IMG/VR virus record: IMGVR_UViG_3300031867_000001
Location: 1-64,000 of that record
DNA length: 64,000 nt
Strand: one strand, 5' to 3'
Source of the DNA: a virus
Taxonomy: Duplodnaviria; Caudoviricetes
Of this stretch, positions 1-64,000 are shown piece after piece. A model generated the notes under the pieces. That model was not told the DNA's origin, did no database searches, and worked only from the letters and a program-made list of their open reading frames with translations. The translations under genes were made by a program, and so were the position numbers. How positions within the stretch are numbered: the first letter of the stretch is position 1; every line of letters starts with the position of its first letter.

Positions 1-2
1 CA

Positions 3-275
3 GAAGGTCAACAGCCCACGGGAGATGTTGTCCCGGTTTCTGCACGTTTACGGAATCATGCGGTTAATATCGGTGACTCAACAAATAGAGTCGATACAAA
101 ACCATTCTATGTATTTAAGTTGGATGGTGTTGAGATTAAATCATTTGATGGATTCCATATGCGTGATGAATATTCAAATGCGGATATTTCTGATAAGACA
201 TTATTGATTTATAAAAACACTTTGTATGTTTATAATGAATCTTATGATACATGGAATCCATTGTATCGAAATTGA
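3..275 (+). CDS. 3' end of a truncated virion structural protein
   Basis: Frame 3 is open from the window edge to TGA at 273-275 (...DEYSNADISDKTLLIYKNTLYVYNESYDTWNPLYRN). The C-terminus resembles that of the next ORF. Confidence 0.6.
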   Translation, partial: EGQQPTGDVVPVSARLRNHAVNIGDSTNRVDTKPFYVFKLDGVEIKSFDGFHMRDEYSNADISDKTLLIYKNTLYVYNESYDTWNPLYRN

Positions 276-298
276 TTACTTAAAAGGAGTGAATCACA

Positions 299-3200
299 TT
301 GAGCTTAAAAAAGATATACGATTATCTTGGACCAAATGCATTGTCGTTTGTTGTTGATCAAGAACGCAAACATTGGTTGTTAAAGACACATCGTCAAAAA
401 CAACTTGTGGATCCACATACAGGTGATATGTATCAAGGTCGGGTTGATAATTTTGGTTCAGATGTTTTTATAGAATCCAGAAAATTACCGATTAATTATT
501 TCACATTACAAGACATCAAATACTCGGAAAAGTTTTCGTATGTATTCCAGAATGAACCATCTGCATTGACATATAATTCGTCGATGAATGGATTGGTTTG
601 TGCAAAGATTATATCAACAAATTTCCCAGATTCCTTCTCAACATTCCATCATTACAGTATTCATTTCAGAAACTGTGAAGAAGTGTGTATTCCATTTGCA
701 GCAAACAATAACACGAGTGCTGTGTTTGCACAAAGATGGATTAAAACAACAACTCCACCAATCTTGTTATTGCAAGATTCAACTGGAACGTATTCCACGG
801 AAGTTCCATTGACATTTTCACCAGTTGACAAGTATGTTGTCATGAGCGAACAACCGGACGATTGGGAGACGAACTTTACCAATTATTATGTCAGAACAGG
901 CACAGGTTACCAGTCAATTCCATCATATACAATTCCACCACAATTCATCTCAAATGAATATTTCAAAAAGATTCAAGTAGAACCATCGAATCTGACATTC
1001 TATTATCCAATTGAACGAGACTTGATGCCATTATTTATTCAACATTTGACACTGGAAGGAGAATGGTATACAGAAGGTATCAATAACAATGATCAAATTG
1101 GATTGCCAGCATTTTGGTTTACATGTGATTTGACCACTGTTGGTTCATGTATCGTATTACCATCTGACACGGAATTGTTCTGTATTGGTAATAATGGTGA
1201 TGCGTCTAAGTATAATGCACACATGTACGTTGGTGTTGGACAAGGTAGTGCACTCGATAAATTGACGCCTGGTTCTCGATCCACTGCAGACACATATCTT
1301 TACGTCTCTCCAACCCGTGGATATGAATTTAATGGAACTGCATCTGACTTCAATGTTCCATTGAATCCGAATACAATATCCATGAAGAATGTCGATGAAG
1401 AAGTATTTCAGTTTGATTACATTGGTGAAAACACAAAGTTTTACATGAATCAACTTTCGGCATGGGAGTATGTTTCCGGAACATCATATAGAATTATTGT
1501 ATCTACATTTGATCGTAATCGCAGATTCACCAATTACAATGAATATCCATTGATTCCTGTTATCAATATCCATTTTGATGAATCGGTTGACTTTGGTAAT
1601 ACAACAACCGACATTGGTTTTGTTGGTATTCGTGGTGGTTCGGGTAATCCAGAGTCAGACATATATGAAAAATATCCATACACCTTAAACAAGTTTGATG
1701 GATTACCGGAGCATTTGACAAATCCAAATCCGGAAGATCCGCAAGAACATATGGCTGTGTATGCAATTCATAACACACCATCGTATGTGGAGACGGATCC
1801 AAATACACGTCAAACCGCAGCATTGTTATTGGATCCAGGTCGTGCACAACATCCTGAGAACTTATTCTATTATGATTTCTACTGGCCCTTCCCATACAAT
1901 AACATCAATTGGAATCATCAAGCTCCACTTCCTACGGAATTTGCAAATGATCGATTCTTTTTCCATATCACCGATCCAAGTTATGATTTGGACAATGATT
2001 CGTCTCGGCGTATAACAGGTGACGCGTGGGCGAGACTGTTTTGTTATCATCGAGAGGATGATGTATTCACACCAATTGTTTGTATTGAGTTATTTCAAGA
2101 ATATGGTAATTTTAATGAAAACTTTGGTGCGAAAGAATTTGTGTATATGACATATACACCTGGTACCGGATTCGATAAATTAAATTGGACAAATCCAAAA
2201 AATACAAAAGAAGATGGAACCGGTATTGAATATATAGACATCAATTACGTTCAATCCACGGCAGAAGATCCACGACCGGGAGTTGATACGGATAATGGTT
2301 TACGTTTCCGCATTTATCGTAATTTGGATTTGGATGAAGCAAACTATACTCGCGGTAGAGTTTATGTGCTTTCCAACGATCCATCGGAATATGATAATAA
2401 TGCAACATCACCAATGCCGAAACCTGCAAGAACAGCGGCTCGTATTTGTGACATTCCAACATCCGTTGCACAATTGAGTGGTATCACAAATATTGCACCA
2501 ACATATGTTGTTGATGAACGATATGTTCGTACAGAAGCGTCTTATACAGAAGCCGATCGTGATCGTGTTTATAATGTAAACTCGACGAGATGGGTACGTC
2601 CGATTCATTTAGGCATTGATGACAAGCCGGTCAGCACCGATAATGATTTTGTATTCAAATCCGTTGATCAGTTGAATCAAGTTGATTTAATTTCACATAA
2701 CGAATTCCGATACATGAAACAACTCGTACCAATGGTGGATCCAGCCGATGTATCGATTGGAAATATCATCAAACCAGGTGAAGGATATGCCGTTAATGAT
2801 TTCGGATATGTGTATATCGGTGGATTTGGTTTTGAATATCACGTATCTGAAGTTGATGATGATGGTAAGGTTATTGGAGTGAATTTGTCATATCCAGAAT
2901 TAACAGACGACCGAAAGATTAACTTGTCGAACTTCAATATGGTTGGACCAGGTTCTGCATATACAACCACGTATGGAACCACTCCCAAAACCGGAAATGG
3001 TGGTGGATTGAAGTTACAATTGTACATTGATAATTTTGATTCCATTCAAACATACAAAGGTGGAGTATACACGGATTTGTTTGCATTGGTTCGTTTGCCC
3101 GATGGCTTGTGGTTGTATACGTATAATGTGATTGATACGGGTGTTGAAGACGATAACATTCATGGCACGTGGGTAAAAAATACACAAATCTCCGAGTTTG

Positions 3201-4291
3201 AAGATAATAGTGTAGATGCAGATTATGTATCCACAGCAGATGCATTCATGACATCCATCATGCCAATCACGAAAACAATGCCGTGTTGCATATATAGTGC
3301 AAATATGGGTGTCCGCAATTTACCAGTATCAGCCACAGCATCGTTTGTTCAAGTTGTATCGGATGCAGGAACATGTATCCAGAATACAACATCGACGGTG
3401 GAATACAATCGTTATGATTTGACGAAGTGGTATTGTGATGGATTGATTACATTGACAAATGTACCAACGATGTCACATGAAGCTGTATTGGAAGCACTCA
3501 GCAAAGTTGCAACAATCCGTTCAGATTGTTATATTGCATGGAGACCTGACAATGCATCAGACCCATCAAATCATACCGTCATTGCAGGAATCATTTATCG
3601 GTCATTCAATAATTTGAGAAGTGATGCTGTATCAACAACCCTTCCACAGAACAATTTAACATATCAGAATTATGTCAATACAAATGCAAATACAACCATT
3701 GCATGGGACGTTCCAAACATTGGACCGATGGTATGGGTATTCAATCCAAAATATCATTTCCATGAAATATACAAATATGACGAGAATACGAATACGTTGT
3801 CGATTGATCGTGAAATGGTAACTTGGGAGAATGTAGAAATCAATTCCAATAATATCTATTATAAAGAAACTTTAGTAGATGAAAATCATAAGTTGAAGTA
3901 TAATATTATTACAAACAACTTATTCCACCAAGGTGCATCTTCTCATATTGATCAATCTACCATTTATGCACAACCATCATTCTTCGAAGTTGCAATCATT
4001 GGAATGGATGTTTCTACTGCATCATTGACAATTAATCCAACTGGAAATTGGCAGTGTGTATTCCCACGTGTTTCCAGATTCACATTTAAACACGACACAG
4101 ATCCGGAAGCATCATATACACCAATTGAAATGAATTTGGTAAGTGGAGTAAATGTTTCACCACAAGCACATGTATTTGATGATACGACGAAAGCAGATGT
4201 ATCAACATCTACTGTCATCTTTGAAAATACGGCGAATGGTACAATCATGAAACTATTCAATCCAGTTACAGAAACTTGGGAAAAAATATAA
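299..4291 (+). CDS. large putative virion structural (baseplate/tail-associated) protein, 1330 aa
   Basis: Long ORF with TTG start after AAAGGAG; T/N/Y/D-rich, beta-type composition. Function is inferred only. Confidence 0.6.
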   Translation: MSLKKIYDYLGPNALSFVVDQERKHWLLKTHRQKQLVDPHTGDMYQGRVDNFGSDVFIESRKLPINYFTLQDIKYSEKFSYVFQNEPSALTYNSSMNGLVCAKIISTNFPDSFSTFHHYSIHFRNCEEVCIPFAANNNTSAVFAQRWIKTTTPPILLLQDSTGTYSTEVPLTFSPVDKYVVMSEQPDDWETNFTNYYVRTGTGYQSIPSYTIPPQFISNEYFKKIQVEPSNLTFYYPIERDLMPLFIQHLTLEGEWYTEGINNNDQIGLPAFWFTCDLTTVGSCIVLPSDTELFCIGNNGDASKYNAHMYVGVGQGSALDKLTPGSRSTADTYLYVSPTRGYEFNGTASDFNVPLNPNTISMKNVDEEVFQFDYIGENTKFYMNQLSAWEYVSGTSYRIIVSTFDRNRRFTNYNEYPLIPVINIHFDESVDFGNTTTDIGFVGIRGGSGNPESDIYEKYPYTLNKFDGLPEHLTNPNPEDPQEHMAVYAIHNTPSYVETDPNTRQTAALLLDPGRAQHPENLFYYDFYWPFPYNNINWNHQAPLPTEFANDRFFFHITDPSYDLDNDSSRRITGDAWARLFCYHREDDVFTPIVCIELFQEYGNFNENFGAKEFVYMTYTPGTGFDKLNWTNPKNTKEDGTGIEYIDINYVQSTAEDPRPGVDTDNGLRFRIYRNLDLDEANYTRGRVYVLSNDPSEYDNNATSPMPKPARTAARICDIPTSVAQLSGITNIAPTYVVDERYVRTEASYTEADRDRVYNVNSTRWVRPIHLGIDDKPVSTDNDFVFKSVDQLNQVDLISHNEFRYMKQLVPMVDPADVSIGNIIKPGEGYAVNDFGYVYIGGFGFEYHVSEVDDDGKVIGVNLSYPELTDDRKINLSNFNMVGPGSAYTTTYGTTPKTGNGGGLKLQLYIDNFDSIQTYKGGVYTDLFALVRLPDGLWLYTYNVIDTGVEDDNIHGTWVKNTQISEFEDNSVDADYVSTADAFMTSIMPITKTMPCCIYSANMGVRNLPVSATASFVQVVSDAGTCIQNTTSTVEYNRYDLTKWYCDGLITLTNVPTMSHEAVLEALSKVATIRSDCYIAWRPDNASDPSNHTVIAGIIYRSFNNLRSDAVSTTLPQNNLTYQNYVNTNANTTIAWDVPNIGPMVWVFNPKYHFHEIYKYDENTNTLSIDREMVTWENVEINSNNIYYKETLVDENHKLKYNIITNNLFHQGASSHIDQSTIYAQPSFFEVAIIGMDVSTASLTINPTGNWQCVFPRVSRFTFKHDTDPEASYTPIEMNLVSGVNVSPQAHVFDDTTKADVSTSTVIFENTANGTIMKLFNPVTETWEKI

Positions 4292-4299
4292 TAAGTAAG

Positions 4300-4320
4300 G
4301 TGCCCCCATTACGGGGGCAC
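4300..4320. terminator. GC-rich hairpin between convergent genes
   Basis: GTGCCCCC-attac-GGGGGCAC. Confidence 0.7.
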
Positions 4321-4330
4321 ACTTTCTTTA

Positions 4331-4849
4331 TCACGGATTTGATTCATCATAGAATGATTCAAGACAATTGGTCTTCATGATTTTACCAACTGTCTCAAAC
4401 GTTGTATCACTCAATGTGATACACTTTTGCAGTTCCCTTTTTGTCCATCTCTTTACATTGCCGATTTCAAGCACAAACCGAATGAGTGCTTCACCAACAC
4501 GATATTTGAAGAATGCATCATAGAATTCTTGATACAATACAGAGTTTGGATCAGCATTCAAAAATGCATTAATCACAGCTTTACCAAGATCAACATTTGT
4601 ATCAGTTGCATGTAAAGAAACAAAGTCATGCAATGTGATTTGTTTTGCATCCACATTTACAACAGCCACTTTGTTTTCACGAGTTTCATCTTTGATCTGT
4701 TGGTAAATATCACTTGTGACTTTACGGATCAATGTGTTCAACTGTTCATCCGATAAGGATAACATCACTTTGGATGATGGATCGGATTCAACGACATTCT
4801 GTGATGGTGGTGTTTTATTCACATCTTTGTTCGAATGTTCAATAATCAT
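4331..4849 (-). CDS. hypothetical protein
   Basis: 172-aa ORF with GAGGTG RBS. Confidence 0.7.
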   Translation of the reverse strand: MIIEHSNKDVNKTPPSQNVVESDPSSKVMLSLSDEQLNTLIRKVTSDIYQQIKDETRENKVAVVNVDAKQITLHDFVSLHATDTNVDLGKAVINAFLNADPNSVLYQEFYDAFFKYRVGEALIRFVLEIGNVKRWTKRELQKCITLSDTTFETVGKIMKTNCLESFYDESNP

Positions 4850-4904
4850 AATTTATCACCTCATATGAAATTATTTGATTTGCCATAAATCAAATTGTTT
4901 AATG

Positions 4905-5858
4905 TCATGTGAATTTGTGAATTCGTTGTATGTCCATTTTATCACTTGTAACACCATAATCTTTGTCAATCATATTTTGATACAAATAAATGTGTTTAAA
5001 CAATCTTTGTGTTCCATTGTCAATTTTGATAAATCGATTATCAACATCTGAATCTTTGAAGATATGAATCACAACCGAATTACCAAATATGCCCGTTTTC
5101 AAAATATGTGTAATGCCGGATTTATAATCACTACCAAGTGTTGCAATATATAATGCATTTTGCATTGGATAATGATAATACAAACCAATCACGTCCATAA
5201 TTCCTTCGGCAATGACAATGTTAATTGGTTCATGTGTGTCAACACCACATCGCATTGTATAAATCCCACGTCCACGAACATGTTTGGTTGGATAACGAAT
5301 CCAACGATATTCCGTGTCATCGTTATTATATCGACCGATAATGTTTCCATTGTTTAATTGAAACCAATATCGATTCTGTAATACTTTTGGTTGAACTTCA
5401 TTTCTGCCAAAAAAGTCTGTGACATATCCACGTGGATTACCAACATAACGGAATTGTTGTAATTCTTCAAATGTCACATTCACACCAATCCGGTCTTTAA
5501 TGTATTGAATAATGCCAGACGCATCATCATTCTCATTACAGCTGGATTGGTTTAATTTTATGGATGCATACTCGTTTGATTCAATTCGTTTATGATACTT
5601 CACATCTTTTGGTAATGGAATATCCAATTGATATGCCGCTAAGAATTGTTTGTTGACAATTCCACTTTCATTACATTTAAAACAATGCCACAATGGTGGA
5701 TCGTCCGTTGATAATGATATTTTGACATAACAGTGATATTTCGTATCACCACATCGCGGACATAAACGTCCGCGATATTGTTCGTGATTTGTTGGTGTTC
5801 TTTTAAACATACCCGATTGAACCAATGATTCTTTAAACTTCAACAATGATTCATTCAC
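4905..5858 (-). CDS. DNA primase-like protein (Zn ribbon + TOPRIM)
   Basis: CPRCGD...HCFKC zinc finger; TOPRIM motifs IAEGIMD and DSD. Confidence 0.8.
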   Translation of the reverse strand: MNESLLKFKESLVQSGMFKRTPTNHEQYRGRLCPRCGDTKYHCYVKISLSTDDPPLWHCFKCNESGIVNKQFLAAYQLDIPLPKDVKYHKRIESNEYASIKLNQSSCNENDDASGIIQYIKDRIGVNVTFEELQQFRYVGNPRGYVTDFFGRNEVQPKVLQNRYWFQLNNGNIIGRYNNDDTEYRWIRYPTKHVRGRGIYTMRCGVDTHEPINIVIAEGIMDVIGLYYHYPMQNALYIATLGSDYKSGITHILKTGIFGNSVVIHIFKDSDVDNRFIKIDNGTQRLFKHIYLYQNMIDKDYGVTSDKMDIQRIHKFT

Positions 5859-5861
5859 ACA

Positions 5862-6086
5862 TTACCACCCCAAGCTCAAATATAAAATACATAACAAACC
5901 GCTGACGATCACATCTGCAACACATAGAGAAACCAACTGCTTTGCATGTATTGCATCTCTGACATCATCATCTTTCACATCAACGAGTTGTTTGTCATAT
6001 GCATCATCGATGATGTAATGCGTGGCTCTTCTGACACACACATATGTCAAGATATACAAAACCAAACCAACAACAAGTTTCAACAT
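5862..6086 (-). CDS. small membrane protein
   Basis: 74 aa with two hydrophobic segments; AAAGGGAG RBS. Confidence 0.65.
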   Translation of the reverse strand: MLKLVVGLVLYILTYVCVRRATHYIIDDAYDKQLVDVKDDDVRDAIHAKQLVSLCVADVIVSGLLCILYLSLGW

Positions 6087-6118
6087 AACACATTTCTCCC
6101 TTTCATATGTTGAATGAA

Positions 6119-6586
6119 TTATGATGTTACGTCAATATCATATCCGTCCAACATGGATTTGATTCGTTCTTTTCGATAACCTTCTGTCTGGTTAACCATA
6201 TATGTATTGATTTCATTTATATAATGAAACATTGCTTCATACACAGATGGATCGACCTTTAAGATCGGATCGTTCTCCGCCATTAATCCACTTTCGAATA
6301 CATAATACAATCTGTCACATTGTAATTCTTCTTTATACAGCTTAAATGTTTTCACAACATCCAATTCAGGTAAACGTTGATTGTTGATTGGGCTCTTGAC
6401 AAATAACCCAATCGATGAGCCAAATCCAACTTTAAACGAACGGGAATTGAATTGATAAATGTCTTTCAATTCACCAAACCCAAACATACCTTCCGTCGTT
6501 TTGATGTACAATGGTTCAATCACATGTGTCTTTGGACGTTTGTCAATTAATTCCGCAATCTTCATATTATTATTGATATCAAACAT
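6119..6586 (-). CDS. hypothetical protein
   Basis: Start moved to ATG 6586 after AAGGAGAG. Confidence 0.7.
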   Translation of the reverse strand: MFDINNNMKIAELIDKRPKTHVIEPLYIKTTEGMFGFGELKDIYQFNSRSFKVGFGSSIGLFVKSPINNQRLPELDVVKTFKLYKEELQCDRLYYVFESGLMAENDPILKVDPSVYEAMFHYINEINTYMVNQTEGYRKERIKSMLDGYDIDVTS

Positions 6587-6694
6587 AATAATTACTCTCC
6601 TTTGTATTGTATTTAAAAATAAAGAATAGTATTGGAATGTTATTAACACATTAGAAAAACATTATGCATATACATATCATTCACATGTAAGGAG

Positions 6695-7012
6695 GTGAAT
6701 ACCATGTTATTACAATATGAAGAAGTCAACAATAAGAATGATTTGGATGAAGTTGAATTACAACATCTCGGACATCAACTCGTTGGTGTTGTTTCATTCT
6801 ACAAACAATTCATTCCCATAACAGATGATGAGACATTAAAACGATTAAACATTTTAGAATACATCGGAAAAGCAATCATCACCCGTAATTATCATTTATT
6901 AATAAACGATCCAAAGGTTATCAAACGCATATCCGAATTAACCGTCAATGAATATCAGCAAAATTTGTATGAATCCTATGCAGATTTTCGATTCGCCGGA
7001 AAACCATTTTAA
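6695..7012 (+). CDS. hypothetical protein
   Basis: 105-aa ORF with AAGGAGG; followed by hairpin 7018-7041. Confidence 0.65.
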   Translation: MNTMLLQYEEVNNKNDLDEVELQHLGHQLVGVVSFYKQFIPITDDETLKRLNILEYIGKAIITRNYHLLINDPKVIKRISELTVNEYQQNLYESYADFRFAGKPF

Positions 7013-7045
7013 ATGTATATGGGGGCATCAAGCCCCCATATCGCA

Positions 7046-8179
7046 TTATTCAAACGCTTCTTCGTTGATGACGACTTCTCGCTCTTGGGCGCCTTCATCT
7101 GACATTTGATTCATCATTTTTGTATACCGCAACGGACCTTTCCAGTATCCATGACGGAAGAATACTTTATCACCACGATGAACCCAGTGACCGATGACAT
7201 GCCACAACAGTTTCTTTGTTCGTACAACCTTACCGTTCTTATCTTTGCCGAACAAGATATCATCAATGGGATTTGTATTAACAACGATTCTGCGGATATA
7301 CTTCGCTTTCTTGACTTGTTTGGATTTGTTATTTTTTGATGATAACTCATTGACTTGATCACGGATCTTTGCGTCATTTTTGAAGTATTCCTTTAACACA
7401 GGATTCAACAATGCCAATGTGATACCATACCAACATTTTATCATGTTGATTGCCCGTGACGTTATTTCGTGAATCATCTTCTCTGGAGTGATATCGTATT
7501 TAGTCAAGAACGCTTTATCATTTATCAGATTCTTCAAATTATTGGAAAATCCAAGATAAGATCCGTTCAACCCAATCTTGTCTTTATTTGCAATTAGCGG
7601 AAGTGTTACTGTTTCCATTGACTTAGCATTGTTATTTCTCCAAGTTCTCATTGTGATACTACCAACCACGATCGTTTCATCAATGATATCTTTCGTTTCA
7701 ATACCATTCTCCATCTCATATTGATTTGGAGGCAATTCGCCATGAATCTTCATGATGTGTTCAGTAACGATATCTCTGAAGATTCGGATATCAATTGCTG
7801 AATTCGACATGAACTCTTCAGTTCCACCATATCGGTCCGTTTCCGGTTTGGACACCGTAAGTCTTAATCCATCAATCGGAACAGTTTCGTTCCATACAAT
7901 ATCCGGAGGAATCTCCCATGCATTTTTGTCAACACCACATAACTCCGCAAACAGATCTATCTGATCGACCGACAGATCGATTGTATCGGTGATTGGATAC
8001 ATGGAGTGTTGTTTCAACAACCAGTCACGCTGTTCCTTTGTCAAGAATCCATATCCAATTTTTCTGGTTTCTTCATCCGATATGGATTTGACGACTTCGG
8101 AATACTCCCACAAAGAAGTATTTGTCTTTAATAACTCCTTTCCTTCCTTTTCAACAGTTTCTCGCCAGTTAATGATCAT
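7046..8179 (-). CDS. hypothetical phage protein with C-terminal WHVIGHW...GYWKG motif
   Basis: ATG 8179 after AAGGAGAG; the basic GHW-type C-terminal motif recurs in phage proteins. Confidence 0.7.
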   Translation of the reverse strand: MIINWRETVEKEGKELLKTNTSLWEYSEVVKSISDEETRKIGYGFLTKEQRDWLLKQHSMYPITDTIDLSVDQIDLFAELCGVDKNAWEIPPDIVWNETVPIDGLRLTVSKPETDRYGGTEEFMSNSAIDIRIFRDIVTEHIMKIHGELPPNQYEMENGIETKDIIDETIVVGSITMRTWRNNNAKSMETVTLPLIANKDKIGLNGSYLGFSNNLKNLINDKAFLTKYDITPEKMIHEITSRAINMIKCWYGITLALLNPVLKEYFKNDAKIRDQVNELSSKNNKSKQVKKAKYIRRIVVNTNPIDDILFGKDKNGKVVRTKKLLWHVIGHWVHRGDKVFFRHGYWKGPLRYTKMMNQMSDEGAQEREVVINEEAFE

Positions 8180-8251
8180 AATAACTCTCTCCTTTGTAAT
8201 ATGAATATTAATCACATATCATATGTGATCATAATAATTATATAAATATCG

Positions 8252-8295
8252 ATTATATTGAAAATTGAAATATATATAATTAATATGATAAGGAA
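8252..8295 (+). promoter_or_regulatory. conserved AT-rich phage promoter motif, copy 1
   Basis: TATATTGAAA(A/T)TTGAAATATATATAATTAATATGA, near-identical at 18365, 46714 and 63701. Confidence 0.65.
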
Positions 8296-8336
8296 TCATA
8301 GGGTGTCCCGAGATCCCCTAAAAGCATCTCGGAGAA

Positions 8337-8552
8337 ATGGAGAAAGTTATGTTATTTGATCTTATCAGAACTATTGCTGAACCTGCAGCAATGCTCAATG
8401 AGAGCATTAAGCAGGACATTGGTACTGCCATGGTCGATTCTGGATGTGACGAGAATGTCGCCAACGTAGTGGCTGACATCATCGCCCCGGGCAAGATTGC
8501 CAAAGGTGTGTATGATGTTGCGTCTCTGTTCACTTGGTTCGGCAACCAGTGA
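8337..8552 (+). CDS. small hypothetical (putative early) protein
   Basis: 71-aa ORF directly after the promoter motif; GGAG RBS. Confidence 0.65.
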   Translation: MEKVMLFDLIRTIAEPAAMLNESIKQDIGTAMVDSGCDENVANVVADIIAPGKIAKGVYDVASLFTWFGNQ

Positions 8553-8929
8553 GCAGTAAGCAGTAACTAAGAGAAAGAGAACTTGTGATGATAACACTTT
8601 GCAGGTAGACATCATAAGTTCTTTTTTGTCTATCTTATGTATTTTCTTATATAAGAAAAAAGTTTTTCATTGTATATATATTCTTTGATTGACCGGAGGT
8701 CAATCATTATATAATATAATATATAATATAATATGTAAGAAGATAAGAAGTAATACAGTAATAGAGTAATACAAGATACACACAAAGAGCAATACATGTG
8801 TATCATAGATAAAAACTTTTCGCGGAGATAAATAAAGGGTTTGGAGATAATACGCAGTGTTTTATTTTTTATAACGAAACCATAACTTTTGGTATTTTTA
8901 ATACTTACACAAAGGAGATGTATATCGAT

Positions 8930-10180
8930 ATGAATGAGCAATTAATCTATGATAAGATTAAAGTAATGCTTGATAGAATGGAGCAGAAGAAACAGCTCCA
9001 GTCTTTAGCAAAAACAAATGGTATTGAATTAAATGAAATGGAATTGACGGATGATGCTGCTGATGCAGTTGTAATATCTGTCATTGCATTGATGCTTGCG
9101 AAAATGGATAATGATGAACGTTATCGCAAGCTGTGTGACTTTGGAATGCAAAAGAGATCATTAAAGGTTGAAATCATCAATGACTACAAGCAACGTGCGA
9201 ATATGTTGTATAATAAGTATAAGAACGGTGATGTGGTATTGAATGATGATACAACAATGGATGATGTTCCATATGATGAGTCATTTTTGTATGATGCCGA
9301 TGACGATGAAGAATACTTTGATGAATCTGTGAAGAATGGTATGCCCAATGAAGAATTCTTGAAATATGTATCTGCAAGAGTTCATGATTTAGTCCCATCT
9401 TTTGAGAGTGGACATATTCGTGGTTTTGTTCGTGGAGATGACGTATACTCTTTTGAGATCTATGTCACGATCAATGGTAAGAAGAAATACCTCCAAGATA
9501 TGGTTGATAATGATGAGATTGATCAAAGTGATGTTGATAAACTTTATAAGGATCTTCGCAATAAGTTTAAGAAGACATCTAATACCGAATCCAAACAGAA
9601 ATTCGATTGGACTGAATTCCCCGGTGATGATGAATCTATTGAAGAAGGTTTTGGTTTCACAACCAAGAAGAACATCTGCAATCGAGTATGTGAACAGATT
9701 GACATTATCAATCCATTTATGGAAGAGCTTCATAAGAAGATTGATAGTGGTGAAATCAAAGATCCAAAGTCTTTCCAAAAGTGGTATCGTCAAGATGTCA
9801 AGGTTTCATATGGTATGAGTGGTGGATCCACAACATATGGAGATTCTTACTATGGAACTTCCGTAAATTATGAATACGGAGAACCGACACTCGAGAATTA
9901 CATCCTCCGAGCAAAACAAGTCATCAGAATGTCAACACGTGATAAGTATGTTGGTACTGTATTCACCAGAGAAGAGCATGACAAACTTGAGCGAGCATTC
10001 ATGTTGTTATACAATTTGAATATCAATATGAGTGATTGCTGTGGTGATTACTTCAACGCATTTAAAGAGTATAATCCAAATCAATTCAAGAGTTTGCTTA
10101 AAAAGGTAGATGACGATCTTACGGAATGGATTGATCTTTCTAAAGAGATTTATGATTTCGCATCTTCCAAAATCCATTAA
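8930..10180 (+). CDS. putative virion head/internal protein
   Basis: Acidic linkers with YDES, YFDES and IEEG motifs; first gene of the cluster. Confidence 0.6.
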   Translation: MNEQLIYDKIKVMLDRMEQKKQLQSLAKTNGIELNEMELTDDAADAVVISVIALMLAKMDNDERYRKLCDFGMQKRSLKVEIINDYKQRANMLYNKYKNGDVVLNDDTTMDDVPYDESFLYDADDDEEYFDESVKNGMPNEEFLKYVSARVHDLVPSFESGHIRGFVRGDDVYSFEIYVTINGKKKYLQDMVDNDEIDQSDVDKLYKDLRNKFKKTSNTESKQKFDWTEFPGDDESIEEGFGFTTKKNICNRVCEQIDIINPFMEELHKKIDSGEIKDPKSFQKWYRQDVKVSYGMSGGSTTYGDSYYGTSVNYEYGEPTLENYILRAKQVIRMSTRDKYVGTVFTREEHDKLERAFMLLYNLNINMSDCCGDYFNAFKEYNPNQFKSLLKKVDDDLTEWIDLSKEIYDFASSKIH

Positions 10181-10279
10181 CTCAACTCAATATTAATTTG
10201 CACGACCTTCCTTGGAGCAAGGGGCTGTTTCAATGAATAGTCGATGTCAAAAATATAATTTCGAAAGGAATCATGTTTT

Positions 10280-11290
10280 ATGAAGTTTACTGATTTGATG
10301 CTTGATATCGCAACTGGCGATGCATCCGGTTATGATGTCATGATTGAATATGATAAGGGTCGACTTGACGTATCTAATGTAGTATTCGAAGCATGCTGCA
10401 AGGTAGAGGCTCTGGACGATGCTGGAGCTTATGATGATGACTTTATCCAGGAAGCAGCTGATGCTGATCTTCCTTCTGAGAAGAATGCAGCTGTTGCTCA
10501 GGCAAGTGCTGCAGCGTCCACTGGCGTTGAAGCATTCTACGATCTGGTAGTTGATACTGCTAAGAAGATCAAGGAGTCCACCAGCAAGGATTGGAAGGCA
10601 ATTGCAGTTCTCGCTAAGAAGAATGGTATGCCTGTATCTGAGGCTTCTGGTGAAGGCTTCTTCGAGAAGTTCGCAACTCCGCTTGCTTCTAAGATCGCTG
10701 GTGGTAAGTCTGTTAAGCTTTCTGGTAAGGCTATGCCGACTGCCAACTTCTCTCGTACTTTCACTTCCAACTATTGCAACGGCATTGCAAAGATCCTGTC
10801 TGCATATGGTATCTCCATGGAGTGCGACTGCCCGGTTACCAAGAACTTTGTTGGTGACCTGAGCAAGAACGTGCCTTGCGCTGATACTTCTGATTCTTGT
10901 GCACAGCAGTGTGCTCAGGCAATCAACCATGGTGCAAAGATCATTAAGGGTGAGGGTGCATTCTCCAAGACTGCTAATGCAACTGTCAAGGATATTGCAA
11001 ACTACATCACCGCTGTATATGTTCTGAAGGGCTTTGCAGAGATGGTTGTTAAGCGTGCAGGTTCTGCATCTGCTCGTAAGACCTCTATCGCTAAGATGAC
11101 TGCTATGATGAATGACACCAACAAGAAGGGTGTTTCTCATGCATCTAAGAACATTATGAAGACTACTTCTTCTCGTGCAAACACGATCAAGGAAGCTGCT
11201 GAGGAAGTTGCCAAGGCATTCAATGATGCAATCTATGCACTCACTGAAGCAGCCAACGGTGGATCCGTTCCGCTTCCTGAGTCTAAGTAA
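10280..11290 (+). CDS. putative abundant virion internal protein
   Basis: 336 aa, Ala-rich, strongly biased codon usage; VFEA and FIQEA motifs. Confidence 0.65.
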   Translation: MKFTDLMLDIATGDASGYDVMIEYDKGRLDVSNVVFEACCKVEALDDAGAYDDDFIQEAADADLPSEKNAAVAQASAAASTGVEAFYDLVVDTAKKIKESTSKDWKAIAVLAKKNGMPVSEASGEGFFEKFATPLASKIAGGKSVKLSGKAMPTANFSRTFTSNYCNGIAKILSAYGISMECDCPVTKNFVGDLSKNVPCADTSDSCAQQCAQAINHGAKIIKGEGAFSKTANATVKDIANYITAVYVLKGFAEMVVKRAGSASARKTSIAKMTAMMNDTNKKGVSHASKNIMKTTSSRANTIKEAAEEVAKAFNDAIYALTEAANGGSVPLPESK

Positions 11291-11313
11291 TATAAGAAAG
11301 GAGTAATTCAATT

Positions 11314-12831
11314 ATGGAATTTACTAATTACATTCTTGAAGCCGCTGGTGTTTCTGATGTTGACATCATGGATATTGAAGTAACCCAGGCAATGGCTGAG
11401 ATGGCTGTTCTCGAAGCAATGATGGATTGCTATGAGAAGCAGATGGTACTCCTTGAGTACAATGAAGATTCAGCTGATGAAATCTTCACTGAAGCTGAGA
11501 CTTTTGTTCCTGCTATGCCAGAAGAATACGTTGTTGAATTTAAGAAAATCAACGTTCAGCGGGATGGTGCAACCGGTAAGTGGCAGGTTGTGCAATATGA
11601 GGCTGAAAATGAAAAAATTAAAGACGACAAGGGATGGACACATACGAGCGCTGTTCGTAAATATGGTGTTAATACTCCGGGTGTTGAACCAGATAAAATT
11701 CTTGGAACATATGACACTGAAAAAGAAGCTCAAGATGCTTATGAAAAGTTTAATCTGGATTTATTCGGTAAACAAAGTAAAACTCGTATTGAGCGTGAGA
11801 AAAGAGCACAATTGCCGCACGAAAAGACGCCCAGAGGAACTTTTGATGCACGCAAAGAAAATCCTGAAAGAACTGAAAGAAAACTTGCCGAAAGAAAAAA
11901 GAAGCTTGAAAAGGCTGCTGGAACACCTGCTACACCTGGTTCAAATGCAACCACACCTTCCGAATCTCCTAAGCAGGCAGATCAGTGGGATGGTTCTGCA
12001 AATGTAAGCACTGCATCCAAGTCTTTCGGCAACTCTTTCAAGAAGTTTATGAGCAAGGCTGGATCTGTTATTCAGCAGCTTGTGCTCGGTCTTGTTGACG
12101 CTGTATTTTCTGTAAACTTTGACAAGCTTGCAGACAAGATTGCTGAAAAGGGTGCTGGCTTCACAATGAATGACAAGCAGTTCCAGACTATCAATAGACT
12201 TGAGGATCTTATGGATCTTACTCAGCAATATTATGGCAAGTTTGATTCTACACTTCTCTCAAGAGTAAACTGGACTCGTGCAGAGGTAAATAAGTATAAG
12301 AATATTCTGTCTGAAACATCGGCAGCACTCAAGCAGAAGTATGTAGACACTGGTGTATTCAATAACACTGCCGAGCAGGTTAATTCTCCGAACAAGCAGA
12401 CTACACCCGAGGATCTTATCGATCTCTGCCATGCACTTGGTAAGAACGATTTCAAGAAGCTTCTCCGCAAGTGCCAGAAGGAGGCTGCTGCATATAATAC
12501 AGACTTCAACGAGAATGCAAACATTCCTCCGGAGATTGGTAAGGCAATGAGAACATTTGTCAATGATCTCATCAAGGTTTACAATAAGACTACTAAGGAT
12601 TTCAAGGGAATGCTTAATTGGGCACTTGAAGTTGGTGCAGCTCAGAGTCATAGAGAAAAGAATGGCGGCATCGACCAGTCTCCTGTCGGCTTCAAGAAGT
12701 CTCCTAAGGCTAAGGAACTCCAGGAGCAGAGAAAAGCATATCGTAAATCTCTAAGAGACAGTAAAAAGCAAGAATCGTGGGCTGAAGAAGGTTGGAGCAT
12801 GAATCTCTCAGAGGATGAGGATTTTTTCTAA
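11314..12831 (+). CDS. putative virion internal protein, possibly extended by a -1 frameshift
   Basis: 505 aa; acidic N-terminus with ILEA, VLEA and FTEA; ends on slippery TTTTTTC-TAA. Confidence 0.7.
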   Translation: MEFTNYILEAAGVSDVDIMDIEVTQAMAEMAVLEAMMDCYEKQMVLLEYNEDSADEIFTEAETFVPAMPEEYVVEFKKINVQRDGATGKWQVVQYEAENEKIKDDKGWTHTSAVRKYGVNTPGVEPDKILGTYDTEKEAQDAYEKFNLDLFGKQSKTRIEREKRAQLPHEKTPRGTFDARKENPERTERKLAERKKKLEKAAGTPATPGSNATTPSESPKQADQWDGSANVSTASKSFGNSFKKFMSKAGSVIQQLVLGLVDAVFSVNFDKLADKIAEKGAGFTMNDKQFQTINRLEDLMDLTQQYYGKFDSTLLSRVNWTRAEVNKYKNILSETSAALKQKYVDTGVFNNTAEQVNSPNKQTTPEDLIDLCHALGKNDFKKLLRKCQKEAAAYNTDFNENANIPPEIGKAMRTFVNDLIKVYNKTTKDFKGMLNWALEVGAAQSHREKNGGIDQSPVGFKKSPKAKELQEQRKAYRKSLRDSKKQESWAEEGWSMNLSEDEDFF

Positions 12832-13274
12832 CTGAGTCTTCATATGGTTCGGGATATGAAGACGAAGATTTCTACACCGAATATCATGAGATTTCAAGAT
12901 ATCCTGCATTCAAACAAGATGGAGATACAATTCGTAAAAGCTTGCGCGAATTAAAAACTAATCCAACCGGTAATGCGCGTGAAGAAATTGTCCTTGCTTT
13001 AGATAGAATGCAGTCTTCTTTTAAGAAGATATTACATGCACAAAACTCCGAGGGTGCTGAATGGAACAGAGCAATTGCTTCACGTGAAGCGGGACCTGGA
13101 ATGAGAAGAGAAAATACTGCCGAAATTGTAGCTAACAATAAAGAATTCTTCAGCAAACTGCAAGAGTTTAGAAACGAATTTTATGACTTCAGACGGTTGT
13201 ATGAAGACGATAAGCGCGAGGCAGTTAAACTTATCAAGGATCTTGATAACTTCTTGAAATATTATGGTATCTGA
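12822..13274 (+). CDS. -1 frame extension of the preceding ORF (annotated TTG ORF 12942-13274)
   Basis: Frame is open from 12822 with no ATG/GTG or well-spaced RBS; begins FFLTESSYGSGYEDEDFYTEY. Confidence 0.5.
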   Translation, partial: FFLTESSYGSGYEDEDFYTEYHEISRYPAFKQDGDTIRKSLRELKTNPTGNAREEIVLALDRMQSSFKKILHAQNSEGAEWNRAIASREAGPGMRRENTAEIVANNKEFFSKLQEFRNEFYDFRRLYEDDKREAVKLIKDLDNFLKYYGI

Positions 13275-13314
13275 TCGCATGTTTCAAGCATCACTCGGTG
13301 ATATAATGTGAGAT

Positions 13315-13590
13315 ATGTTATTACAATATTACCAAACCGAGTTTTCAATTCCACACACTTCCAAGTGTCATCTAAAGACATCTGGTCTTGTAAATAACGG
13401 AGGACAGGTGACAATTGCGTCACCTGTCTTTTCGTCTATTGATTACAATTCAAAAGCATTAACATTATCATCGGAATTTACCGTTCCGATTCGTTTAAAT
13501 CAATCACAAGTTGATTTAACCGGTGATGAAGATGCTGTGTTGGTTTGTGATGATAATGACATATTTGGAATGTATGTGAAACTCGTATAA
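13315..13590 (+). CDS. hypothetical protein
   Basis: 91-aa ORF in the operon. Confidence 0.6.
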   Translation: MLLQYYQTEFSIPHTSKCHLKTSGLVNNGGQVTIASPVFSSIDYNSKALTLSSEFTVPIRLNQSQVDLTGDEDAVLVCDDNDIFGMYVKLV

Positions 13591-13613
13591 CAAAACAAGG
13601 GAGGTGTTTCTAA

Positions 13614-14078
13614 ATGACGTCGGATGAAAAAACATCAATCCCCTCATTGTTGAAGTATGAAACTTCCGATCTCTTTACAATCGGAAACATCTCAAAATCA
13701 ATCATTGCAAATTTACAGAATGATGAAGTTCAACTGATTTTGAAAAATGCAAAAGATGTAACATATGTACCACCACATCGGTGGGAAGTCGTATTAAATT
13801 ATTTGCCTTTGGAGTTTTATCGAATGATTGAAACATATCAAACGAATTTAAACGAGCATATGTATGATGTCGAAGACTTCGATCCAAAGTACTTATGTAA
13901 TCCAAAGAAATATGCATATGATAAATATGGTATAACGAATATGTGGAGACCAATTATGATTTTGAATCGATGTGCAACCATCACCGATTTCAATTTCAAA
14001 TTTATTCGTTATTACAACATCCAACCATTTTCAAAAATCATGTCGGTTCTGATTTCTCGTATGAAACACGATGAGTGA
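13614..14078 (+). CDS. putative baseplate wedge protein with LysM-like motif
   Basis: YLCNPKKYAYDKYGITNMWRPIMILN resembles the T4 gp53/LysM-like pattern; GGGAGG RBS. Confidence 0.5.
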   Translation: MTSDEKTSIPSLLKYETSDLFTIGNISKSIIANLQNDEVQLILKNAKDVTYVPPHRWEVVLNYLPLEFYRMIETYQTNLNEHMYDVEDFDPKYLCNPKKYAYDKYGITNMWRPIMILNRCATITDFNFKFIRYYNIQPFSKIMSVLISRMKHDE

Positions 14079-15471
14079 TTATAATGATATCCGATTTAAT
14101 CATGAGAATCGGAATGACTTTAATGAGGGGAAAGGTGATACGAACATAGCAACTCCAGGTTACTCATATCAATACAATGGGTTATCTCCAGAGATGAGAC
14201 CACATGGTTATTCATTATCATTGGCTTGTCAATCTGGTACGGATATGCCACATGCAATTGGTAACGTAACTGCAATCGTATTGCAATTCATTGTGGATTT
14301 ATTTCCACGAAATACATTCAACACTGTATTGCCATCAACTCGTTTGGCACACAGACAATTGAGACATACACCAAAACAGATTCGTTCACAGCCATATCCG
14401 ATGTGTATTGTAACCCCCAGAGTTTCGTTATCGGGTATTGATGATCGTTTAGCAGCTGGATCGTTTGCAACAACACTTTGGTCAACCACATCTTGTAGAT
14501 ACCAGAATCGGTCTGAGATGGAAAGATTATTCTTTGATTCTCGGAAAGGTATTGAATGGCGTGGTAAGATCAATCGTGTAGTTGTTAACTTTGATTTTGT
14601 ATTATCATTTCAAAGTGTTACGGAACAACTCAAATGGGCATCATACTTAATTAACAAAATTCCTACGGAACGAATATTCTTCGATATTGATACTGCATTG
14701 GAATTGGCAATACCGGATGGATTCTTGTTGGAAACATCTCGTTATGCTGGAATTCCAGTCAAAGATGAGAATGGTTCAGTTGCTCAATTTGTTGATTATT
14801 TGAATATGAATTCTGTATATCCAGTCTCTTATCGTTTTTCATCTGGAAAACATAAAGATTGTTTTTATGCATACTATATGACTGCACTGTTGTGTTCGAT
14901 ATCTGATCTGAACTATTCGAACGTGTCTAAAACAAATATGGTCGATACAGACTGTCCGATTACATTTACATTACGATGTGAATTTAATACGATTGGTTTG
15001 TTTGATTTGTCGGTTCCGAATCCCGGACCGTATCGTTTAATTGAACCAAAGAGTGAAGGTATTACCATACCAATATTCTCTGATGTGTTTAATGAGCGTG
15101 ATTTTCCATTGCCATATGGATGGAAAATCCATTCACGACCAATCATCAAATTTGATGATGAAGAAACTGAGATTTGTTTTAAGTCCGTTCTTGGATATGG
15201 ATTGGAAAAGATGCTTGATTACCACATCGAGCATCACATCAATCCAGACTTATTCATCAATGTGAAATTGCGTGAAAACAATGTCATTATTGATGATGGA
15301 TATTATGTCGATTGGAATGAACGAAAAATAAAGTTCGACACGATAAAATATCAATGTACATATCGTTTGATTATATCGATCAATCAGCTGTATATCAACG
15401 ATATGCTAAAGATGTTATACTATAAAGATGACAATGGTATTTCATCCGAAAATCCAAAAAATACTATGTAA
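14071..15471 (+). CDS. conserved jumbo-phage (probably structural) protein
   Basis: 466-aa ORF overlapping the previous stop. Confidence 0.6.
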   Translation: MSDYNDIRFNHENRNDFNEGKGDTNIATPGYSYQYNGLSPEMRPHGYSLSLACQSGTDMPHAIGNVTAIVLQFIVDLFPRNTFNTVLPSTRLAHRQLRHTPKQIRSQPYPMCIVTPRVSLSGIDDRLAAGSFATTLWSTTSCRYQNRSEMERLFFDSRKGIEWRGKINRVVVNFDFVLSFQSVTEQLKWASYLINKIPTERIFFDIDTALELAIPDGFLLETSRYAGIPVKDENGSVAQFVDYLNMNSVYPVSYRFSSGKHKDCFYAYYMTALLCSISDLNYSNVSKTNMVDTDCPITFTLRCEFNTIGLFDLSVPNPGPYRLIEPKSEGITIPIFSDVFNERDFPLPYGWKIHSRPIIKFDDEETEICFKSVLGYGLEKMLDYHIEHHINPDLFINVKLRENNVIIDDGYYVDWNERKIKFDTIKYQCTYRLIISINQLYINDMLKMLYYKDDNGISSENPKNTM

Positions 15472-15486
15472 AGGAGATTAAAGATT

Positions 15487-15753
15487 ATGGATATGAATCT
15501 TAACTTTGGTTATGATGGTGCGTATGCTGATGATGACATCTATCAGGAGTCTGCATACAACGCTGGTAACTCTTCTTTCCGTGATTTCATGGAGGATAAG
15601 TTTACCTCATTTGATCCGGAAACAATCATTTCTGGTGGTAACAACAAGCTGAAGTCTGGTCAGTTCGATATTGATATCGAGGATTCTGATCTGGCTCTGG
15701 GTTATTCCAATGATAGCCCTGCAACCGATCCCAAGATTGGTCGTTTCTTCTAA
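15487..15753 (+). CDS. small acidic protein
   Basis: 88 aa; AAGGAG RBS; IYQES motif; hairpin 15786-15804 follows. Confidence 0.7.
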   Translation: MDMNLNFGYDGAYADDDIYQESAYNAGNSSFRDFMEDKFTSFDPETIISGGNNKLKSGQFDIDIEDSDLALGYSNDSPATDPKIGRFF

Positions 15754-15883
15754 TCGACAATTCATGCCAAATGAAATATGTGAACCCGGGGGCAATGCCC
15801 CCGGTTCCATATTTTTATTGACAAAACTGTAACCATTTATGGTCAATCGTATATGAAATTAAATAAATCAAGAAGGTGTTATT

Positions 15884-18319
15884 ATGTTTTTTGATCGTTT
15901 AGGAAATTATGTTACTGGAGAACCAATCGTTGAAGGTGCCCATTCCATAAGTTCGGATATGGTAATCAATTTTTTGTCCAATATATTTTATGGAACACTC
16001 GATGATCTCGCTGATGTCAAAACAACCACAAGAGATGTTAATGCTATTAAATTGGCATTAGAAAAAACTGATCTAACGGATGATGAGAAAGCTGTTTTGA
16101 GAAGTAGATTTCTCAAAACTCCCGCAGAACCCCGTTTTTCAATTGGCGAACGGTTAACGGATAAAGAGGGAGCATATGCTGAAAATTGGGTTAGATCAGT
16201 CGAATCCAAAGCTTTTCGCAAACTTCGTCATCCCGGTAGAAATGCTGAATTTAGAAAGATTATTGATGATATCAGAATGCGTTCAACCAAGCCTGTGAGA
16301 CCTGGGTTTGAGAAATCTGAAACGGTCCAAGAAGGTTGGTTTAACCCGAAACCACATAAGGAAATACATCGACCAACAACAATAGAAGATGTTGAAACGA
16401 TGCATGATATTGTCATTGATAAAGATTTCAAGAAGTTTATAACCGAAAATCCAAATGGTTGTAAATTTAAATATCCGGATAATAAAATTGTATCTAAAGA
16501 GATTCTTGAATTTATTGATGATGAAGGTGATCCGTCCATTTGTAGTTTAAATCAATTTATCGATGCAAATTGTGAATATGATGGATGTATTGAAATATCT
16601 GATTATTGTTTATACATCGGAGGATGGATAGATGATAAGGCTTTATATTTAGCAACAAATAAAAGTTCATGTGCACCCGAAGGGTCTATTATTTTTGCAG
16701 ATATAATTGAAAGTGGATATGATTACACCGATAGAATATTTGCTAAATCATTCAAAGATTTATTAAAAAATGCAAATATCGAAAAACCCATCAAAGAATA
16801 TTCCGAAATGGATCTTGACGAAATGTCAGATTACATTACAGAAGCGAATGAAGAGTCAAAGAAAGCTCGTAAGAATGCGCAAGAATTTATGCGGAAAGAA
16901 TATGGTACATCACATCCAACATCAATGACGTCCAAACAACGTAATCGCATGAAGAGATGGCTTAAGGATAATGACTACGATCCAAAAACTGGAACGATCG
17001 CTACTGATATGGAAGATGATGGTGGTAAACCTTTTAGAGTCAATCTTGGAACCAATTCAGCGGTTGGAAAAGTTATTGGTCAGAAATCTAATGCGGCATT
17101 TAATACTATACCAAACAAATCTTATCCAAAAGAAAAATATACACCTGCTGAACAACATGCATATGCTGGTGACAGACCTCTCATTAACATGCCAAAAGAA
17201 TATATGAAACGTCATCCATCGATTTCTACAGGTATTAGCAAACATGAAGAAGGTCATATTGCTGATTATTATGGGAAAATTGATGATATTATTGATAAAC
17301 GAATCAAAGCTGGTGACCACATAACACAAGCTATGAAAAAAGGTATGGATTATTCACCAACTCATACAGATGTGAAGGAACATATCGCGGACCTGTATTC
17401 TGCTCAGCATAATAAATATAAAGACAAACTCAGATTCTTAAATACAATTTTATCCGAAGATATTCACATGCAAAGAACGTTCAAAGCAAACTGGAAAGAT
17501 CTTTGTGAAAAGGTTTATAAAAAACAGAGTGATGATCAACCACCTATCATTGACGCTTCTTCTGTTGAAACAATGCGCGATTCAATGAAAAATCTTGTAA
17601 GTAGAACCAAAGCTAATATTAAGAGTTATAAAGCACAATTAAAAACACCAATGTATCCATCTGGAAAAAATTTATTAAATCGATTAATTGATTCCGGAAA
17701 AGATGCATGTAATGAATACGAAAAAATATTAAGAAAATGGTTTATCGGCAAATTGTTATTCAAGAAAGTCAATTATGATGATGCAAAAGTCATGGTTGAT
17801 AAAGCCGTATGGCATGATGCAAAACTTGCAGTTGATGAAGCTATTCGTCAAAATGATGGAGATATTGAAATTCGTAAAGAATTTCTTAAGAAGTATATCA
17901 ATGAATTTGCTGTTGAATACGATATGTCGGCAACAGATGTTATTCAAGAAATGTATCAAACTGCATTTGAAGATTATGTTTTCCAAGAAGACTTTGAAGA
18001 TGAAGAACCATTTGACTACGATGTATTCATTGAGGCTAAGATCAACGCTGCAGATCGTAATAAGTTGGACGATAGTTGTTTTGGTTTAGTATATACGGAT
18101 GAAAATGGTGAGAAGATTCGTAAGTACCCATTAACTGATAAAGATGGCAAATTGGATGAGAAGCATGTTCGTCAAGCTGTACGATTCTTCAATCATTGTC
18201 CCAAAGAACATCAACATCAACTGGCATTAAACATTTTACACGCTGCGCATAAACTTAGATTGGATACAACAAAATGGGATACGGTGAACAAAGCCGCTGA
18301 AGAAAACGATGAAGATTAA
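15884..18319 (+). CDS. multidomain virion-type protein: SMI1/KNR4(SUKH)-like + HExxH domain + C-terminal DUF6582-like domain
   Basis: IEDVETMHDIVIDKDFKKFI...IFAKSFKDLL (SUKH pattern); KHEEGHIAD; RNKLDDSCFG...RKYPL...HVRQAVRFF. Confidence 0.6.
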   Translation: MFFDRLGNYVTGEPIVEGAHSISSDMVINFLSNIFYGTLDDLADVKTTTRDVNAIKLALEKTDLTDDEKAVLRSRFLKTPAEPRFSIGERLTDKEGAYAENWVRSVESKAFRKLRHPGRNAEFRKIIDDIRMRSTKPVRPGFEKSETVQEGWFNPKPHKEIHRPTTIEDVETMHDIVIDKDFKKFITENPNGCKFKYPDNKIVSKEILEFIDDEGDPSICSLNQFIDANCEYDGCIEISDYCLYIGGWIDDKALYLATNKSSCAPEGSIIFADIIESGYDYTDRIFAKSFKDLLKNANIEKPIKEYSEMDLDEMSDYITEANEESKKARKNAQEFMRKEYGTSHPTSMTSKQRNRMKRWLKDNDYDPKTGTIATDMEDDGGKPFRVNLGTNSAVGKVIGQKSNAAFNTIPNKSYPKEKYTPAEQHAYAGDRPLINMPKEYMKRHPSISTGISKHEEGHIADYYGKIDDIIDKRIKAGDHITQAMKKGMDYSPTHTDVKEHIADLYSAQHNKYKDKLRFLNTILSEDIHMQRTFKANWKDLCEKVYKKQSDDQPPIIDASSVETMRDSMKNLVSRTKANIKSYKAQLKTPMYPSGKNLLNRLIDSGKDACNEYEKILRKWFIGKLLFKKVNYDDAKVMVDKAVWHDAKLAVDEAIRQNDGDIEIRKEFLKKYINEFAVEYDMSATDVIQEMYQTAFEDYVFQEDFEDEEPFDYDVFIEAKINAADRNKLDDSCFGLVYTDENGEKIRKYPLTDKDGKLDEKHVRQAVRFFNHCPKEHQHQLALNILHAAHKLRLDTTKWDTVNKAAEENDED

Positions 18320-18364
18320 ACGATGATATGTGATGGGGGCATTTAAGCCCCCATCATTAAATCT

Positions 18365-18408
18365 ATTATATTGAAATTTGAAATATATATAATTAATATG
18401 ATAAGGAA
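18365..18408 (+). promoter_or_regulatory. conserved AT-rich phage promoter motif, copy 2
   Basis: Same 35-nt motif, right after hairpin 18331-18356. Confidence 0.65.
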
Positions 18409-18440
18409 ACAAACCCATTCATCATCAAGGAGGAATTATT

Positions 18441-18734
18441 ATGATGGAAAACAATAAGGGTCGTGTGTCGTATGTCGATTCAGAGAGAGCTGAGCTCGCT
18501 CGTCAGCTTGATGAGCTCAGATCTCATCAGAAACAGATCGAGAAGCAGCTCGATGAGCTGGAAAATCGAAAAAGAAGAGCGCTCGAGCAGAATGCGCAGC
18601 AGATTGCGATCTGCCAGAAGTTCATCGATGAAGTCGGTGACGATGCAGAATCGCGTTACTACCTCGAACGATTCATGTATCAGCTGCATGAAACCCGTCG
18701 ACAGATCGAAATGATCAATATTGAAAGGTGGTGA
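18441..18734 (+). CDS. small coiled-coil (putative early) protein
   Basis: AAGGAGG RBS; heptad-rich; higher GC than flanks. Confidence 0.7.
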   Translation: MMENNKGRVSYVDSERAELARQLDELRSHQKQIEKQLDELENRKRRALEQNAQQIAICQKFIDEVGDDAESRYYLERFMYQLHETRRQIEMINIERW

Positions 18735-18739
18735 TATTA

Positions 18740-18919
18740 ATGAACACAATGTCCGTTGAGGAGATCCGCAATCGCATTGCGGAGTGTCATGGATGGGCTG
18801 ATGCCTATGATTATGACTACGACGAGGATGACCCGAGCAATCTGGCGGAGGATTACCGCCAGGAAGCTTGGGAACTCGAGACACTGCTTGCTAAGCTCAC
18901 TGACAATACCCGGGGTTAA
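18740..18919 (+). CDS. small acidic hypothetical protein
   Basis: ATG 18740 after AAAGGTGG; hairpin plus T-run at 18906-18941. Confidence 0.6.
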   Translation: MNTMSVEEIRNRIAECHGWADAYDYDYDEDDPSNLAEDYRQEAWELETLLAKLTDNTRG

Positions 18920-18979
18920 CCCCGGGTATGATTTTTTTTTTGTTTAAACCAAACTGTAACCTTTATACTTTCTAAGGAG

Positions 18980-21900
18980 ATGATCATTATGAATAAACAT
19001 GATATTGAAGAATTACAATCTTTTCTTCAAGGTGAATACATTGAAGAATCTACATCACGTTCACTCAAAGAAGTGAAGCAACATCAGAAAGATGTATCAT
19101 CCAATAAAGATGCTGGTGATATCACCAGAGTTCGTAAAGTATTGAAATCAAAACTCGAGAATGATAATACCAATAACACTTATGGTAGATATGATGGAAA
19201 ACGCGATGTGTATGATAAAACCCCGGCTATAAGAGATAAAATAAGAATCCATTTGTTTATGAAAAAATCCGAATGTAAGAACAGTGATGAATTGTATGCC
19301 TTTAATTATGCAGACAAAGTTTTATCTGGATCAAATAAAACTGAAGTGAAAAATAAGATGTGTAGATTAGTAGGATTTGATCCGAAAGTTTATGGTATGG
19401 ATTTATACAAACATCAACCTGGAGAATATTTCAGCGTTAATTTTATAGAAAACGCAACTAAATCAAGACAACTGTCTCCAACAGAAATAAACAAATACAG
19501 GTATTTTCATTTTTCAAAAACTGGAAATTTACACAATGTTGGACTTTCATCATCAAGGTCCACGATTCATGGTGGTGGAAGTATAATATACCCATCAAAA
19601 TGCATATTTTTTTATGCTGTTGAAAAAACAGCAGATCTTGATAATGTTTTGGCACGCATGATCAATGGTGATCCACGTGGAGTAAGAAGTGCATTCTTTT
19701 ATGGAGACTATGTATATGAATATATACCGAAAAAATCTGATAAAATATACATAGATTCAACCGATGATTCTAATTTATTACAATTACAACAGAAAACACG
19801 TAATCATGGATTCTTTAAAGTATTCTTGAATTTAGCTGGTGAAGGTAGATCATCAGTTCCTGTAAAAGAATTCAATTTCAATATAAGTTATAATAAACAA
19901 AACATAATGAATCAAGAAGAAACAAAGTTGCGGTCGTATACTGCAAGACTTGAAGATATTTACGATTGGAATCCTAAACAGGCGGACAAAGTTGTGGATA
20001 TATTTAGCAAGTATATTCATGATCATGAAACAAATCCAAACAGTCCTAAACCAAGGAAAGAATTGGATGCATCATTAAAATCTCTTGCAGATTTTTATAA
20101 AAGTGCCATTGATAAGTTTATTAATGAAGAAAAGATTCCTCAAGCAGAACGTCGTCTATTTAAAAAGAACGCATATGGTCATTTTCATAAAATATTAAAA
20201 ACCAAGCTTAATAAACGCTTCGAATACGGAAGTAACGATTACAAAATGCTCACAAAATATTTTCATGAATATTCTATTGATGAAAATGTTGATGATGATT
20301 ATATCACCGAAGCAACGAGTAGATCTCTGAAAGAAGTAAAGCAGCATCAAAAAGATGTCAATAAAAATGCTGTGAAAGCCGATATGACATATATCCAAAA
20401 TTTTGCACGTAAATGTGTGGATTCCACACATTCGACTACCCATCGGAATAAAAGACACATTAATTTATCAAAGCATGAGTGCAAAAATGAAAAGGATTTA
20501 TTTGCATTTAATTATTTGATGGAATTATATAAAAAGATTGAAAATAAAAAGTATTTTGATCAATTTTTTAAATTATTTGGATTTGATGGATCCCGAGTTG
20601 AAATACGTGGACGTTATCATTCATCATGGGGGCTTGGGTTATCATTGTACGTTGTTACAAATGGAGAAACTTTTTTACCACGTCCAGGAGTGTTCTTTAT
20701 TCATACTACAACCGTACCAACAATGACAGCATTAGATGGGTATACAAATAATGGTGGCACAAGAGAATATGCTGGAAATTGTATATTCTTTTTTGCGATA
20801 AAAGCAAATGATATACGAGAAGCTATCAAGAAATTAAGCGAATCTGGTCATAAATATGGTAAATATGCATATCAATATATTCCCAAAAAATCAGATCGAT
20901 TTTTTGTTGATTCGTACCATAACAACGATACCAATACCTTTGGTAAACATAATGACATAACAGCAGTTTTTATACAAGTAAAGGAAGATCAAAAATTGCC
21001 TGTTAAAAATGTTTCCAATTTTTTCATGGATGATAATGCCAATAAAGCTGCAAAAAAACACTATCTTGCAGATATTAAAAGACTGGAAGATTTGAAGAAA
21101 AATAGAATAGCAAATATTAAAAAATATGCCGATAAATATACAAGAAAGATTAATGAACTTGAAACATTCTTGAAAGATGAGCCATATAATGAAGATTATT
21201 ATATGCCACAAATTAATGAATTAAAACAGAAATTAGAAGAACTCGATAAATCGTATGATGATAAAATAAAAAAGGTTGAAGATTCTATAATGCTTGCAGA
21301 AAAGAAATACGGATTTACAAGAACAATGGTCGAATCTTACATTGATGAAAACGTTGATGATGATTATATCACCGAAGCAAATGAAGAATCAAAGAAATCC
21401 CGTAAGAACGCGCAAGAATTTATGCGTAATGAATATGGTACATCACACCCAACATCAATGACTTCCAAACAGCGTAATCGTATGAAGAAATGGCTTAAGG
21501 ATAATGATTACGATCCAAAGACTGGAACGATCGCTACTGATATCATTGATAAAAAGACGGGTAAACCTGTTCGTGTGAATGTTGGCACAAATGCATATGC
21601 TTTAGATCCTGATATTTTAGGTCACCCAGCACAAGCGTTCGCCATTCCAAATACGGAAGAATCCGGAAAATATCTTTCGGATACTCTTTTGAGAGATGGA
21701 AGAGGATATATAAACATGCCATTGTCAGAGATGAAAAGACATCCATCTGTTTCAAATGGTATCAGTAAACATGAAGAAGGTCATATTGCGGATATGCAAT
21801 ATGGTGAAAAAATGCTTGGTAAAAGAAACGGACGTAGAAAACTTAAGAAATTAAATATCGAAGATTATGGTCCTCATATAAATCAAGATGAGCTTGCAGC

Positions 21901-22561
21901 AGATGTATATTCTGTTCAGCATAATAAATACAAAGATAAATTGGGATTTATAAAACGACTCTCATCATCTGATATAAAAGCGCGAAAAGGTTTGAGACAT
22001 GATCTCTATAAAGTATATAAATTATTTTACGATGAGAATCTTGGGGATGTTGATATGACAGATGTCAATAAACTGAAGACCATCTTAAAGAATATGATAA
22101 AAGATTCTGAAACTGAGTTAAAAGATTTAAAACAATTTGAAAAATTAAATGATAATGACGCATTTCGTGCCAATATAACCGGTGTTGAAAATGGTATCAA
22201 ATCCTATAAGCGACTTCTGGAAAAAATTGAAAACATCACACCTGATGAATTTAAAGGTGAATTCAAACAGGCGGTTTTCAATAGTTATAAACCTTATTTT
22301 GTTGAAGTTCTGAAAGTGTTTGACAGAGAGAGCGAATTCCGTGCAGATTTTGCTAAAAGATATATTAAAGAATTCGCAACTGAATATGATATGTCAACTC
22401 TTGAGGTTATTCAAGAAATGTACTTACAAGATATGGAAGAGTATGTATTCCAAGAAGAATCGGAATCAATTGAATCTTACATTGATGAAACCATTGAAAG
22501 ATTCGATGCTTTCATGGAAGAGTTTAATCTAACCCACAATGAGGATTACCACAATGAATGA
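18980..22561 (+). CDS. multidomain virion-type protein: two repeated ART-like modules + HExxH domain
   Basis: TSRSLKEVKQHQKDV...CIFF...YIPKKSD occurs twice; C-terminal ~390 aa is paralogous to part of 15884-18319 (KHEEGHIAD). Confidence 0.65.
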   Translation: MIIMNKHDIEELQSFLQGEYIEESTSRSLKEVKQHQKDVSSNKDAGDITRVRKVLKSKLENDNTNNTYGRYDGKRDVYDKTPAIRDKIRIHLFMKKSECKNSDELYAFNYADKVLSGSNKTEVKNKMCRLVGFDPKVYGMDLYKHQPGEYFSVNFIENATKSRQLSPTEINKYRYFHFSKTGNLHNVGLSSSRSTIHGGGSIIYPSKCIFFYAVEKTADLDNVLARMINGDPRGVRSAFFYGDYVYEYIPKKSDKIYIDSTDDSNLLQLQQKTRNHGFFKVFLNLAGEGRSSVPVKEFNFNISYNKQNIMNQEETKLRSYTARLEDIYDWNPKQADKVVDIFSKYIHDHETNPNSPKPRKELDASLKSLADFYKSAIDKFINEEKIPQAERRLFKKNAYGHFHKILKTKLNKRFEYGSNDYKMLTKYFHEYSIDENVDDDYITEATSRSLKEVKQHQKDVNKNAVKADMTYIQNFARKCVDSTHSTTHRNKRHINLSKHECKNEKDLFAFNYLMELYKKIENKKYFDQFFKLFGFDGSRVEIRGRYHSSWGLGLSLYVVTNGETFLPRPGVFFIHTTTVPTMTALDGYTNNGGTREYAGNCIFFFAIKANDIREAIKKLSESGHKYGKYAYQYIPKKSDRFFVDSYHNNDTNTFGKHNDITAVFIQVKEDQKLPVKNVSNFFMDDNANKAAKKHYLADIKRLEDLKKNRIANIKKYADKYTRKINELETFLKDEPYNEDYYMPQINELKQKLEELDKSYDDKIKKVEDSIMLAEKKYGFTRTMVESYIDENVDDDYITEANEESKKSRKNAQEFMRNEYGTSHPTSMTSKQRNRMKKWLKDNDYDPKTGTIATDIIDKKTGKPVRVNVGTNAYALDPDILGHPAQAFAIPNTEESGKYLSDTLLRDGRGYINMPLSEMKRHPSVSNGISKHEEGHIADMQYGEKMLGKRNGRRKLKKLNIEDYGPHINQDELAADVYSVQHNKYKDKLGFIKRLSSSDIKARKGLRHDLYKVYKLFYDENLGDVDMTDVNKLKTILKNMIKDSETELKDLKQFEKLNDNDAFRANITGVENGIKSYKRLLEKIENITPDEFKGEFKQAVFNSYKPYFVEVLKVFDRESEFRADFAKRYIKEFATEYDMSTLEVIQEMYLQDMEEYVFQEESESIESYIDETIERFDAFMEEFNLTHNEDYHNE

Positions 22562-25500
22562 AACATTAATAAAGGTGAACAACTTTCCATTCAATAAGGT
22601 ATACTTTGGAATGCCTCAAAGAGTTGGAAAGTCAATGAAACTGGATCGTCCATTATTCATCACACCATACAAACGAATTGGATCAATATTTGCCGTATCA
22701 CGTGATCCGAAAATCAGATCACGTCTCGGTGGGGCATCCAATCGTGGATATGATGAATGGGTTTATCCGATTCGGAATGATGATTATTTGAACGAAGTTC
22801 ATATCAAAGTAAAGAAGTCTCAAAAAGACTTTGAACCGTTTGAGATTGACTGTACGGGATATGTGTATGAGATTGATATATCCAATTTAAAGGATCATAT
22901 CTATCGAAAGTCATGGATGTCTCCAAACTTGGAATTCTTATTGGCTAATATCGATGAAGTTCAATTCTCAAATGTCCATACAATCAATGCTCATGTATAT
23001 GTGGATAAAGCTCCATCATATACTGTCATAAATGAATCAGCAATACAAGAAGGAGCATGGTATTACAACGTCGATAGAGATGAGATAGTTGTTGACAATC
23101 TCCCGTATAATAAGAAGATTGATGGTGATGAATTCTTTGAAATAGATGAATTGATCATTCCATTAATCAAGGTATGTAATCAAAAAGGTTACAAGACCAG
23201 ATATTGTTGTGCAGGACATATTCCACATCATGAATTATCCGAAGGCAAATATTATAAACAGAATACAACGGATATTCCATATATCATGTTTGATAAGCCA
23301 TATCTGTTTACAAATCTACCATCGATGTGGCATAGCGAAATGCCATCAATTAACAAGGATGGTCCATACGTTATTTTGCGATATAATCATAAACCAAATG
23401 AATTTTATTCCAAACAAGCAAAATCATCGAAAAACATGGAGTTGTATGTTAACATCGTAAAAGGCATACAAGAATTGTGTAGATATTTTGAGAAATTACC
23501 AGATGCATCAAAAATGGAAGTAGCGAGTGAAGAATGGATTAAAGCATACGGTGAATCATATAATATCATTCAAGAAGCTGATTTATATGGAAAACCATTC
23601 GATATGTCCAGAATCAAATCGACGGCATTACGAATGTACTTGTCGAAGTATAAAGTTCTTACGACAAATGGTGAAGAGTACCGTAAAGCAACCAATGGAA
23701 AAACAGTCGTTGCTGGTGTTACTAACACACAAGTCCTGTTGTTTGAAGATGACATCAAACGTGCTGGATTGACGGATAAGGAATTGACATTTATTTTATG
23801 GCATGAATTGGCACATCGGCTCTTGAACACATCGGATGAAAAAGCATGTGACGACTATGCACTTCGCCAAATGGATGAAGCAACATACAGAAGTGCAGTT
23901 GCTAAGACAAATCGTCTTGTGGCAGCACTACGAAAAGAGCATGGCATAACACCATCTGAAGAAGGCAAAAAGAAGTACGCCCATCGCAATCTGATAAAGG
24001 AGGATTATGAAATGGAATTTGATCGTTTAACAAAATTACGTGCAATCATGGAGGCTGAAGACTCAACCACCAATGATGAAGAAGAGAAGGATACAAACAA
24101 TGAAGAAGAAACCACACCAAAGAAGAAAGCTCCGTCACGTTTTAAGAAAGATGACGATGATGTTGACACCGACACGTCAACAGAGGATGAAGATGGAGAA
24201 GAAGATGGATCAGATACTGATGAAGACGACGATACTGATTCTGATGATTTATCTGATTTCGGCAATCATGGCGGTGACGAGTTACCTAATAACGAATATG
24301 ATCCCCATGAAGTAGAGACACTGAATAATCTCATGGCTTCTGAAGCAGATGCCATGAATGAATACTTGGATGCTGCTCGTTCATCAAAGGTGGATGTACT
24401 TCAACGTCTGTATGCAGATATTGCAAATGAAGAACGTTTCCATATGGAACAGCTTCTGTTTGCAAAGTCTGAACTGACGGGTGAGAAGTATGTTCCTCGT
24501 GACAAGGATGTTCGTAAAGAATATGAAGAACTTCTTGAACTGGGAATGGATGAAGATTCTGCAATGGCTACAGCAGTTGATAAAGTTGGAATCAAGGTAC
24601 AATCCGAAGCCAAGATTACTGACAAAGATGCAGAGGATTTGGATGAAGATATGAAGAAGCTTGAATCAGATGTTGATGTTCTGGAAGAGTATGCAGTTCA
24701 AATGGAATTGCTTCGTAACATTTGTGAATATGCATACATGACAAATGATACGGAACTCATCAATGAGATGCAATATACTTCATCCGGAGATTCTTCTTTC
24801 ATCATGGAAGAAGTTGCATCAAATGTCACAATGGATAAGAAGTATTCACGTCCAATCAACCCGATTATTCTGGCATTGAAGCTGTTTAAATCATTCTTGG
24901 TTTTCGTTCATAATTTAGCAAAGAACTCTCAGAATTTGACGACACAGATTCGTTTCCGTTTGGCTAAGACACAAGAACTGATTAAGAAGCATGGACTGGG
25001 TGCATTATTTGGAGAGGGTGTATACATGTATCTTTGGAGTGATACAAAGAACGCGGTTACATTCGATGATATGGCTTTCTACAATAATTCACTTTGGACA
25101 TTGTCTCAGATGTGTGTTACCAATTCCAAAACAACCAATCAAGATATGTTGAATGCAGCAAAGAACCAACCACCATTCAAGATTCATGATGCAGCATTTA
25201 ATAAGAAATTTAATGGTCCAAGACCAATCGTTCAAATGTTCCAAACTGCTGTATTCACTAAGACAAAGGTTGTTGTGAATGACAACACACGTGACTATAT
25301 TGAGAAAACATTCTTTGGTAATGTACCAGAAGGATCGGATCCAATCAAAATTGATTCAAGTCAACAGCTTGATTTGGTTGCATATGCAAGTGGAATGAAT
25401 GCATGTGTTGTATTCTCGTATATGGTTGCAAGAATTGATCAATATGCACAATATACCCAAAAGATTCTGGACGGGTTTAAGAAGATGGAAGGTGAACCAA

Positions 25501-25703
25501 ACGGTATCTTCCATACAAACCAGAAGCTGTATCTGGAACTTACAAAGTATATGGAACAAGCAGTAAAGTTCTACACCAAGATGATTAAGATGGTTACTCA
25601 TGATCTGAACGTATGCGCAAATCTTGCATCTGGTAAGGTTCCGAATACAGAAGACAAAAACAAACCACAGGATCAACAGCAACAGCAACAGAGTTCCAAA
25701 TAA
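22554..25703 (+). CDS. multidomain virion-type protein with HExxH and ferritin/rubrerythrin-like domains
   Basis: WHELAH...DEKACD zincin motif; EADAMNEY...IANEERFH di-iron-type helix pair; long D/E linker. Confidence 0.65.
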   Translation: MNETLIKVNNFPFNKVYFGMPQRVGKSMKLDRPLFITPYKRIGSIFAVSRDPKIRSRLGGASNRGYDEWVYPIRNDDYLNEVHIKVKKSQKDFEPFEIDCTGYVYEIDISNLKDHIYRKSWMSPNLEFLLANIDEVQFSNVHTINAHVYVDKAPSYTVINESAIQEGAWYYNVDRDEIVVDNLPYNKKIDGDEFFEIDELIIPLIKVCNQKGYKTRYCCAGHIPHHELSEGKYYKQNTTDIPYIMFDKPYLFTNLPSMWHSEMPSINKDGPYVILRYNHKPNEFYSKQAKSSKNMELYVNIVKGIQELCRYFEKLPDASKMEVASEEWIKAYGESYNIIQEADLYGKPFDMSRIKSTALRMYLSKYKVLTTNGEEYRKATNGKTVVAGVTNTQVLLFEDDIKRAGLTDKELTFILWHELAHRLLNTSDEKACDDYALRQMDEATYRSAVAKTNRLVAALRKEHGITPSEEGKKKYAHRNLIKEDYEMEFDRLTKLRAIMEAEDSTTNDEEEKDTNNEEETTPKKKAPSRFKKDDDDVDTDTSTEDEDGEEDGSDTDEDDDTDSDDLSDFGNHGGDELPNNEYDPHEVETLNNLMASEADAMNEYLDAARSSKVDVLQRLYADIANEERFHMEQLLFAKSELTGEKYVPRDKDVRKEYEELLELGMDEDSAMATAVDKVGIKVQSEAKITDKDAEDLDEDMKKLESDVDVLEEYAVQMELLRNICEYAYMTNDTELINEMQYTSSGDSSFIMEEVASNVTMDKKYSRPINPIILALKLFKSFLVFVHNLAKNSQNLTTQIRFRLAKTQELIKKHGLGALFGEGVYMYLWSDTKNAVTFDDMAFYNNSLWTLSQMCVTNSKTTNQDMLNAAKNQPPFKIHDAAFNKKFNGPRPIVQMFQTAVFTKTKVVVNDNTRDYIEKTFFGNVPEGSDPIKIDSSQQLDLVAYASGMNACVVFSYMVARIDQYAQYTQKILDGFKKMEGEPNGIFHTNQKLYLELTKYMEQAVKFYTKMIKMVTHDLNVCANLASGKVPNTEDKNKPQDQQQQQQSSK

Positions 25704-25772
25704 AATATAATTTTATATAAATATATCATTTAAGTGAACATGTGTATGATGTTCAGAAAGGAATGATGTATT

Positions 25773-26045
25773 ATGATTTTATATAACCAAAATCACAACA
25801 TCGATGAATCTGTTGAGATGACTGAACAGATCTTTGGTGAGCCCGCAACACCAGCACACTTCTATGAGAAACAAAATGATTTCAATTTGATTCTTGAAGA
25901 TATGATGTCTGGTGCAATTCCAACCAATACGAAACAACCATTCAATGTTGTTTGGAAAGCAGATATTGAAGCTTTGAATAGACAGAATGGTATTCCGTTT
26001 GATAAGCCATATCGGACTTTATCAGATCCGAATGGTATGTTATGA
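25773..26045 (+). CDS. hypothetical protein
   Basis: 90-aa ORF; AAAGGA RBS; hairpin 26056-26081. Confidence 0.6.
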   Translation: MILYNQNHNIDESVEMTEQIFGEPATPAHFYEKQNDFNLILEDMMSGAIPTNTKQPFNVVWKADIEALNRQNGIPFDKPYRTLSDPNGML

Positions 26046-26236
26046 TAAAATAAATGATGGGGAATATTAATATTCCCCATCGCATAACATATGTATTAAA
26101 TTCGCACAATCATGTTCGAAACATTGTCCGGTTTTGAATATGAGTGCATTACTAAACACAAGCTTCCTTGCAATACCTCGACTTGTGTTAACACAACACG
26201 GATGTTCACACTTCCCCGCGCTCATCCGTGTTAAAT

Positions 26237-26320
26237 GCTATGGTGGTGGAATTGGTATACACAGAGCACTCAAAATGCTCCGACTTAATTGTCATAAGGG
26301 TTCAAGTCCCTTCCGTAGCA
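26237..26320 (+). tRNA. tRNA-Leu(CAA)
   Basis: GCTATGG/CCGTAGC acceptor; GAGCA-CTCAAAA-TGCTC anticodon arm; long variable arm; GGTTCAAGTCC. Confidence 0.9.
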
Positions 26321-26326
26321 TCCTAT

Positions 26327-26403
26327 CGGGACATGGTGAAGTTTGGTATCACGCTACATTTGGGATGTAGATGCCGGGAGTTCGAATCTCCCTGTTCCGA
26401 CCA
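26327..26403 (+). tRNA. tRNA-Pro(TGG)
   Basis: CTACA-TTTGGGA-TGTAG; GTTCGAATC; encoded CCA. Confidence 0.92.
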
Positions 26404-26405
26404 TT

Positions 26406-26552
26406 ATTCTGAAGCAGTTTATATCAGATACTTCGAATCACCATTTTGAAATGAATTTATATGTTTCATTCACACACAAAAATCGTCGAACAAGATTCCA
26501 GTTCGGCGTCAATCGAAAGATTGCCTTTTCTGGTATAGAACATTCTCAGAAT
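26406..26552 (+). ncRNA. Y RNA-like (putative Ro60-binding) RNA, copy 0
   Basis: Terminal stem ATTCTGA/TCAGAAT; GAAGCAG...TATATCAGA-TACTTCG...TCTGGTATA...ATTCTC motif shared with the 40-kb cluster. Confidence 0.7.
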
Positions 26553-26659
26553 TATAAATAACTCAACTATGTATTCCCCGGCGTCGTGCCGGGGAATGTT
26601 GGGTTTATTTTTGTCATTTTTAAAAACCTATATCAAACACCTTTAAGGAGGAAAAAGAA

Positions 26660-27214
26660 ATGAAACTGTTTGTTGGAGACACCGTTCTTTGTTCTGAAGT
26701 GAGAGAATGGCAGGTTTATAAAACATATGGGTACATCTATTACATCATGTTCATTTATGATAAAAAAGATGATGATGGTAAATATATCGATGAAATAATC
26801 AACGGTCCTTTTACTGTTCATCATGTTGACGAGGAGAATTGTTCCGTAACATTTGCACGAGTTGACCCAGATAATGAAGATCTTCCAGATGGATTTACGG
26901 TTACGATCGATAAGAAGATTCTTGGTAAAGTAATGAATGTGTTTATTTGCATGAATAACACAAATATCCATCTGTTTCCACATACTGCTTCTATCAATCC
27001 AGAAGTACTTAAGATGTGGGAAAATCGTAATGATTCCGAGATGTATCTCAAATATCATGATCCAAAGAGCGATAAGAATATGCTGGTACATGTAACGGAC
27101 ATGTCCACATGCTGTATGATTGTTGATTATGTTAGTGGGTTTGAATATCACAAAGATCGTTTGCCTCGATGGGAAGAGCATTTTGATCTTGATGTTGAAG
27201 TGATAATGTGGTGA
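26660..27214 (+). CDS. hypothetical protein
   Basis: AAGGAGG RBS; 184 aa. Confidence 0.7.
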   Translation: MKLFVGDTVLCSEVREWQVYKTYGYIYYIMFIYDKKDDDGKYIDEIINGPFTVHHVDEENCSVTFARVDPDNEDLPDGFTVTIDKKILGKVMNVFICMNNTNIHLFPHTASINPEVLKMWENRNDSEMYLKYHDPKSDKNMLVHVTDMSTCCMIVDYVSGFEYHKDRLPRWEEHFDLDVEVIMW

Positions 27215-27220
27215 TGTATT

Positions 27221-27667
27221 ATGAAGGTAAAACAGAAAATTGAGAAATCTGGTAAGTATAAAGAACCGAATCCAAAAGATTTGTTAATTCCAGAGTGTCT
27301 TGTATGTCCGGAATGTGGTATGTTAATATATCCGCGTAATGAAGATAAAAGAAAAACATACTATTTCCCAAATATGTCAAATGAACATCGTTACTATACA
27401 AAACATTATGCAAGAGCCGCATTCACGTGTTCTGAATGTGGCTGTCAATTCAGTAGAGAAGCTGATACTTATACTGAATTTAATTGGGATAAAATAAAAC
27501 TTGATACAGCAAAAGCATTAATGGTTTTATCGATCATCACACTCATTTTATGTGCAATACACGTAATAACTAATGATATTCGTTTTGATGTCATACAATT
27601 AGTAATCATAATATCGGCATATTCGATATTCGTTGGTTCAGTTATATACTATTGGAGAAATTCATAA
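27221..27667 (+). CDS. Zn-ribbon membrane protein
   Basis: CPECG...CSECG plus two C-terminal TM segments. Confidence 0.65.
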   Translation: MKVKQKIEKSGKYKEPNPKDLLIPECLVCPECGMLIYPRNEDKRKTYYFPNMSNEHRYYTKHYARAAFTCSECGCQFSREADTYTEFNWDKIKLDTAKALMVLSIITLILCAIHVITNDIRFDVIQLVIIISAYSIFVGSVIYYWRNS

Positions 27668-27700
27668 ATGTATTAAACCCGGGCTTCGACCCGGGTTATA

Positions 27701-27730
27701 TTATTTTTTATATTTATATAATTTAAATGA
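27701..27730 (+). promoter_or_regulatory. AT-rich promoter motif, variant class
   Basis: TTATTTTTTATATTTATATAATTTAAATGA, identical at 32633-32662; both follow CCCGGG hairpins. Confidence 0.55.
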
Positions 27731-27868
27731 TAAATGAGAAACAAACTCTTTATCAATATTATTTTCAGGAGGAATAAGACATGAAGTTTGCAAAGAAAGT
27801 TGAGATCAAGGTCACGGTTAAGGACAATCCGTTTCTGAAGGAACAAGTACAGTTGTGAGGTGATTGAT

Positions 27869-28345
27869 ATGGACGAACCGATTACATCTTTTCGTGGCAA
27901 TTATGAATTCTTATCGAATTTTTACGAATGTTATGTTCCAATGACATTCGGTAAAGACAACATTCCATTTGAATTCAGAAATGCTGAAGCGGCATTCCAA
28001 GCACACAAGACACACAATTTTGCAGATCTGGTTATATTTTCAAATATGACTGGACGGGAAGCAAAGAAGTTTGGTCGTAAAGTGAAATTACGTGATGATT
28101 GGAACGACATTCGTTTGCGAATCATGTTTGAAGTCGTGTTAACGAAATTCGTTGTCAATCAAGATTTGCGTGATAAGTTGATTACAACCGGACAAAGAGA
28201 ACTGATCGAGGGTAACACATGGCACGATACCTTCTGGGGAGTTTGTGATGGTAAGGGCGAAAATCACCTTGGGAAGATTCTTATGGAAGTCCGGTCAATG
28301 TTGATACGTGCACAGTTTCTATATAAAGAGGAGGATCATCGATGA
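27869..28345 (+). CDS. NADAR family protein (YbiA/DUF1768)
   Basis: FLSNFY, AEAAFQAHK, AKKFGR, LIEGNTWHDTFWG, GENHLGKILMEVR. Confidence 0.92.
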   Translation: MDEPITSFRGNYEFLSNFYECYVPMTFGKDNIPFEFRNAEAAFQAHKTHNFADLVIFSNMTGREAKKFGRKVKLRDDWNDIRLRIMFEVVLTKFVVNQDLRDKLITTGQRELIEGNTWHDTFWGVCDGKGENHLGKILMEVRSMLIRAQFLYKEEDHR

Positions 28346-28800
28346 GTAAAGCCAAAGTAAACGTTATGGTCTGCACCCCGTTCGCGGGGTTGACAGATGA
28401 TGAAATCAATTGCAATATTCGTGTTACTTGTTCTAAGTTGACGGATATTGTATTAGCTCTGTTCGAGGACAATGATGAAGGATATGATGAACTTGAAGTT
28501 CACTTCTTCTCAAACAATATCAACTATCAGAGACCTGCAATTCCGTGTGATACTGACACGATGGAAGATTATCGGTTGATGTGTTTGGGAAATGGTGTAT
28601 CAAACATCATGGCTGAATGTGACGCTGTTGTATTTGCTGGGAAATGGCATGAGTCGCGTGGTTGTATGATGGAGATGATGGCAGCGTTGTTGTATCATAA
28701 ACCAATCGTGGCTCTGGATGAACAAGACAATCCTATTGATCGTGATCAGATGATGGACATCGTAAAGGATTCCATCAATGATATGCTGGATAATATTTAA
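28342..28800 (+). CDS. DUF4406 / nucleoside deoxyribosyltransferase-like protein
   Basis: CTPFAG...ECDAVVFAGKWHESRGCMMEM. Confidence 0.7.
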   Translation: MSKAKVNVMVCTPFAGLTDDEINCNIRVTCSKLTDIVLALFEDNDEGYDELEVHFFSNNINYQRPAIPCDTDTMEDYRLMCLGNGVSNIMAECDAVVFAGKWHESRGCMMEMMAALLYHKPIVALDEQDNPIDRDQMMDIVKDSINDMLDNI

Positions 28801-28814
28801 AGGAGGAAAAAGAA

Positions 28815-29099
28815 ATGGGAAAGAAACTTGTAAACGTTGTGGAGAAATCGATCTGGATATTTGATACATATGATTTGAAAGTTGGAGATGCGTACATCAT
28901 GACTATTATTGATGATGATGGGTTGGAAATCTTCGACGATGTTTTGTCAACTGGTGAAAAAGTGTTCATTCTTATTGAGGATTTCAATGAGAACGAGATC
29001 AAGGCGGTGTACATCCCCCGTAGGAATGCTTCAAAACAGGTACAGCGATTCCTTATTACACCGGATATGAATGTGACACTGGAAAGGGTAGTTGAATGA
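28815..29099 (+). CDS. hypothetical protein
   Basis: AAGGAGG RBS. Confidence 0.65.
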   Translation: MGKKLVNVVEKSIWIFDTYDLKVGDAYIMTIIDDDGLEIFDDVLSTGEKVFILIEDFNENEIKAVYIPRRNASKQVQRFLITPDMNVTLERVVE

Positions 29100-29740
29100 T
29101 GGAAAAGAAGAATAAACTTCCAGAGTATGTGATCGAAGAATCAATCCCGCGTTTCAGTGGGATTGATTCCACGACACTCGCAAATGTTAAAGCTGATAAG
29201 TATAATAAGCTCATTAAAACCCATGAACAAGCAATATCCGGTCATTATATTTTAGCCAAAGACTCATGTTATGATAATGACGCTTTGTTTCTGAGCGTTG
29301 ATAAGAGCAACACACATGCTGTCATAACGCTGTTGTCAAACCAGGCGTTTGATCGTAAAAAGAAGCGTCTTAAAGAAATCAAACGGTTTTGCAATAGCAC
29401 TGATAATTTACTTTGGGGATATGATTGTCACCAACTGGTGATATATGTTGCACCAGAAGGGTTCTCGGAGTATTTCAAGATTAAAACTCTTGAATCAGAA
29501 ATTGGTGTTGAGTATAAGAAACGTTACTGTTTTGATGAAAACAAACTTAACATCAATCGTGGATATGTGATTAGAAACAGCGTCATTACATCAATGATTT
29601 CATACGGTATTCTCAATAGTATTAATCCGAAACAGTTGGAGTTTACAGTTATCGATCAGAATGGCTCTCTCAGTAAGTATGAACTCTTAATCGAATATGT
29701 TGTAAATGGAACTATTGAAATTGAACCCGTTGATCTATAA
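29096..29740 (+). CDS. hypothetical protein, paralog A
   Basis: N-terminus PEYVIEESIPRFSGID shared with the next ORF. Confidence 0.7.
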   Translation: MMEKKNKLPEYVIEESIPRFSGIDSTTLANVKADKYNKLIKTHEQAISGHYILAKDSCYDNDALFLSVDKSNTHAVITLLSNQAFDRKKKRLKEIKRFCNSTDNLLWGYDCHQLVIYVAPEGFSEYFKIKTLESEIGVEYKKRYCFDENKLNINRGYVIRNSVITSMISYGILNSINPKQLEFTVIDQNGSLSKYELLIEYVVNGTIEIEPVDL

Positions 29741-29757
29741 AGTGTGGAGGAATAATC

Positions 29758-30429
29758 ATGAAAAAGAAGCAGAATAACATACCCGAGTATGTGATCGAGG
29801 AATTGATCCCGCGTTTTCGCGGGATCGATACTCCGACAATCGCATATGTTGAATGTAAATTTTTGAACATGGACGGCAATTTTATTATGTCCAAAACATC
29901 AAAACCGGAGTATGATATATTACAGCTCAATACTGATGATACAATGATGGGAACATATGCCATTATGTTATGCCAGGATAAAGCATACCGTGAAGTCAAG
30001 GAATCAATTGAACGTCATAAAGATGATCAATATGATGAAATCGATGGTATGTTAACAACATATCGTCATTCAATTACAGGTGGTACAACATATGTCACAT
30101 CGGTTGGATTTGTACAACATTTCAAAATCCATCCTCTTCGGAAAGGTTTTGGAATTGATATTAAGAAGAATTACAAATTCGATATATCGAAGCTTAAAAG
30201 GAATGATGTATTCAAAATCACGATCAAATACGGGCGCAAAAAATTTGATGAAAGATACGGCATTCTCTTGAGTGTTAATGACACGACGCTGAAACTGAAA
30301 CTTTCGATGGGTTTTGACCCAGATGACGATTATGCACCAATGGCGTATGAAATCAAGATTGATGACATTGTCAACGGCAAGGTGACACTTGAGAAAGTCG
30401 ATCTCAATCAAATTGCTATAAATATTTGA
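29758..30429 (+). CDS. hypothetical protein, paralog B
   Basis: PEYVIEELIPRFRGID; similar C-terminus (VNG...VDL). Confidence 0.7.
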   Translation: MKKKQNNIPEYVIEELIPRFRGIDTPTIAYVECKFLNMDGNFIMSKTSKPEYDILQLNTDDTMMGTYAIMLCQDKAYREVKESIERHKDDQYDEIDGMLTTYRHSITGGTTYVTSVGFVQHFKIHPLRKGFGIDIKKNYKFDISKLKRNDVFKITIKYGRKKFDERYGILLSVNDTTLKLKLSMGFDPDDDYAPMAYEIKIDDIVNGKVTLEKVDLNQIAINI

Positions 30430-30494
30430 TTTGGTGTAACAACGTCTTACATCAAATTATAGGTGATGAATATAAATTCTTAGGAGGAATCAGT

Positions 30495-32591
30495 ATGAGT
30501 AAACTTTCTAAAGCAGCAAAGGAAATGTCCGCCCAGGACAAGACACGCAAGGAGCTTCATTTAGATGAAGCACATAAGAATCACATGGGTGGTGATTCTT
30601 ACGAACTCAATCCGCTTGAGACACTTAAGCTGATTGCATGCTCTTCCATCTTTGGTGAAGCAAAGTATTATAAGGAGTATGAAAAGGATTACAAGCCACA
30701 TAATCCAGAAACCGGCGGTAGAAGTTTTTCGACTTGGTATACGGAAACACGTATGGACTTCAACACAATCGCTGTTGATCTGTCTATCAAGCCAGTTGTT
30801 TCTTGTGACGTTCTGAGAACCAAATCCACATCTGAAGTATTCGAGGAAGCAATTGATGCTGCACTTGATTACGACTTCCGTGGAACAATCAGGTTTGCAA
30901 TGGATCTTCGTACTGAATACTTCATGCGTTTGAATCCACAAATCATTATGGTACGTGCCGCAATTCATCCGAAGCGTAAGGAATTCACTGAAAAGAATCC
31001 CGGTATGTTCGCTGCAGCACAGATGGTTGTTATGAAGCGTGCGGATGAACCCGCAGCACAGCTTGCATATTATTTGTATCTCAACAAGGGCAAGAAGAAT
31101 CAGCTTCCTTCCATCCTTAAGAGATCTATCGCACTTAAGCTTGGTAAACTGAGCAAGTATCAGGTTAACAAGTATAAGAATGCAGAGATTGGCATGATCA
31201 ATGCTGTACGTCTGACTCATGCATCATCTCCCGTTCTTGATGAACTGATGCAGACTGGATCTGTCAAAGTCGATGAGGAAGACAAGACATGGGAACAGCT
31301 TCGTTCCGGTGGTATGTCTTGGCAGGAGATTGTTGATAAGGGCGTAATGCCCCATATGGCAATGCTCCGTAATATCAGAAACGTATTCAAGGAAGTTGAG
31401 GATCTTGACTTCTGCAAGAAGTACATGACCAAGTTAAAGGATGGAGTCCTCAAGGGCAAACAGTTCCCGTTCAGATACAAGTCTGCATACGATGTTGTGA
31501 AAGAGGACTATAGAATCAATCATCGTGCATATATCATGGATACACTGGAAGAGTGTATCGATATCTCAATCGACAATCTTCCGAAGCTGAAAGGTACAAC
31601 TGTATGCTTGTCGGATAACTCTGGTTCTGCATGGGGTGCTGTAACATCCGAATATGGTAGTACCACAATTGCTGAGATCGACAACCTGTCATCTGTAATC
31701 GCTGCCAAATGCTCCGATGAAGGATCTGTTATCAAGTTTGGTGATAGATACAAAGAGTATCCAATCTCTAAGAGAAATGGTGCACTTAGTATTGCAGAAA
31801 CTGTCAATGAAACAGGTGGTCATGATGTTGGACTGCAAACAGAAGGCGGTGTTTGGAAATGGTTCGCTCATGTCCTTGATAATGAGATCAAGGTCGACAA
31901 CATTTTCATCTTCTCTGACATGCAGGCTGGAACCGGTGGTTTGTATGGTACTGACGAAGACATGAGAGATTATATCCGTGGCGGATATGGTTGCAGAATC
32001 CGCAGCAGATATGGAGAACAGTTTGGATTCATCAATGTATTCAAACTCATTCTTGCATACAGAAAGCATGTTAACCCCAAGGTTAATGTGTTCACTGTAC
32101 AGACTGCTGGATACGGTGATGCGGTCGTTCCGATGATGACTTACAGATGTGCCATTCTTACTGGTTGGACTGGTAAGGAAGTTCAGTTCGCCGCTGAATA
32201 CATTAAGCAGTGGGATGAGATCGAAGCTAAGCGTGAGTCTCAGAAGAAGAAGATTGATGATGCATCCATTCTCAATCAAATTACTAAGGAAGATGTAATT
32301 GAAGCAACTGAAGCTTATGAGCATAATCAGAAAGTTATGACTGATATTGCAAAGACGATCTTTTCTGATAAGCAATATCCTGATGCAGATGATAAAGAGC
32401 TTCTTAAACAATTCGACGAGCAGATTAATGGTAAACCGAAGCTTGTTGATGAATCCAAGCAAGAAGCATTCGATAAGTTGACAAAGGACATGTCACCAAT
32501 CGGTATTATCGCTTTGAAGTCACTGTTGAATGCGTATGCAAAGATGGATGATGACGAGCGTAAGAAGTTCTTTGAAGATATCAGCGAGTAA
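30495..32591 (+). CDS. Ro60/Rsr-like TROVE + vWA domain RNA-binding protein
   Basis: NHMGGDSY N-terminus, YQVNKY, MPHMAMLRNIRN, KQFPFRY, MIDAS DNSGS, IFSDMQ; ATG 30495 after AGGAGG. Confidence 0.9.
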   Translation: MSKLSKAAKEMSAQDKTRKELHLDEAHKNHMGGDSYELNPLETLKLIACSSIFGEAKYYKEYEKDYKPHNPETGGRSFSTWYTETRMDFNTIAVDLSIKPVVSCDVLRTKSTSEVFEEAIDAALDYDFRGTIRFAMDLRTEYFMRLNPQIIMVRAAIHPKRKEFTEKNPGMFAAAQMVVMKRADEPAAQLAYYLYLNKGKKNQLPSILKRSIALKLGKLSKYQVNKYKNAEIGMINAVRLTHASSPVLDELMQTGSVKVDEEDKTWEQLRSGGMSWQEIVDKGVMPHMAMLRNIRNVFKEVEDLDFCKKYMTKLKDGVLKGKQFPFRYKSAYDVVKEDYRINHRAYIMDTLEECIDISIDNLPKLKGTTVCLSDNSGSAWGAVTSEYGSTTIAEIDNLSSVIAAKCSDEGSVIKFGDRYKEYPISKRNGALSIAETVNETGGHDVGLQTEGGVWKWFAHVLDNEIKVDNIFIFSDMQAGTGGLYGTDEDMRDYIRGGYGCRIRSRYGEQFGFINVFKLILAYRKHVNPKVNVFTVQTAGYGDAVVPMMTYRCAILTGWTGKEVQFAAEYIKQWDEIEAKRESQKKKIDDASILNQITKEDVIEATEAYEHNQKVMTDIAKTIFSDKQYPDADDKELLKQFDEQINGKPKLVDESKQEAFDKLTKDMSPIGIIALKSLLNAYAKMDDDERKKFFEDISE

Positions 32592-32663
32592 ATAACATGT
32601 ATAAGTTACCCGGGCGGAAAGCCCGGGTAATGTTATTTTTTATATTTATATAATTTAAATGAG

Positions 32664-32826
32664 ATCCAATCAGAATACTGATGAAATTGACGGATTGGAA
32701 ATATCCGTATAAAGGAGGTGATAATCCATGGGTGAAATTATCACCGGAGAGGAAATCTTTCTCGGTTAATTTTTGATTAAAACTCATCCATATATAAACC
32801 AACGTATCACAGTGTTCTGATTGGAT
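32664..32826 (+). ncRNA. candidate structured RNA/leader
   Basis: 17-bp closing stem ATCCAATCAGAATACTG/CAGTGTTCTGATTGGAT with internal hairpins. Confidence 0.5.
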
Positions 32827-32857
32827 TAATCATTAGTCATATAAGGAGGAAAAAGAT

Positions 32858-33076
32858 ATGAAGTATCGAGTTCGAAAGAAAAGAATGAATCGAAAGTCTC
32901 GTCATGTGTTAAAATTTATTCGCATGAGACTCAACGATCCATGGACCATGGCGAATGAGCTGAAGTATTATATTCGATTTGCAAACTTTCCCACAAAGAC
33001 GAACGATACGTTGTGGACTGCATATTTGCGATTAAAGCGGATTCACCCCCGCCAAATCGATATTACCAAAATATGA
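32858..33076 (+). CDS. small basic protein
   Basis: MKYRVRKKR; paralog of 33430-33672. Confidence 0.6.
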   Translation: MKYRVRKKRMNRKSRHVLKFIRMRLNDPWTMANELKYYIRFANFPTKTNDTLWTAYLRLKRIHPRQIDITKI

Positions 33077-33102
33077 GTAAACATTTTAAGGAGGAAAAAG
33101 AA

Positions 33103-33414
33103 ATGAAAAAGGTTGAAAGACTCGAAGTATTGAAGGAACTTGTTGGTATGTTAACCGGTGAAGAGTTTCATGAAGATGGTTCTTTGAAACTCATCAACAA
33201 TCCCGTCATCAAGCGTATCCAGTCAAATGCACGAATCGTGTATATGACGGATACTGGTAGAGTATCCAGTTTCTACAAACTCGGCATGGTCGATCATTTT
33301 CCGATCATTGGATTTGAAGTGATTGAACATGACGAGTTCCATCGTGTTCTATATGCTGTACTTCATGTGAATGTCAACGGCAAAGATTGTCAGATCCCGA
33401 TTGTTGATATGTGA
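33103..33414 (+). CDS. hypothetical protein
   Basis: ATG 33103 after AAGGAGG. Confidence 0.65.
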   Translation: MKKVERLEVLKELVGMLTGEEFHEDGSLKLINNPVIKRIQSNARIVYMTDTGRVSSFYKLGMVDHFPIIGFEVIEHDEFHRVLYAVLHVNVNGKDCQIPIVDM

Positions 33415-33429
33415 GAGGAGAAATGACAT

Positions 33430-33672
33430 ATGAATTGGAGAATGAAGAAGAAGCGTAGAATAAGATTTTCTATGTTAATGCTTCATAAATTCCATCCACG
33501 TCGACGCTTGGTGGTTCCGATTACAACGAATGATACGCGTTGGACGTCGTGTTTGCGATTAAAGCGAGTTCATCATCGTCAACTTGAACGTCAATTTGAT
33601 CGTAATGTGACAATTGAAAAAAGATATGGAAATAAAGGAATATTACTGGTGATAAGAGGGGATGAAAAATGA
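33430..33672 (+). CDS. small basic protein
   Basis: MNWRMKKKR...TNDTRWTSCLRLKR. Confidence 0.6.
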   Translation: MNWRMKKKRRIRFSMLMLHKFHPRRRLVVPITTNDTRWTSCLRLKRVHHRQLERQFDRNVTIEKRYGNKGILLVIRGDEK

Positions 33673-33962
33673 ATCATCGTATCAAGAAAAAGAGATCATG
33701 TTTGCATGGTAACATGTATCGATTTAAGAATTATCATGCAAGAAGAGTGGTCGTTCGTTATGAACGACCCTTCGTCAAACAAGTTGTACTCGCACAATCA
33801 GCATGGCTGTTCCAGTTTCCAACAAAGTGGATTCTACACAAATATCCATTTGGAGAAGGGTATATCCATGTGTATGCTGACTGTCTGAAAAAGCGTATGC
33901 CGATTGCGGAAGCAATCGGTAGATACCATGAAAAAATGAGAAAGGGTGATAACAATGTATGA
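33669..33962 (+). CDS. small basic protein
   Basis: MNHRIKKKR; overlapping start/stop. Confidence 0.6.
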   Translation: MNHRIKKKRSCLHGNMYRFKNYHARRVVVRYERPFVKQVVLAQSAWLFQFPTKWILHKYPFGEGYIHVYADCLKKRMPIAEAIGRYHEKMRKGDNNV

Positions 33963-34374
33963 TGTATTGACAAAACATAGATACTACATTGTCAAGTATC
34001 GGAAGGGTCTGATTATGTACACTGATCCTGTTAAGATTGAACTCTCATTGATTGATCTTTCAAAGCTTGACGATGAAGTATATAAAACGGAAGTTGAAAA
34101 AGTATACAATCTGAGTGATTTCGAGAAAGAACTTCTCAAGAAGCTCAAACCTCTTGAGACTCAGACCGGTGGTGGAGCTGTGTGGTCCAAAGGTATTATG
34201 TTGATCAATCCCGATGAGCAGAACATCATTGACGAGCTCAAGAAGTATTCGTTCCACGAGATGATCGCAATCGATACAAATTGTTGGCATGCTAAATTTC
34301 TTAAGATTGTTGATGATTCGAATAATGAAATTAAATCATTAACATTAAAAGAGATCTCTGTTCTGTTCGGATAA
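33955..34374 (+). CDS. hypothetical protein
   Basis: ORF in the operon. Confidence 0.6.
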   Translation: MYDVLTKHRYYIVKYRKGLIMYTDPVKIELSLIDLSKLDDEVYKTEVEKVYNLSDFEKELLKKLKPLETQTGGGAVWSKGIMLINPDEQNIIDELKKYSFHEMIAIDTNCWHAKFLKIVDDSNNEIKSLTLKEISVLFG

Positions 34375-34388
34375 AAGGAGTAGATATT

Positions 34389-34856
34389 ATGAAAAAGGAA
34401 ATTGTTTCAAAAAATAAAAATAAAGTGTTTCATGAATCTAAAACTGGATTAAGAACATTTTGTTTATTCGAATTGCTAACTTCACATTGTGAAGATCATG
34501 ATACGACACTTACAAAATTACTGGAATATTACTCAGATGATGTATATCTGGATGATGAGATTCTTAAAGTTACAATTCCAAAAGTTGTTAGACCATGGGA
34601 TGATGTAATTAAACGGCAATTGAATGATCTGTTTAAACACAGAGATGAAGCCGTGTATAAAGCACTTATAATAGAGCTTGAATCAAAAGATAATATTAAT
34701 AGATGCAGACGGCTCGATCTTCAATTTGTTGGCGTCTATGATCTTGGTGATAAGATAGAAGTGTTATTCAAACCTCAATCAATCATTTTCAATGATGCTG
34801 TTTTGTTGTGCTGTTATCGGTACATACGATTGTACAATAAATATTATGGTGAGTAG
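34389..34856 (+). CDS. hypothetical protein
   Basis: AAGGAG RBS. Confidence 0.6.
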   Translation: MKKEIVSKNKNKVFHESKTGLRTFCLFELLTSHCEDHDTTLTKLLEYYSDDVYLDDEILKVTIPKVVRPWDDVIKRQLNDLFKHRDEAVYKALIIELESKDNINRCRRLDLQFVGVYDLGDKIEVLFKPQSIIFNDAVLLCCYRYIRLYNKYYGE

Positions 34857-34908
34857 GAAGGAGTAGATATCATGCATAAAGAATATATCGATAAGGAGGA
34901 ATAAAGAA

Positions 34909-35217
34909 ATGAATAAGCGAATCAAAAAGAAGAAACAGAAGTTAGCAGCAATGCACGCTTCTAAATGGAAGGATATAAAGCTCGTTAAAAAGCGGGCTCA
35001 CGCGACCCGTATTGAAGTTCAGCATGGTTCATGGGGGATGTTCCCCGATAAAGATAACTATGCAAGGTATCTTCGGAAAAAGCGTTGTTGTGATAAAAAC
35101 GAAGCCAAAATCGAACAACACTTCTTATTTGGAGAGATCTTGTTGATTGCAGCAGCAAACGAACGCAAAAAGGTGAAGAAGAAGTTGTTTGCGAAAGAAG
35201 GTAATTATAATGGCTAA
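34909..35217 (+). CDS. small basic protein
   Basis: MNKRIKKKK; AAGGAGG RBS. Confidence 0.6.
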   Translation: MNKRIKKKKQKLAAMHASKWKDIKLVKKRAHATRIEVQHGSWGMFPDKDNYARYLRKKRCCDKNEAKIEQHFLFGEILLIAAANERKKVKKKLFAKEGNYNG

Positions 35218-35797
35218 AGAAAAGCATCAACAGCTATCAAGATTTTTATGCTACATCCTGAGACACAAACCTGGTGATCTCCATCTGGTGATGGATCACG
35301 AGGGCTTTGTCAATGTTCAGCAACTCATCAAGAATGTCAACGAGTATACATCGTATGAAATCAATGAAGACATTCTTCGGGAGATTGTTGATACAGATAG
35401 CAAAGGTCGGTATGAATATACAGGTGATGAAATCAGATGTGTTCAGGGGCATTCAATTCCATGGGTCGATCCGAAACCCACAATCAAAGAACCACCGACG
35501 TATCTGTTTCATGGAACGACGATGGAAGCTTTTGAACTCATCAAGAACGATGGTGAAATCAAGAAGATGAAACGCCATGCAGTTCATATGCAAGCTGATG
35601 TTTTAAAAGCAGCACAATCGGCAGAAAGATGGTCTTCATCTGAACCGGTTGTTCTCGTCATTAATGCACATGCAATGCATAATGACGGATATGAATTTGG
35701 TGTAACAAGAAATAATGTTTGGTTGACAGATCATGTACCAACAAAATACATTTGCTGGTACATCGTCAATGAAAAATCGGAGGAGGTGCGGTTGTGA
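35210..35797 (+). CDS. kptA: RNA 2'-phosphotransferase (Tpt1/KptA)
   Basis: LSRFLCYILRH, DSKGRY, IRCVQGHS, LFHGT, MKRHAVHM, NNVWLTDHVP. Confidence 0.92.
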   Translation: MAKEKHQQLSRFLCYILRHKPGDLHLVMDHEGFVNVQQLIKNVNEYTSYEINEDILREIVDTDSKGRYEYTGDEIRCVQGHSIPWVDPKPTIKEPPTYLFHGTTMEAFELIKNDGEIKKMKRHAVHMQADVLKAAQSAERWSSSEPVVLVINAHAMHNDGYEFGVTRNNVWLTDHVPTKYICWYIVNEKSEEVRL

Positions 35798-36294
35798 TTG
35801 ATGATCTGGAGCTTAGAAGAGGTCCCGAATGGAATCATCGAGAGCAGGTTACTGAGGATACCTCAAGACTTGATGTGATAAGAAAAGCCGTTCATTATTG
35901 GTATGAGCAACTGTTCGCACATGTCAACGGATGGGATATGAAAATCTATCAGAGTGATGCCGGTGAAGACGTTTTCACCGGCGTGTATGCTTATAGGCTC
36001 AATGTTCATCTCAGAGGCATTATGACAGATGAGACATACACGGTCATCGATGATGATACCGACGAAGAGATCTGTTTCGGCATCGATAGCATTGACCATC
36101 TGAGATATGCTCGATTAGCCGCCATTCCCAAACTTGGTGAAAAGACAAGACACGTTCCAGATTTTGAATCAGAGATGATTGATGATCTTTATACGGAATT
36201 CGCTGATGGCATCACAGAGCCGGATTACGACGTGTATGAAAAATATTGGAAACTTCTTCCTGACGGAACGTATGAATTTATTGGAGGAGATTAA
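35794..36294 (+). CDS. hypothetical acidic protein
   Basis: GGAGGAGG RBS; overlapping start. Confidence 0.65.
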   Translation: MIDDLELRRGPEWNHREQVTEDTSRLDVIRKAVHYWYEQLFAHVNGWDMKIYQSDAGEDVFTGVYAYRLNVHLRGIMTDETYTVIDDDTDEEICFGIDSIDHLRYARLAAIPKLGEKTRHVPDFESEMIDDLYTEFADGITEPDYDVYEKYWKLLPDGTYEFIGGD

Positions 36295-36296
36295 AA

Positions 36297-37268
36297 ATGC
36301 TGAGAGTTGAGTTTTCAAAGAACAACCTGACACAGTTTCAATCTAACTTGAGCCAGATTCTCAATTTGATGAATCCTGCATCGGTTAAGATTGGAACTCA
36401 TCTTGATACCTATGCGGCAAAAGTGACCCTCGAACACAAGGGTCGCTATGATGAAACTTCCATGAAAATACTTAGCAAAGGTGCTCGTCTCGGAGAGGCA
36501 TTTTGTCCAACATGTGATGTGTTCGCATATGATCTTGATGAGAATGGTGATCCCGACAACTGTTATATGTTCAAGAAGCCAACTGCATATGACTGCAGTG
36601 CATATCCCGATCGAATCACTGTTGAGATTGAATTTGGTGAACTTTATTCTGGACCAAATATCGATGAAAAATGTAAAGAGGCTGAAAAACTGAGATACTG
36701 GTCAACGGTAATGCGTAAACTCATGAAAGAGGACCTTGATAAGAAATTTAATGATAAGGGGGATGATAATGTGTCAGCTGAATTAAATCGTATATCAAAA
36801 CATGAATATTATTTGAAGATCGCCGAAGCTGTATCTCTGAGAGGAACCTGCTTGAGACGTAAATTCGGTGCGATTATCGTTAAAGATGATCGTATCGTAT
36901 CAACCGGATATGTTGGTGCTCCCCGTGGAAGAATCAACTGTTGTGATCGTGGGAAGTGTTATCGTATGGAGCATAATGTTCCCAGTGGTCAACGCTATGA
37001 ACTTTGTAGAAGTACACATGCCGAGATGAATGCAGTCATTCAAGCGTCACCGGAAGAAATGAAATTTGCAACACTGTATCTTGTAGGAATCGAAAATGAC
37101 GGTTCTTACACAAATGCAGACTGCTGTTCGATGTGTAAGCGGGTAATCATTAATTCTGGTATTAACACTGTGATTGCACGTCAAGCTGATGGAAGCTTCA
37201 AAAAGATTCATGTAAATGAATGGATCAATGATGATGATTCATTAGATATCGACCATAAGGGATATTAA
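36297..37268 (+). CDS. dCMP deaminase (ComEB-like) with N-terminal extension
   Basis: TCLRRKFGAIIV, STGYVGAPRG, HAEMNA, CCSMCKR. Confidence 0.85.
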   Translation: MLRVEFSKNNLTQFQSNLSQILNLMNPASVKIGTHLDTYAAKVTLEHKGRYDETSMKILSKGARLGEAFCPTCDVFAYDLDENGDPDNCYMFKKPTAYDCSAYPDRITVEIEFGELYSGPNIDEKCKEAEKLRYWSTVMRKLMKEDLDKKFNDKGDDNVSAELNRISKHEYYLKIAEAVSLRGTCLRRKFGAIIVKDDRIVSTGYVGAPRGRINCCDRGKCYRMEHNVPSGQRYELCRSTHAEMNAVIQASPEEMKFATLYLVGIENDGSYTNADCCSMCKRVIINSGINTVIARQADGSFKKIHVNEWINDDDSLDIDHKGY

Positions 37269-37270
37269 TT

Positions 37271-37504
37271 ATGTTTGACCCTAAATTCATTAGATATACG
37301 CCAAGGTTTCTTGGTGTGTTGAATTCAATTGACCAATTGCCAAAAGAAGCATCTAATGGAGACATGTACATTGTAGAGGAACAAACCAAAGTCAATGTAG
37401 ATGGGGAGATGATCGATGCTACGTTAAGTACCGCATACGTCCGTTCATCGGACGTATGGATGGTATCTCAAACAGAAACAATTTATGAGGAGGAAAAGAA
37501 ATGA
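37271..37504 (+). CDS. hypothetical protein
   Basis: 77-aa ORF (LP...GDMYIV motif). Confidence 0.55.
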   Translation: MFDPKFIRYTPRFLGVLNSIDQLPKEASNGDMYIVEEQTKVNVDGEMIDATLSTAYVRSSDVWMVSQTETIYEEEKK

Positions 37505-38133
37505 AAACGATTGATTTGTTTGTAACGAAAGATGAGAAACTTGTGATGAAAATTCCGAAAGAATTTTCAAAATACACCGGGTTGGCAAAACTGAGAACGC
37601 CTTATATGACGCTCACTTCTTATAATGAGAATGGGGAATATAGCGGGTTTGATATTGCGCTTGTGGATATCAATCTTGAAGAAGGTTATGCTAAGTTCAT
37701 GGCTGGTACCAGCATTGCCAATCCACAAACTTTTACAATCAAATCTGCAGATGATCCAATCGTTATATTTGATGAGCATGACCCCGGTGTTGAGTATCAT
37801 ATCTTTGAAAAGACAGTTCAGTATGAGATCAATCAAGAGATCAAGGAAGGTTCATTATACAAGTTCCAGAATGCGTTTACAAATGAATGGTTCTTGGCAG
37901 TTGTTCAGAGTGTAGGATCATATCTTATTACTTTGAATAAACTTGACATAATAAGAAACAAAGATTACAATCCATCACTATATAGCTTGTGTCAAAATGA
38001 AGACATTTTCGGTATATGTGTATCTGATATGGTTTGTATTGAAAAATTTAAGAATTATGTCGTTACAGAACTCTTCGATCTAACTACGGCATTCGATGAT
38101 AATGACGAAGATGATATTGAGGAGGAAAAATAA
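37501..38133 (+). CDS. hypothetical protein
   Basis: GAGGAGG RBS. Confidence 0.65.
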   Translation: MKTIDLFVTKDEKLVMKIPKEFSKYTGLAKLRTPYMTLTSYNENGEYSGFDIALVDINLEEGYAKFMAGTSIANPQTFTIKSADDPIVIFDEHDPGVEYHIFEKTVQYEINQEIKEGSLYKFQNAFTNEWFLAVVQSVGSYLITLNKLDIIRNKDYNPSLYSLCQNEDIFGICVSDMVCIEKFKNYVVTELFDLTTAFDDNDEDDIEEEK

Positions 38134-38134
38134 A

Positions 38135-38377
38135 ATGAAAAAGAAAGGTTTCACATTGATTGAACTGGTTGTTGTATTGGTAATCATCGGTGTGTTAGCA
38201 CTGATCGTTGTAGCAGCGGTAATGGGATATAGTGAGTACCGTTATTCAGTAACGGATCAGAACGGCACAATATACTATACTGACAGTGTTGAGTATGATG
38301 GTAACAGAGTCATATTCGTTGACCAACATGGTCATTCTCACACACTGACATCTTACTCAATTGAAGAGATCGGATAA
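38135..38377 (+). CDS. type IV pilin-like protein (prepilin cleavage/methylation motif)
   Basis: MKKKG/FTLIELVVVLVIIGVLA. Confidence 0.85.
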   Translation: MKKKGFTLIELVVVLVIIGVLALIVVAAVMGYSEYRYSVTDQNGTIYYTDSVEYDGNRVIFVDQHGHSHTLTSYSIEEIG

Positions 38378-38391
38378 GGAGGACCATCATT

Positions 38392-39252
38392 ATGAAATTT
38401 GATGTAAAGAAAGCCGAGGATTTGTTATATGAAGGGAAATGGCATATACAAGATCATGACACCAAATTCCAATTCTATGGTATTCTCAAATCCATTCATC
38501 CGGATGAATTGACATTCCATATCATGGATCGAACATTTGGCATTAGTCGCGGAACATACACATTTCCAGCCGGTTCACATTTTAATTTACACAAGCTGAG
38601 ATTGGATAAAGATAAAAAAGAATGGATATTTTCATCGGGACCTAACCATATCATTGATTGGAAGGATATCACAGAAATGGATGATGTTGATGATACTATT
38701 AAGGAGGAACAGAACATGTCAGAAGATATCAAGGAAGAAAAGAATGTAACCGAATGGTTGCCGTGTGTTGTATCAGAAGATAAATGGACGATAAACGAAC
38801 ACATCAAGAGAGGTGATCATATTTGTCGAATTTTCAATGATAAGATTGATATCAAAGCAAATATGATAATCAAAACTGCCGGATATTATGTGATCTCCGT
38901 GCATTTGATTGATCAAGGTATTGACATCTTAAACATTGAGATTGATGAAAAATTGAGAGTATGTGCGACTCATTCTCCAGATGATTCTGGAATACCAGTC
39001 AGCATCAATAGCAATAAATTTAATCCGGAATTACGTGTCGGGAAGTTGTATCATTTTACCAATTCCAATAAGAATATTCAATACATGATACATGTAAAAT
39101 CTATAACTGATAATGCTATGGAGGTCCATGTCATCAGTTCGGTTAAAGAATCCAACGGTACAAGTTCACTCACAGTAATCGGTAGATCATTTGACATTGC
39201 AGAACTTCTCGAATATAAATTCAAGGAAGTTAATAATGGAGGTGATCAATAA
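38392..39252 (+). CDS. hypothetical protein
   Basis: AAGGAGG RBS; possible internal start near 38716. Confidence 0.65.
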   Translation: MKFDVKKAEDLLYEGKWHIQDHDTKFQFYGILKSIHPDELTFHIMDRTFGISRGTYTFPAGSHFNLHKLRLDKDKKEWIFSSGPNHIIDWKDITEMDDVDDTIKEEQNMSEDIKEEKNVTEWLPCVVSEDKWTINEHIKRGDHICRIFNDKIDIKANMIIKTAGYYVISVHLIDQGIDILNIEIDEKLRVCATHSPDDSGIPVSINSNKFNPELRVGKLYHFTNSNKNIQYMIHVKSITDNAMEVHVISSVKESNGTSSLTVIGRSFDIAELLEYKFKEVNNGGDQ

Positions 39253-39929
39253 TGAAAAGAGATTACACAATTGAAAATCTGGATCAGCAGCCAACATCTG
39301 ATATTTGTATCGGTGAGATATTCTTCAATAAAGATGACGGCAAATTATATACATGGCTTGAAACGTGGGACGAATTTGGGGTGAACCCAGCTGGTGGAAC
39401 ATACAACGCAGTATCACGTCGACTTCATGCACACAATATGACGCATATTCGTAAACGTGAAGCATTACAGTTTTTGGGTGAAGCTAATAGTAACGACCGG
39501 CTTAGTATGACATGGTCAGTTGAAAGATTCACAGAAATAAAGTGTTTCTTAAGACACATGATCAATGAATTCAACAGACGTCAAAATTGTGGCATTGAAT
39601 TGAACGATATCACATGGAGTGACAATGCTACAACAATTAAGATCGGATCGGTCAATATCGAAATGGCTGTCACTTTCATGGACAACAATAATGAATCCCA
39701 TTACAGCACACTTAATTTTGAACTGTTGATTTCTGGATACATGCAAATTGAATGTGTTGAAAATGACGTGTTGTTATTCCGAATTGCAGCAGACCCAATG
39801 TGTCGAATGTTTGATATCAAAGACAATCGTATTGATACTGTATATGAAACAAATAATGTTGAATCGGGTTTCAGTGGACATAAGTTCTACAATATGCTGT
39901 ATGATATGATTCAAGATTGGTTCGAATAA
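39252..39929 (+). CDS. hypothetical protein
   Basis: GGAGGTG RBS. Confidence 0.65.
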   Translation: MKRDYTIENLDQQPTSDICIGEIFFNKDDGKLYTWLETWDEFGVNPAGGTYNAVSRRLHAHNMTHIRKREALQFLGEANSNDRLSMTWSVERFTEIKCFLRHMINEFNRRQNCGIELNDITWSDNATTIKIGSVNIEMAVTFMDNNNESHYSTLNFELLISGYMQIECVENDVLLFRIAADPMCRMFDIKDNRIDTVYETNNVESGFSGHKFYNMLYDMIQDWFE

Positions 39930-39954
39930 TTTATATTATTCTGACAAGGACTAA

Positions 39955-40090
39955 TGTGTATATGTGGAATGATGCGGCGAAACAGTTACATCGATTAATT
40001 TGTATTTAATTGCCATAAGCGGTTCATTTCTAAATGATCAAATGCTGTGGATAAAAACTGTTTCGAATAATTCTCATTCCACATTACACA
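39955..40090 (+). ncRNA. Y RNA-like RNA, copy 1
   Basis: ATGTGGAATGA/TCATTCCACAT stem; GATGCGG..GAAACAGT-TACATCG...ACTGTTTC..ATTCTC. Confidence 0.7.
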
Positions 40091-40099
40091 TATAAATAC

Positions 40100-40182
40100 A
40101 TTTCCGATGCAGTGATATCAGTTACTTCGTCAATCTGTTAAATTGAAATGAGTACTAAACTGATATAGATATTCTCGGAAAT
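40100..40182 (+). ncRNA. Y RNA-like RNA, copy 2 (minimal)
   Basis: ATTTCCGA/TCGGAAAT; GATGCAG..ATATCAGT-TACTTCG...ACTGATAT..ATTCTC. Confidence 0.72.
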
Positions 40183-40197
40183 ATAACATATAAATAC

Positions 40198-40337
40198 ATT
40201 TAGCTGAAGCAGTCATTAACAGTTACTTCATACATATTTATGATTTTTAAGTTCGAATCTTAAGTTTGTAGCGTTTGTTTGCAATCTAAGTGGCTAAAGG
40301 AATGCCACATAACTGTTATGAATATCCTCAGCTAAAT
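40198..40337 (+). ncRNA. Y RNA-like RNA, copy 3 (YrlA-like, with T-arm)
   Basis: ATTTAGCTGA/TCAGCTAAAT; TAACAGT/ACTGTTA; internal TTAAG-TTCGAAT-CTTAA T-arm. Confidence 0.75.
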
Positions 40338-40341
40338 TTAT

Positions 40342-40479
40342 GGGGACGATAGCTCAGTTGGTAGAGCACGTAAATGTCACTGTTACAAAAATCCTCACCG
40401 GATAGGTGATGCAGAAGTTAACAGTTACTTCGCATATGGAGCGCGTTGTCGTTAGTTCAAATCTAACTCGTCCCCCTCA
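40342..40479 (+). ncRNA. tRNA-shaped RNA with a circularly permuted Y-RNA module replacing the anticodon arm
   Basis: GGGGACGA/TCGTCCCC acceptor; GCTC-AGTTGGTA-GAGC D-arm; GTTAG-TTCAAAT-CTAAC T-arm; insert ACTGTTA..ATCCTCACC-loop-GGTGATGCAG..TAACAGTTACTTCG. Confidence 0.72.
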
Positions 40480-40489
40480 TTTAATATTG

Positions 40490-40629
40490 ATATACCGATG
40501 CAGTGATGCCTGGATACTTCGTGGTGAATAGGTTAACACATAAGAATGAAAATCTTACATATCGGGTTCAAGTCCCGACGGGACATCTAATAGATGTTTA
40601 TGTCTCCAAGCTCGATATTCTCGGTATAT
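40490..40629 (+). ncRNA. Y RNA-like RNA, copy 5, enclosing D, anticodon(GAA) and T arms
   Basis: ATATACCGA/TCGGTATAT; GATGCAG..TACTTCG; TAAGA-ATGAAAA-TCTTA; TCGGG-TTCAAGT-CCCGA; ATTCTC. Confidence 0.7.
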
Positions 40630-40638
40630 TAATATAAT

Positions 40639-40715
40639 GCGACTGTAGTTCAATTGGTCAGAACATCTGCCTTCCAAGCAGGGGGTTGCGAATTCGAGTT
40701 TCGTCAGTCGCTCCA
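40639..40715 (+). tRNA. tRNA-Gly(TCC)
   Basis: GCGACTG/CAGTCGC; CTTCCAA loop; CCA. Confidence 0.88.
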
Positions 40716-40716
40716 C

Positions 40717-40815
40717 ATGCATGATGCAGTTATATCAGTTACTTCGATAACCTGTCACGTTATAATGAGTATTCTGCAAAGAATAATGTGTACTGGTATA
40801 AACATTCTCATGCAT
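40717..40815 (+). ncRNA. Y RNA-like RNA, copy 6
   Basis: ATGCATGA/TCATGCAT; GATGCAG..TATATCAGT-TACTTCG...ACTGGTATA..ATTCTC. Confidence 0.72.
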
Positions 40816-40822
40816 ATTATTC

Positions 40823-40896
40823 GGGTCATTAGTCCAGTTGGTTAGAACGCAGCACTGTTAATGCTGATGTCATAGGTTCAAGTCCTATATGGCCCG
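40823..40896 (+). tRNA. tRNA-Asn(GTT)
   Basis: CAGCA-CTGTTAA-TGCTG; GGTTCAAGTCC. Confidence 0.9.
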
Positions 40897-40901
40897 CTTA
40901 T

Positions 40902-40978
40902 GGCTGGTTAGTAGAGTTGGTTAATACACCGGGTTTTCATCCCAGAGATCAGGAGTTCGATCCTCCTACCAGTCACCA
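40902..40978 (+). tRNA. tRNA-Glu(TTC)
   Basis: GGG-TTTTCAT-CCC; GTTCGATC; CCA. Confidence 0.82.
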
Positions 40979-41083
40979 CGGGGTTATTATTTGAATAACC
41001 TCGCATTATGAAATGTTTGCAGGGCTTTTATGCCCTGCATTCATTTTCATTTTATTTTTATCATTTTAATGAGGTGATTAATC

Positions 41084-41278
41084 ATGACTGTTAACAAAAT
41101 CAAATTTCCAGATGGTACAGTAATCGATGTTGATAATGAAAAAACATTGAATGAGATTATGTCAATGCGTAAAGACATTAGAGACTTGAAAGATGCTGTT
41201 GGAACATTGAATTACAGAATCAATGATGTTATGCATATGATCGAAGAATTAAAACGTGATGTTTCATATTTACATTAA
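41084..41278 (+). CDS. small coiled-coil protein
   Basis: GAGGTG RBS; 64 aa. Confidence 0.6.
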   Translation: MTVNKIKFPDGTVIDVDNEKTLNEIMSMRKDIRDLKDAVGTLNYRINDVMHMIEELKRDVSYLH

Positions 41279-41372
41279 ACGATACAACTAACAAATATAG
41301 TGGATGGAATATAGTCGGTCTGATTCTCAAATTTCATACAATGATTCTTCCTTTTGCAACCATCCACTTTAG

Positions 41373-41448
41373 GTCCGTTTAGCTCAGTTGGTAGAGCATG
41401 AAACCTTTAATTTCAGGGCCAAGGGTTCAACTCCCTTAACGGACACCA
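41373..41448 (+). tRNA. tRNA-Lys(TTT), atypical C33
   Basis: GTCCGTT/AACGGAC; TGAAA-CCTTTAA-TTTCA; CCA. Confidence 0.82.
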
Positions 41449-41596
41449 TTGGTGCATTGGTACGTGCACCTCAAACACTGTGTAACGGGTCAATGTCAGT
41501 TCACGGACATTGACCCCCTCCTTCTTTACATGGTGAACGTTATTCACTTCTCATAGTTCGGTCGGGGGATTGCTCCCCCGACTCCTCCTTTTTCTA

Positions 41597-41631
41597 TTTT
41601 TTATATTTTATTTATTTATATAATTAATATG
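41597..41631 (+). promoter_or_regulatory. AT-rich promoter motif upstream of the RAMP gene
   Basis: TATTTATATAATTAATATG core shared with the other promoter copies. Confidence 0.55.
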
Positions 41632-41696
41632 TAATGAACACAGGTCAGGTATTCATTACAATATCATTTATAATAAATCTTTGGAGGTAATGTTTT

Positions 41697-42380
41697 ATGA
41701 AAAAGCTTAATGTCAAGGTCGTATTCGTAACAGGTCTGCTCGGTACAAAGCCGAACAATCAGGAAATCTTCTCGGAGTTTATCGCATCTAATGCACCGGA
41801 TGCAAAGACCCGTCAGCAGGAGATTGAAGACTCGTCCGTATCCGAGGTTGTTGACAAGTCGACAACTGTATTCGCCCGCACCAAGGATGGTAGACCCGTA
41901 TTTATGGACTATCACTGGAAGGGTTACTTCAAGGAGAAGTGCTCGTTCCTGAAGAAGAATGATACCGTTGATGATGGTTCCAAGCCGAAGTCCGCATCCA
42001 TCAAGGCTTTCAAGAAAGAGATTGATGGAAACATCTTCGTGTATCCCCGCAAGATCGTAATCCATACTGATGATGAGCTCACGATCAACCAGAGACCTCT
42101 CCGCACACAGACTATGCAGGGTGAACGTGTTGCGCTCAATTCGTCTGAGGAGATTCATGCACGTTCGTGGTGTGAGTTCACCGTAGAGTGCGAAATCGAG
42201 AAGCATGTTGAGTCCGTTCGTGAGTGGCTGAATTATGGTGTTAAGCACGGCACTGGTCAGTGGAGAAACTCTGGTGCAGGTAGATTCCTGTGGATGGAAC
42301 TCGATGATGAAGGAAACCAGATCGGTGGAAACTACACGGAAGAGAAACTCGAAGAGCTGATTGCTGAAGACGAGCTGTAA
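41697..42380 (+). CDS. stand-alone Cas7/Csm3-like RAMP protein (Vipr-like)
   Basis: RAMP signatures: LNVKVVFVTGLLG, DGRPVFMDYHWKGYFKE, SEEIHARSWCEFTV and the Gly-rich loop GTGQWRNSGAGRF; no other cas gene in the window. Confidence 0.8.
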   Translation: MKKLNVKVVFVTGLLGTKPNNQEIFSEFIASNAPDAKTRQQEIEDSSVSEVVDKSTTVFARTKDGRPVFMDYHWKGYFKEKCSFLKKNDTVDDGSKPKSASIKAFKKEIDGNIFVYPRKIVIHTDDELTINQRPLRTQTMQGERVALNSSEEIHARSWCEFTVECEIEKHVESVREWLNYGVKHGTGQWRNSGAGRFLWMELDDEGNQIGGNYTEEKLEELIAEDEL

Positions 42381-42390
42381 TATGTGTGAT

Positions 42391-42419
42391 AATATGGTGG
42401 GAGTTACTCCCACCATATT
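42391..42419 (+). terminator. hairpin between RAMP gene and array (terminator or processing site)
   Basis: AATATGGTGGGAG-TTA-CTCCCACCATATT. Confidence 0.6.
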
Positions 42420-42432
42420 TATATATCGCATT

Positions 42433-43000
42433 GGTATAGCTTAGTTAGATAGCGTGATATTCAGTAACGGTCCAGCCCCGCGAAGTAGGGCAGTGTAACG
42501 GTTAGGCGTGGTCCAATGTAGTGAAGTAATGTAAAGGTATAGTGTGGACCAGCGTAGAAATGTGTTGGTACGGTGTAGTCCAACAAAGTAAGGTTGTGTG
42601 CCGGTATGGTGGAACAAAGTAGGATCATGTAATGTGCTGGTACGACGACGTGGAGTAGATTCAAGTTTCGCACTGTAATGGCATGGTGAAGCAAGGTGAA
42701 GCACCGTAATGTTATGGCACGGTATGTTGAGGTCAAGTAAAGTAATGGTATGGTGGAGCCGTGTAATCTTCTGTAAAGGTATAGTCAGGTGATGTAACGT
42801 CTGGTAACGGTAATGTCAAGTGAAGTAATGCAGAAGTAATGTAATGGTTTTGTATGGTGTTGTGGACCAGAGTGAGACGATGCTTTGTATCGGTACTGTC
42901 TTGTACTTTGCGGCTTGGTATGGCATAGGTACAGTATTCCGTTGTTCGATAATATACAGCATGGGTACTGCGCAGTTCAATACGGTTCCGTGTGGCGAAT
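42433..43000 (+). repeat. pentameric NGYNN array 1 (about 16 units), putative guide-RNA array
   Basis: Units start GGY and comprise 6-9 pentamers plus one extra base, e.g. GGTAT AGTCA GGTGA TGTAA CGTCT GGTAA C. Confidence 0.85.
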
Positions 43001-43031
43001 CTTATAATAATAAAGAAGGAGAGTGTTAAAT

Positions 43032-43751
43032 ATGCATAAGGTTGATGGAGCAGAACTTCTCGGAATTCTCATTCGTAAGCTTACGGAGAATTGGGAGAAG
43101 TTGTGTGATGAATATTTGGACGAGGGTGAAGATCGTCCATCTTTCGGAGTTCTCCCAACGACCAATTACATCAAATGGTCAAAGGAAAACATCATCAGCA
43201 GTGTTAAGCTGATCAGCGTTGAAGACGAAATATCTGTTGAGGGTGTTAATGGCGCACTTAATGTGGTATGTAATCAGATTGATGGTATGATATTAAACGG
43301 ATATCCGATCCTTGATGATCTGGTTGTCGGATATGATGATGACGATGTTGCAGTATACCATAAGTCATATACCATTCTTGCGGAGAATCTTGCAACGATG
43401 ATGGTAGACGTGCGTGTTCCGGAATTGCTACTGGACTATCTGTATCTCTATCAGAAAATCTGCATTGGCAGATACCTGTATGAGATCAGAAACGTCATCA
43501 CTGATGATGTTGTGACTGGTGCTGATATACTTGGCAAACTGAATAGCTTTGCTATTAGTACACTGGGAGAAAATGCGAAAGTTAATAAGCTTGATCCATT
43601 AAGTAAGTTCGAAGTTGTGACATATGAACGAGAAGCAATCAAGTATGTTGGTATTGATCTGGATCATATCCGGTATGTATTCAAGACATACAATCAAACC
43701 ATTGAAAGATCGCGGACTTTCTATGTCCCCGATGACATTTACAATTCGTAA
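43032..43751 (+). CDS. hypothetical protein embedded between the two arrays
   Basis: ATG 43032 after AAGGAGAG; stop codon lies within the first array-2 delimiter CGTAAT. Confidence 0.75.
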   Translation: MHKVDGAELLGILIRKLTENWEKLCDEYLDEGEDRPSFGVLPTTNYIKWSKENIISSVKLISVEDEISVEGVNGALNVVCNQIDGMILNGYPILDDLVVGYDDDDVAVYHKSYTILAENLATMMVDVRVPELLLDYLYLYQKICIGRYLYEIRNVITDDVVTGADILGKLNSFAISTLGENAKVNKLDPLSKFEVVTYEREAIKYVGIDLDHIRYVFKTYNQTIERSRTFYVPDDIYNS

Positions 43752-45080
43752 TGGTATTGTACAGCGCCGTACAGTGCAATACAGTCCGGTGATGGTAGGG
43801 TGGAGTAAAGTCTCACGGCGTAAAGTCCAGTCATGGCAAAGCAAAGTGTTACAATGTACAGGCGAAACGAGGTATCATATTGCAACGTAATGTGAAGGTT
43901 AGGCGAATCTGGGTACAGTATCGCGTTGTAATGGTAAAGTAAAGTGCACTTTCGTAGCGTCCTGTAATGGTTAAGTTTAGCATTGTGATGTTTAACTGAA
44001 GTTCAGCATAGTGATGTGTCGGCGAAGTAAAGCGTCGTAATATCACGTAAGGTGACGTCATGGTATGGCAAAGCTGCGTAGTATATTGTCTCGTGATGTA
44101 ATGGTAAAGCAAAGTACTGCGGAGTAAAATCTGGTGACGTAAAGGTCATGTTACGTATTGTGTCATCATGTACGGTGCTGGTATGGCAAAGTTACTCAGT
44201 GTATTGTAAAGGCAAAGCAGCGCAATCTCCTGTATTGTTAAGGCAAAGTCAGGTCATGTAATATCCCGTAATGTAAGGGTGAAGCATCGTGCCGAATCGC
44301 ATTGTCTCGTACCGTGTAGGTTATGTTAGGTGAATTAGGGCACAGCATTGTGTTGTATCGGTAAAGCTTAGCTATGTAAGTAAAGTAAGGTATCGGCAAC
44401 GTAAGGTCATACAGCGCACAATAAATTTGTGTAATGGCAGAGTACAGCTTAGCGTGATCACGCATTGTAATGTTTCGGCAAGGAATTGTTATGTTATGTT
44501 CAGGCAGAGTATAGTTGATTGTCGTTATATTTAGCTATGTTCAGGTATTGTGATGCTAAGTGGGCTATAGCACGGTGTTGGTGACGCTAAGTTTGGTATG
44601 GTGGTGTAATGGTTATGTGAAGTTCTGTACAGTCACGGTAAAGTGGAGCATCGTAGGGTGATGTGACGGTTATGTTTAGTTACACACTGCAATGTCACGT
44701 ATTATGTCATCATGTAATGGTAAGGTAGAGTGGAACAATCTTGTGCTGAGTGTAGGTAATGTGGCGCTAAGCAAAGTACTGGTAAAGTTTGGCATGATGA
44801 TATGACGGTGTAGTATAGTTCATCTCAGTAGCGTAACGGTTATGTTTAATGACGTAGAGTAACGTCTCGGCAAGGTATACCTATGTTTTCTGAAGTAATG
44901 TTTTGGTATTGTTATGCACGCTCATGCTAAGCTAAGCAGGGTTTGGTGCAGCGTCGGTATTGTATAGGCTTCTCACGTACAGTTGTGTCGAGTAAAGCAG
45001 CGGTGTTGCATAGTATGATCGAGCGCCGTAGTGGTGTTGTATGCCAGGGTTGACATGCGTTATGTCCGGTATTGTTATAC
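43747..45080 (+). repeat. pentameric NGYNN array 2 (about 35-38 units)
   Basis: Same grammar, e.g. GGTAA AGCAA AGTAC TGCGG AGTAA AATCT GGTGA CGTAA A; no credible ORF. Confidence 0.85.
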
Positions 45081-45096
45081 CACAACAAAAAGAATT

Positions 45097-45130
45097 AAAC
45101 CCCGCCCATATGGGCGGGGCATTCTTTTTT
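45097..45130. terminator. bidirectional terminator closing the array transcript and the lysin gene
   Basis: CCCCGCCCA-TA-TGGGCGGGG followed by a T-run. Confidence 0.75.
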
Positions 45131-46088
45131 ATACTTTCAGCTTCCAACCAACCTTGATGAAGTTTGGAGTAATCTGGGGATACTTGGACTTGTTGTTGTT
45201 AACAATCTTCTTGACAGTAGTCTTGTACTTACTTGCAATTGCACCGAGTGTATCACCACGTTTAACCGTGTATGTTCTCTCAGCATTCGCTTGTGCTGTC
45301 TTAGCAGCGTTTGCTTTCAGAAGCTTATTGACTGCTTCTTGTACAGCCGCATAGTTATAACCAGCTGCTGCCAAACGAGTCTTTCTGTCAGCACCATTAC
45401 CCCACTTACCATCCAGAACTTCTTGAGCAATTTCATCAATACTCTTGGTAGGAGTTGTCGGTTTGGTGGGTGTTACAACTACATCATCATCATTAGACTT
45501 TCCGATATTGTCATTATAACAATATGACATATCTACATCACCGACAATACCATTGATTCGACCCTTCCAAGAATATTGCCACATATCAAATGGACCGGCA
45601 TAAGAGGTCTGTTTGCAATTTATCTGTGCTACCCAGACGGTGTACTTATTCTTCATCTCAGTAGTGAGATAATCAGTCAATCCAGACTTCATGGAATACA
45701 GTCCAGGTGTGTAACCACCATCCTTGATGGTTTGACAGAAAGCATCAGCCATTGCACTTACATTGTTTCTACCAGTATTCAATTGAGATCTTTCTTCAAA
45801 GTCAAAGTATACTGGGAATTGAAGCTTTCTACCGCCCAGAACCTGAAGACATACTTGTGCTTCAAGTTTTGCATCAGCAACTGTCTTGGCATAAGAATAC
45901 CAATACACGCCAACTGGGATGTTGTTATCTACACAACCTTGGTAGTTGCGATCAAACTTCTTATCCTTCTGAGATGCAAGTTTACCAAAACCTGCACGGA
46001 GAATGGCGAAGTTTACTCGATTGGATGCCTTTACTTTAGCCCAATCAATCGTACCATTATGCACGGATACATCAATACCATGTCTCAT
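45129..46088 (-). CDS. endolysin: GH25 muramidase + CW_7 repeat + LysM
   Basis: GIDVSVHNG, VYFDFE, WQYSWKG, DVDM; SIDEIAQEVLDGKWGNGADRK; YTVKRGDTLGAIA. Confidence 0.93.
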   Translation of the reverse strand: MRHGIDVSVHNGTIDWAKVKASNRVNFAILRAGFGKLASQKDKKFDRNYQGCVDNNIPVGVYWYSYAKTVADAKLEAQVCLQVLGGRKLQFPVYFDFEERSQLNTGRNNVSAMADAFCQTIKDGGYTPGLYSMKSGLTDYLTTEMKNKYTVWVAQINCKQTSYAGPFDMWQYSWKGRINGIVGDVDMSYCYNDNIGKSNDDDVVVTPTKPTTPTKSIDEIAQEVLDGKWGNGADRKTRLAAAGYNYAAVQEAVNKLLKANAAKTAQANAERTYTVKRGDTLGAIASKYKTTVKKIVNNNKSKYPQITPNFIKVGWKLKV

Positions 46089-46091
46089 AGA

Positions 46092-46256
46092 TTATTCACC
46101 TCTACCTTTCATATCATTGAAGTATTTGTTTTCGTAACCCCAATCAATGGCTTTCTTTACATCATTTACTTCAACTTCTTCAATCTCTGCAATCTTCTCA
46201 ACCGCATAGCCGTAATGATATGCTTTACAGATCTCTTTCATAACTTCTTCCGTCAT
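46092..46256 (-). CDS. small hypothetical protein upstream of the lysin
   Basis: MTEEVMKEICKAYHYG..., 54 aa; AAGGAG RBS; below the ORF-track cutoff. Confidence 0.6.
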   Translation of the reverse strand: MTEEVMKEICKAYHYGYAVEKIAEIEEVEVNDVKKAIDWGYENKYFNDMKGRGE

Positions 46257-46693
46257 AATGACAACTCCTTTTCTAAATGAAATTTTTTAACCAATTCACG
46301 TGTGGATTCACGAGAATTTGGATTACGTCTCCAATGGGTTGGTGTACCTTTACCAACCATATCCAACAATTCTGGTGGTGCTAAATTATATGGTGTGTGG
46401 AATGAAATTTGATATGGTTTACCATCGATATGAAAATTAAAATATACGAGAATAGAATCATAACCGTTCTGATCATCTTCTTGTTTAACATACCATCTGA
46501 ACATTGACTTTTTATTTGTTTTCAACAATCTCAATGCATTCATCAGATACGGTAATTTTGCGGTATATCCATATCGTACTGCACCACGAATAACATTCTT
46601 TCGAGCACCAATCTCACCCCTTATGCCCTTGCCAGAATCAGAACCGGCTTGTGCCGCAATGATATATCTGGCAATTCGTTCATCTATCGTCAT
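46253..46693 (-). CDS. hypothetical protein
   Basis: MTIDERIARY...QISFH; start at 46693. Confidence 0.65.
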   Translation of the reverse strand: MTIDERIARYIIAAQAGSDSGKGIRGEIGARKNVIRGAVRYGYTAKLPYLMNALRLLKTNKKSMFRWYVKQEDDQNGYDSILVYFNFHIDGKPYQISFHTPYNLAPPELLDMVGKGTPTHWRRNPNSRESTRELVKKFHLEKELSL

Positions 46694-46713
46694 TTGGATA
46701 TCACTCTTTCTAA

Positions 46714-46748
46714 TATATTGAAATTTGAAATATATATAATTAATATGA
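46714..46748 (+). promoter_or_regulatory. conserved AT-rich phage promoter motif, copy 3
   Basis: Same 35-nt motif; followed by a non-coding structured region. Confidence 0.65.
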
Positions 46749-46758
46749 ATAATAAACA

Positions 46759-47101
46759 ATCACATGTTTGATTGCTTATTGCTTCGTTAAAGAGATCAGG
46801 ATTATCTCTGAAGACCCGCGAGTTGCAACACGGGATTCAAACTCCAGATTGACACACGGTGTTGGATGATCGTGTGTACCGATCCAGACTGATCCCCTGG
46901 GTAGGGCGTAGTCACGGCTACGCGTGATTGATGGACTGAACATCCAGTCCAAAACGGCGCTTCGGTGCTGAAGGTGGGATTGATCAACTGCCGAAAATCA
47001 TAATATAAAAGAAGGAGGTGTCCGAGATGAAAGGACATATCAAGCTTTAGCACGTCCCGAGCATGACGTTAAACTGCTCAAACTTAATAAAACAAACGTG
47101 A
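46759..47101 (+). ncRNA. candidate ~340-nt highly structured ncRNA of unknown class
   Basis: Ends pair (TCACATGTTTG/CAAACGTGA); at least six hairpins and two pseudoknots; GC-rich relative to the genome. Confidence 0.55.
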
Positions 47102-47173
47102 ATTATTTTTTTTTGCATTGTATTAATTTCAAAACGATTACGTAACTTTATTTCTTTAAGGAGATGATTTTCA

Positions 47174-48382
47174 ATGTCTGAAATTTCTAAAATAAATATT
47201 CCAGATCAATCAAGTCAAACTGGTACAGCAACCTATGATATTAAAGATTCAAATGCTCGAACAAGAATCGTTGACTCTGGTACGAAAAATAAATTAATGA
47301 TATCCGAAAGTATCTTAATCAACTATCCAAGCGGTAGAACGGTGAATGGAGTTACGTTCACTATCAATTCGGATGACCAAACAATTAGTGTTACTGGACA
47401 AATTACTGATAACACACAAGATGCAACTTTTACATTTGGAACGTGTGATACTGTATTGGGTGATTTGTTGTATGAAGGGTTTGAAACTGCTAATTCATTG
47501 GCGTACATTGAAACCACCACTGGCAATACAAAGTTGAATGTAAATCCAGTTGAACCGATTTCATCAAGTGATATTGGAACTGGTAAGCAGTTCAGAATCG
47601 TAATCGATAAAGGATATGTTGGTGAAATTGATCTTACATTCAAGCCGATGGTTTGTTCATCTGAAGATTTTGAAGTAAGTGACGAATATGTTCCATATGC
47701 AAAATCCAATTATGAATTAACAAAGAACTGTGGTGAGAGAGTTTTCGGCAAAACATTCTCAGATAACACAATCGGTGGAAGATATGCTGAGATATTTAAT
47801 GATTATTCTACCAATAAAGCGTCTGGTACTTGGTCTCATGCCGAAGGATCTGGTACAACAGCGTCTGGTTCGATGTCACATGCTGAAGGAGTTCGTACAA
47901 GAGCATCTGGTTACTATTCTCATGCTGAAGGATCGTGGACAACAGCGTCTGGTGACTGGTCTCATGCCGAAGGATATTATACAAGAGCATCTGGTGACGA
48001 GTCCCATACCGAAGGATCGCGGACAACAGCGTCTGGTCAATGTTCTCATGCTGAAGGATATTATACAACTGCGTCTGGTCCATGTTCACATGCTGAAGGA
48101 AATAGTACAACAGCATCTGGTGACGAGTCCCATGCTGAAGGAAATGGTACAACAGCTGCATCACGATATCAGCATGTCCAAGGAAAATATAATGTTGCAG
48201 ATTCATCAAGCACATATGCCTTCATAATTGGTAATGGTACCTCATCCAGTGCCCGCCACAACGCTTTTGCTATTGATTGGAATGGCTTGATTTACGTAAA
48301 CGGCGCAACAACCGGTGTAGATGTAGCTGCCTTAGCAGCTACAATCGGAGATATTAATACAGTATTGGAGAGTGTTTTATAA
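47174..48382 (+). CDS. tail fibre/adhesin-like protein with 14-aa SHAEG repeats
   Basis: About 8 tandem ASGxxSHAEGxxTx repeats (YadA/Hep-Hag-like beta roll) and IIGNG...NAF motif. Confidence 0.75.
   Translation: MSEISKINIPDQSSQTGTATYDIKDSNARTRIVDSGTKNKLMISESILINYPSGRTVNGVTFTINSDDQTISVTGQITDNTQDATFTFGTCDTVLGDLLYEGFETANSLAYIETTTGNTKLNVNPVEPISSSDIGTGKQFRIVIDKGYVGEIDLTFKPMVCSSEDFEVSDEYVPYAKSNYELTKNCGERVFGKTFSDNTIGGRYAEIFNDYSTNKASGTWSHAEGSGTTASGSMSHAEGVRTRASGYYSHAEGSWTTASGDWSHAEGYYTRASGDESHTEGSRTTASGQCSHAEGYYTTASGPCSHAEGNSTTASGDESHAEGNGTTAASRYQHVQGKYNVADSSSTYAFIIGNGTSSSARHNAFAIDWNGLIYVNGATTGVDVAALAATIGDINTVLESVL
47818..48160 (+). repeat. 42-bp coding tandem repeat
   Basis: GC(G/A)TCTGGT...CATGCTGAAGGA repeated about 8 times. 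Confidence 0.85.
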
Positions 48383-48544
48383 TGGTAGAAATTATGCTGG
48401 ACCATTCAATTTGATTCTAAACTCGGCCGATAGTTATTATAGATCCTATGGTGCACGTATAACTTACGTTCCACAAACAAAGCGTTCATAATAAATATTG
48501 TATACATGGGGGCATTTGCCCCCAATGTATATATTTTTTATTAT

Positions 48545-49324
48545 TTATTCTGAAGATGATGGTAAGTATATCTTTGCTCGAATATTACTAATTTGAAAAT
48601 TACTCACTTTGGCATAGACACTATAGGTTCTATAACTACGAGATCCACACACAGAAACTATATTGCTATTGATCCCAACATCAAACGCATAATGCTGTTG
48701 GATTGCCGTAGTATTGTTATATGGTCCACTCTCGCTAAAAATACTCCTACCAAAAACGCTGCAGGAAAAAGATGCGGATGTCCCATACGAGCCATACAGC
48801 TGTATACCATCGGCTGGACAGTATACATCAAATTCTAACGACAATACAGGTTTATTTGTCGAACCAGTTATAGTTGAAAAATAGGATGCCATTTGTGAAT
48901 TTAGTATATGCTTACCGGTAATACCGAGAAAATCTTGGACGTATGCTGATACATCCAAAGAACTTTTGTAACTATAACTCGGACTACTGTAAGATGCACT
49001 GGAATATTTCGTTGCTGAAAAACTGAAAGTGATGGAATTCGGCGTTAATGTACCGGAGCCAACGTTATATGTATTTGAGTATGTTTTACCACCTGAATAA
49101 TATGAAAATGTTTCATTGATATCAAAACTCGTATCAGTATCACACAAAACAACTGGCCATTCTGTTACCACACTACCACTCGGAATTGTTAATATATCAT
49201 TTGCAAATTCTTCCAATCCATGTGATTCTTCAACCCCCCCACCCATTTGTATAATGGCATTCTTGATATCTGTCTTTGCGGTAATTAATCTTTGAAGATT
49301 ATCCGCGATTGTATTATTAGGCAT
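48545..49324 (-). CDS. putative tail-associated protein
   Basis: IADNLQRLITAKTDIKNAI..GG N-terminus, a pattern seen in phage fibre accessory proteins; S/Y-rich. Confidence 0.6.
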   Translation of the reverse strand: MPNNTIADNLQRLITAKTDIKNAIIQMGGGVEESHGLEEFANDILTIPSGSVVTEWPVVLCDTDTSFDINETFSYYSGGKTYSNTYNVGSGTLTPNSITFSFSATKYSSASYSSPSYSYKSSLDVSAYVQDFLGITGKHILNSQMASYFSTITGSTNKPVLSLEFDVYCPADGIQLYGSYGTSASFSCSVFGRSIFSESGPYNNTTAIQQHYAFDVGINSNIVSVCGSRSYRTYSVYAKVSNFQISNIRAKIYLPSSSE

Positions 49325-49425
49325 ACACATCATCCTTTCGTGTATAGAAATTTTTACATGACCGTTTATATAATATTTTTGACCAAATATACTATTAAAT
49401 ACAAAAATGCACATTTAGTATACAT

Positions 49426-49516
49426 CCGGACGTGGCAGAGTGGTTTAATGCAGATGTCTTGAAAACATCCGTACGTGATGAGCGTACCAGAGGTTCGAAA
49501 CCTCTCGTCCGGGCCA
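49426..49516 (+). tRNA. tRNA-Ser(TGA)
   Basis: CCGGACG/CGTCCGG; GATGT-CTTGAAA-ACATC; long variable arm; GCCA end. Confidence 0.9.
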
Positions 49517-49613
49517 TAGGCTCCAAACACATTTCTTTTTCCCAAAGGGTTTATCAAGTGGGAGGTTCTTCATCTCATTCTCCTTCCACTTGATATACCG
49601 ACCTTCTTTACAT

Positions 49614-49700
49614 GCATCCGTGGCAGAATTGGCATATGCAATGGACTTAAAATCCATCGCCCTATTGGGATTGAGGGTTCAACTCCCTTCGGATGCACCA
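49614..49700 (+). tRNA. tRNA-Leu(TAA)
   Basis: ATGGA-CTTAAAA-TCCAT; long variable arm; ACCA end. Confidence 0.92.
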
Positions 49701-49701
49701 T

Positions 49702-50200
49702 AGGAGAGTTCTTCAAAGAGTTCAGCATACTCCTCAGAGGAAACCTCTCTGCAATAATCACTTTCCCTAATGCTTCGTATGGTACTGAACGACTCCACAT
49801 TGTTCCAGCAAATGTGGCAGTGACCATACCTAATGGATTCGTAACGCGTAATCATAAAGGATTACATTTCGAATGATCCAAGTATGAATCGGCGCTGGTA
49901 CTGGAATGCCAGACACCAATGTTACTTCGCGACAATTTCTGGACTGAATAAGATCGCAGAGTTGAAAACGCTTGCAGGTAATACAGTCGAAGGGAAGCAT
50001 CTTCCAGATATACATGTATGGAATAGGCGGTTGATCACGCAACATGTTGTCTGGGTGACCTTAGGTGGGGTGACAAGATGCAAACAAAGTCCTGGGCAGT
50101 GGTGATTCGCTGTTGCATTGTGTGACGACATAACCAGATAGAGTCATCGCCCAGGCAAACTATTTATGGTTCGCAAAAGTTCACTCCTTTTGAAAACCTC
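49702..50200 (+). ncRNA. candidate large ornate ncRNA (ROOL/GOLLD-like)
   Basis: About 500 non-coding nt inside a tRNA cluster; many helices (GACTG/CAGTC around a GAAA hairpin, CCTGGGC/GCCCAGG, AGAGG-AAA-CCTCT). Confidence 0.5.
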
Positions 50201-50219
50201 CTTATATCATATTAACATA

Positions 50220-50530
50220 AGAACACAGGCTTGTGTTAATAACTGACCTGATCCACAGGAGATTGATCACCGCGATGCATCATTGATCATCTCTGAGGAT
50301 AATTCACACATAAGCAAACCGCGGAGCTTATGAGCCAATCAACCCGGAACATTGAGGGTCCGAACGTGGAAGGTCATGTGCAATCATCTTGTCAATTGAG
50401 GTACCGATTGTACGGATGTAGTGTCGTAGAGGGGTTGGGCACGCGCACACCTCCAATGGAACCGTTCTGTTATATGAATATACGTTTGGTATATCTCGAA
50501 CAGGACGGGACCTACTGAGGTAAATTGAGA
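50220..50530 (+). ncRNA. second structured ncRNA candidate
   Basis: Nested helices GACCT/AGGTC, TGATCA/TGATCA, ATAAGC/GCTTAT, CCGTTCTGTT/AACAGGACGG; loop-loop CCGCG/CGCGG. Confidence 0.45.
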
Positions 50531-50533
50531 TAT

Positions 50534-50610
50534 GGTCCAGTAGCACAAGTGGTAAATGCTCGTATCTCATAAATACAAGACAGAGGGTTCAAACCCCTCC
50601 TGGACCACCA
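50534..50610 (+). tRNA. tRNA-Met/Ile2(CAT)
   Basis: GGTCCAG/CTGGACC; GTAT-CTCATAA-ATAC; ACCA. Confidence 0.85.
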
Positions 50611-50644
50611 AGGTTATTTGGCATTTGTGCATTTAAATATAGAT

Positions 50645-50721
50645 TGTGGTGTAGCCAAGAGGCTTAAGGCAACGGACTTTGACTCCGTCATTCGAGGTTT
50701 CGAATACCTCCACCACAACCA
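50645..50721 (+). tRNA. tRNA-Gln(TTG)
   Basis: ACGGA-CTTTGAC-TCCGT; CCA. Confidence 0.88.
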
Positions 50722-50854
50722 TCGATCACTGGACATAGTGGTCATCTCTAACTTCCTATGGTATGAATATTTGGTGGGGGCTTATGCCCCCGCCGGTTCA
50801 TACTGTCGGTTTACGATTTTATAATTTTCTCTTAATCAAAAGGAGGGTTATAAA

Positions 50855-51139
50855 ATGATTGTACATACACGCGGTGCTGAATTTACACAAGAAGAAATTC
50901 AAGCATATGTAAAACATTTGAACGAAGAATATCCGAATTGTGAAGTTGTTGAATTAAGTTTACAGGTAGATGAAAACGATCCAACATTTGTAAACATGTC
51001 ATATGAGTTGAAAAATAAACCAACAACAAATGTCGGATTTGATCGTATTCGTCGAATCACGGGCTATTTAGTTACTATGACAAGAGCCAATGATGCAAAG
51101 ACCGAAGAAATACATGACAGAGTAAAGCACAACACGTGA
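50855..51139 (+). CDS. small protein with NrdD (class III RNR) C-terminal glycyl-radical motif
   Basis: FDRIRRITGYLV...NDAKTEEIHDRVKH. Confidence 0.8.
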   Translation: MIVHTRGAEFTQEEIQAYVKHLNEEYPNCEVVELSLQVDENDPTFVNMSYELKNKPTTNVGFDRIRRITGYLVTMTRANDAKTEEIHDRVKHNT

Positions 51140-51194
51140 TAATTTAAATTACAGGCACACAGGTTGGTAAAATTGATATTAGGAGTTGATCCTC

Positions 51195-51974
51195 ATGTAT
51201 GAAATGATGCCAAATGAATGCCTGGAATTTAGAAAAATCAAATCGCTTGATAATAAATATGAGATAAATGAGAATGGAACAATTCTCAGAAATTGTGATA
51301 CAAAATTCAATATTAAAATAAATATTGATAGACACCATTCAAAGGCTGGATATTATGCTGGTTTTATATGTTTTCATGGTAAAATTAAACGTTTAATGAT
51401 GCATAAACTTGTTGCCGAATGTTGGCTTGGTGAAAAACCCGAAGGGATGGAAATCGATCATAAAGATCGTAATAGTTTAAATAATCATTATACAAATCTT
51501 AGATATGTGACTCATAGTGAGCAGATGAAAAACCGAGTATTGTCTGATAAAGTGATTGAACAAGCAAAGTTGAACTGTAAACATTGGGTTGATCAAATAT
51601 CTAAAGAAATCGATATAATAACTCCCGATGGTGAATGGTTAAGCTTTGTATCACATACCGCTTGTTCAAAATATCTCGAGAAAGTATTGAATATTGATTC
51701 AGAAAAAATTAGATCGAATATTTTGAAAAAACGTAAGACTGATTATTTTGGATATAGATTCGTGTATAATGATGAAACAACTGATGTATTATTTATAATA
51801 ACGAATATTAATACGCGAGAGTTGTTTGTAACTGATCAAATTTATATCGCATCTCATTATATTTCTACATTATCACATATTAAATTTGATGACATTTTTA
51901 ATGATATAAAATGTCATAAAGAAACAATAGCATCCACATTCAATATCGTATATTGTGGACATTTAGGGTGGTGA
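51195..51974 (+). CDS. HNH homing endonuclease (NUMOD4-type)
   Basis: YEINENG, MHKLVAECW, IDHKDRNSLNNHYTNLRYVT. Confidence 0.88.
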   Translation: MYEMMPNECLEFRKIKSLDNKYEINENGTILRNCDTKFNIKINIDRHHSKAGYYAGFICFHGKIKRLMMHKLVAECWLGEKPEGMEIDHKDRNSLNNHYTNLRYVTHSEQMKNRVLSDKVIEQAKLNCKHWVDQISKEIDIITPDGEWLSFVSHTACSKYLEKVLNIDSEKIRSNILKKRKTDYFGYRFVYNDETTDVLFIITNINTRELFVTDQIYIASHYISTLSHIKFDDIFNDIKCHKETIASTFNIVYCGHLGW

Positions 51975-52076
51975 ATGATTATGACTGACACTTATTTGGT
52001 CGGAACGATGAATAGATGGAATAATGCAAAAACAGCAGAAGAACATGATCGTGTAAAACACAACATTGTCGAATGA
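51975..52076 (+). pseudogene. second copy of the NrdD C-terminal tail
   Basis: MIMTDT-YLVGTMNRWNNAKTAEEHDRVKHNIVE. Confidence 0.7.
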
Positions 52077-52103
52077 TTATATGATAGAAAGAAGGGTTAA
52101 AAG

Positions 52104-55100
52104 ATGCCAACAACTGATGGAAGAATTTCAAAAATCAAATTGCCCAATGGTAAAGTGTATGATGTTGGTAGTGGCGGTAGTGGCACTGTCGATTCAACAT
52201 GGGTTACTGGATCTACCAATCCGGTTGAATCACAATTGATTCAAAATACAAAACCTGGTTTGATTAACACATCAACACATGGTGAGGCATTTGGTAATAA
52301 TACCACTGGAAATGCTACAGGATCATATTCCCACATTGAAGGAAATGGAACACAAGCAACTGGTGAAAATTCACATGCAGAGGGTATGAGTACAGTTGCA
52401 GGTGGTGCAGAAGGACATGTTGAAGGTTACTTGTCCCATGCAGATGGAGAAGACTCTCATGCAGAAGGTTGGCATGCATATGCCAATGCCAAAGCTTCTC
52501 ATGCACAAAACTATTATACGATTGCTGGATCGGATTATCAAACCGCACTGGGTAAGTATAATGTAGAAGATACCAATGGTACATATGCAGTCATTATTGG
52601 TAATGGTACTGGTGATAATGCTCGGTCAAATGCACTTGCGATTGGTTGGGATGGTAGAATTTATACCGGTAATTCAAACGTTGGTTATACCATCAATGAA
52701 TTAAAAACAATGATTGATTCAAAACCGGATAGGAATGAAAATTGGGGATTCCTGTATAATGACAATTCAACATGGTCGAATGGTCCATGGTATAAGATTG
52801 CAGATACATCCATTACAGCAACACATACGGATACGAATATTGTATTGCGTTTTCAACGTGCTTGGAACCATACTGGAATCTCGTATGGAACGTTGGTTGT
52901 TCATGCACGTACCAATCAAAACGATACGGGTATTTCATCAATCCAAGCAACATGGAGAGATGCCGGTGCAAATCTTCCATATGATCAATGTGTTGTTACA
53001 TACACATCAAATACATCCGGTGGATCGACAATTCAAATTTGGGCAAAGTTGCAAGTTCGTTACGATGCATATTGTTATGAGAAGGAAGTTGATGATTCAC
53101 GTCAATCCATGACTGACAACTGGACATTGTATTCGTATAAGAATACGGATGGTGAAACATCACTTCCAACAACTCAAACGGTTTTACAACCGTCATTTGG
53201 TCAACAAGCACTCAATCAGTTGACATTCTATTATGACAATTTTTCAACAGCAACTTCGTCAAGTCGATATCAAAAAATTACATTTGCAACAGTGAATGTT
53301 GAAGATTCTTCTATGACATCGGATAAAATCATTTACATTCCGAAAGAAAATGGTACATTGGCATTGGTATCCGATGTTGAGGATGCAACTACTGTCAATT
53401 CTGTCAGTGGAACAAATGGATCAGTTCGATTTGATTATGTTGAAAATTCTAAACATAAAATCGGAATTGATGATGGTCTACAATATAATCAAACAACTGG
53501 AACCGCATCCGTTGAAGGTGTATCCCAATTGGTTCTCGGTAATTCAACGCAGAGTGGTACAGCTGGTAATAAAACCGGTTCATTGAAGATTTATAACGCT
53601 GGCGGTAGATGTGGAACCATCGACCACGATTCTAACGTCAAAAATACAATTGTTCATCTTCCGGCGGAGAGTGGTACATTGGCATTACAATCCGAAGTAT
53701 CCACTGTTGATACTGCCGCAAAAGGTTATGCTAATTCAGCAAAAGCGGATGCGAAAGCATATACCGATTCGGAAATCGGTACATTGGAAGGTGAATATGG
53801 TACAACATGGAATGATAGATCCGATTGGGCGTCCGCACCGTGGTATCCAATCGCAACCCTCGATGTTACCACGACATATACCAATGTAACTCTTGCATTA
53901 CACATTCAACGCGGTAATGGTGCTTCACAAAAGTCCGTCGGAACATTTGTTGTTACGGCGCGTGTTAATGAATCATTTACTAATATTACATCATTCAATA
54001 GTGTGTGGGCAAACGTTGAAGATGGATTACTTTCTGATGATACATACTATAAAGTCAGAGCAACATGTACCAAGTACGATAATAAAGCAAGTTTTGCAGT
54101 GTGGTTAAAACTTTCTACAAGATATGATTCATTCTCATACAGAAAGATTCGTGGTGCTTATCGAAATTCAACGAGTGACAATGGATTTGATCCAGATTGT
54201 TGGGTAATAAATTCTTGGAAAAATGTAAATGGTTATTCATTATATCATACCGGTGATGATGTCATCCAATGTGTTCCGTCATTTGGTGACACTGCTAAAT
54301 CATCTTTGTCGTTCATGTATAACGATACATCAAGTTATGAACAAGGAACTGCTTCAAATCCAGTATATATCAATCACGGTTCGGTTAAATTGTCAACAGA
54401 TGATGTTAGTGGAACGCATACAGATTATACAATCAAACTTCCGAAAAAGAATGGTACAATTGCATTATTAAGTGATATACCAACAATTCCACCAATTCCA
54501 ACGGATTATGTTCCATTGGGTGGTACCGCAAGCAATTCTCCTGTAACTGGTAAGATTGAATTTACGGGTAATGCATCCTATCTGTTGTTTGATACGAACA
54601 ACACGGGTATTCGATTTGTTGATTCTTCCGATGATCAATTTTCTGGTGTGGCTTGGAATGGTGCTAACTTCTGGGTTGGTGCACGTGCTGGATCACAACC
54701 AACACATGCCGGTAAAACGTATATCTCCACAGGTTGGGATACAACGAATAATGAGGGTTATAATACAATTGCGATTTCCATTCCACGTTCAAAAGACGGT
54801 TCAACGAGTGCGGTTTCACGTTATGTAATCCATACTGGTGATAATACATTTAATGCAGAAGATACACTTGATGAGAATAAAGAAATTAAGTTGAACAACA
54901 GCAGTTATTCACGAGACATTCGATTCCGTGCAACTAACAGTCATGCTGATTTGTGGTTTGGTGCATTTGGATCATCAAATGATGGTGGTGGTATTTATAA
55001 CATCGCTGGTGGTGGCTTTGTACTGAAATCTTCAACGGCATCTGGTTCATTGGTGAATACGTTCTATGGTAATGCAAGCTCTGCAACTGCAATTGCGATG

Positions 55101-56069
55101 AATCAGATGCAATCAACATCTAAAGCGACTCGATATTTGACTCTAACACCAAACTTATCTGGAGATGCTACTAATCAATATGCAAGTAACGGTTTGTGGA
55201 CTGAATCAACATACGGTTCCACATCTGCTGTTGGTTACACATATCTTCACCTCGGTAACACCACGGCTAATGGCACTGCTGGAAACAATCGCGGTTTCTT
55301 GTATTTACATGGTCCTGGTGCTAACTATGCAACGTTACAATATGATGGAACATCCAATATAGGATTGTCTCTACCAGAATCCGGAGGAACACTTGCATTG
55401 AAGAGTGAAATTAAAATCACAAACTCTACTGTTTCGACGAGTGGTAGTGGTAATGCAATTACTTCACTTTCAATCTCAAGTGGACAGATTGTTGCAACCA
55501 AGGGTTCAACGTTTATGGCCGCCTCGGGTAATACATCTATGTCAAATACTTTTGAACCACAATCGAACTATGGTGCAAACCTCGGTAGTTCCAGTTATAG
55601 ATTCAACAATCTATATGTCAGATATATCAACGGTGATGCACCAACATCATCTGTTACATCTGGATCAACTGCATTGGTTACGAGTGGTGGTGTTTACAGT
55701 TTCTTGGAACCAACAGTTGTTACCCCCACAAAAGCAGCCGGTTGTACTGGTAGCTTGAAACATTTGATTTATTATTATCCCGCATTGAATTTGGTAGTTG
55801 GTAGAATACATGCGAGCATTCAGGCGTTAAGTGCTAATAAAAATACAGCAATTTTCAACTTACCATCGACATACAAACCAAATTCAAACAGCACTCCAGT
55901 ATACATTTCACATAATAAAGGATCCACGGGTCTTAGAGGATGGATCTCTTCAAATGCATCATCAGGATATGTTGCAATGTCTGTTAATACACAAACTGCA
56001 CTTGCTACTGGTGATATTGACGTTGCATTCTCATATGTTCCAAATACTGCATTGTCTGTTATATCTTAA
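52104..56069 (+). CDS. long tail fibre protein, 1321 aa
   Basis: SHAEG repeats; duplicated ~150-aa WYxIA module; four (L/I)PxxxGT(L/I)AL hinges; G/S/T/N-rich. Confidence 0.75.
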   Translation: MPTTDGRISKIKLPNGKVYDVGSGGSGTVDSTWVTGSTNPVESQLIQNTKPGLINTSTHGEAFGNNTTGNATGSYSHIEGNGTQATGENSHAEGMSTVAGGAEGHVEGYLSHADGEDSHAEGWHAYANAKASHAQNYYTIAGSDYQTALGKYNVEDTNGTYAVIIGNGTGDNARSNALAIGWDGRIYTGNSNVGYTINELKTMIDSKPDRNENWGFLYNDNSTWSNGPWYKIADTSITATHTDTNIVLRFQRAWNHTGISYGTLVVHARTNQNDTGISSIQATWRDAGANLPYDQCVVTYTSNTSGGSTIQIWAKLQVRYDAYCYEKEVDDSRQSMTDNWTLYSYKNTDGETSLPTTQTVLQPSFGQQALNQLTFYYDNFSTATSSSRYQKITFATVNVEDSSMTSDKIIYIPKENGTLALVSDVEDATTVNSVSGTNGSVRFDYVENSKHKIGIDDGLQYNQTTGTASVEGVSQLVLGNSTQSGTAGNKTGSLKIYNAGGRCGTIDHDSNVKNTIVHLPAESGTLALQSEVSTVDTAAKGYANSAKADAKAYTDSEIGTLEGEYGTTWNDRSDWASAPWYPIATLDVTTTYTNVTLALHIQRGNGASQKSVGTFVVTARVNESFTNITSFNSVWANVEDGLLSDDTYYKVRATCTKYDNKASFAVWLKLSTRYDSFSYRKIRGAYRNSTSDNGFDPDCWVINSWKNVNGYSLYHTGDDVIQCVPSFGDTAKSSLSFMYNDTSSYEQGTASNPVYINHGSVKLSTDDVSGTHTDYTIKLPKKNGTIALLSDIPTIPPIPTDYVPLGGTASNSPVTGKIEFTGNASYLLFDTNNTGIRFVDSSDDQFSGVAWNGANFWVGARAGSQPTHAGKTYISTGWDTTNNEGYNTIAISIPRSKDGSTSAVSRYVIHTGDNTFNAEDTLDENKEIKLNNSSYSRDIRFRATNSHADLWFGAFGSSNDGGGIYNIAGGGFVLKSSTASGSLVNTFYGNASSATAIAMNQMQSTSKATRYLTLTPNLSGDATNQYASNGLWTESTYGSTSAVGYTYLHLGNTTANGTAGNNRGFLYLHGPGANYATLQYDGTSNIGLSLPESGGTLALKSEIKITNSTVSTSGSGNAITSLSISSGQIVATKGSTFMAASGNTSMSNTFEPQSNYGANLGSSSYRFNNLYVRYINGDAPTSSVTSGSTALVTSGGVYSFLEPTVVTPTKAAGCTGSLKHLIYYYPALNLVVGRIHASIQALSANKNTAIFNLPSTYKPNSNSTPVYISHNKGSTGLRGWISSNASSGYVAMSVNTQTALATGDIDVAFSYVPNTALSVIS

Positions 56070-56165
56070 TAATGATAAGCCCCCATTGTGGGGGCTTATT
56101 GTTTAATACTCATGAGTTTCACGTAAAATTAACTACCGAGTTCACAAGTGAGGTGATACATTACA

Positions 56166-56711
56166 ATGGCAAATATTTCCAAAGCCAAAGAAATATACAA
56201 ATCAACTCCGGGTAAGATTAATCCCAATAAACCATTTGTTCCGATACGTGGTTTATATGTGGCTGGATTATACCGTCCACCATACTGGATTGATTCGGTT
56301 TTGAATGTTGTTAAATTGGCAACAACATCTGCTGCAGATGTTGCATATTATACCGAAGCAGATACCGAAACACATGCTTCGACAATGAATATGATTCAAT
56401 TTGATGTTGATTTATCATATATGGATGTCACACGATATTCAACCGCCAGTGGTGATATTCATACAAAGAATGCATGCATGAATATGATTCAATTTGAAAT
56501 CGATATGTCGGATTTACAAGTCGTTCGATATTATACTGATGAATCTTCGACATATCCCGAAAAGACATGTATGAAGATGATTCAATTTGAAATCGATATG
56601 AACGCAACAGATATCGTTCATATATCACAAAGATTAAATACACAACCACCGGGCTTACCCCAGTTGAATGTGAAACAAATTGGAATCACAACATCTGCAG
56701 TTATTTCATAA
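56166..56711 (+). CDS. putative tail-associated protein, pair 1 small subunit
   Basis: Three MNMIQF-type internal repeats; paralog of 60017-60556. Confidence 0.7.
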   Translation: MANISKAKEIYKSTPGKINPNKPFVPIRGLYVAGLYRPPYWIDSVLNVVKLATTSAADVAYYTEADTETHASTMNMIQFDVDLSYMDVTRYSTASGDIHTKNACMNMIQFEIDMSDLQVVRYYTDESSTYPEKTCMKMIQFEIDMNATDIVHISQRLNTQPPGLPQLNVKQIGITTSAVIS

Positions 56712-56724
56712 TAAAGAAAGATAG

Positions 56725-59700
56725 GTGAAGCAATCAATGAAAGCACCAACAATTGATCAGATTGATGAAAAGATTCGTCAATTCATGAGACGAAATACTC
56801 AAAAGTTAGGAAGTCATAATACATATTATATCTATTCAGAGAATATGGATGGAGATGTCACAGGAGAAGCATACGCCGTTAATGAATTAACAAACGCTGG
56901 GTTGAAATGGTGCGTCTATACAAACTATGTCAACTCGTCAGAAGAACGTTATGGTTCTCCCGGAACAATCAACAGCTTCAGAACGACAAGTGGTGGTTCA
57001 ATAACGGATGCAGGTACATTGAGACTTGGTACGGACTGGCCATCTGGATCAGGTACCGGTACACCAAGAGATCCCGCATTCGCTGGAATGTATTCTTCTA
57101 CATTCATCAGTGTTCCCCTTGAATTAAGAAGCTGGGACTATTTTAATGGTCGCAATAATACCAATTACAACGGATATTCAGAATCAGTGGATTTGTATTG
57201 CACATCCACACACGTGTATGGTGTTGTCCGTAAGTTCTATGCAGTAACAGAGTATAACTATTCTGGGGTAACAGCTCCAATGAACATTCAAGAAATCGGA
57301 CTAATGTCGGTATCAAACCAAGGTTCAACACAATTAACATTACATGCCAGAGTTGTTGATTCCAATGGACGACCATCATACATTGTAAAGAATCCAAATG
57401 AAAAATTAACTATTTACGTGTACACATCATATGGTGTTCCAATTTCACTTATGAAGAATGGATATGATGCGGGTTGGAATGGATCAACATGGAAGTTACA
57501 AAATGCAACATTTGCATTTGTGAATCCACAAACGTTCAAAGCATTCTATAACAATTACTTACCGTGTTATTATTGTAATAATCATGGAATCGTCGGTGGT
57601 ATGGAACAGCATGGATCAACATATACAAGTTCGTATTTTTTACACATGTTAGAAGCAAACGATCGTAGCTCAATGTGGTATATGTATTATAACAATTCAT
57701 TCATGCCAGATGATTATCAAGTAAATCATGTTTCCGATTCACCGAGAATCTTATTGGAAGATAAACATCAATACATTGATGCTTATCGTGGTAACATTGG
57801 AATGACTGATGCCGTGTATAGCGATTCATCAGGTGATCGATATGGAGAATTGTGTATTACGAAATATTTTGAAACTGATACAACTGATACATTGGTTACG
57901 AACTTGGGATGTGCGCGGTATACATCTAATACGTCATACTACAATGCTGGATACTATTGGGGAGATTTGAATCTGTGTCGTTTATTTGGTGAAGAATACA
58001 GACCACAATATGCACGTGGAATATTACCAACTTCATATTGCAGCATTAAGAAAATCCAGATGTATAATATCAAAACACATGCATTTGATATTAATGAACA
58101 ATTTTCTTCACATGATGATTTTTATTATCGCGACTATTACAGTTCTAACAATAGACACTATGGACGTGCTTCGATGAAATTTCCAAATGGAACATTTGTG
58201 TCCCGTGCATTGGTATATACAAATCCAAACCCACAATATGCAATCACATCATTCAGCGGTACATATACCGCAATATATGCAACCGATTCATGGTGGGACG
58301 TTTCTACATGGGAGATTATTCCAGAATACACGAATGTACCAGCTGCATTATCCAAGAAGCGATACTATATTACCGATAGCACATACATGTACCCATATTG
58401 GGACAATGCCGAACCGAAGATCATTCCAATGACTCAAAAGAAACAATTAAACTTCACAACAACGATTTATGCATCAAGCGATACATATAAGTTGAGACCA
58501 ATACTCGTGAATGAATCGGAAAGATATATCGTGACATTCTATGAGGCAATATTCATGGATGAAAACATGGATAAAACGTCTTCTTATATCTTATCCGGGT
58601 ATGATGATGCAGCAATCCCACAAGGAACTTCATCCGAAGATAATGGACCAATGTCGATATATCGCAGAATGTTTTATGAAAATAAATTCTGCATGTTCAT
58701 TAATGAAAGACTCAATTATTCAAAAATTGGAAATGCGTCTAAATGCAGAATTTATGATTTCACAAATAGAACATCTCCAACTCATGTGGATTTAATCATC
58801 GACACAAATCCGAATAAGACGGACGAATACATCTTCATCGATTGGGATATGATGAACCAAAGTAGATGGATTGTCGTGTGTGATAATGTTGAAAATGCAA
58901 GTGGTAAGATCTGTACACAAGTCATTGATTTGTCACAGACATTAAATTCAATCACACCAATTGAAATTGAAGATGCTGCAAATCCATACTTAATCAGAAA
59001 TTCCAATTACATCATTTACAAAGATGCAACGGTAACAACCGCAAATCCAACATTCCACGTTTATAATTTGATATCAAATGCGATTGTGAAAACGATTCAA
59101 TTCCCAGCTGGATATGACGGAACATATGTTGGATGTTTTGCATATTCTACAGATGGTACATTGCCCAATACACACATTTATCTTACATTGAAAAATACAT
59201 CTTCCAATGTTTCTATAAAATACTACGTGAATGGTGATTCGATTATTCCAACACCAACAACACTTACACCAAATACAAACACCTTTACAATACCAACATC
59301 TGATAATGTGGTTAATGGAATTGGATATGTAAATGCGAATCAATCATTTGGTTGCAAAGATTGTGGAATGTATGTTGTTGGCTTGAACAATTCAACATAT
59401 TCTACAACGGATTCGACTCTTGGAACATCTTTAATTATATATGATCCGAATGATCCGTTGAACGAATATATTGTTGGCGGATATGCATGCACACACATAC
59501 CAAGCTTACGATACATCAATGATGGAAAACAATTGATATATACTAAATCGACTATATATAACAGCAATAATTCAAATATGGGTAAATGTTGTGTATTGGA
59601 TATTGGACATTTGATGGCAACTCATGAACACAATATTGTTTATCAAGAAACGACATCAAGTAAGTATTATCGAACAAGTGATTGTGTTCCGTATACAAGT

Positions 59701-59925
59701 ACTCGGTGTTGGCAAATTCCATACGGTAAAGGATTGATCGAGCTTCTTAAGACGGATACGAATGTGTATAATTTTTATTATACACCAATCGAATATGCGA
59801 TCCCACATCGTATCGAAGTTCAAACAAAACAAGTCCAAGCATATAACAATCCAATTGCGATATCTGGAATTCAAATGAAAACGGCATTCACAAATTTGGC
59901 AGATCGAATAACTCCAGTTGAATAA
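56725..59925 (+). CDS. large putative tail/receptor-binding protein, pair 1
   Basis: 1066 aa, Y/N/T-rich; shares EIG, YATD.WWDVSTWE and terminal I.H...NNP motifs with 60586-63660. Confidence 0.65.
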   Translation: MKQSMKAPTIDQIDEKIRQFMRRNTQKLGSHNTYYIYSENMDGDVTGEAYAVNELTNAGLKWCVYTNYVNSSEERYGSPGTINSFRTTSGGSITDAGTLRLGTDWPSGSGTGTPRDPAFAGMYSSTFISVPLELRSWDYFNGRNNTNYNGYSESVDLYCTSTHVYGVVRKFYAVTEYNYSGVTAPMNIQEIGLMSVSNQGSTQLTLHARVVDSNGRPSYIVKNPNEKLTIYVYTSYGVPISLMKNGYDAGWNGSTWKLQNATFAFVNPQTFKAFYNNYLPCYYCNNHGIVGGMEQHGSTYTSSYFLHMLEANDRSSMWYMYYNNSFMPDDYQVNHVSDSPRILLEDKHQYIDAYRGNIGMTDAVYSDSSGDRYGELCITKYFETDTTDTLVTNLGCARYTSNTSYYNAGYYWGDLNLCRLFGEEYRPQYARGILPTSYCSIKKIQMYNIKTHAFDINEQFSSHDDFYYRDYYSSNNRHYGRASMKFPNGTFVSRALVYTNPNPQYAITSFSGTYTAIYATDSWWDVSTWEIIPEYTNVPAALSKKRYYITDSTYMYPYWDNAEPKIIPMTQKKQLNFTTTIYASSDTYKLRPILVNESERYIVTFYEAIFMDENMDKTSSYILSGYDDAAIPQGTSSEDNGPMSIYRRMFYENKFCMFINERLNYSKIGNASKCRIYDFTNRTSPTHVDLIIDTNPNKTDEYIFIDWDMMNQSRWIVVCDNVENASGKICTQVIDLSQTLNSITPIEIEDAANPYLIRNSNYIIYKDATVTTANPTFHVYNLISNAIVKTIQFPAGYDGTYVGCFAYSTDGTLPNTHIYLTLKNTSSNVSIKYYVNGDSIIPTPTTLTPNTNTFTIPTSDNVVNGIGYVNANQSFGCKDCGMYVVGLNNSTYSTTDSTLGTSLIIYDPNDPLNEYIVGGYACTHIPSLRYINDGKQLIYTKSTIYNSNNSNMGKCCVLDIGHLMATHEHNIVYQETTSSKYYRTSDCVPYTSTRCWQIPYGKGLIELLKTDTNVYNFYYTPIEYAIPHRIEVQTKQVQAYNNPIAISGIQMKTAFTNLADRITPVE

Positions 59926-60016
59926 GTTATCATGGGGGCATGAGCCCCCATGTGAATATTTTATATCGGTTCACGTAAAATTAATGTTGATTTCACAAGT
60001 GAGGTGATACATTACA

Positions 60017-60556
60017 ATGGCAAATATTTCCAAAGCCAAAGAAATATACAAATCAACACCCGGTAAGATTAATCCAAACAGACCACTTATTTCTGTGCAC
60101 GGTTTGTATGTTGCCGGATTATACCGTCCTCCATATTGGATTGACTCTGTACTGAATATTGTCAAGTTGTCAACAACATCCGCAGCAGATGTTGTATATT
60201 ATACTGAAACGTCTGATACTTCATATCCCGAGAAGAATGGTGTTATACAATTGACAAACATCGATATTGGTGATGCTGACATCATACAATACGGAGAAGA
60301 TTTCGATTCATCATATGAAAAAGATGGTATTGTGCAATTGACCGATATTAGTATTGGTGAACTTGATATCATATCATACGGCAATGATGAGAGTGATGTA
60401 TATACTGAAAAGAATGGTGTTATACAATTAACAGCGGTTAGTCTTGACGAGTATGATTTATATTTAATATCACAAAGATTAAATACTCAACCACCGGGTT
60501 TACCACAATTAAACATTAAACAAATCGGAGTCACAACAACTGCGGTTGTTTCATAA
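60017..60556 (+). CDS. putative tail-associated protein, pair 2 small subunit
   Basis: Near-identical termini to 56166-56711; three EK(N/D)GxxQLT repeats. Confidence 0.7.
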   Translation: MANISKAKEIYKSTPGKINPNRPLISVHGLYVAGLYRPPYWIDSVLNIVKLSTTSAADVVYYTETSDTSYPEKNGVIQLTNIDIGDADIIQYGEDFDSSYEKDGIVQLTDISIGELDIISYGNDESDVYTEKNGVIQLTAVSLDEYDLYLISQRLNTQPPGLPQLNIKQIGVTTTAVVS

Positions 60557-60585
60557 ATAAAAAGAAAGTTAGGTGAAATAATATA

Positions 60586-63500
60586 ATGGACAATATTGCA
60601 AGGATGGATCATATAGATCCAAACATAAATCAATTTATCAATAACATTATCAACCAAACAAAAATGGTTGAATTAACATTACATAATATTTATGAGATAA
60701 AATTAATTGATAAAGACACAAATGATGTTGACACATATTATGGTGTGAATTTAATGACAAATTGGTTTTTCAAAAACCGATACATGGGCGATGCGGATAC
60801 TGCATCAAGAAACTGTTATATTATGATTGGAGATGGTATTGATGCATCACATCAGCCAAGTGTTGATAATCGTGCCATGTATCATATCATAACAAACACA
60901 TACAAATCGAATGATACGTCACAATCTGTCCAACCAGTTGAATATAATAGTACTGATAGAATGATTCTCCAAACAATAAAAGTTTGTAAAACAAAATATG
61001 ATTATAATATAAACGGATATGATTCAGATGTCACGATTAATGAAATTGGTTATGGCAATTCACCAACCATTCTGTATTCTCATTCAAAAGTATATGATAT
61101 AAATGGTACTGAAAAAACAATCATCAAACGACCGAATCAATCATTAGAAATAACATTGTATTGGAAAATTAGCATACCTGAATCCGTATTTACTTCTTTG
61201 GAGACGAATGGTATTTACGGTGCATTCTCACCATATATATTATTACGCGACATTTCAAATAGCATTGGCAACAAACCGCGCATATATCCATATTTACGTA
61301 ATTCTGCAAGAAATTTATGTGGGTCGACAAATTATTCGGATAGTGCTTCATATCGAAAAACATGGTATAGTGATTTTGGATCGACGAGTTATGGTGGCAC
61401 CATTGTTCAAAATGATGATGGATCACGAACATGGAATTCATCATCAGAATCATATGTTCTTGAAACAGATAAATTTGATTCATTCACATCAGTATTATAC
61501 AGAAATAGTTGTCCCGGTTACATTACAAACATCAAATGTGCCGCTTTTTACAGTGGTATATGTTTATTTAGATATTTTAAGTTACCAGCGCCAGAGACTA
61601 TTGAAACGATTGTAAAGACGACGATGTTTTATAATTGTAACTTTTATAATATTATGGGAGTAAATTATCAATATCGAACGAATAATCGTGATTATAATGA
61701 AGATCGATCTGCACAACGGTATTTGCGAGGATATTTGCCAGTTGTTGATATGGACATACAATCAGTTTATCGCTACAATTTTTCAACATCCGCATTTGAT
61801 GTTGAAGAGTCATTTAACAATCCAAAACAAAATGATTACGATTTGACTGGGTTTCATTGTGCATGTTATCAATGGATGAAATGGCCTGACAATAAATCAC
61901 GTGATTCATATGTTTGTACGAATCAAAATACAACAACCCGATTAATTACTTCATTTGATGGAACCGGGGCAACGTGTTATGCGACTGATAAATGGTGGGA
62001 TGTGTCAACATGGGAATTGGTTTCTAATACAGAAGCAGTTGAACAATCATTACAACGTAAAAAGTATTATATATTCAATAAAGCCATCAATCTTGCTAAT
62101 AGCACGTCAACTTTGTCATTGTCAACATCAAATGCATGGATTCCAAATCCACAAACCCAGTATACTAATGGTGTTCATAAAATAAATGAACAATTCGAAA
62201 GACATGTTGATGAAACAAATGCACTTCTGTATGCTAATAACAACAGCATCCGATATATCACACATGCAAATGAAGATTACAACTTCTATGTTCAAAATAA
62301 TATTGTTTTCCGAAGACCGGAAACACAATTCTCAATATGTCCAGCACAATATATTTTTAATAATGTCAATAGCATATTTAGCAATGTAATTCCAGACGTA
62401 CGTTGGGTATTCCTTGGTAATCAATTAATTACAACAACCGGTAAATTGATATATCTGGTGGAATCATATGTTACAAACACACAACCGGGCTATACGAGAG
62501 AAGCATATGGTATAAGATTTTGTATTACAAATTTAGCATTACAAGATGATGCGATCAATAATTCAACAAAAGCCGTTTCTATAAATGATAAATTTACACA
62601 TACACTTGCGAACATCAACAACTATGTGTGTGTAACACATGGTAAATATTTGCTTTGTGACGGATATAATGAACTTATAATCTACAATACAGACACAGAT
62701 GATTATTGGTTATATCCATATAAAATAAACAAAGTTCGCGAGATTCATGGTACAAGTAAAATTATACTGAATCCTTCTTCTGATAATAACCGATGGACAA
62801 TTTATGATTGTGATACAAAACAGATCACACATCAATTTGATGTTCCGTCAGATTATGCACCAACAAAATTTCTTGCATTTGAAGATTGGATTTATATTTA
62901 TGCGACATATGGCTCCACACACGCAATGTTATTGTATACAATATCAACACAAGAACTGAAGCAGATAGAATATCCATCAATACTTGATTCATATGGTTTT
63001 TATGGTTTTACGCAATACTATAATGATTCTACGTATTCCGCAAACGGTGTTTCGAGCACAAACACGGATTACTTCATATCCGACGCGAGCAAATACAACT
63101 CATGTGGTGTGCAATATAAAGATGGAATTTTGTGTATTGTATCTCCTGACTATTACAATTCATTTATCATTATTTCGAGATATAATCCAGAACACATTAT
63201 CAATCAAAGCACATTCTTATCTGAATCAGACTATTCTGGTGTCAGTAGTGCATTAATTCAATTATGTAAAATATATGAAAATTATTATGTCGGATTCACT
63301 GTTGCTTCATACAGCTCTGGTTATTATAGATCAACAAAGTTCTATGACATTGGTAGAATCATCCGTAATGATAATGCGGTTACTTCATCAAATGAATCGG
63401 AGTATCAAGTTGATTATTTATGTTTTAACCGTGATGGTATGAATCCATGGTATTTCAATGTGATGACTGCATATAAGAATAAGATTTATGCATATGGCAA

Positions 63501-63660
63501 TTACTTCAGTGGATGTAATGTTGAAGTTCTTCCACCAGAAGGAATCATAACGCATAAAATCAATTTCAAAACATATACAATCACTCGGTGGAATAATCCA
63601 AAAAAGATAACATTGCCAAAGCTCAGTCTCACTTTAACCAATATCATCAATCACAATTAA
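60586..63660 (+). CDS. large putative tail/receptor-binding protein, pair 2
   Basis: 1024-aa paralog of 56725-59925. Confidence 0.65.
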   Translation: MDNIARMDHIDPNINQFINNIINQTKMVELTLHNIYEIKLIDKDTNDVDTYYGVNLMTNWFFKNRYMGDADTASRNCYIMIGDGIDASHQPSVDNRAMYHIITNTYKSNDTSQSVQPVEYNSTDRMILQTIKVCKTKYDYNINGYDSDVTINEIGYGNSPTILYSHSKVYDINGTEKTIIKRPNQSLEITLYWKISIPESVFTSLETNGIYGAFSPYILLRDISNSIGNKPRIYPYLRNSARNLCGSTNYSDSASYRKTWYSDFGSTSYGGTIVQNDDGSRTWNSSSESYVLETDKFDSFTSVLYRNSCPGYITNIKCAAFYSGICLFRYFKLPAPETIETIVKTTMFYNCNFYNIMGVNYQYRTNNRDYNEDRSAQRYLRGYLPVVDMDIQSVYRYNFSTSAFDVEESFNNPKQNDYDLTGFHCACYQWMKWPDNKSRDSYVCTNQNTTTRLITSFDGTGATCYATDKWWDVSTWELVSNTEAVEQSLQRKKYYIFNKAINLANSTSTLSLSTSNAWIPNPQTQYTNGVHKINEQFERHVDETNALLYANNNSIRYITHANEDYNFYVQNNIVFRRPETQFSICPAQYIFNNVNSIFSNVIPDVRWVFLGNQLITTTGKLIYLVESYVTNTQPGYTREAYGIRFCITNLALQDDAINNSTKAVSINDKFTHTLANINNYVCVTHGKYLLCDGYNELIIYNTDTDDYWLYPYKINKVREIHGTSKIILNPSSDNNRWTIYDCDTKQITHQFDVPSDYAPTKFLAFEDWIYIYATYGSTHAMLLYTISTQELKQIEYPSILDSYGFYGFTQYYNDSTYSANGVSSTNTDYFISDASKYNSCGVQYKDGILCIVSPDYYNSFIIISRYNPEHIINQSTFLSESDYSGVSSALIQLCKIYENYYVGFTVASYSSGYYRSTKFYDIGRIIRNDNAVTSSNESEYQVDYLCFNRDGMNPWYFNVMTAYKNKIYAYGNYFSGCNVEVLPPEGIITHKINFKTYTITRWNNPKKITLPKLSLTLTNIINHN

Positions 63661-63700
63661 ACTCTGTAATCATGGGGGCATATGCCCCCATGATTTATTC

Positions 63701-63737
63701 ATTATATTGAAATTTGAAATATATATAATTAATATGA
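63701..63737 (+). promoter_or_regulatory. conserved AT-rich phage promoter motif, copy 4
   Basis: Same motif after hairpin 63669-63693. Confidence 0.65.
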
Positions 63738-63816
63738 AGAATTAAGGAGTTATACCTCTCCGATCAATGAAAAGGTGATGTCTGCCCCGGACGATAAATG
63801 GGGAGAAAGGTACACT

Positions 63817-64000
63817 ATGAACACAAGAATGATTATTGAGAATAACCTGAAGAAAGTTTTGACGCCTCTCCAGCAGATCGCTTTCGACAACATTGATCTG
63901 CCAAATTCAAAACTGGCTAAGAAGCTTAACCGAACACCACAAAATACGAACTCCATCTCTAAAGCTTTAAAGGCGAAGCTTGAGAAACTCGAGTATACGG
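63817..64000 (+). CDS. partial HTH-like protein (runs off the window)
   Basis: MNTRMIIENNLKKVLTPLQQIAF...NSKLAKKLNRTPQNT; sigma region 4/LuxR-like pattern; GAAAGG RBS. Confidence 0.5.
   Translation, partial: MNTRMIIENNLKKVLTPLQQIAFDNIDLPNSKLAKKLNRTPQNTNSISKALKAKLEKLEYT

What the first reader, a model, noticed from the sequence alone, without database searches (positions are those of the whole stretch)
39955..40815. Family of seven diverged Y-RNA-like elements interleaved with phage tRNAs
Seen: six elements here plus one at 26406-26552 share stem-GA(T/A)GC(A/G)G...helix-TAC(T/A)TC...helix-AT(T/C)CTC-stem. The terminal stems differ in sequence yet pair perfectly, which amounts to covariation, and the cargo loops differ. 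Known: Ro60/Rsr binds Y RNAs through a conserved terminal helix, and bacterial YrlA RNAs carry tRNA-like domains. A Ro60 gene lies at 30495. Inference: a phage Ro60 RNP with many interchangeable RNA adaptors, unusually placed 4-8 kb from the ro gene.
Basis: partly seen in the sequence, partly recalled or inferred. Interest (0 to 1): 0.75.

Follow-up and report, generated by a model that had tools for sequence, protein, structure and literature searches.

The report
Phage Ro60 partner RNAs displaying tRNA parts
A 250-kb rumen phage encodes seven small RNAs that share one conserved "handle" resembling the Ro60-binding end of bacterial Y RNAs but carry different tRNA pieces (anticodon loops, T arms, a whole tRNA turned inside out), so they are most likely a multi-member set of partner RNAs for the phage's own Ro60 protein.

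Summary
Seven same-strand copies of one RNA module lie at 26403-26555 and 39954-40815: closing stem P1, internal loop GA(U/A)GC(A/G)G opposite AU(U/C)CUC, stem P2, then (U/A)UAC(U/A)UC and a variable cargo. There are no others in the 250-kb genome. Both stems covary across 44 copies from ten phage contigs (91% paired against 59% shuffled).

The Y-RNA reading is supported by comparison, not by binding data.
- All ten contigs that carry the module encode a homologue of the window's TROVE/vWA protein, whose model matches only Ro60 structures at the top.
- In most relatives the array starts 6-75 nt from that gene, on the same strand.
- Relatives' copies hit Rfam YrlA below threshold (42.8 bits, E 2e-6). 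The YrlA consensus shares the AUGC loop and the YUAY element.

The window's own copies miss Rfam YrlA and lack the canonical GNCGAA motif, so this is a divergent subfamily.

The new points are arrays of 5-8 copies, cargoes that mimic anticodon stem-loops (Thr, Asn, Asp, Phe), and both circular permutations of the tRNA-like body. Function, whether tethering or decoying tRNA-binding factors, is inferred.

Earlier follow-ups of this scan reported Ro60-like proteins with handle-and-cargo RNA arrays in other phages, with different handles.

The parts
26403..26555 (+). E0: Y-like RNA. It begins directly after tRNA-Pro and has a 95-nt cargo of three hairpins with no recognisable tRNA part.
   Evidence: Motif hit; CM R1 36.5 bits, E 6e-6; z -3.9; cargo scan.
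39954..40092 (+). E1: Y-like RNA with an 18-bp P1 and the variants GAUGCGG and UUACAUC. Its cargo starts with an anticodon-loop-like hairpin (loop UUUGUAU, UGU = Thr), followed by a second hairpin.
   Evidence: CM 33.9 bits; z -6.1.
40097..40185 (+). E2: minimal Y-like RNA. Its cargo is a 5-bp stem with the 7-nt loop CUGUUAA, an Asn (GUU) anticodon stem-loop mimic.
   Evidence: CM 92.2 bits; z -2.8.
40196..40339 (+). E3: YrlA-order cargo, made of a T arm (loop UUCGAAU), a closed hairpin and a degenerate D-like hairpin.
   Evidence: CM 45.9 bits; T-arm scan; z -4.8.
40343..40478 (+). E4: inside-out copy. It has a tRNA-shaped body with an open acceptor stem, a D arm and a T arm. The handle sits where the anticodon arm should be, with P1 closed by the loop GGAUA.
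   Evidence: Rfam tRNA 43.6 bits with a 73-nt insertion; folds of this copy and of its G006 orthologue, which carries compensatory changes in every arm.
40489..40630 (+). E5: the handle encloses a tRNA-order body (D arm, anticodon arm with GAA = Phe, T arm, extra hairpin). UACUUCG serves as the 5' acceptor-like strand.
   Evidence: ARAGORN tRNA-Phe 40515-40587; Rfam tRNA 38.6 bits with acceptor mismatches; CM 37.7 bits.
40717..40815 (+). E6: Y-like RNA whose cargo is an Asp (GUC) anticodon stem-loop mimic (loop CUGUCAC) plus a small hairpin. It sits flush between tRNA-Gly and tRNA-Asn.
   Evidence: CM 91.8 bits; z -2.6.
30495..32591 (+). Phage Ro60 (TROVE + vWA) gene, 698 aa from the ATG, with a C-terminal helical extension. 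It is the proposed protein partner.
   Evidence: Pfam TROVE 28.3 bits (cut-off 23); PHROG 850, E 1e-41; phiLo Ro60 in the PDB, E 1e-10; AF2 pLDDT 79 with the top 12 Foldseek hits all Ro60; start codon.
26236..26403 (+). tRNA-Leu(CAA) and tRNA-Pro(UGG), immediately upstream of E0.
40639..40978 (+). tRNA-Gly(UCC), tRNA-Asn(GUU) and tRNA-Glu(UUC), interleaved with E6. Their ends abut the ends of the Y-like RNAs, which suggests maturation by tRNA processing (an inference).
41018..41049 (+). Terminator-like hairpin plus T-rich tail that closes the array transcription unit.

Best explanation
The seven elements are a divergent, multi-copy subfamily of YrlA-type bacterial/phage Y RNAs. They are transcribed together with phage tRNAs, and inference says they are cut out by the host's tRNA-processing enzymes. 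Each RNA has a constant handle: P1, the asymmetric internal loop GAUGCAG // AUUCUC, P2, and the UA-containing UUACUUC element. The handle is the docking site for the phage's Ro60 ring protein (inferred). Each RNA also has a variable cargo that copies a part of a tRNA: an anticodon stem-loop, a T arm with a D arm, or a whole body in either circular permutation. The particle would therefore present several different tRNA look-alikes on one protein. This could tether tRNA-binding factors to Ro60, as Deinococcus Y RNA tethers PNPase, or soak up tRNA-binding factors such as nucleases, modification enzymes or repair enzymes. Shown here: the family, its structure, its tRNA-derived cargoes and its linkage to the Ro60 gene. 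Inferred: binding, processing and the downstream effect.
For: (1) All 10 viral contigs with the module encode a homologue of the window's Ro60 (57-74% identity), including 5-kb fragments.
(2) Adjacency survives rearrangement. The array starts about 10 nt after the gene in G001 and G002, 75 nt after it in G003, and flanks it on both sides in G005. An independent metagenome scaffold with a Ro60 at 49% identity has three copies upstream and one copy 6 nt downstream.
(3) Loci with Ro60 at 44%, 40% and 34% identity carry the same architecture next to the gene. WUACUUC and the 3' pyrimidine-rich loop strand (UUCUC, AUUC) are kept, and the 5' loop is changed to AGCGG or UAGUG.
(4) Rfam YrlA hits relatives' copies over the full model at 42.8, 37.1 and 32.8 bits (E 2e-6 to 2e-3). 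Its consensus cgaAUGCuu...CUAc...aAaAcUuG lines up with GAUGCAG...UUAC...AUAUUCUC.
(5) The UA of YUAY is conserved in YrlA and forms a kink there (10.1101/312249).
(6) Cargoes are tRNA-derived. T-arm hairpins occur in 20 of 49 cargoes (0.2 expected) and anticodon-type hairpins in 17 of 49 (2.3 expected).
(7) The protein is a Ro60 by Pfam, PHROG, MIDAS motif and fold.
(8) Phage Ro60 binding to phage Y-like RNAs has been shown experimentally for Thermus phage phiLo (PMC12135203).
Against: There is no expression or binding evidence. The window's own copies give no Rfam YrlA match at E <= 10, and relatives stay below the 69-bit gathering score. The published Ro-contact motif GNCGAAN0-1G (PMC4201824) is not present as such. 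In this genome the main array lies 7.4 kb from the gene. Several of the co-occurring contigs are related phages, so part of the co-occurrence is shared descent. One homologue at 47% identity (L052) showed no copy within 4 kb. No RtcB is encoded in the genome; PNPase was not searched. No effector partner is therefore identified.
Confidence: 0.72

Rival explanations
1. The handle is a tRNA-mimic or decoy scaffold that works on its own or with a protein other than Ro60. Linkage to the TROVE gene would then reflect a shared operon or island, not a complex.
For: Binding is untested. In this genome and in G006 the array is 7-10 kb from the gene. L052 has the protein without a detected copy.
Against: Immediate same-strand adjacency (6-75 nt) recurs in at least six loci with different flanking genes. 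The handle resembles the Ro-binding module of YrlA. The 5' loop variant changes along with Ro60 divergence.
Confidence: 0.12
2. The elements are processing or stabilising punctuation of the tRNA operon, such as nuclease entry sites or protective clamps, with no trans function.
For: They are interleaved with tRNAs and their ends abut tRNA ends. Long closing stems could protect against exonucleases.
Against: Invariant loop nucleotides (G, A, G, C, G; U, C, U, C; UUCUC in 43-44 of 44 copies) and elaborate tRNA-like cargoes are not needed for punctuation. In L060 the copies next to the gene have no adjoining tRNA, the nearest lying about 850 nt upstream.
Confidence: 0.08
3. The handle is an intron-like or mobile insertion that is removed from tRNA precursors. 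The nearby Tpt1/KptA would clear the 2'-phosphate after ligation.
For: E4, and a tRNA-Tyr-like gene in G005, carry the handle inside a tRNA body. The G005 gene has a GUA loop, a long variable arm and an encoded CCA. Tpt1 lies at 35189-35797.
Against: Most copies have no tRNA exons around them. E4 has no anticodon arm to restore. No splicing endonuclease was seen among the genes scanned around the array, and no RtcB in the genome; ATP-dependent RNA ligase families were not searched. Rfam finds no intron or ribozyme in the array at E <= 10.
Confidence: 0.04
4. The elements are decaying duplicates of tRNA genes without function.
For: The cargoes are tRNA-derived and diverse.
Against: There is strong compensatory covariation, invariant loops across phages whose Ro60 is only 34-60% identical, and conservation of E4 with compensatory changes in G006.
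Confidence: 0.02

Closest known systems
YrlA (Rfam RF02553), the tRNA-like Y RNA of Salmonella, M. smegmatis and mycobacteriophages (Chen et al. 2014, PMC4201824; structure in 10.1101/312249)
   Same: The two-module plan is shared: a closing stem with an asymmetric internal loop containing AUGC, a second stem, a conserved YUAY, and then a tRNA-like domain in the order V - T arm - closed acceptor hairpin - D arm. Both are encoded on the strand of a Ro60 gene. Relatives' copies match the model over its full length.
   Different: Scores are below the gathering cut-off, and the window copies do not match at all. GNCGAA is replaced by YGA(U/A)GC. There are 5-8 copies per genome instead of 1-2. Many cargoes are bare anticodon stem-loop mimics, whereas YrlA lacks an anticodon loop. 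Some copies are permuted so that the acceptor end is open (E4), or the handle replaces the acceptor stem (E5).
Thermus phage phiLo Ro60 with Yrl1 and Yrl2 (PMC12135203; PDB 9KOP, 9L5Y)
   Same: A phage-encoded Ro60 sits next to phage-encoded Y-like RNAs. It is the best structural match of the window protein (TM 0.72 on the target).
   Different: phiLo has two Yrls with a CGAA bulge, and no tRNA-part cargoes are reported. Binding and a PNPase complex were shown there and are not shown here.
Deinococcus radiodurans Yrn1 / Rsr / PNPase (RYPER), as described in PMC4201824
   Same: It provides the concept of a Y RNA that tethers Ro60 to an effector through its distal module. Its tRNA-like features are in a different order from YrlA.
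   Different: There is no sequence relation to the handle here. No PNPase link was tested.
Metazoan Y RNAs (hY1, hY3-5)
   Same: Several paralogous RNAs share a conserved Ro-binding stem and differ in their distal loops.
   Different: The Ro-binding helix (GGUCCGA with a bulged C) is unrelated in sequence, and there are no tRNA-like cargoes.

Membership tests
YrlA (Rfam RF02553) | Score at or above the curated gathering threshold (69 bits) | tested here: not met
   There is no YrlA match in window 39800-41100 at E <= 10 and none at gathering across the whole window. The best relative copy scores 42.8 bits, E 2e-6.
YrlA (Rfam RF02553) | 5' Ro-contact motif GNCGAAN0-1G (PMC4201824) | tested here: not met
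   All copies have N-GA(U/A)GC(A/G)G instead. Only the GA.G/AUGC core is shared with the Rfam consensus.
YrlA (Rfam RF02553) | Conserved YUAY (with the UA kink) after the handle stem | tested here: met
   UUAC or AUAC is present in 7 of 7 window copies. U, A and C are conserved in 43-44 of 44 aligned copies.
YrlA (Rfam RF02553) | tRNA-like domain in the order T arm - closed acceptor hairpin - D arm, without an anticodon loop | tested here: inconclusive
   It is present in about ten relatives' copies and, in degenerate form, in E3. It is absent from E0, E1, E2 and E6. E4 and E5 have the other topology, and E1, E2, E5 and E6 carry anticodon-type loops.
YrlA (Rfam RF02553) | Encoded within about 4 kb of a Ro60 gene on the same strand | tested here: met
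   E0 lies 3.9 kb upstream on the same strand. The main array is 7.4 kb downstream in this genome but 6-75 nt away in G001, G002, G003, G005, G008 and L060.
YrlA (Rfam RF02553) | Physical binding to Ro60/Rsr | not testable with these tools
   This needs RIP/CLIP or a gel shift.
Ro60 / Rsr (TROVE + vWA) | TROVE domain above Pfam's cut-off, and full-length family match | tested here: met
   PF05731 scores 28.3 bits against a cut-off of 23. PHROG 850 covers residues 50-591, E 1e-41.
Ro60 / Rsr (TROVE + vWA) | vWA domain with a DxSxS MIDAS motif | tested here: met
   D397 and S399 are invariant and S401 is conserved in at least 90% of a 46-sequence alignment. The vWA beta-alpha fold spans residues 388-580 of the model.
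Ro60 / Rsr (TROVE + vWA) | Ro60 ring fold | tested here: met
   Foldseek ranks 1-12 are all Ro60 (phiLo, Deinococcus, Xenopus, human), E 4e-16 to 7e-9.
Decoding tRNA (for E4 and E5) | Complete cloverleaf with an anticodon arm and a free, paired acceptor end | tested here: not met
   E4 passes the Rfam tRNA score (43.6 bits), but a 73-nt handle replaces the anticodon arm and ARAGORN does not call it. E5 (38.6 bits) has two mismatched acceptor pairs, and its ends are buried inside P2/P1.

The most novel reading that the evidence does not exclude
The phage Ro60 particle is a programmable display of anticodon stem-loops and tRNA elbows. Each array member baits a different tRNA-targeting host factor, for example an anticodon nuclease of an anti-phage defence or a modification enzyme. 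Ro60 then either sequesters that factor or hands the damaged RNA to a nuclease or repair enzyme. The handle would be a portable cassette that phages recombine with any tRNA part, in either topology.
Probability: 0.2. Interest if true: 0.85.

Novelty: new variant of a known kind. Interest (0 to 1): 0.66.

Why it matters
The role of the tRNA-like module of bacterial Y RNAs has been open since 2014. Here nature has varied that module while holding the handle constant. One genome offers anticodon-loop-only, elbow-only, whole-body and inside-out versions side by side, and relatives offer dozens more. That turns "what does the Y RNA cargo bind?" into a direct comparative pull-down experiment. It also shows that current Rfam annotation misses a whole phage branch of the family: about 2,100 clusters (50% identity) of Ro60-like proteins match this one in metagenomes. 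If the cargoes prove to be baits for tRNA-targeting defences, this would be a new class of RNA-based counter-defence.

Tried and rejected
- Rfam at E <= 10 over the array found no ribozyme, intron, riboswitch or YrlA, only tRNA. By eye the loops do not fit the hammerhead, twister, pistol or hairpin cores, so I dropped a self-cleaving reading.
- BLASTN against 50,697 GenBank phages found only tRNA similarity. There is no cultured relative.
- The first exact-pattern scan of IMG/VR returned 32 stretches. 23 were chance matches inside coding genes, lacking P1, P2 and AUUCUC, and were discarded.
- The first MAFFT alignment (A1) mis-registered the 3' strand of P2. I replaced it with A2, six copies of equal geometry.
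- My first covariation script selected copies by pairing, so P1 positions 1-3 were biased. I rely instead on the model-based alignment and its slid-partner control, which is itself fitted to the model.
- RtcB (PF01139) is absent from the genome, so the Salmonella-type rsr-rtcBA link does not apply.
- More distant Ro60 loci (L052, L057) gave no hit with the model. L053, L056 and L058 needed inspection by eye and by folding.
- I did not run metagenome-wide or genome-wide pattern scans, because the expected chance hits for an 18-base pattern would swamp the true ones.
- Complex prediction was not used, because it does not take RNA.

Full report
**What is there**

The window is the first 64 kb of a 250,503-bp IMG/VR phage genome with direct terminal repeats. 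Earlier notes of this scan describe it as an uncultured cattle-rumen phage.

In the whole genome the pattern occurs 7 times forward and twice on the reverse strand, with shorter spacers. The backwards control gives 0.

Six copies share this order:
- a closing stem P1 of 6-18 bp, different in each copy;
- the 5' loop strand GA(U/A)GC(A/G)G;
- stem P2 of 7-10 bp, usually ending in CAG;
- (U/A)UAC(U/A)UC;
- a cargo of 31-95 nt;
- P2', then 2-4 nt, then AU(U/C)CUC;
- P1'.

The first G and the last C of the two loop strands pair with each other. All seven fold better than dinucleotide shuffles, with z from -2.3 to -6.1. No ORF accounts for the region.

**The seventh copy is circularly permuted**

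Region 40343-40478 scores as a tRNA (43.6 bits), but with a 73-nt insertion where the anticodon arm should be. That insertion reads: P2' strand, AUCCUC, P1 closed by the loop GGAUA, GAUGCAG, P2 strand, UUACUUCG.

The handle is therefore intact, but the RNA ends lie in an open acceptor stem. The closest relative has the same gene with compensatory changes in the acceptor, P1, P2 and T stems. P1 can evidently be closed by a loop, which suggests that the handle is recognised through its loop and helices, not through free ends. This is an inference.

**Relatives and covariation**

An exact-pattern scan of IMG/VR gave 32 stretches. Nine of them, from phage contigs of 5 to 258 kb, have the full structure, each in arrays of 3-8 copies. 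The other 23 are chance matches inside coding genes.

A covariance model built from six short copies finds 44 copies in the window and these relatives, all on the array strand. It finds exactly six in the window's genome. On that alignment:
- 91.1% of cells pair, against 59.1% after shuffling and 34-42% when partners are slid by 1-3 columns;
- 221 cells carry changes on both sides, against 75 +/- 6;
- 15 of 16 pairs show compensatory change.

The alignment is fitted to the model, which favours pairing, but the slid-partner control has the same bias. The loop nucleotides are nearly invariant: G, A, G, C, G; U, C, U, C; UUCUC in 43-44 of 44 copies.

**The protein**

ORF 30426-32591 most likely starts at ATG 30495, behind an AGGAGG site. 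The evidence that it is a Ro60 is as follows.
- It matches Pfam TROVE above the cut-off.
- It matches PHROG 850 over its full length, E 1e-41.
- It matches the Ro60 of Thermus phage phiLo in the PDB, E 1e-10.
- In a 46-sequence alignment D397 and S399 of the DxSxS MIDAS motif are invariant, and S401 is kept in at least 90%.
- The AlphaFold model (pLDDT 79) has only Ro60 structures as its 12 best PDB matches: phiLo, Deinococcus Rsr, Xenopus and human.

About 2,100 clusters (50% identity) of proteins from metagenomes match it.

**Linkage of RNA and protein**

All ten contigs that carry the handle encode this protein at 57-74% identity, including two 5-kb fragments. The positions differ between genomes:

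| Genome or locus | Position of the array relative to the Ro60 gene |
|---|---|
| G001, G002 | first copy about 10 nt after the stop codon |
| G003 | 75 nt after the gene |
| G005 | four model-scored copies just upstream, one about 30 nt downstream |
| This genome and G006 | separated from the gene (3.9 kb upstream and 7.4 kb downstream here) |

In this genome the inserted stretch includes Tpt1/KptA and a deaminase-like gene.

An independent metagenome scaffold whose Ro60 is 49% identical has three copies upstream and one copy 6 nt downstream.

More distant homologues carry the same architecture directly upstream of the gene, with WUACUUC and the 3' pyrimidine-rich loop strand (UUCUC, AUUC) kept. 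The 5' loop changes to AGCGG at 44% identity and to UAGUG at 40% and 34% identity. One homologue at 47% identity showed no copy within 4 kb.

Some of these contigs are related phages, so part of the co-occurrence is shared descent. Even so, adjacency persists through different gene orders.

**Relation to YrlA**

Rfam's YrlA model does not hit the window, even at E <= 10. It does hit the relatives' copies that carry a full tRNA-like cargo, over the whole model, at 42.8, 37.1, 32.8 and 30.3 bits (E 2e-6 to 1e-2). The gathering score is 69 bits.

The printed alignment shows how the two correspond:
- the YrlA consensus stem is followed by AUGCu, then a stem, then CUAc;
- on the 3' side it has aAaAcUuG;
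- these positions correspond to GAUGCAG, UUAC and AUAUUCUC here.

Chen et al. (PMC4201824) define YrlA by four features: a GNCGAAN0-1G motif, a conserved YUAY, a T - acceptor hairpin - D domain, and a position within 4 kb of Ro60 on the same strand. The crystal-structure preprint (10.1101/312249) shows that the conserved UA forms a kink, and stresses that YrlA has neither a free CCA end nor an anticodon loop.

The family here shares the plan and the UA element, but it fails the score and lacks the GNCGAA motif. I therefore file it as a divergent subfamily that works like YrlA, not as a member by Rfam's criteria.

**Cargoes**

In 49 copies, T-arm hairpins occur in 20 (0.2 expected from shuffles, maximum 2). 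Anticodon-type hairpins, with a stem of at least 5 bp and a 7-nt loop of the form YU-NNN-R-N, occur in 17 (2.3 expected, maximum 7).

| Window copy | Cargo |
|---|---|
| E0 | three hairpins, no tRNA part |
| E1 | loop UUUGUAU (UGU, Thr) |
| E2 | loop CUGUUAA (GUU, Asn) |
| E3 | T arm plus degenerate acceptor-like and D-like hairpins, in YrlA order |
| E4 | inside-out tRNA body |
| E5 | D arm, anticodon arm (GAA, Phe), T arm in normal order; UACUUCG as acceptor-like strand |
| E6 | loop CUGUCAC (GUC, Asp) |

The loops of E2 and E6 match, from my memory of E. coli tRNA sequences, the anticodon loops of tRNA-Asn and tRNA-Asp.

Relatives add Lys, Ser, Cys and Tyr loops. They also include a tRNA-Tyr-like gene with an encoded CCA in which the handle is inserted between the D arm and the anticodon arm.

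**Expression context (inferred)**

E0 starts right after tRNA-Pro. E6 fills the gap between tRNA-Gly and tRNA-Asn to within a few nucleotides. A terminator-like hairpin follows tRNA-Glu. RNase P and the 3' tRNA-processing enzymes would therefore release the Y-like RNAs. This has not been shown.

**Mechanism**

The best-supported reading is that Ro60 binds the constant handle, and that each RNA presents a different tRNA part. Known precedents are tethering of PNPase by Deinococcus Y RNA, and the phiLo Ro60-Yrl-PNPase complex (PMC4201824; PMC12135203). Whether the cargoes recruit, sequester or mark tRNA-binding factors cannot be decided here. No RtcB is encoded in the genome. Tpt1 and a NADAR protein lie nearby.

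**Novelty**

Phage Ro60 genes with Y-like RNAs are known from mycobacteriophages, CcrColossus, Bacillus phage G and phiLo. Three literature searches found no description of arrays of 5-8 Y-like RNAs, of anticodon-loop cargoes, or of the permuted forms. This is not proof of absence.

Earlier follow-ups of this scan reported Ro60-like proteins with handle-and-cargo RNA arrays in other phages, with other handles. None of them has this handle.

Noticed in passing
window 27860-28345, 35189-35797, 36297-37268: A NADAR-domain protein (E 6e-28), an RNA 2'-phosphotransferase Tpt1/KptA (E 8e-40) and a protein with a dCMP-deaminase-like C-terminal half lie around and between the Ro60 gene and the array. 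A NADAR gene also sits next to the Ro60 gene in L056.
   Followed up: partly
L013 4376-5019 (-): A full-length ROOL RNA (Rfam RF03087, 284 bits) lies in a relative's tRNA cluster, 2-3 kb from its Y-like array. No ROOL or GOLLD reached the gathering score in the window itself.
   Followed up: no
L042 700-850: This is a tRNA-Tyr-like gene with a GUA loop, a long variable arm and an encoded CCA. The Y handle is inserted between the D arm and the anticodon arm, giving a fourth topology that might still be chargeable.
   Followed up: partly
window 40084-40099 and 40184-40199: The same 16-nt AU-rich spacer (ACAUAUAAAUACAUUU) precedes E2 and E3 and runs into their P1 stems. It is either a trace of tandem duplication or a processing site.
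   Followed up: no
window 32247-32591 (protein residues 585-720): The Ro60 of this phage and of G006 carries an extra C-terminal helical bundle (pLDDT 55-75). The 550-610-residue relatives lack it, and it matches no Pfam family.
   Followed up: no
L052 5848-7296; L053 5871-7549: In other phages the gene directly after Ro60 is a TilS-like tRNA(Ile)-lysidine synthetase (L052) or a pair of metallophosphoesterases (L053). These are further links of this protein to tRNA and RNA-end chemistry.
   Followed up: no
L057 265-466: There is a sub-threshold group I intron match (42.9 bits against a gathering score of 50) in a distant Ro60-bearing contig.
   Followed up: no

Follow-up and report, generated by a model that had tools for sequence, protein, structure and literature searches.

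In the 250,503-bp genome of a cattle-rumen jumbo phage, a virus record that is complete and has terminal repeats (IMG/VR record IMGVR_UViG_3300031867_000001), the gene for a Cas7-like RAMP protein adjoins ~52 same-strand units that, by sequence analysis, are built of NGYNN pentamers. Positions given here are those of the window, the whole stretch of 64,000 nt from the start of this record that was analysed, and the locus comprises the following features:

41560–41583, plus strand: terminator-like hairpin (10-bp stem, T-run) that closes the upstream tRNA cluster (40515–41448) and forms the left boundary of the locus
41635–41662, plus strand: promoter-like site TGAACA-16-TACAAT in an AT-rich leader, a weak consensus match only
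41697–42380, plus strand: putative vipr gene for a 227-aa single-RRM RAMP (Cas7-like) protein, the ORF being preceded by GGAGG
42392–42418, plus strand: hairpin just 3′ of the vipr stop codon (12-bp stem, 3-nt loop), followed by TTATATAT
42469–42999, plus strand: putative vrRNA array 1, ~15–16 staggered units of 26–46 nt (period-5 z 8.2)
43032–43751, plus strand: 239-aa ORF between the arrays, with a Shine-Dalgarno sequence, AAGGAGAG, at 43016–43023
43753–45082, plus strand: putative vrRNA array 2, ~37 staggered units of 26–51 nt (period-5 z 13.6)
45100–45119, bidirectional: intrinsic terminator with 8 G-C pairs, the right boundary of the locus, common to it and the convergent lysin gene (45129–46088, minus strand)

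The first-pass annotation of the window, made from the letters alone, had listed a promoter motif, a hairpin after the gene and a terminator. The latter two are present as described. The promoter motif is there as well, but such sites occur in the region at chance frequency (13 found versus 12.2 expected). The hairpin 3′ of vipr, which has a counterpart in the same place in a relative (L082), lies between the gene and array 1 and likely acts as an attenuator or to stabilise an RNA end.

What kind of protein does this gene encode? RAMP hallmarks had been noticed in the 227-aa ORF, and structure prediction together with Foldseek bears them out. The AF2 model (pLDDT 82.7) has a thumb β-hairpin at residues ~129–153 and a glycine loop, GTGQWRNSGAGRF, at residues 185–197. 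All 50 PDB matches listed are chains from CRISPR effector complexes of type III, VII or IV, with Cas7/Csm3/Cmr4 RAMPs the only matches listed and 1.4e-7 the best E value among them. VIA superposition gave Z 10.6 for Cmr-β (rmsd 3.4 over 158 aligned residues, the best case), 10.3 for a Csm chain and 9.7 for a Csm3 chain, so that, judged by the model, the closest solved folds are those of the RNA-targeting Csm3 and Cmr4. The family profile matches the glycine loops of type VII Cas7 and Csm4 (E 0.003), and the best BFVD match, at 46% identity, comes from a phage and bears the name ‘Cas system-associated RAMP superfamily protein’. Homologues numbered 747 in one search and 1470 in another.

When predicted as three copies, Vipr reached a score of 0.69, compared with 0.01 for the best control; among solved homo-pairs, 20 of 30 reached this mark in calibration, as did 1 of 23 single chains. 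Contact agreement between runs was at least 51% and partner pLDDT at least 76, and the predicted interface is head-to-tail, placing the glycine-loop side against the helix-1 side. Part of this predicted polymerisation may stem from solved Cas7 filaments that the predictor remembers. Vipr and the Cas7/Csm3/Cmr4 backbones of types III, IV and VII have in common the fold (Z up to 10.6), the glycine loop and, for Vipr by prediction, head-to-tail polymerisation. Unlike these backbones, however, Vipr is a minimal protein with a single RRM that scores below the Pfam RAMPs threshold and would advance in steps of 5 rather than 6 nt, and its locus, unlike their effector loci, has neither a CRISPR array nor Cas1. 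The absence of cas genes and of a CRISPR array, first noted for the window, extends to the whole 250,503-bp genome, in which searches for Cas1, for Pfam RAMPs matches and for CRISPR-like repeat arrays all came back negative; other cas genes are likewise absent from the vipr locus and the homologue loci. Whereas class 1 CRISPR-Cas systems combine a repeat-spacer array with cas genes for adaptation and for the effector, the phage locus has none of these. A megablast search of the locus against GenBank phages returned no match.

The pentamer units lie in two non-coding periodic tracts totalling ~1.86 kb. A 5-nt periodicity over ~1.9 kb had been described before, and both the periodicity and the length hold, but the 239-aa ORF splits what had been taken for one tract. 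Lag-5 identity in the tracts is 0.42 versus 0.27 in shuffles, and the genes neighbouring the arrays display period 3 only. Two more period-5 windows, at 14850–15100 (inside a 466-aa ORF) and 25900–26100, are weak and were rejected as arrays. By synteny, array 2 stands where related phages have an ORF of 247–260 aa.

Each unit follows the grammar GGYNN + (NGYNN)n + one extra base. Phase tracking divided the tracts into 53 segments, 52 of which have a length of 5n+1 (1 mod 5) and 47 of which start with GGY; ~52 are guide-sized, in agreement with an earlier count of ~50. At internal pentamers, position 1 is A (.38), T (.25), G (.21) or C (.16), position 2 is G (.79) and position 3 is Y (.98). The first base is G in all 47 GGY-start units versus 21% of internal pentamers, while the extra base is G in only 2 of 47 units. 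The relaxed NGY scaffold that had been proposed is therefore real, here as across the clade. No two units share four consecutive dinucleotides in pairwise comparison, and the variable bases differ in all units. Folding of the array RNA reveals no significant structure (z −1.0), and the locus contains no Rfam ribozyme. Two properties of the units count against a VIPR reading (see below). GY is missing from 53 of 229 internal pentamers (~23%), which suggests that part of the array may be decaying; and with 5–10 pentamers, a unit specifies just 10–20 bases under the published rule.

The first-pass annotation had regarded the ORF between the arrays as an extra gene of the system, which our comparison does not support. 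The 239-aa ORF has only 20 homologues, and it occurs beside the GH25 lysin gene in two relatives (L084 and L087) that carry neither vipr nor arrays. It is for this reason probably a conserved lineage gene, a bystander rather than an accessory protein. Its AF2 model is poor (pLDDT 60), and searches of Pfam, PHROGs, NCBIfam and PADLOC returned no family, nor did the Atlas return a usable match.

Gene and array stay paired throughout the Vipr protein family. When homologues were checked for adjacent period-5 arrays, 77 of 80 IMG/VR loci carried such a tract within ~600 nt of the gene, mostly on the gene's strand and with +1 shifts predominating. The first pentamer position is relaxed clade-wide (G 28%, as compared to 94% for G2 and 83% for Y3; 178 guides). 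The repertoire of the rumen phage had been called unusually large: it is so relative to most homologue arrays, which have 10–25 segments, but it is not unique, as one (L002) has ~58. A relative whose Vipr is 98.6% identical carries a differently composed array, with units recognisably homologous but mutated. The neighbours that homologue loci have in common are general early-region genes only (repressor, Rha/ANT, Erf, SSB), and a dedicated neighbour gene shared among them was not found.

VIPR (Viral Interference Programmable Repeat) is a device related to CRISPR that silences DNA under RNA guidance and was first reported in preprints of 2026 (bioRxiv 10.64898/2026.04.26.720920, 10.64898/2026.04.26.720927 and 10.64898/2026.10.15.759431); the systems to which the first-pass annotation had referred do exist. 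The annotation's VIPR-like reading of the locus gains support from a RAMP fold that includes the thumb hairpin and the glycine loop, the same-strand pentamer code and the homologues with like arrays. We conclude that the locus in this complete 250.5-kb rumen jumbo phage is very probably a VIPR system of the ‘staggered array’ kind. On the points covered by the text of bioRxiv 10.64898/2026.04.26.720920, it and the staggered vrRNA arrays described there both have a lone viral Cas7-like vipr gene, no cas genes and no CRISPR array, and both consist of same-strand tandem pentamers in which each guide abuts the next at a one-base shift, neither tail nor ribozyme intervening. That the grammar is identical (5n+1, GGY start, non-G extra base) is our own reading of that text and of the legend to its fig. 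S18. Compared to the arrays as presented in those parts of the preprint, the rumen phage copy has ~52 units, is arranged in two blocks, resides in a 250-kb jumbo phage and lacks a recognisable vap. According to the same preprint, small-RNA sequencing confirmed the ribozyme and single-guide types but not the staggered arrays, a point we count against the VIPR reading, as we do the absence of any recognisable accessory (vap) gene from the locus. Because vap genes are named only for types II–VII (bioRxiv 10.64898/2026.04.26.720920), type I is possible by elimination among types I–VII.

The type II system of Escherichia phage SUSP1 (KT454805.2; Vipr ALH47069; PDB entry 36pp) offers a characterised counterpart. 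The two proteins are of a similar size class (195 versus 227 aa), and in both phages pentamer guides flank vipr on its strand. SUSP1, however, has four guides of ~100 nt, each with 9–16 strict GGYNN repeats and a structured 3′ tail, along with a vap1 gene, whereas the rumen phage has ~52 tail-less guides of 26–51 nt in which the first base is relaxed, and it lacks vap. In hhalign, the clade profile matched SUSP1 Vipr weakly (E 0.03 over 172 collinear columns), as it did the SUSP1-clade profile (E 0.022, probability 2%; the aligned stretch is the C-terminal 116 columns and contains the G-loop), and the SUSP1 genome gave no match in an HMM search. The solved SUSP1 chain, although present among the PDB sequences, is not among the fold matches listed for the rumen phage model. 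This weak profile-profile similarity to the experimentally studied clade weighs against the VIPR reading, and because of it, the case for family membership is one of fold, motif and context rather than of sequence. As for the motif, the glycine loop G-x-G-x-W-R...G-R-F aligns between the two proteins. In SUSP1 Vipr, H17 and D177 read G1 while W178 and R179 serve G2 and Y3 (bioRxiv VIPR preprints). The former pair aligns with T17 and Q188 of the rumen phage protein, and the latter is kept as W189 and R190. The relaxed first pentamer base may accordingly reflect replacement of the G1-reading residues and retention of those for G2 and Y3.

How might such a system operate? By analogy with the published work on SUSP1 and P. 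fulva, transcription would start in the AT-rich leader and run rightward as far as the terminator at 45100, and each pentamer would bind one Vipr protomer, which holds G2 and Y3 and exposes the next two bases. Base pairing of the exposed dinucleotides with a DNA strand, in which every third target base is passed over, would silence transcription of a competitor element. For the delimitation of units, we infer a +1 register shift in place of 3′ tails or ribozymes. A unit would end in one extra base, almost never G, and the next would open with a strict GG-Y; the shift would set a purine, as read in the old register, at the site that requires a pyrimidine and so stop the filament, and the same GG would open the new register.

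Which sequences might these guides recognise? Within the phage's own genome, we applied seven reading rules (NN with 0–3 skips, NNN with 0–2), and the best matches equalled those of shuffled guides; perfect matches all came from units of 5–6 pentamers. Likewise, 114 unique long guides from all VIPR loci matched 2.4 Mb of phage DNA no better than shuffles, and a 16/16 match of an L082 guide on L074 was discarded as a purine-rich low-complexity stretch. An exact IMG/VR scan under the published rule gave no full-length match for four long guides of the rumen phage and two of relatives, and one 16-base guide had 14 matches in ~8 unrelated contig groups with no common gene. Under the same rule, the guide at 44905 had no exact match in metagenomes and genomes, while that at 44668 had seven in genomes and five in metagenomes. 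These fell in unrelated taxa and genes at about the number estimated by chance for an AT-rich pattern and were rejected, including one on a 26%-GC contig of a rumen MAG (G001), which lies in a gene without Pfam family; the other 51 guides were not enriched on this 53.7-kb contig. Read as degenerate peptides, the guides yielded no recognised motif. The absence of a natural target among these scans is a further observation that we count against the VIPR reading. The guide dinucleotides do, on the other hand, fit codon positions 1–2 of the sense strand best (logL per dinucleotide −2.648, versus −2.701 for genome background and −2.791 for antisense), which agrees with the published targeting of coding sequence, in which the wobble base is skipped (bioRxiv VIPR preprints).

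Could the same parts be read by another code? The first base of each pentamer might serve as a third guide base, so that NNN triplets lie between flipped-out GY (3 of 5). Such a code would make sense of a position 1 that is fully variable across the clade, of the alignment of the SUSP1 G1-contact residues with T17 and Q188, and of units that the 2-of-5 rule leaves too short for good specificity; yet triplet rules showed no advantage over shuffled guides in the own genome and in 2.4 Mb of related phage DNA, and bioRxiv 10.64898/2026.04.26.720920 lists YNNNG and NNNNG as variants of the same system, with no other rule proposed. That six long guides have no exact full-length IMG/VR match under the published rule fits the triplet code, but is equally explained by targets missing from databases. 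We consider this code unlikely. If true, short units would specify 15–30 bases, and target spacing would be unlike the published 1-nt skip. No better founded is its extension to a joint reading, which we doubt to the same degree: position 1 freed (H17 to T17, D177 to Q188), 3-of-5 code, and guides delimited purely by the +1 shift. If it held, this would be punctuation by protein register without tail, ribozyme or Cas6-like nuclease, in which a non-G base and GGY end and start filaments.

Action on RNA, that is, silencing or cleavage of mRNA in the manner of type III Cas7, appears very improbable. Its appeal stems from the RNA-targeting Csm3 and Cmr4 as closest solved folds and from published cryo-EM, according to which the guide duplex in VIPR can accommodate an RNA strand. 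The published systems, however, form complete filaments only with a third strand of DNA and work by repressing transcription, and the guide dinucleotides resemble the coding sense strand, not its complement, so that most guides could not pair with mRNA. That the tracts are not guide RNAs at all, but a DNA-level feature (a protein-binding or structural repeat) or a decayed relic beside a RAMP gene, is barely credible: about one fifth of internal pentamers are degenerate, but against this stand the strict strand bias and depletion of C (14%), the 5n+1 grammar in 52 of 53 segments, its recurrence in unrelated phages, where 77 of 80 homologue loci have it next to the gene, variable bases that differ among all units, and the homologous but mutated units beside the 98.6%-identical Vipr, which point to ongoing selection.

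Returning to the staggered VIPR reading, the locus is a large, well-formed further example of an already known kind rather than an established new kind of system, relaxed first-position motifs and staggered arrays both having been published. Non-canonical VIPR clusters with WGT/NN and TGH/NN motifs (bioRxiv 10.64898/2026.10.21.760802) likewise have one degenerate trinucleotide position beside a Vipr-like fold; that preprint derives motif classes from entropy periodicity, and the rumen phage locus, +1 punctuation and array size are not in it.

VIPR represents a newly described class of programmable RNA-guided DNA binders, proposed to be ancestral to CRISPR effectors, and mechanistic studies have covered type II only (SUSP1 and P. 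fulva). The rumen phage locus adds a clean and very large natural staggered example with a relaxed motif, ~52 different guides and neither tails nor accessory gene. Together with a closely related phage that has a 98.6%-identical protein and a different set of units, it should make a convenient substrate for asking how guides are delimited without processing elements, whether any information resides in the first pentamer base, and for what purpose a rumen jumbo phage would keep 52 silencing guides.

The locus is a large and unusually tidy member of the VIPR (Viral Interference Programmable Repeat) systems, of the staggered, relaxed-motif sort. It belongs to a complete virus record of 250,503 bp (127-bp direct terminal repeats, 37.6% G+C), whose opening 64 kb make up the window; DNA near-identical to the phage is contained in bovine gut metagenomes. 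Between a tRNA cluster (40515-41448) and a convergent lysin gene, a single rightward unit is laid out as follows.

Features of the VIPR locus and its right-hand neighbour
Start of the rightward unit, +: AT-rich leader
41697-42380, +: vipr, the 227-aa ORF
42392-42418, 3' of vipr: 12-bp hairpin
42469-42999, same strand as vipr: periodic tract of 531 nt (array 1)
43032-43751, +: 239-aa ORF, its ATG preceded by AAGGAGAG
43753-45082, same strand as vipr: periodic tract of 1330 nt (array 2)
45100-45119: strong bidirectional terminator
45129-46088, -: GH25-type lysin gene, convergent with the VIPR unit

The first-pass annotation had seen neither cas1/2/3/5/6/10 nor a repeat-spacer array in the window, and this was borne out for the whole 250,503-bp genome, in which we found no Cas1, no match to the Pfam RAMPs model and no CRISPR-like repeat array. 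As to the surroundings, the tRNAs just upstream are those for Phe, Gly, Asn, Glu and Lys (40343-41448); here, an Rfam tRNA match stretched over 133 nt (40343-40475), at which ARAGORN makes no call, may represent a tRNA that is interrupted or permuted. Homologues of the lysin bear GH25, CW_7 and LysM domains (Pfam matches precomputed for neighbouring loci), which suggests that the host of this rumen jumbo phage is Gram-positive. Further downstream, a 402-aa ORF (47174-48382, +) with many tandem ~9-residue repeats and about ten SHAEG motifs looks like a tail-fibre repeat protein.

What is the grammar of the arrays? The expected period-5 peak is present in both tracts, with a lag-5 identity of 0.42 in each versus 0.27 in shuffles (z 8.2 for array 1 and 13.6 for array 2), and the flanking genes display coding period 3 only. 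Segmentation with a five-state phase tracker scoring G-then-pyrimidine yielded 53 segments, 52 of them of length 5n+1 (chiefly 26, 31, 36 and 41 nt), meaning that the phase moves by exactly one base per boundary. GG-Y starts 47 segments, and guide-sized units number ~52, in agreement with the ~50 initially proposed. The relaxed NGY scaffold likewise held: in internal pentamers, position 1 is unconstrained (A.38, T.25, G.21, C.16), G occupies position 2 at.79 and a pyrimidine position 3 at.98, with positions 4 and 5 variable and A-rich. TGTAA is a frequent last pentamer, and the extra single base at the unit end is G in just 2 of 47 units. Since no two units have four consecutive variable dinucleotides in common, every unit is different. 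The array RNA would be C-poor (C 14%), its structure is not significant (z -1.0), and the only Rfam families above threshold in the region are tRNAs. Two further weak period-5 signals elsewhere in the genome were rejected as arrays.

None of the models in Pfam, PHROG, NCBIfam or PADLOC matches the 227-aa protein. Its proposed Cas7/Csm3-like RAMP fold was recovered by structure prediction. AlphaFold2, run with a 43-sequence alignment, returned a model (pLDDT 82.7, pTM 0.79) comprising an N-terminal strand, a helical insertion, a helix at 71-85, a long beta-hairpin at 129-153 and a glycine loop; every one of the 50 PDB matches listed by Foldseek is a chain from a CRISPR effector complex of type III, VII or IV, with E values as low as 1.4e-7. 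An independent aligner, whose list consists mostly of RAMP proteins, gave Z 10.6 for a Cmr-beta chain (rmsd 3.4 over 158 residues) and Z 10.3 for a Csm chain, and among PDB sequences the family profile picks up the glycine loops of Csm4 and of type VII Cas7 (E 0.003). The top viral structure match, a gut-phage protein 46% identical, carries the UniProt name 'Cas system-associated RAMP superfamily protein'. The family is nevertheless large, one search yielding 747 relatives and another 1470 clusters at 50% identity, and has an invariant C-terminal loop, G-x-G-Q-W-R-N-S-G-x-G-R-F. Three Vipr copies are predicted to associate head-to-tail, the glycine-loop face of one against the helix-1 face of the next, with a score of 0.69 versus 0.01 for the best control, at least 51% contact agreement between runs and a partner pLDDT of at least 76. 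Of the solved homo-pairs, 20 of 30 attained the mark, as did 1 of 23 single chains. This predicted association lends support to filament formation, though the prediction itself may owe something to solved Cas7 filaments.

Gene and array travel together. Of 80 homologue loci from IMG/VR, 77 contain a period-5 tract within ~600 nt of the gene, mostly on its strand, with +1 shifts strongly dominant and units of 26-46 nt; the arrays anticipated beside homologues are thus there, and the parts and their conserved association are matters of observation. When 178 unique guides taken from 47 of the loci are pooled, the first position carries G in 28%, the second carries G in 94% and the third has a pyrimidine in 83%; the clade as a whole therefore shares both the relaxed first base and the staggered grammar. 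A CI-like HTH/S24 repressor gene lies near vipr in 50 of the 80 loci. In the 40-60-kb phage contigs that carry most homologues (within L003-L081), the neighbours are early-region genes including a Rha/ANT antirepressor, Erf recombinase, SSB and DUF1351, and no dedicated accessory gene is conserved among them.

The guide repertoire had been called unusually large. Typical homologues (40-60-kb contigs) have 10-25 segments, which places this phage among the largest seen here; it is not unique, as L002 (IMGVR_UViG_3300010163_000006, 155,671 bp) has ~58 staggered segments, which flank its vipr on either side (3775-5425 and 6600-7125). The two biggest arrays among the loci examined both come from large (>150 kb) phages. 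In L082, a contig of a related phage (266 kb; locus 4835-7374), the order is vipr, a 375-nt array of 7 units, a homologue of the 239-aa ORF, a 260-aa ORF and the lysin. Its Vipr is 98.6% identical (DNA ~82%) while neighbouring proteins are just 69-75% identical, a sign that purifying selection on Vipr is very strong. Units homologous to those of array 1 are recognisable in far smaller number and with altered variable bases; guide sets thus turn over under a nearly constant protein.

The VIPR-like reading is supported by these parts and their conserved pairing; the exception is the inner 239-aa ORF as an extra gene of the system, which is not supported. This ORF has no confident fold prediction, and its 20 relatives are 64-78% identical. 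Two of the phage contigs compared, L084 and L087, carry a homologue together with a 247-259-aa ORF and the lysin, and lack vipr and a periodic tract, which makes the ORF part of the phage backbone. Array 2 sits where L082, L084 and L087 carry the 247-260-aa ORF.

The phage systems named in the first-pass annotation do exist. VIPR systems were reported in April 2026: a minimal RAMP protein, Vipr, binds guide RNAs (vrRNAs) built of GGY/NN pentamers, whose NN positions pair with DNA and pass over each third base of the target, and the complex represses transcription; satellites, prophages and other VIPR systems are natural targets, seven types are listed, and small-RNA sequencing confirmed ribozyme and single-guide architectures only (bioRxiv 10.64898/2026.04.26.720920). 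Cryo-EM of the system of Escherichia phage SUSP1 resolved one protomer per pentamer, with G1 contacted by H17 and D177, G2 by R138 and W178, and Y3 held in a pocket with R179 (bioRxiv 10.64898/2026.04.26.720927). Using strict GGYNN runs, we placed that locus at 27.6-29.25 kb of KT454805.2, minus strand; its Vipr is ALH47069 (195 aa), and the PDB lists that chain as 'SUSP1 Vipr protein'. Alignment by hhalign is marginal, both between the phage's clade and the single SUSP1 sequence (E 0.03, 172 collinear columns) and against a 36-sequence SUSP1-clade profile (E 0.022, probability 2%, C-terminal half). Within these alignments, the glycine loops clearly match: G-V-G-D177-W178-R179 in SUSP1, G-T-G-Q188-W189-R190 in the phage. 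H17 falls on T17 in the weak single-sequence alignment. On this weak alignment, the G2 and Y3 residues would be retained and both G1 residues swapped for nearly clade-invariant ones, which fits an array with conserved G2 and Y3 and a free position 1. In contrast to the ~100-nt SUSP1 guides with structured 3' tails, the units of this phage have no tails.

By analogy with published systems, one transcript would run from the leader to 45100, Vipr would coat it, each protomer taking one pentamer, and the dinucleotides left exposed would read DNA with a one-base skip, blocking transcription. How might units be delimited? We propose register-shift punctuation, wherein the last pentamer is followed by one extra non-G base and then GG-Y. 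Past the unit end, the old register would read x-G-G, placing a purine in the pyrimidine pocket and stopping the filament, and the junction GG would start a new register; host nucleases could trim exposed junctions. Such punctuation would explain the strict GG at unit starts as compared to 21% G internally, the near-absence of G at the extra base and the invariant 5n+1 lengths.

The variable dinucleotides (n=239) are closest to sense-strand codon positions 1-2 (logL per dinucleotide -2.648; genome dinucleotides score -2.701 and the antisense reading -2.791), which hints at wobble-skip targeting directed at coding DNA via the template strand; the published target-base skip agrees with codon periodicity (bioRxiv 2026.10.15.759431). 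The same resemblance to the sense strand argues against mRNA as the target. Searches of the phage's own genome, 2.4 Mb of related phage DNA, IMG/VR, metagenomes and genomes found no guide target, a result equally compatible with missing database coverage, mismatch tolerance or a different reading rule. All 20 specified bases of the 10-pentamer guide at 44668-44718 matched G001:C8:22766-22794 (= L118, L122), within a 494-aa ORF of no Pfam family on a 26%-GC contig of a 1.2-Mb rumen MAG; with no other guide enriched on that contig, the match was treated as chance.

Non-canonical motifs such as WGT/NN have been described beside Vipr-like folds (bioRxiv 10.64898/2026.10.21.760802), and VIPR itself and staggered arrays are likewise on record; system kind, layout and motif are therefore not new. 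VIPR as a kind having been published in 2026, the phage locus exemplifies its staggered, relaxed-motif form.
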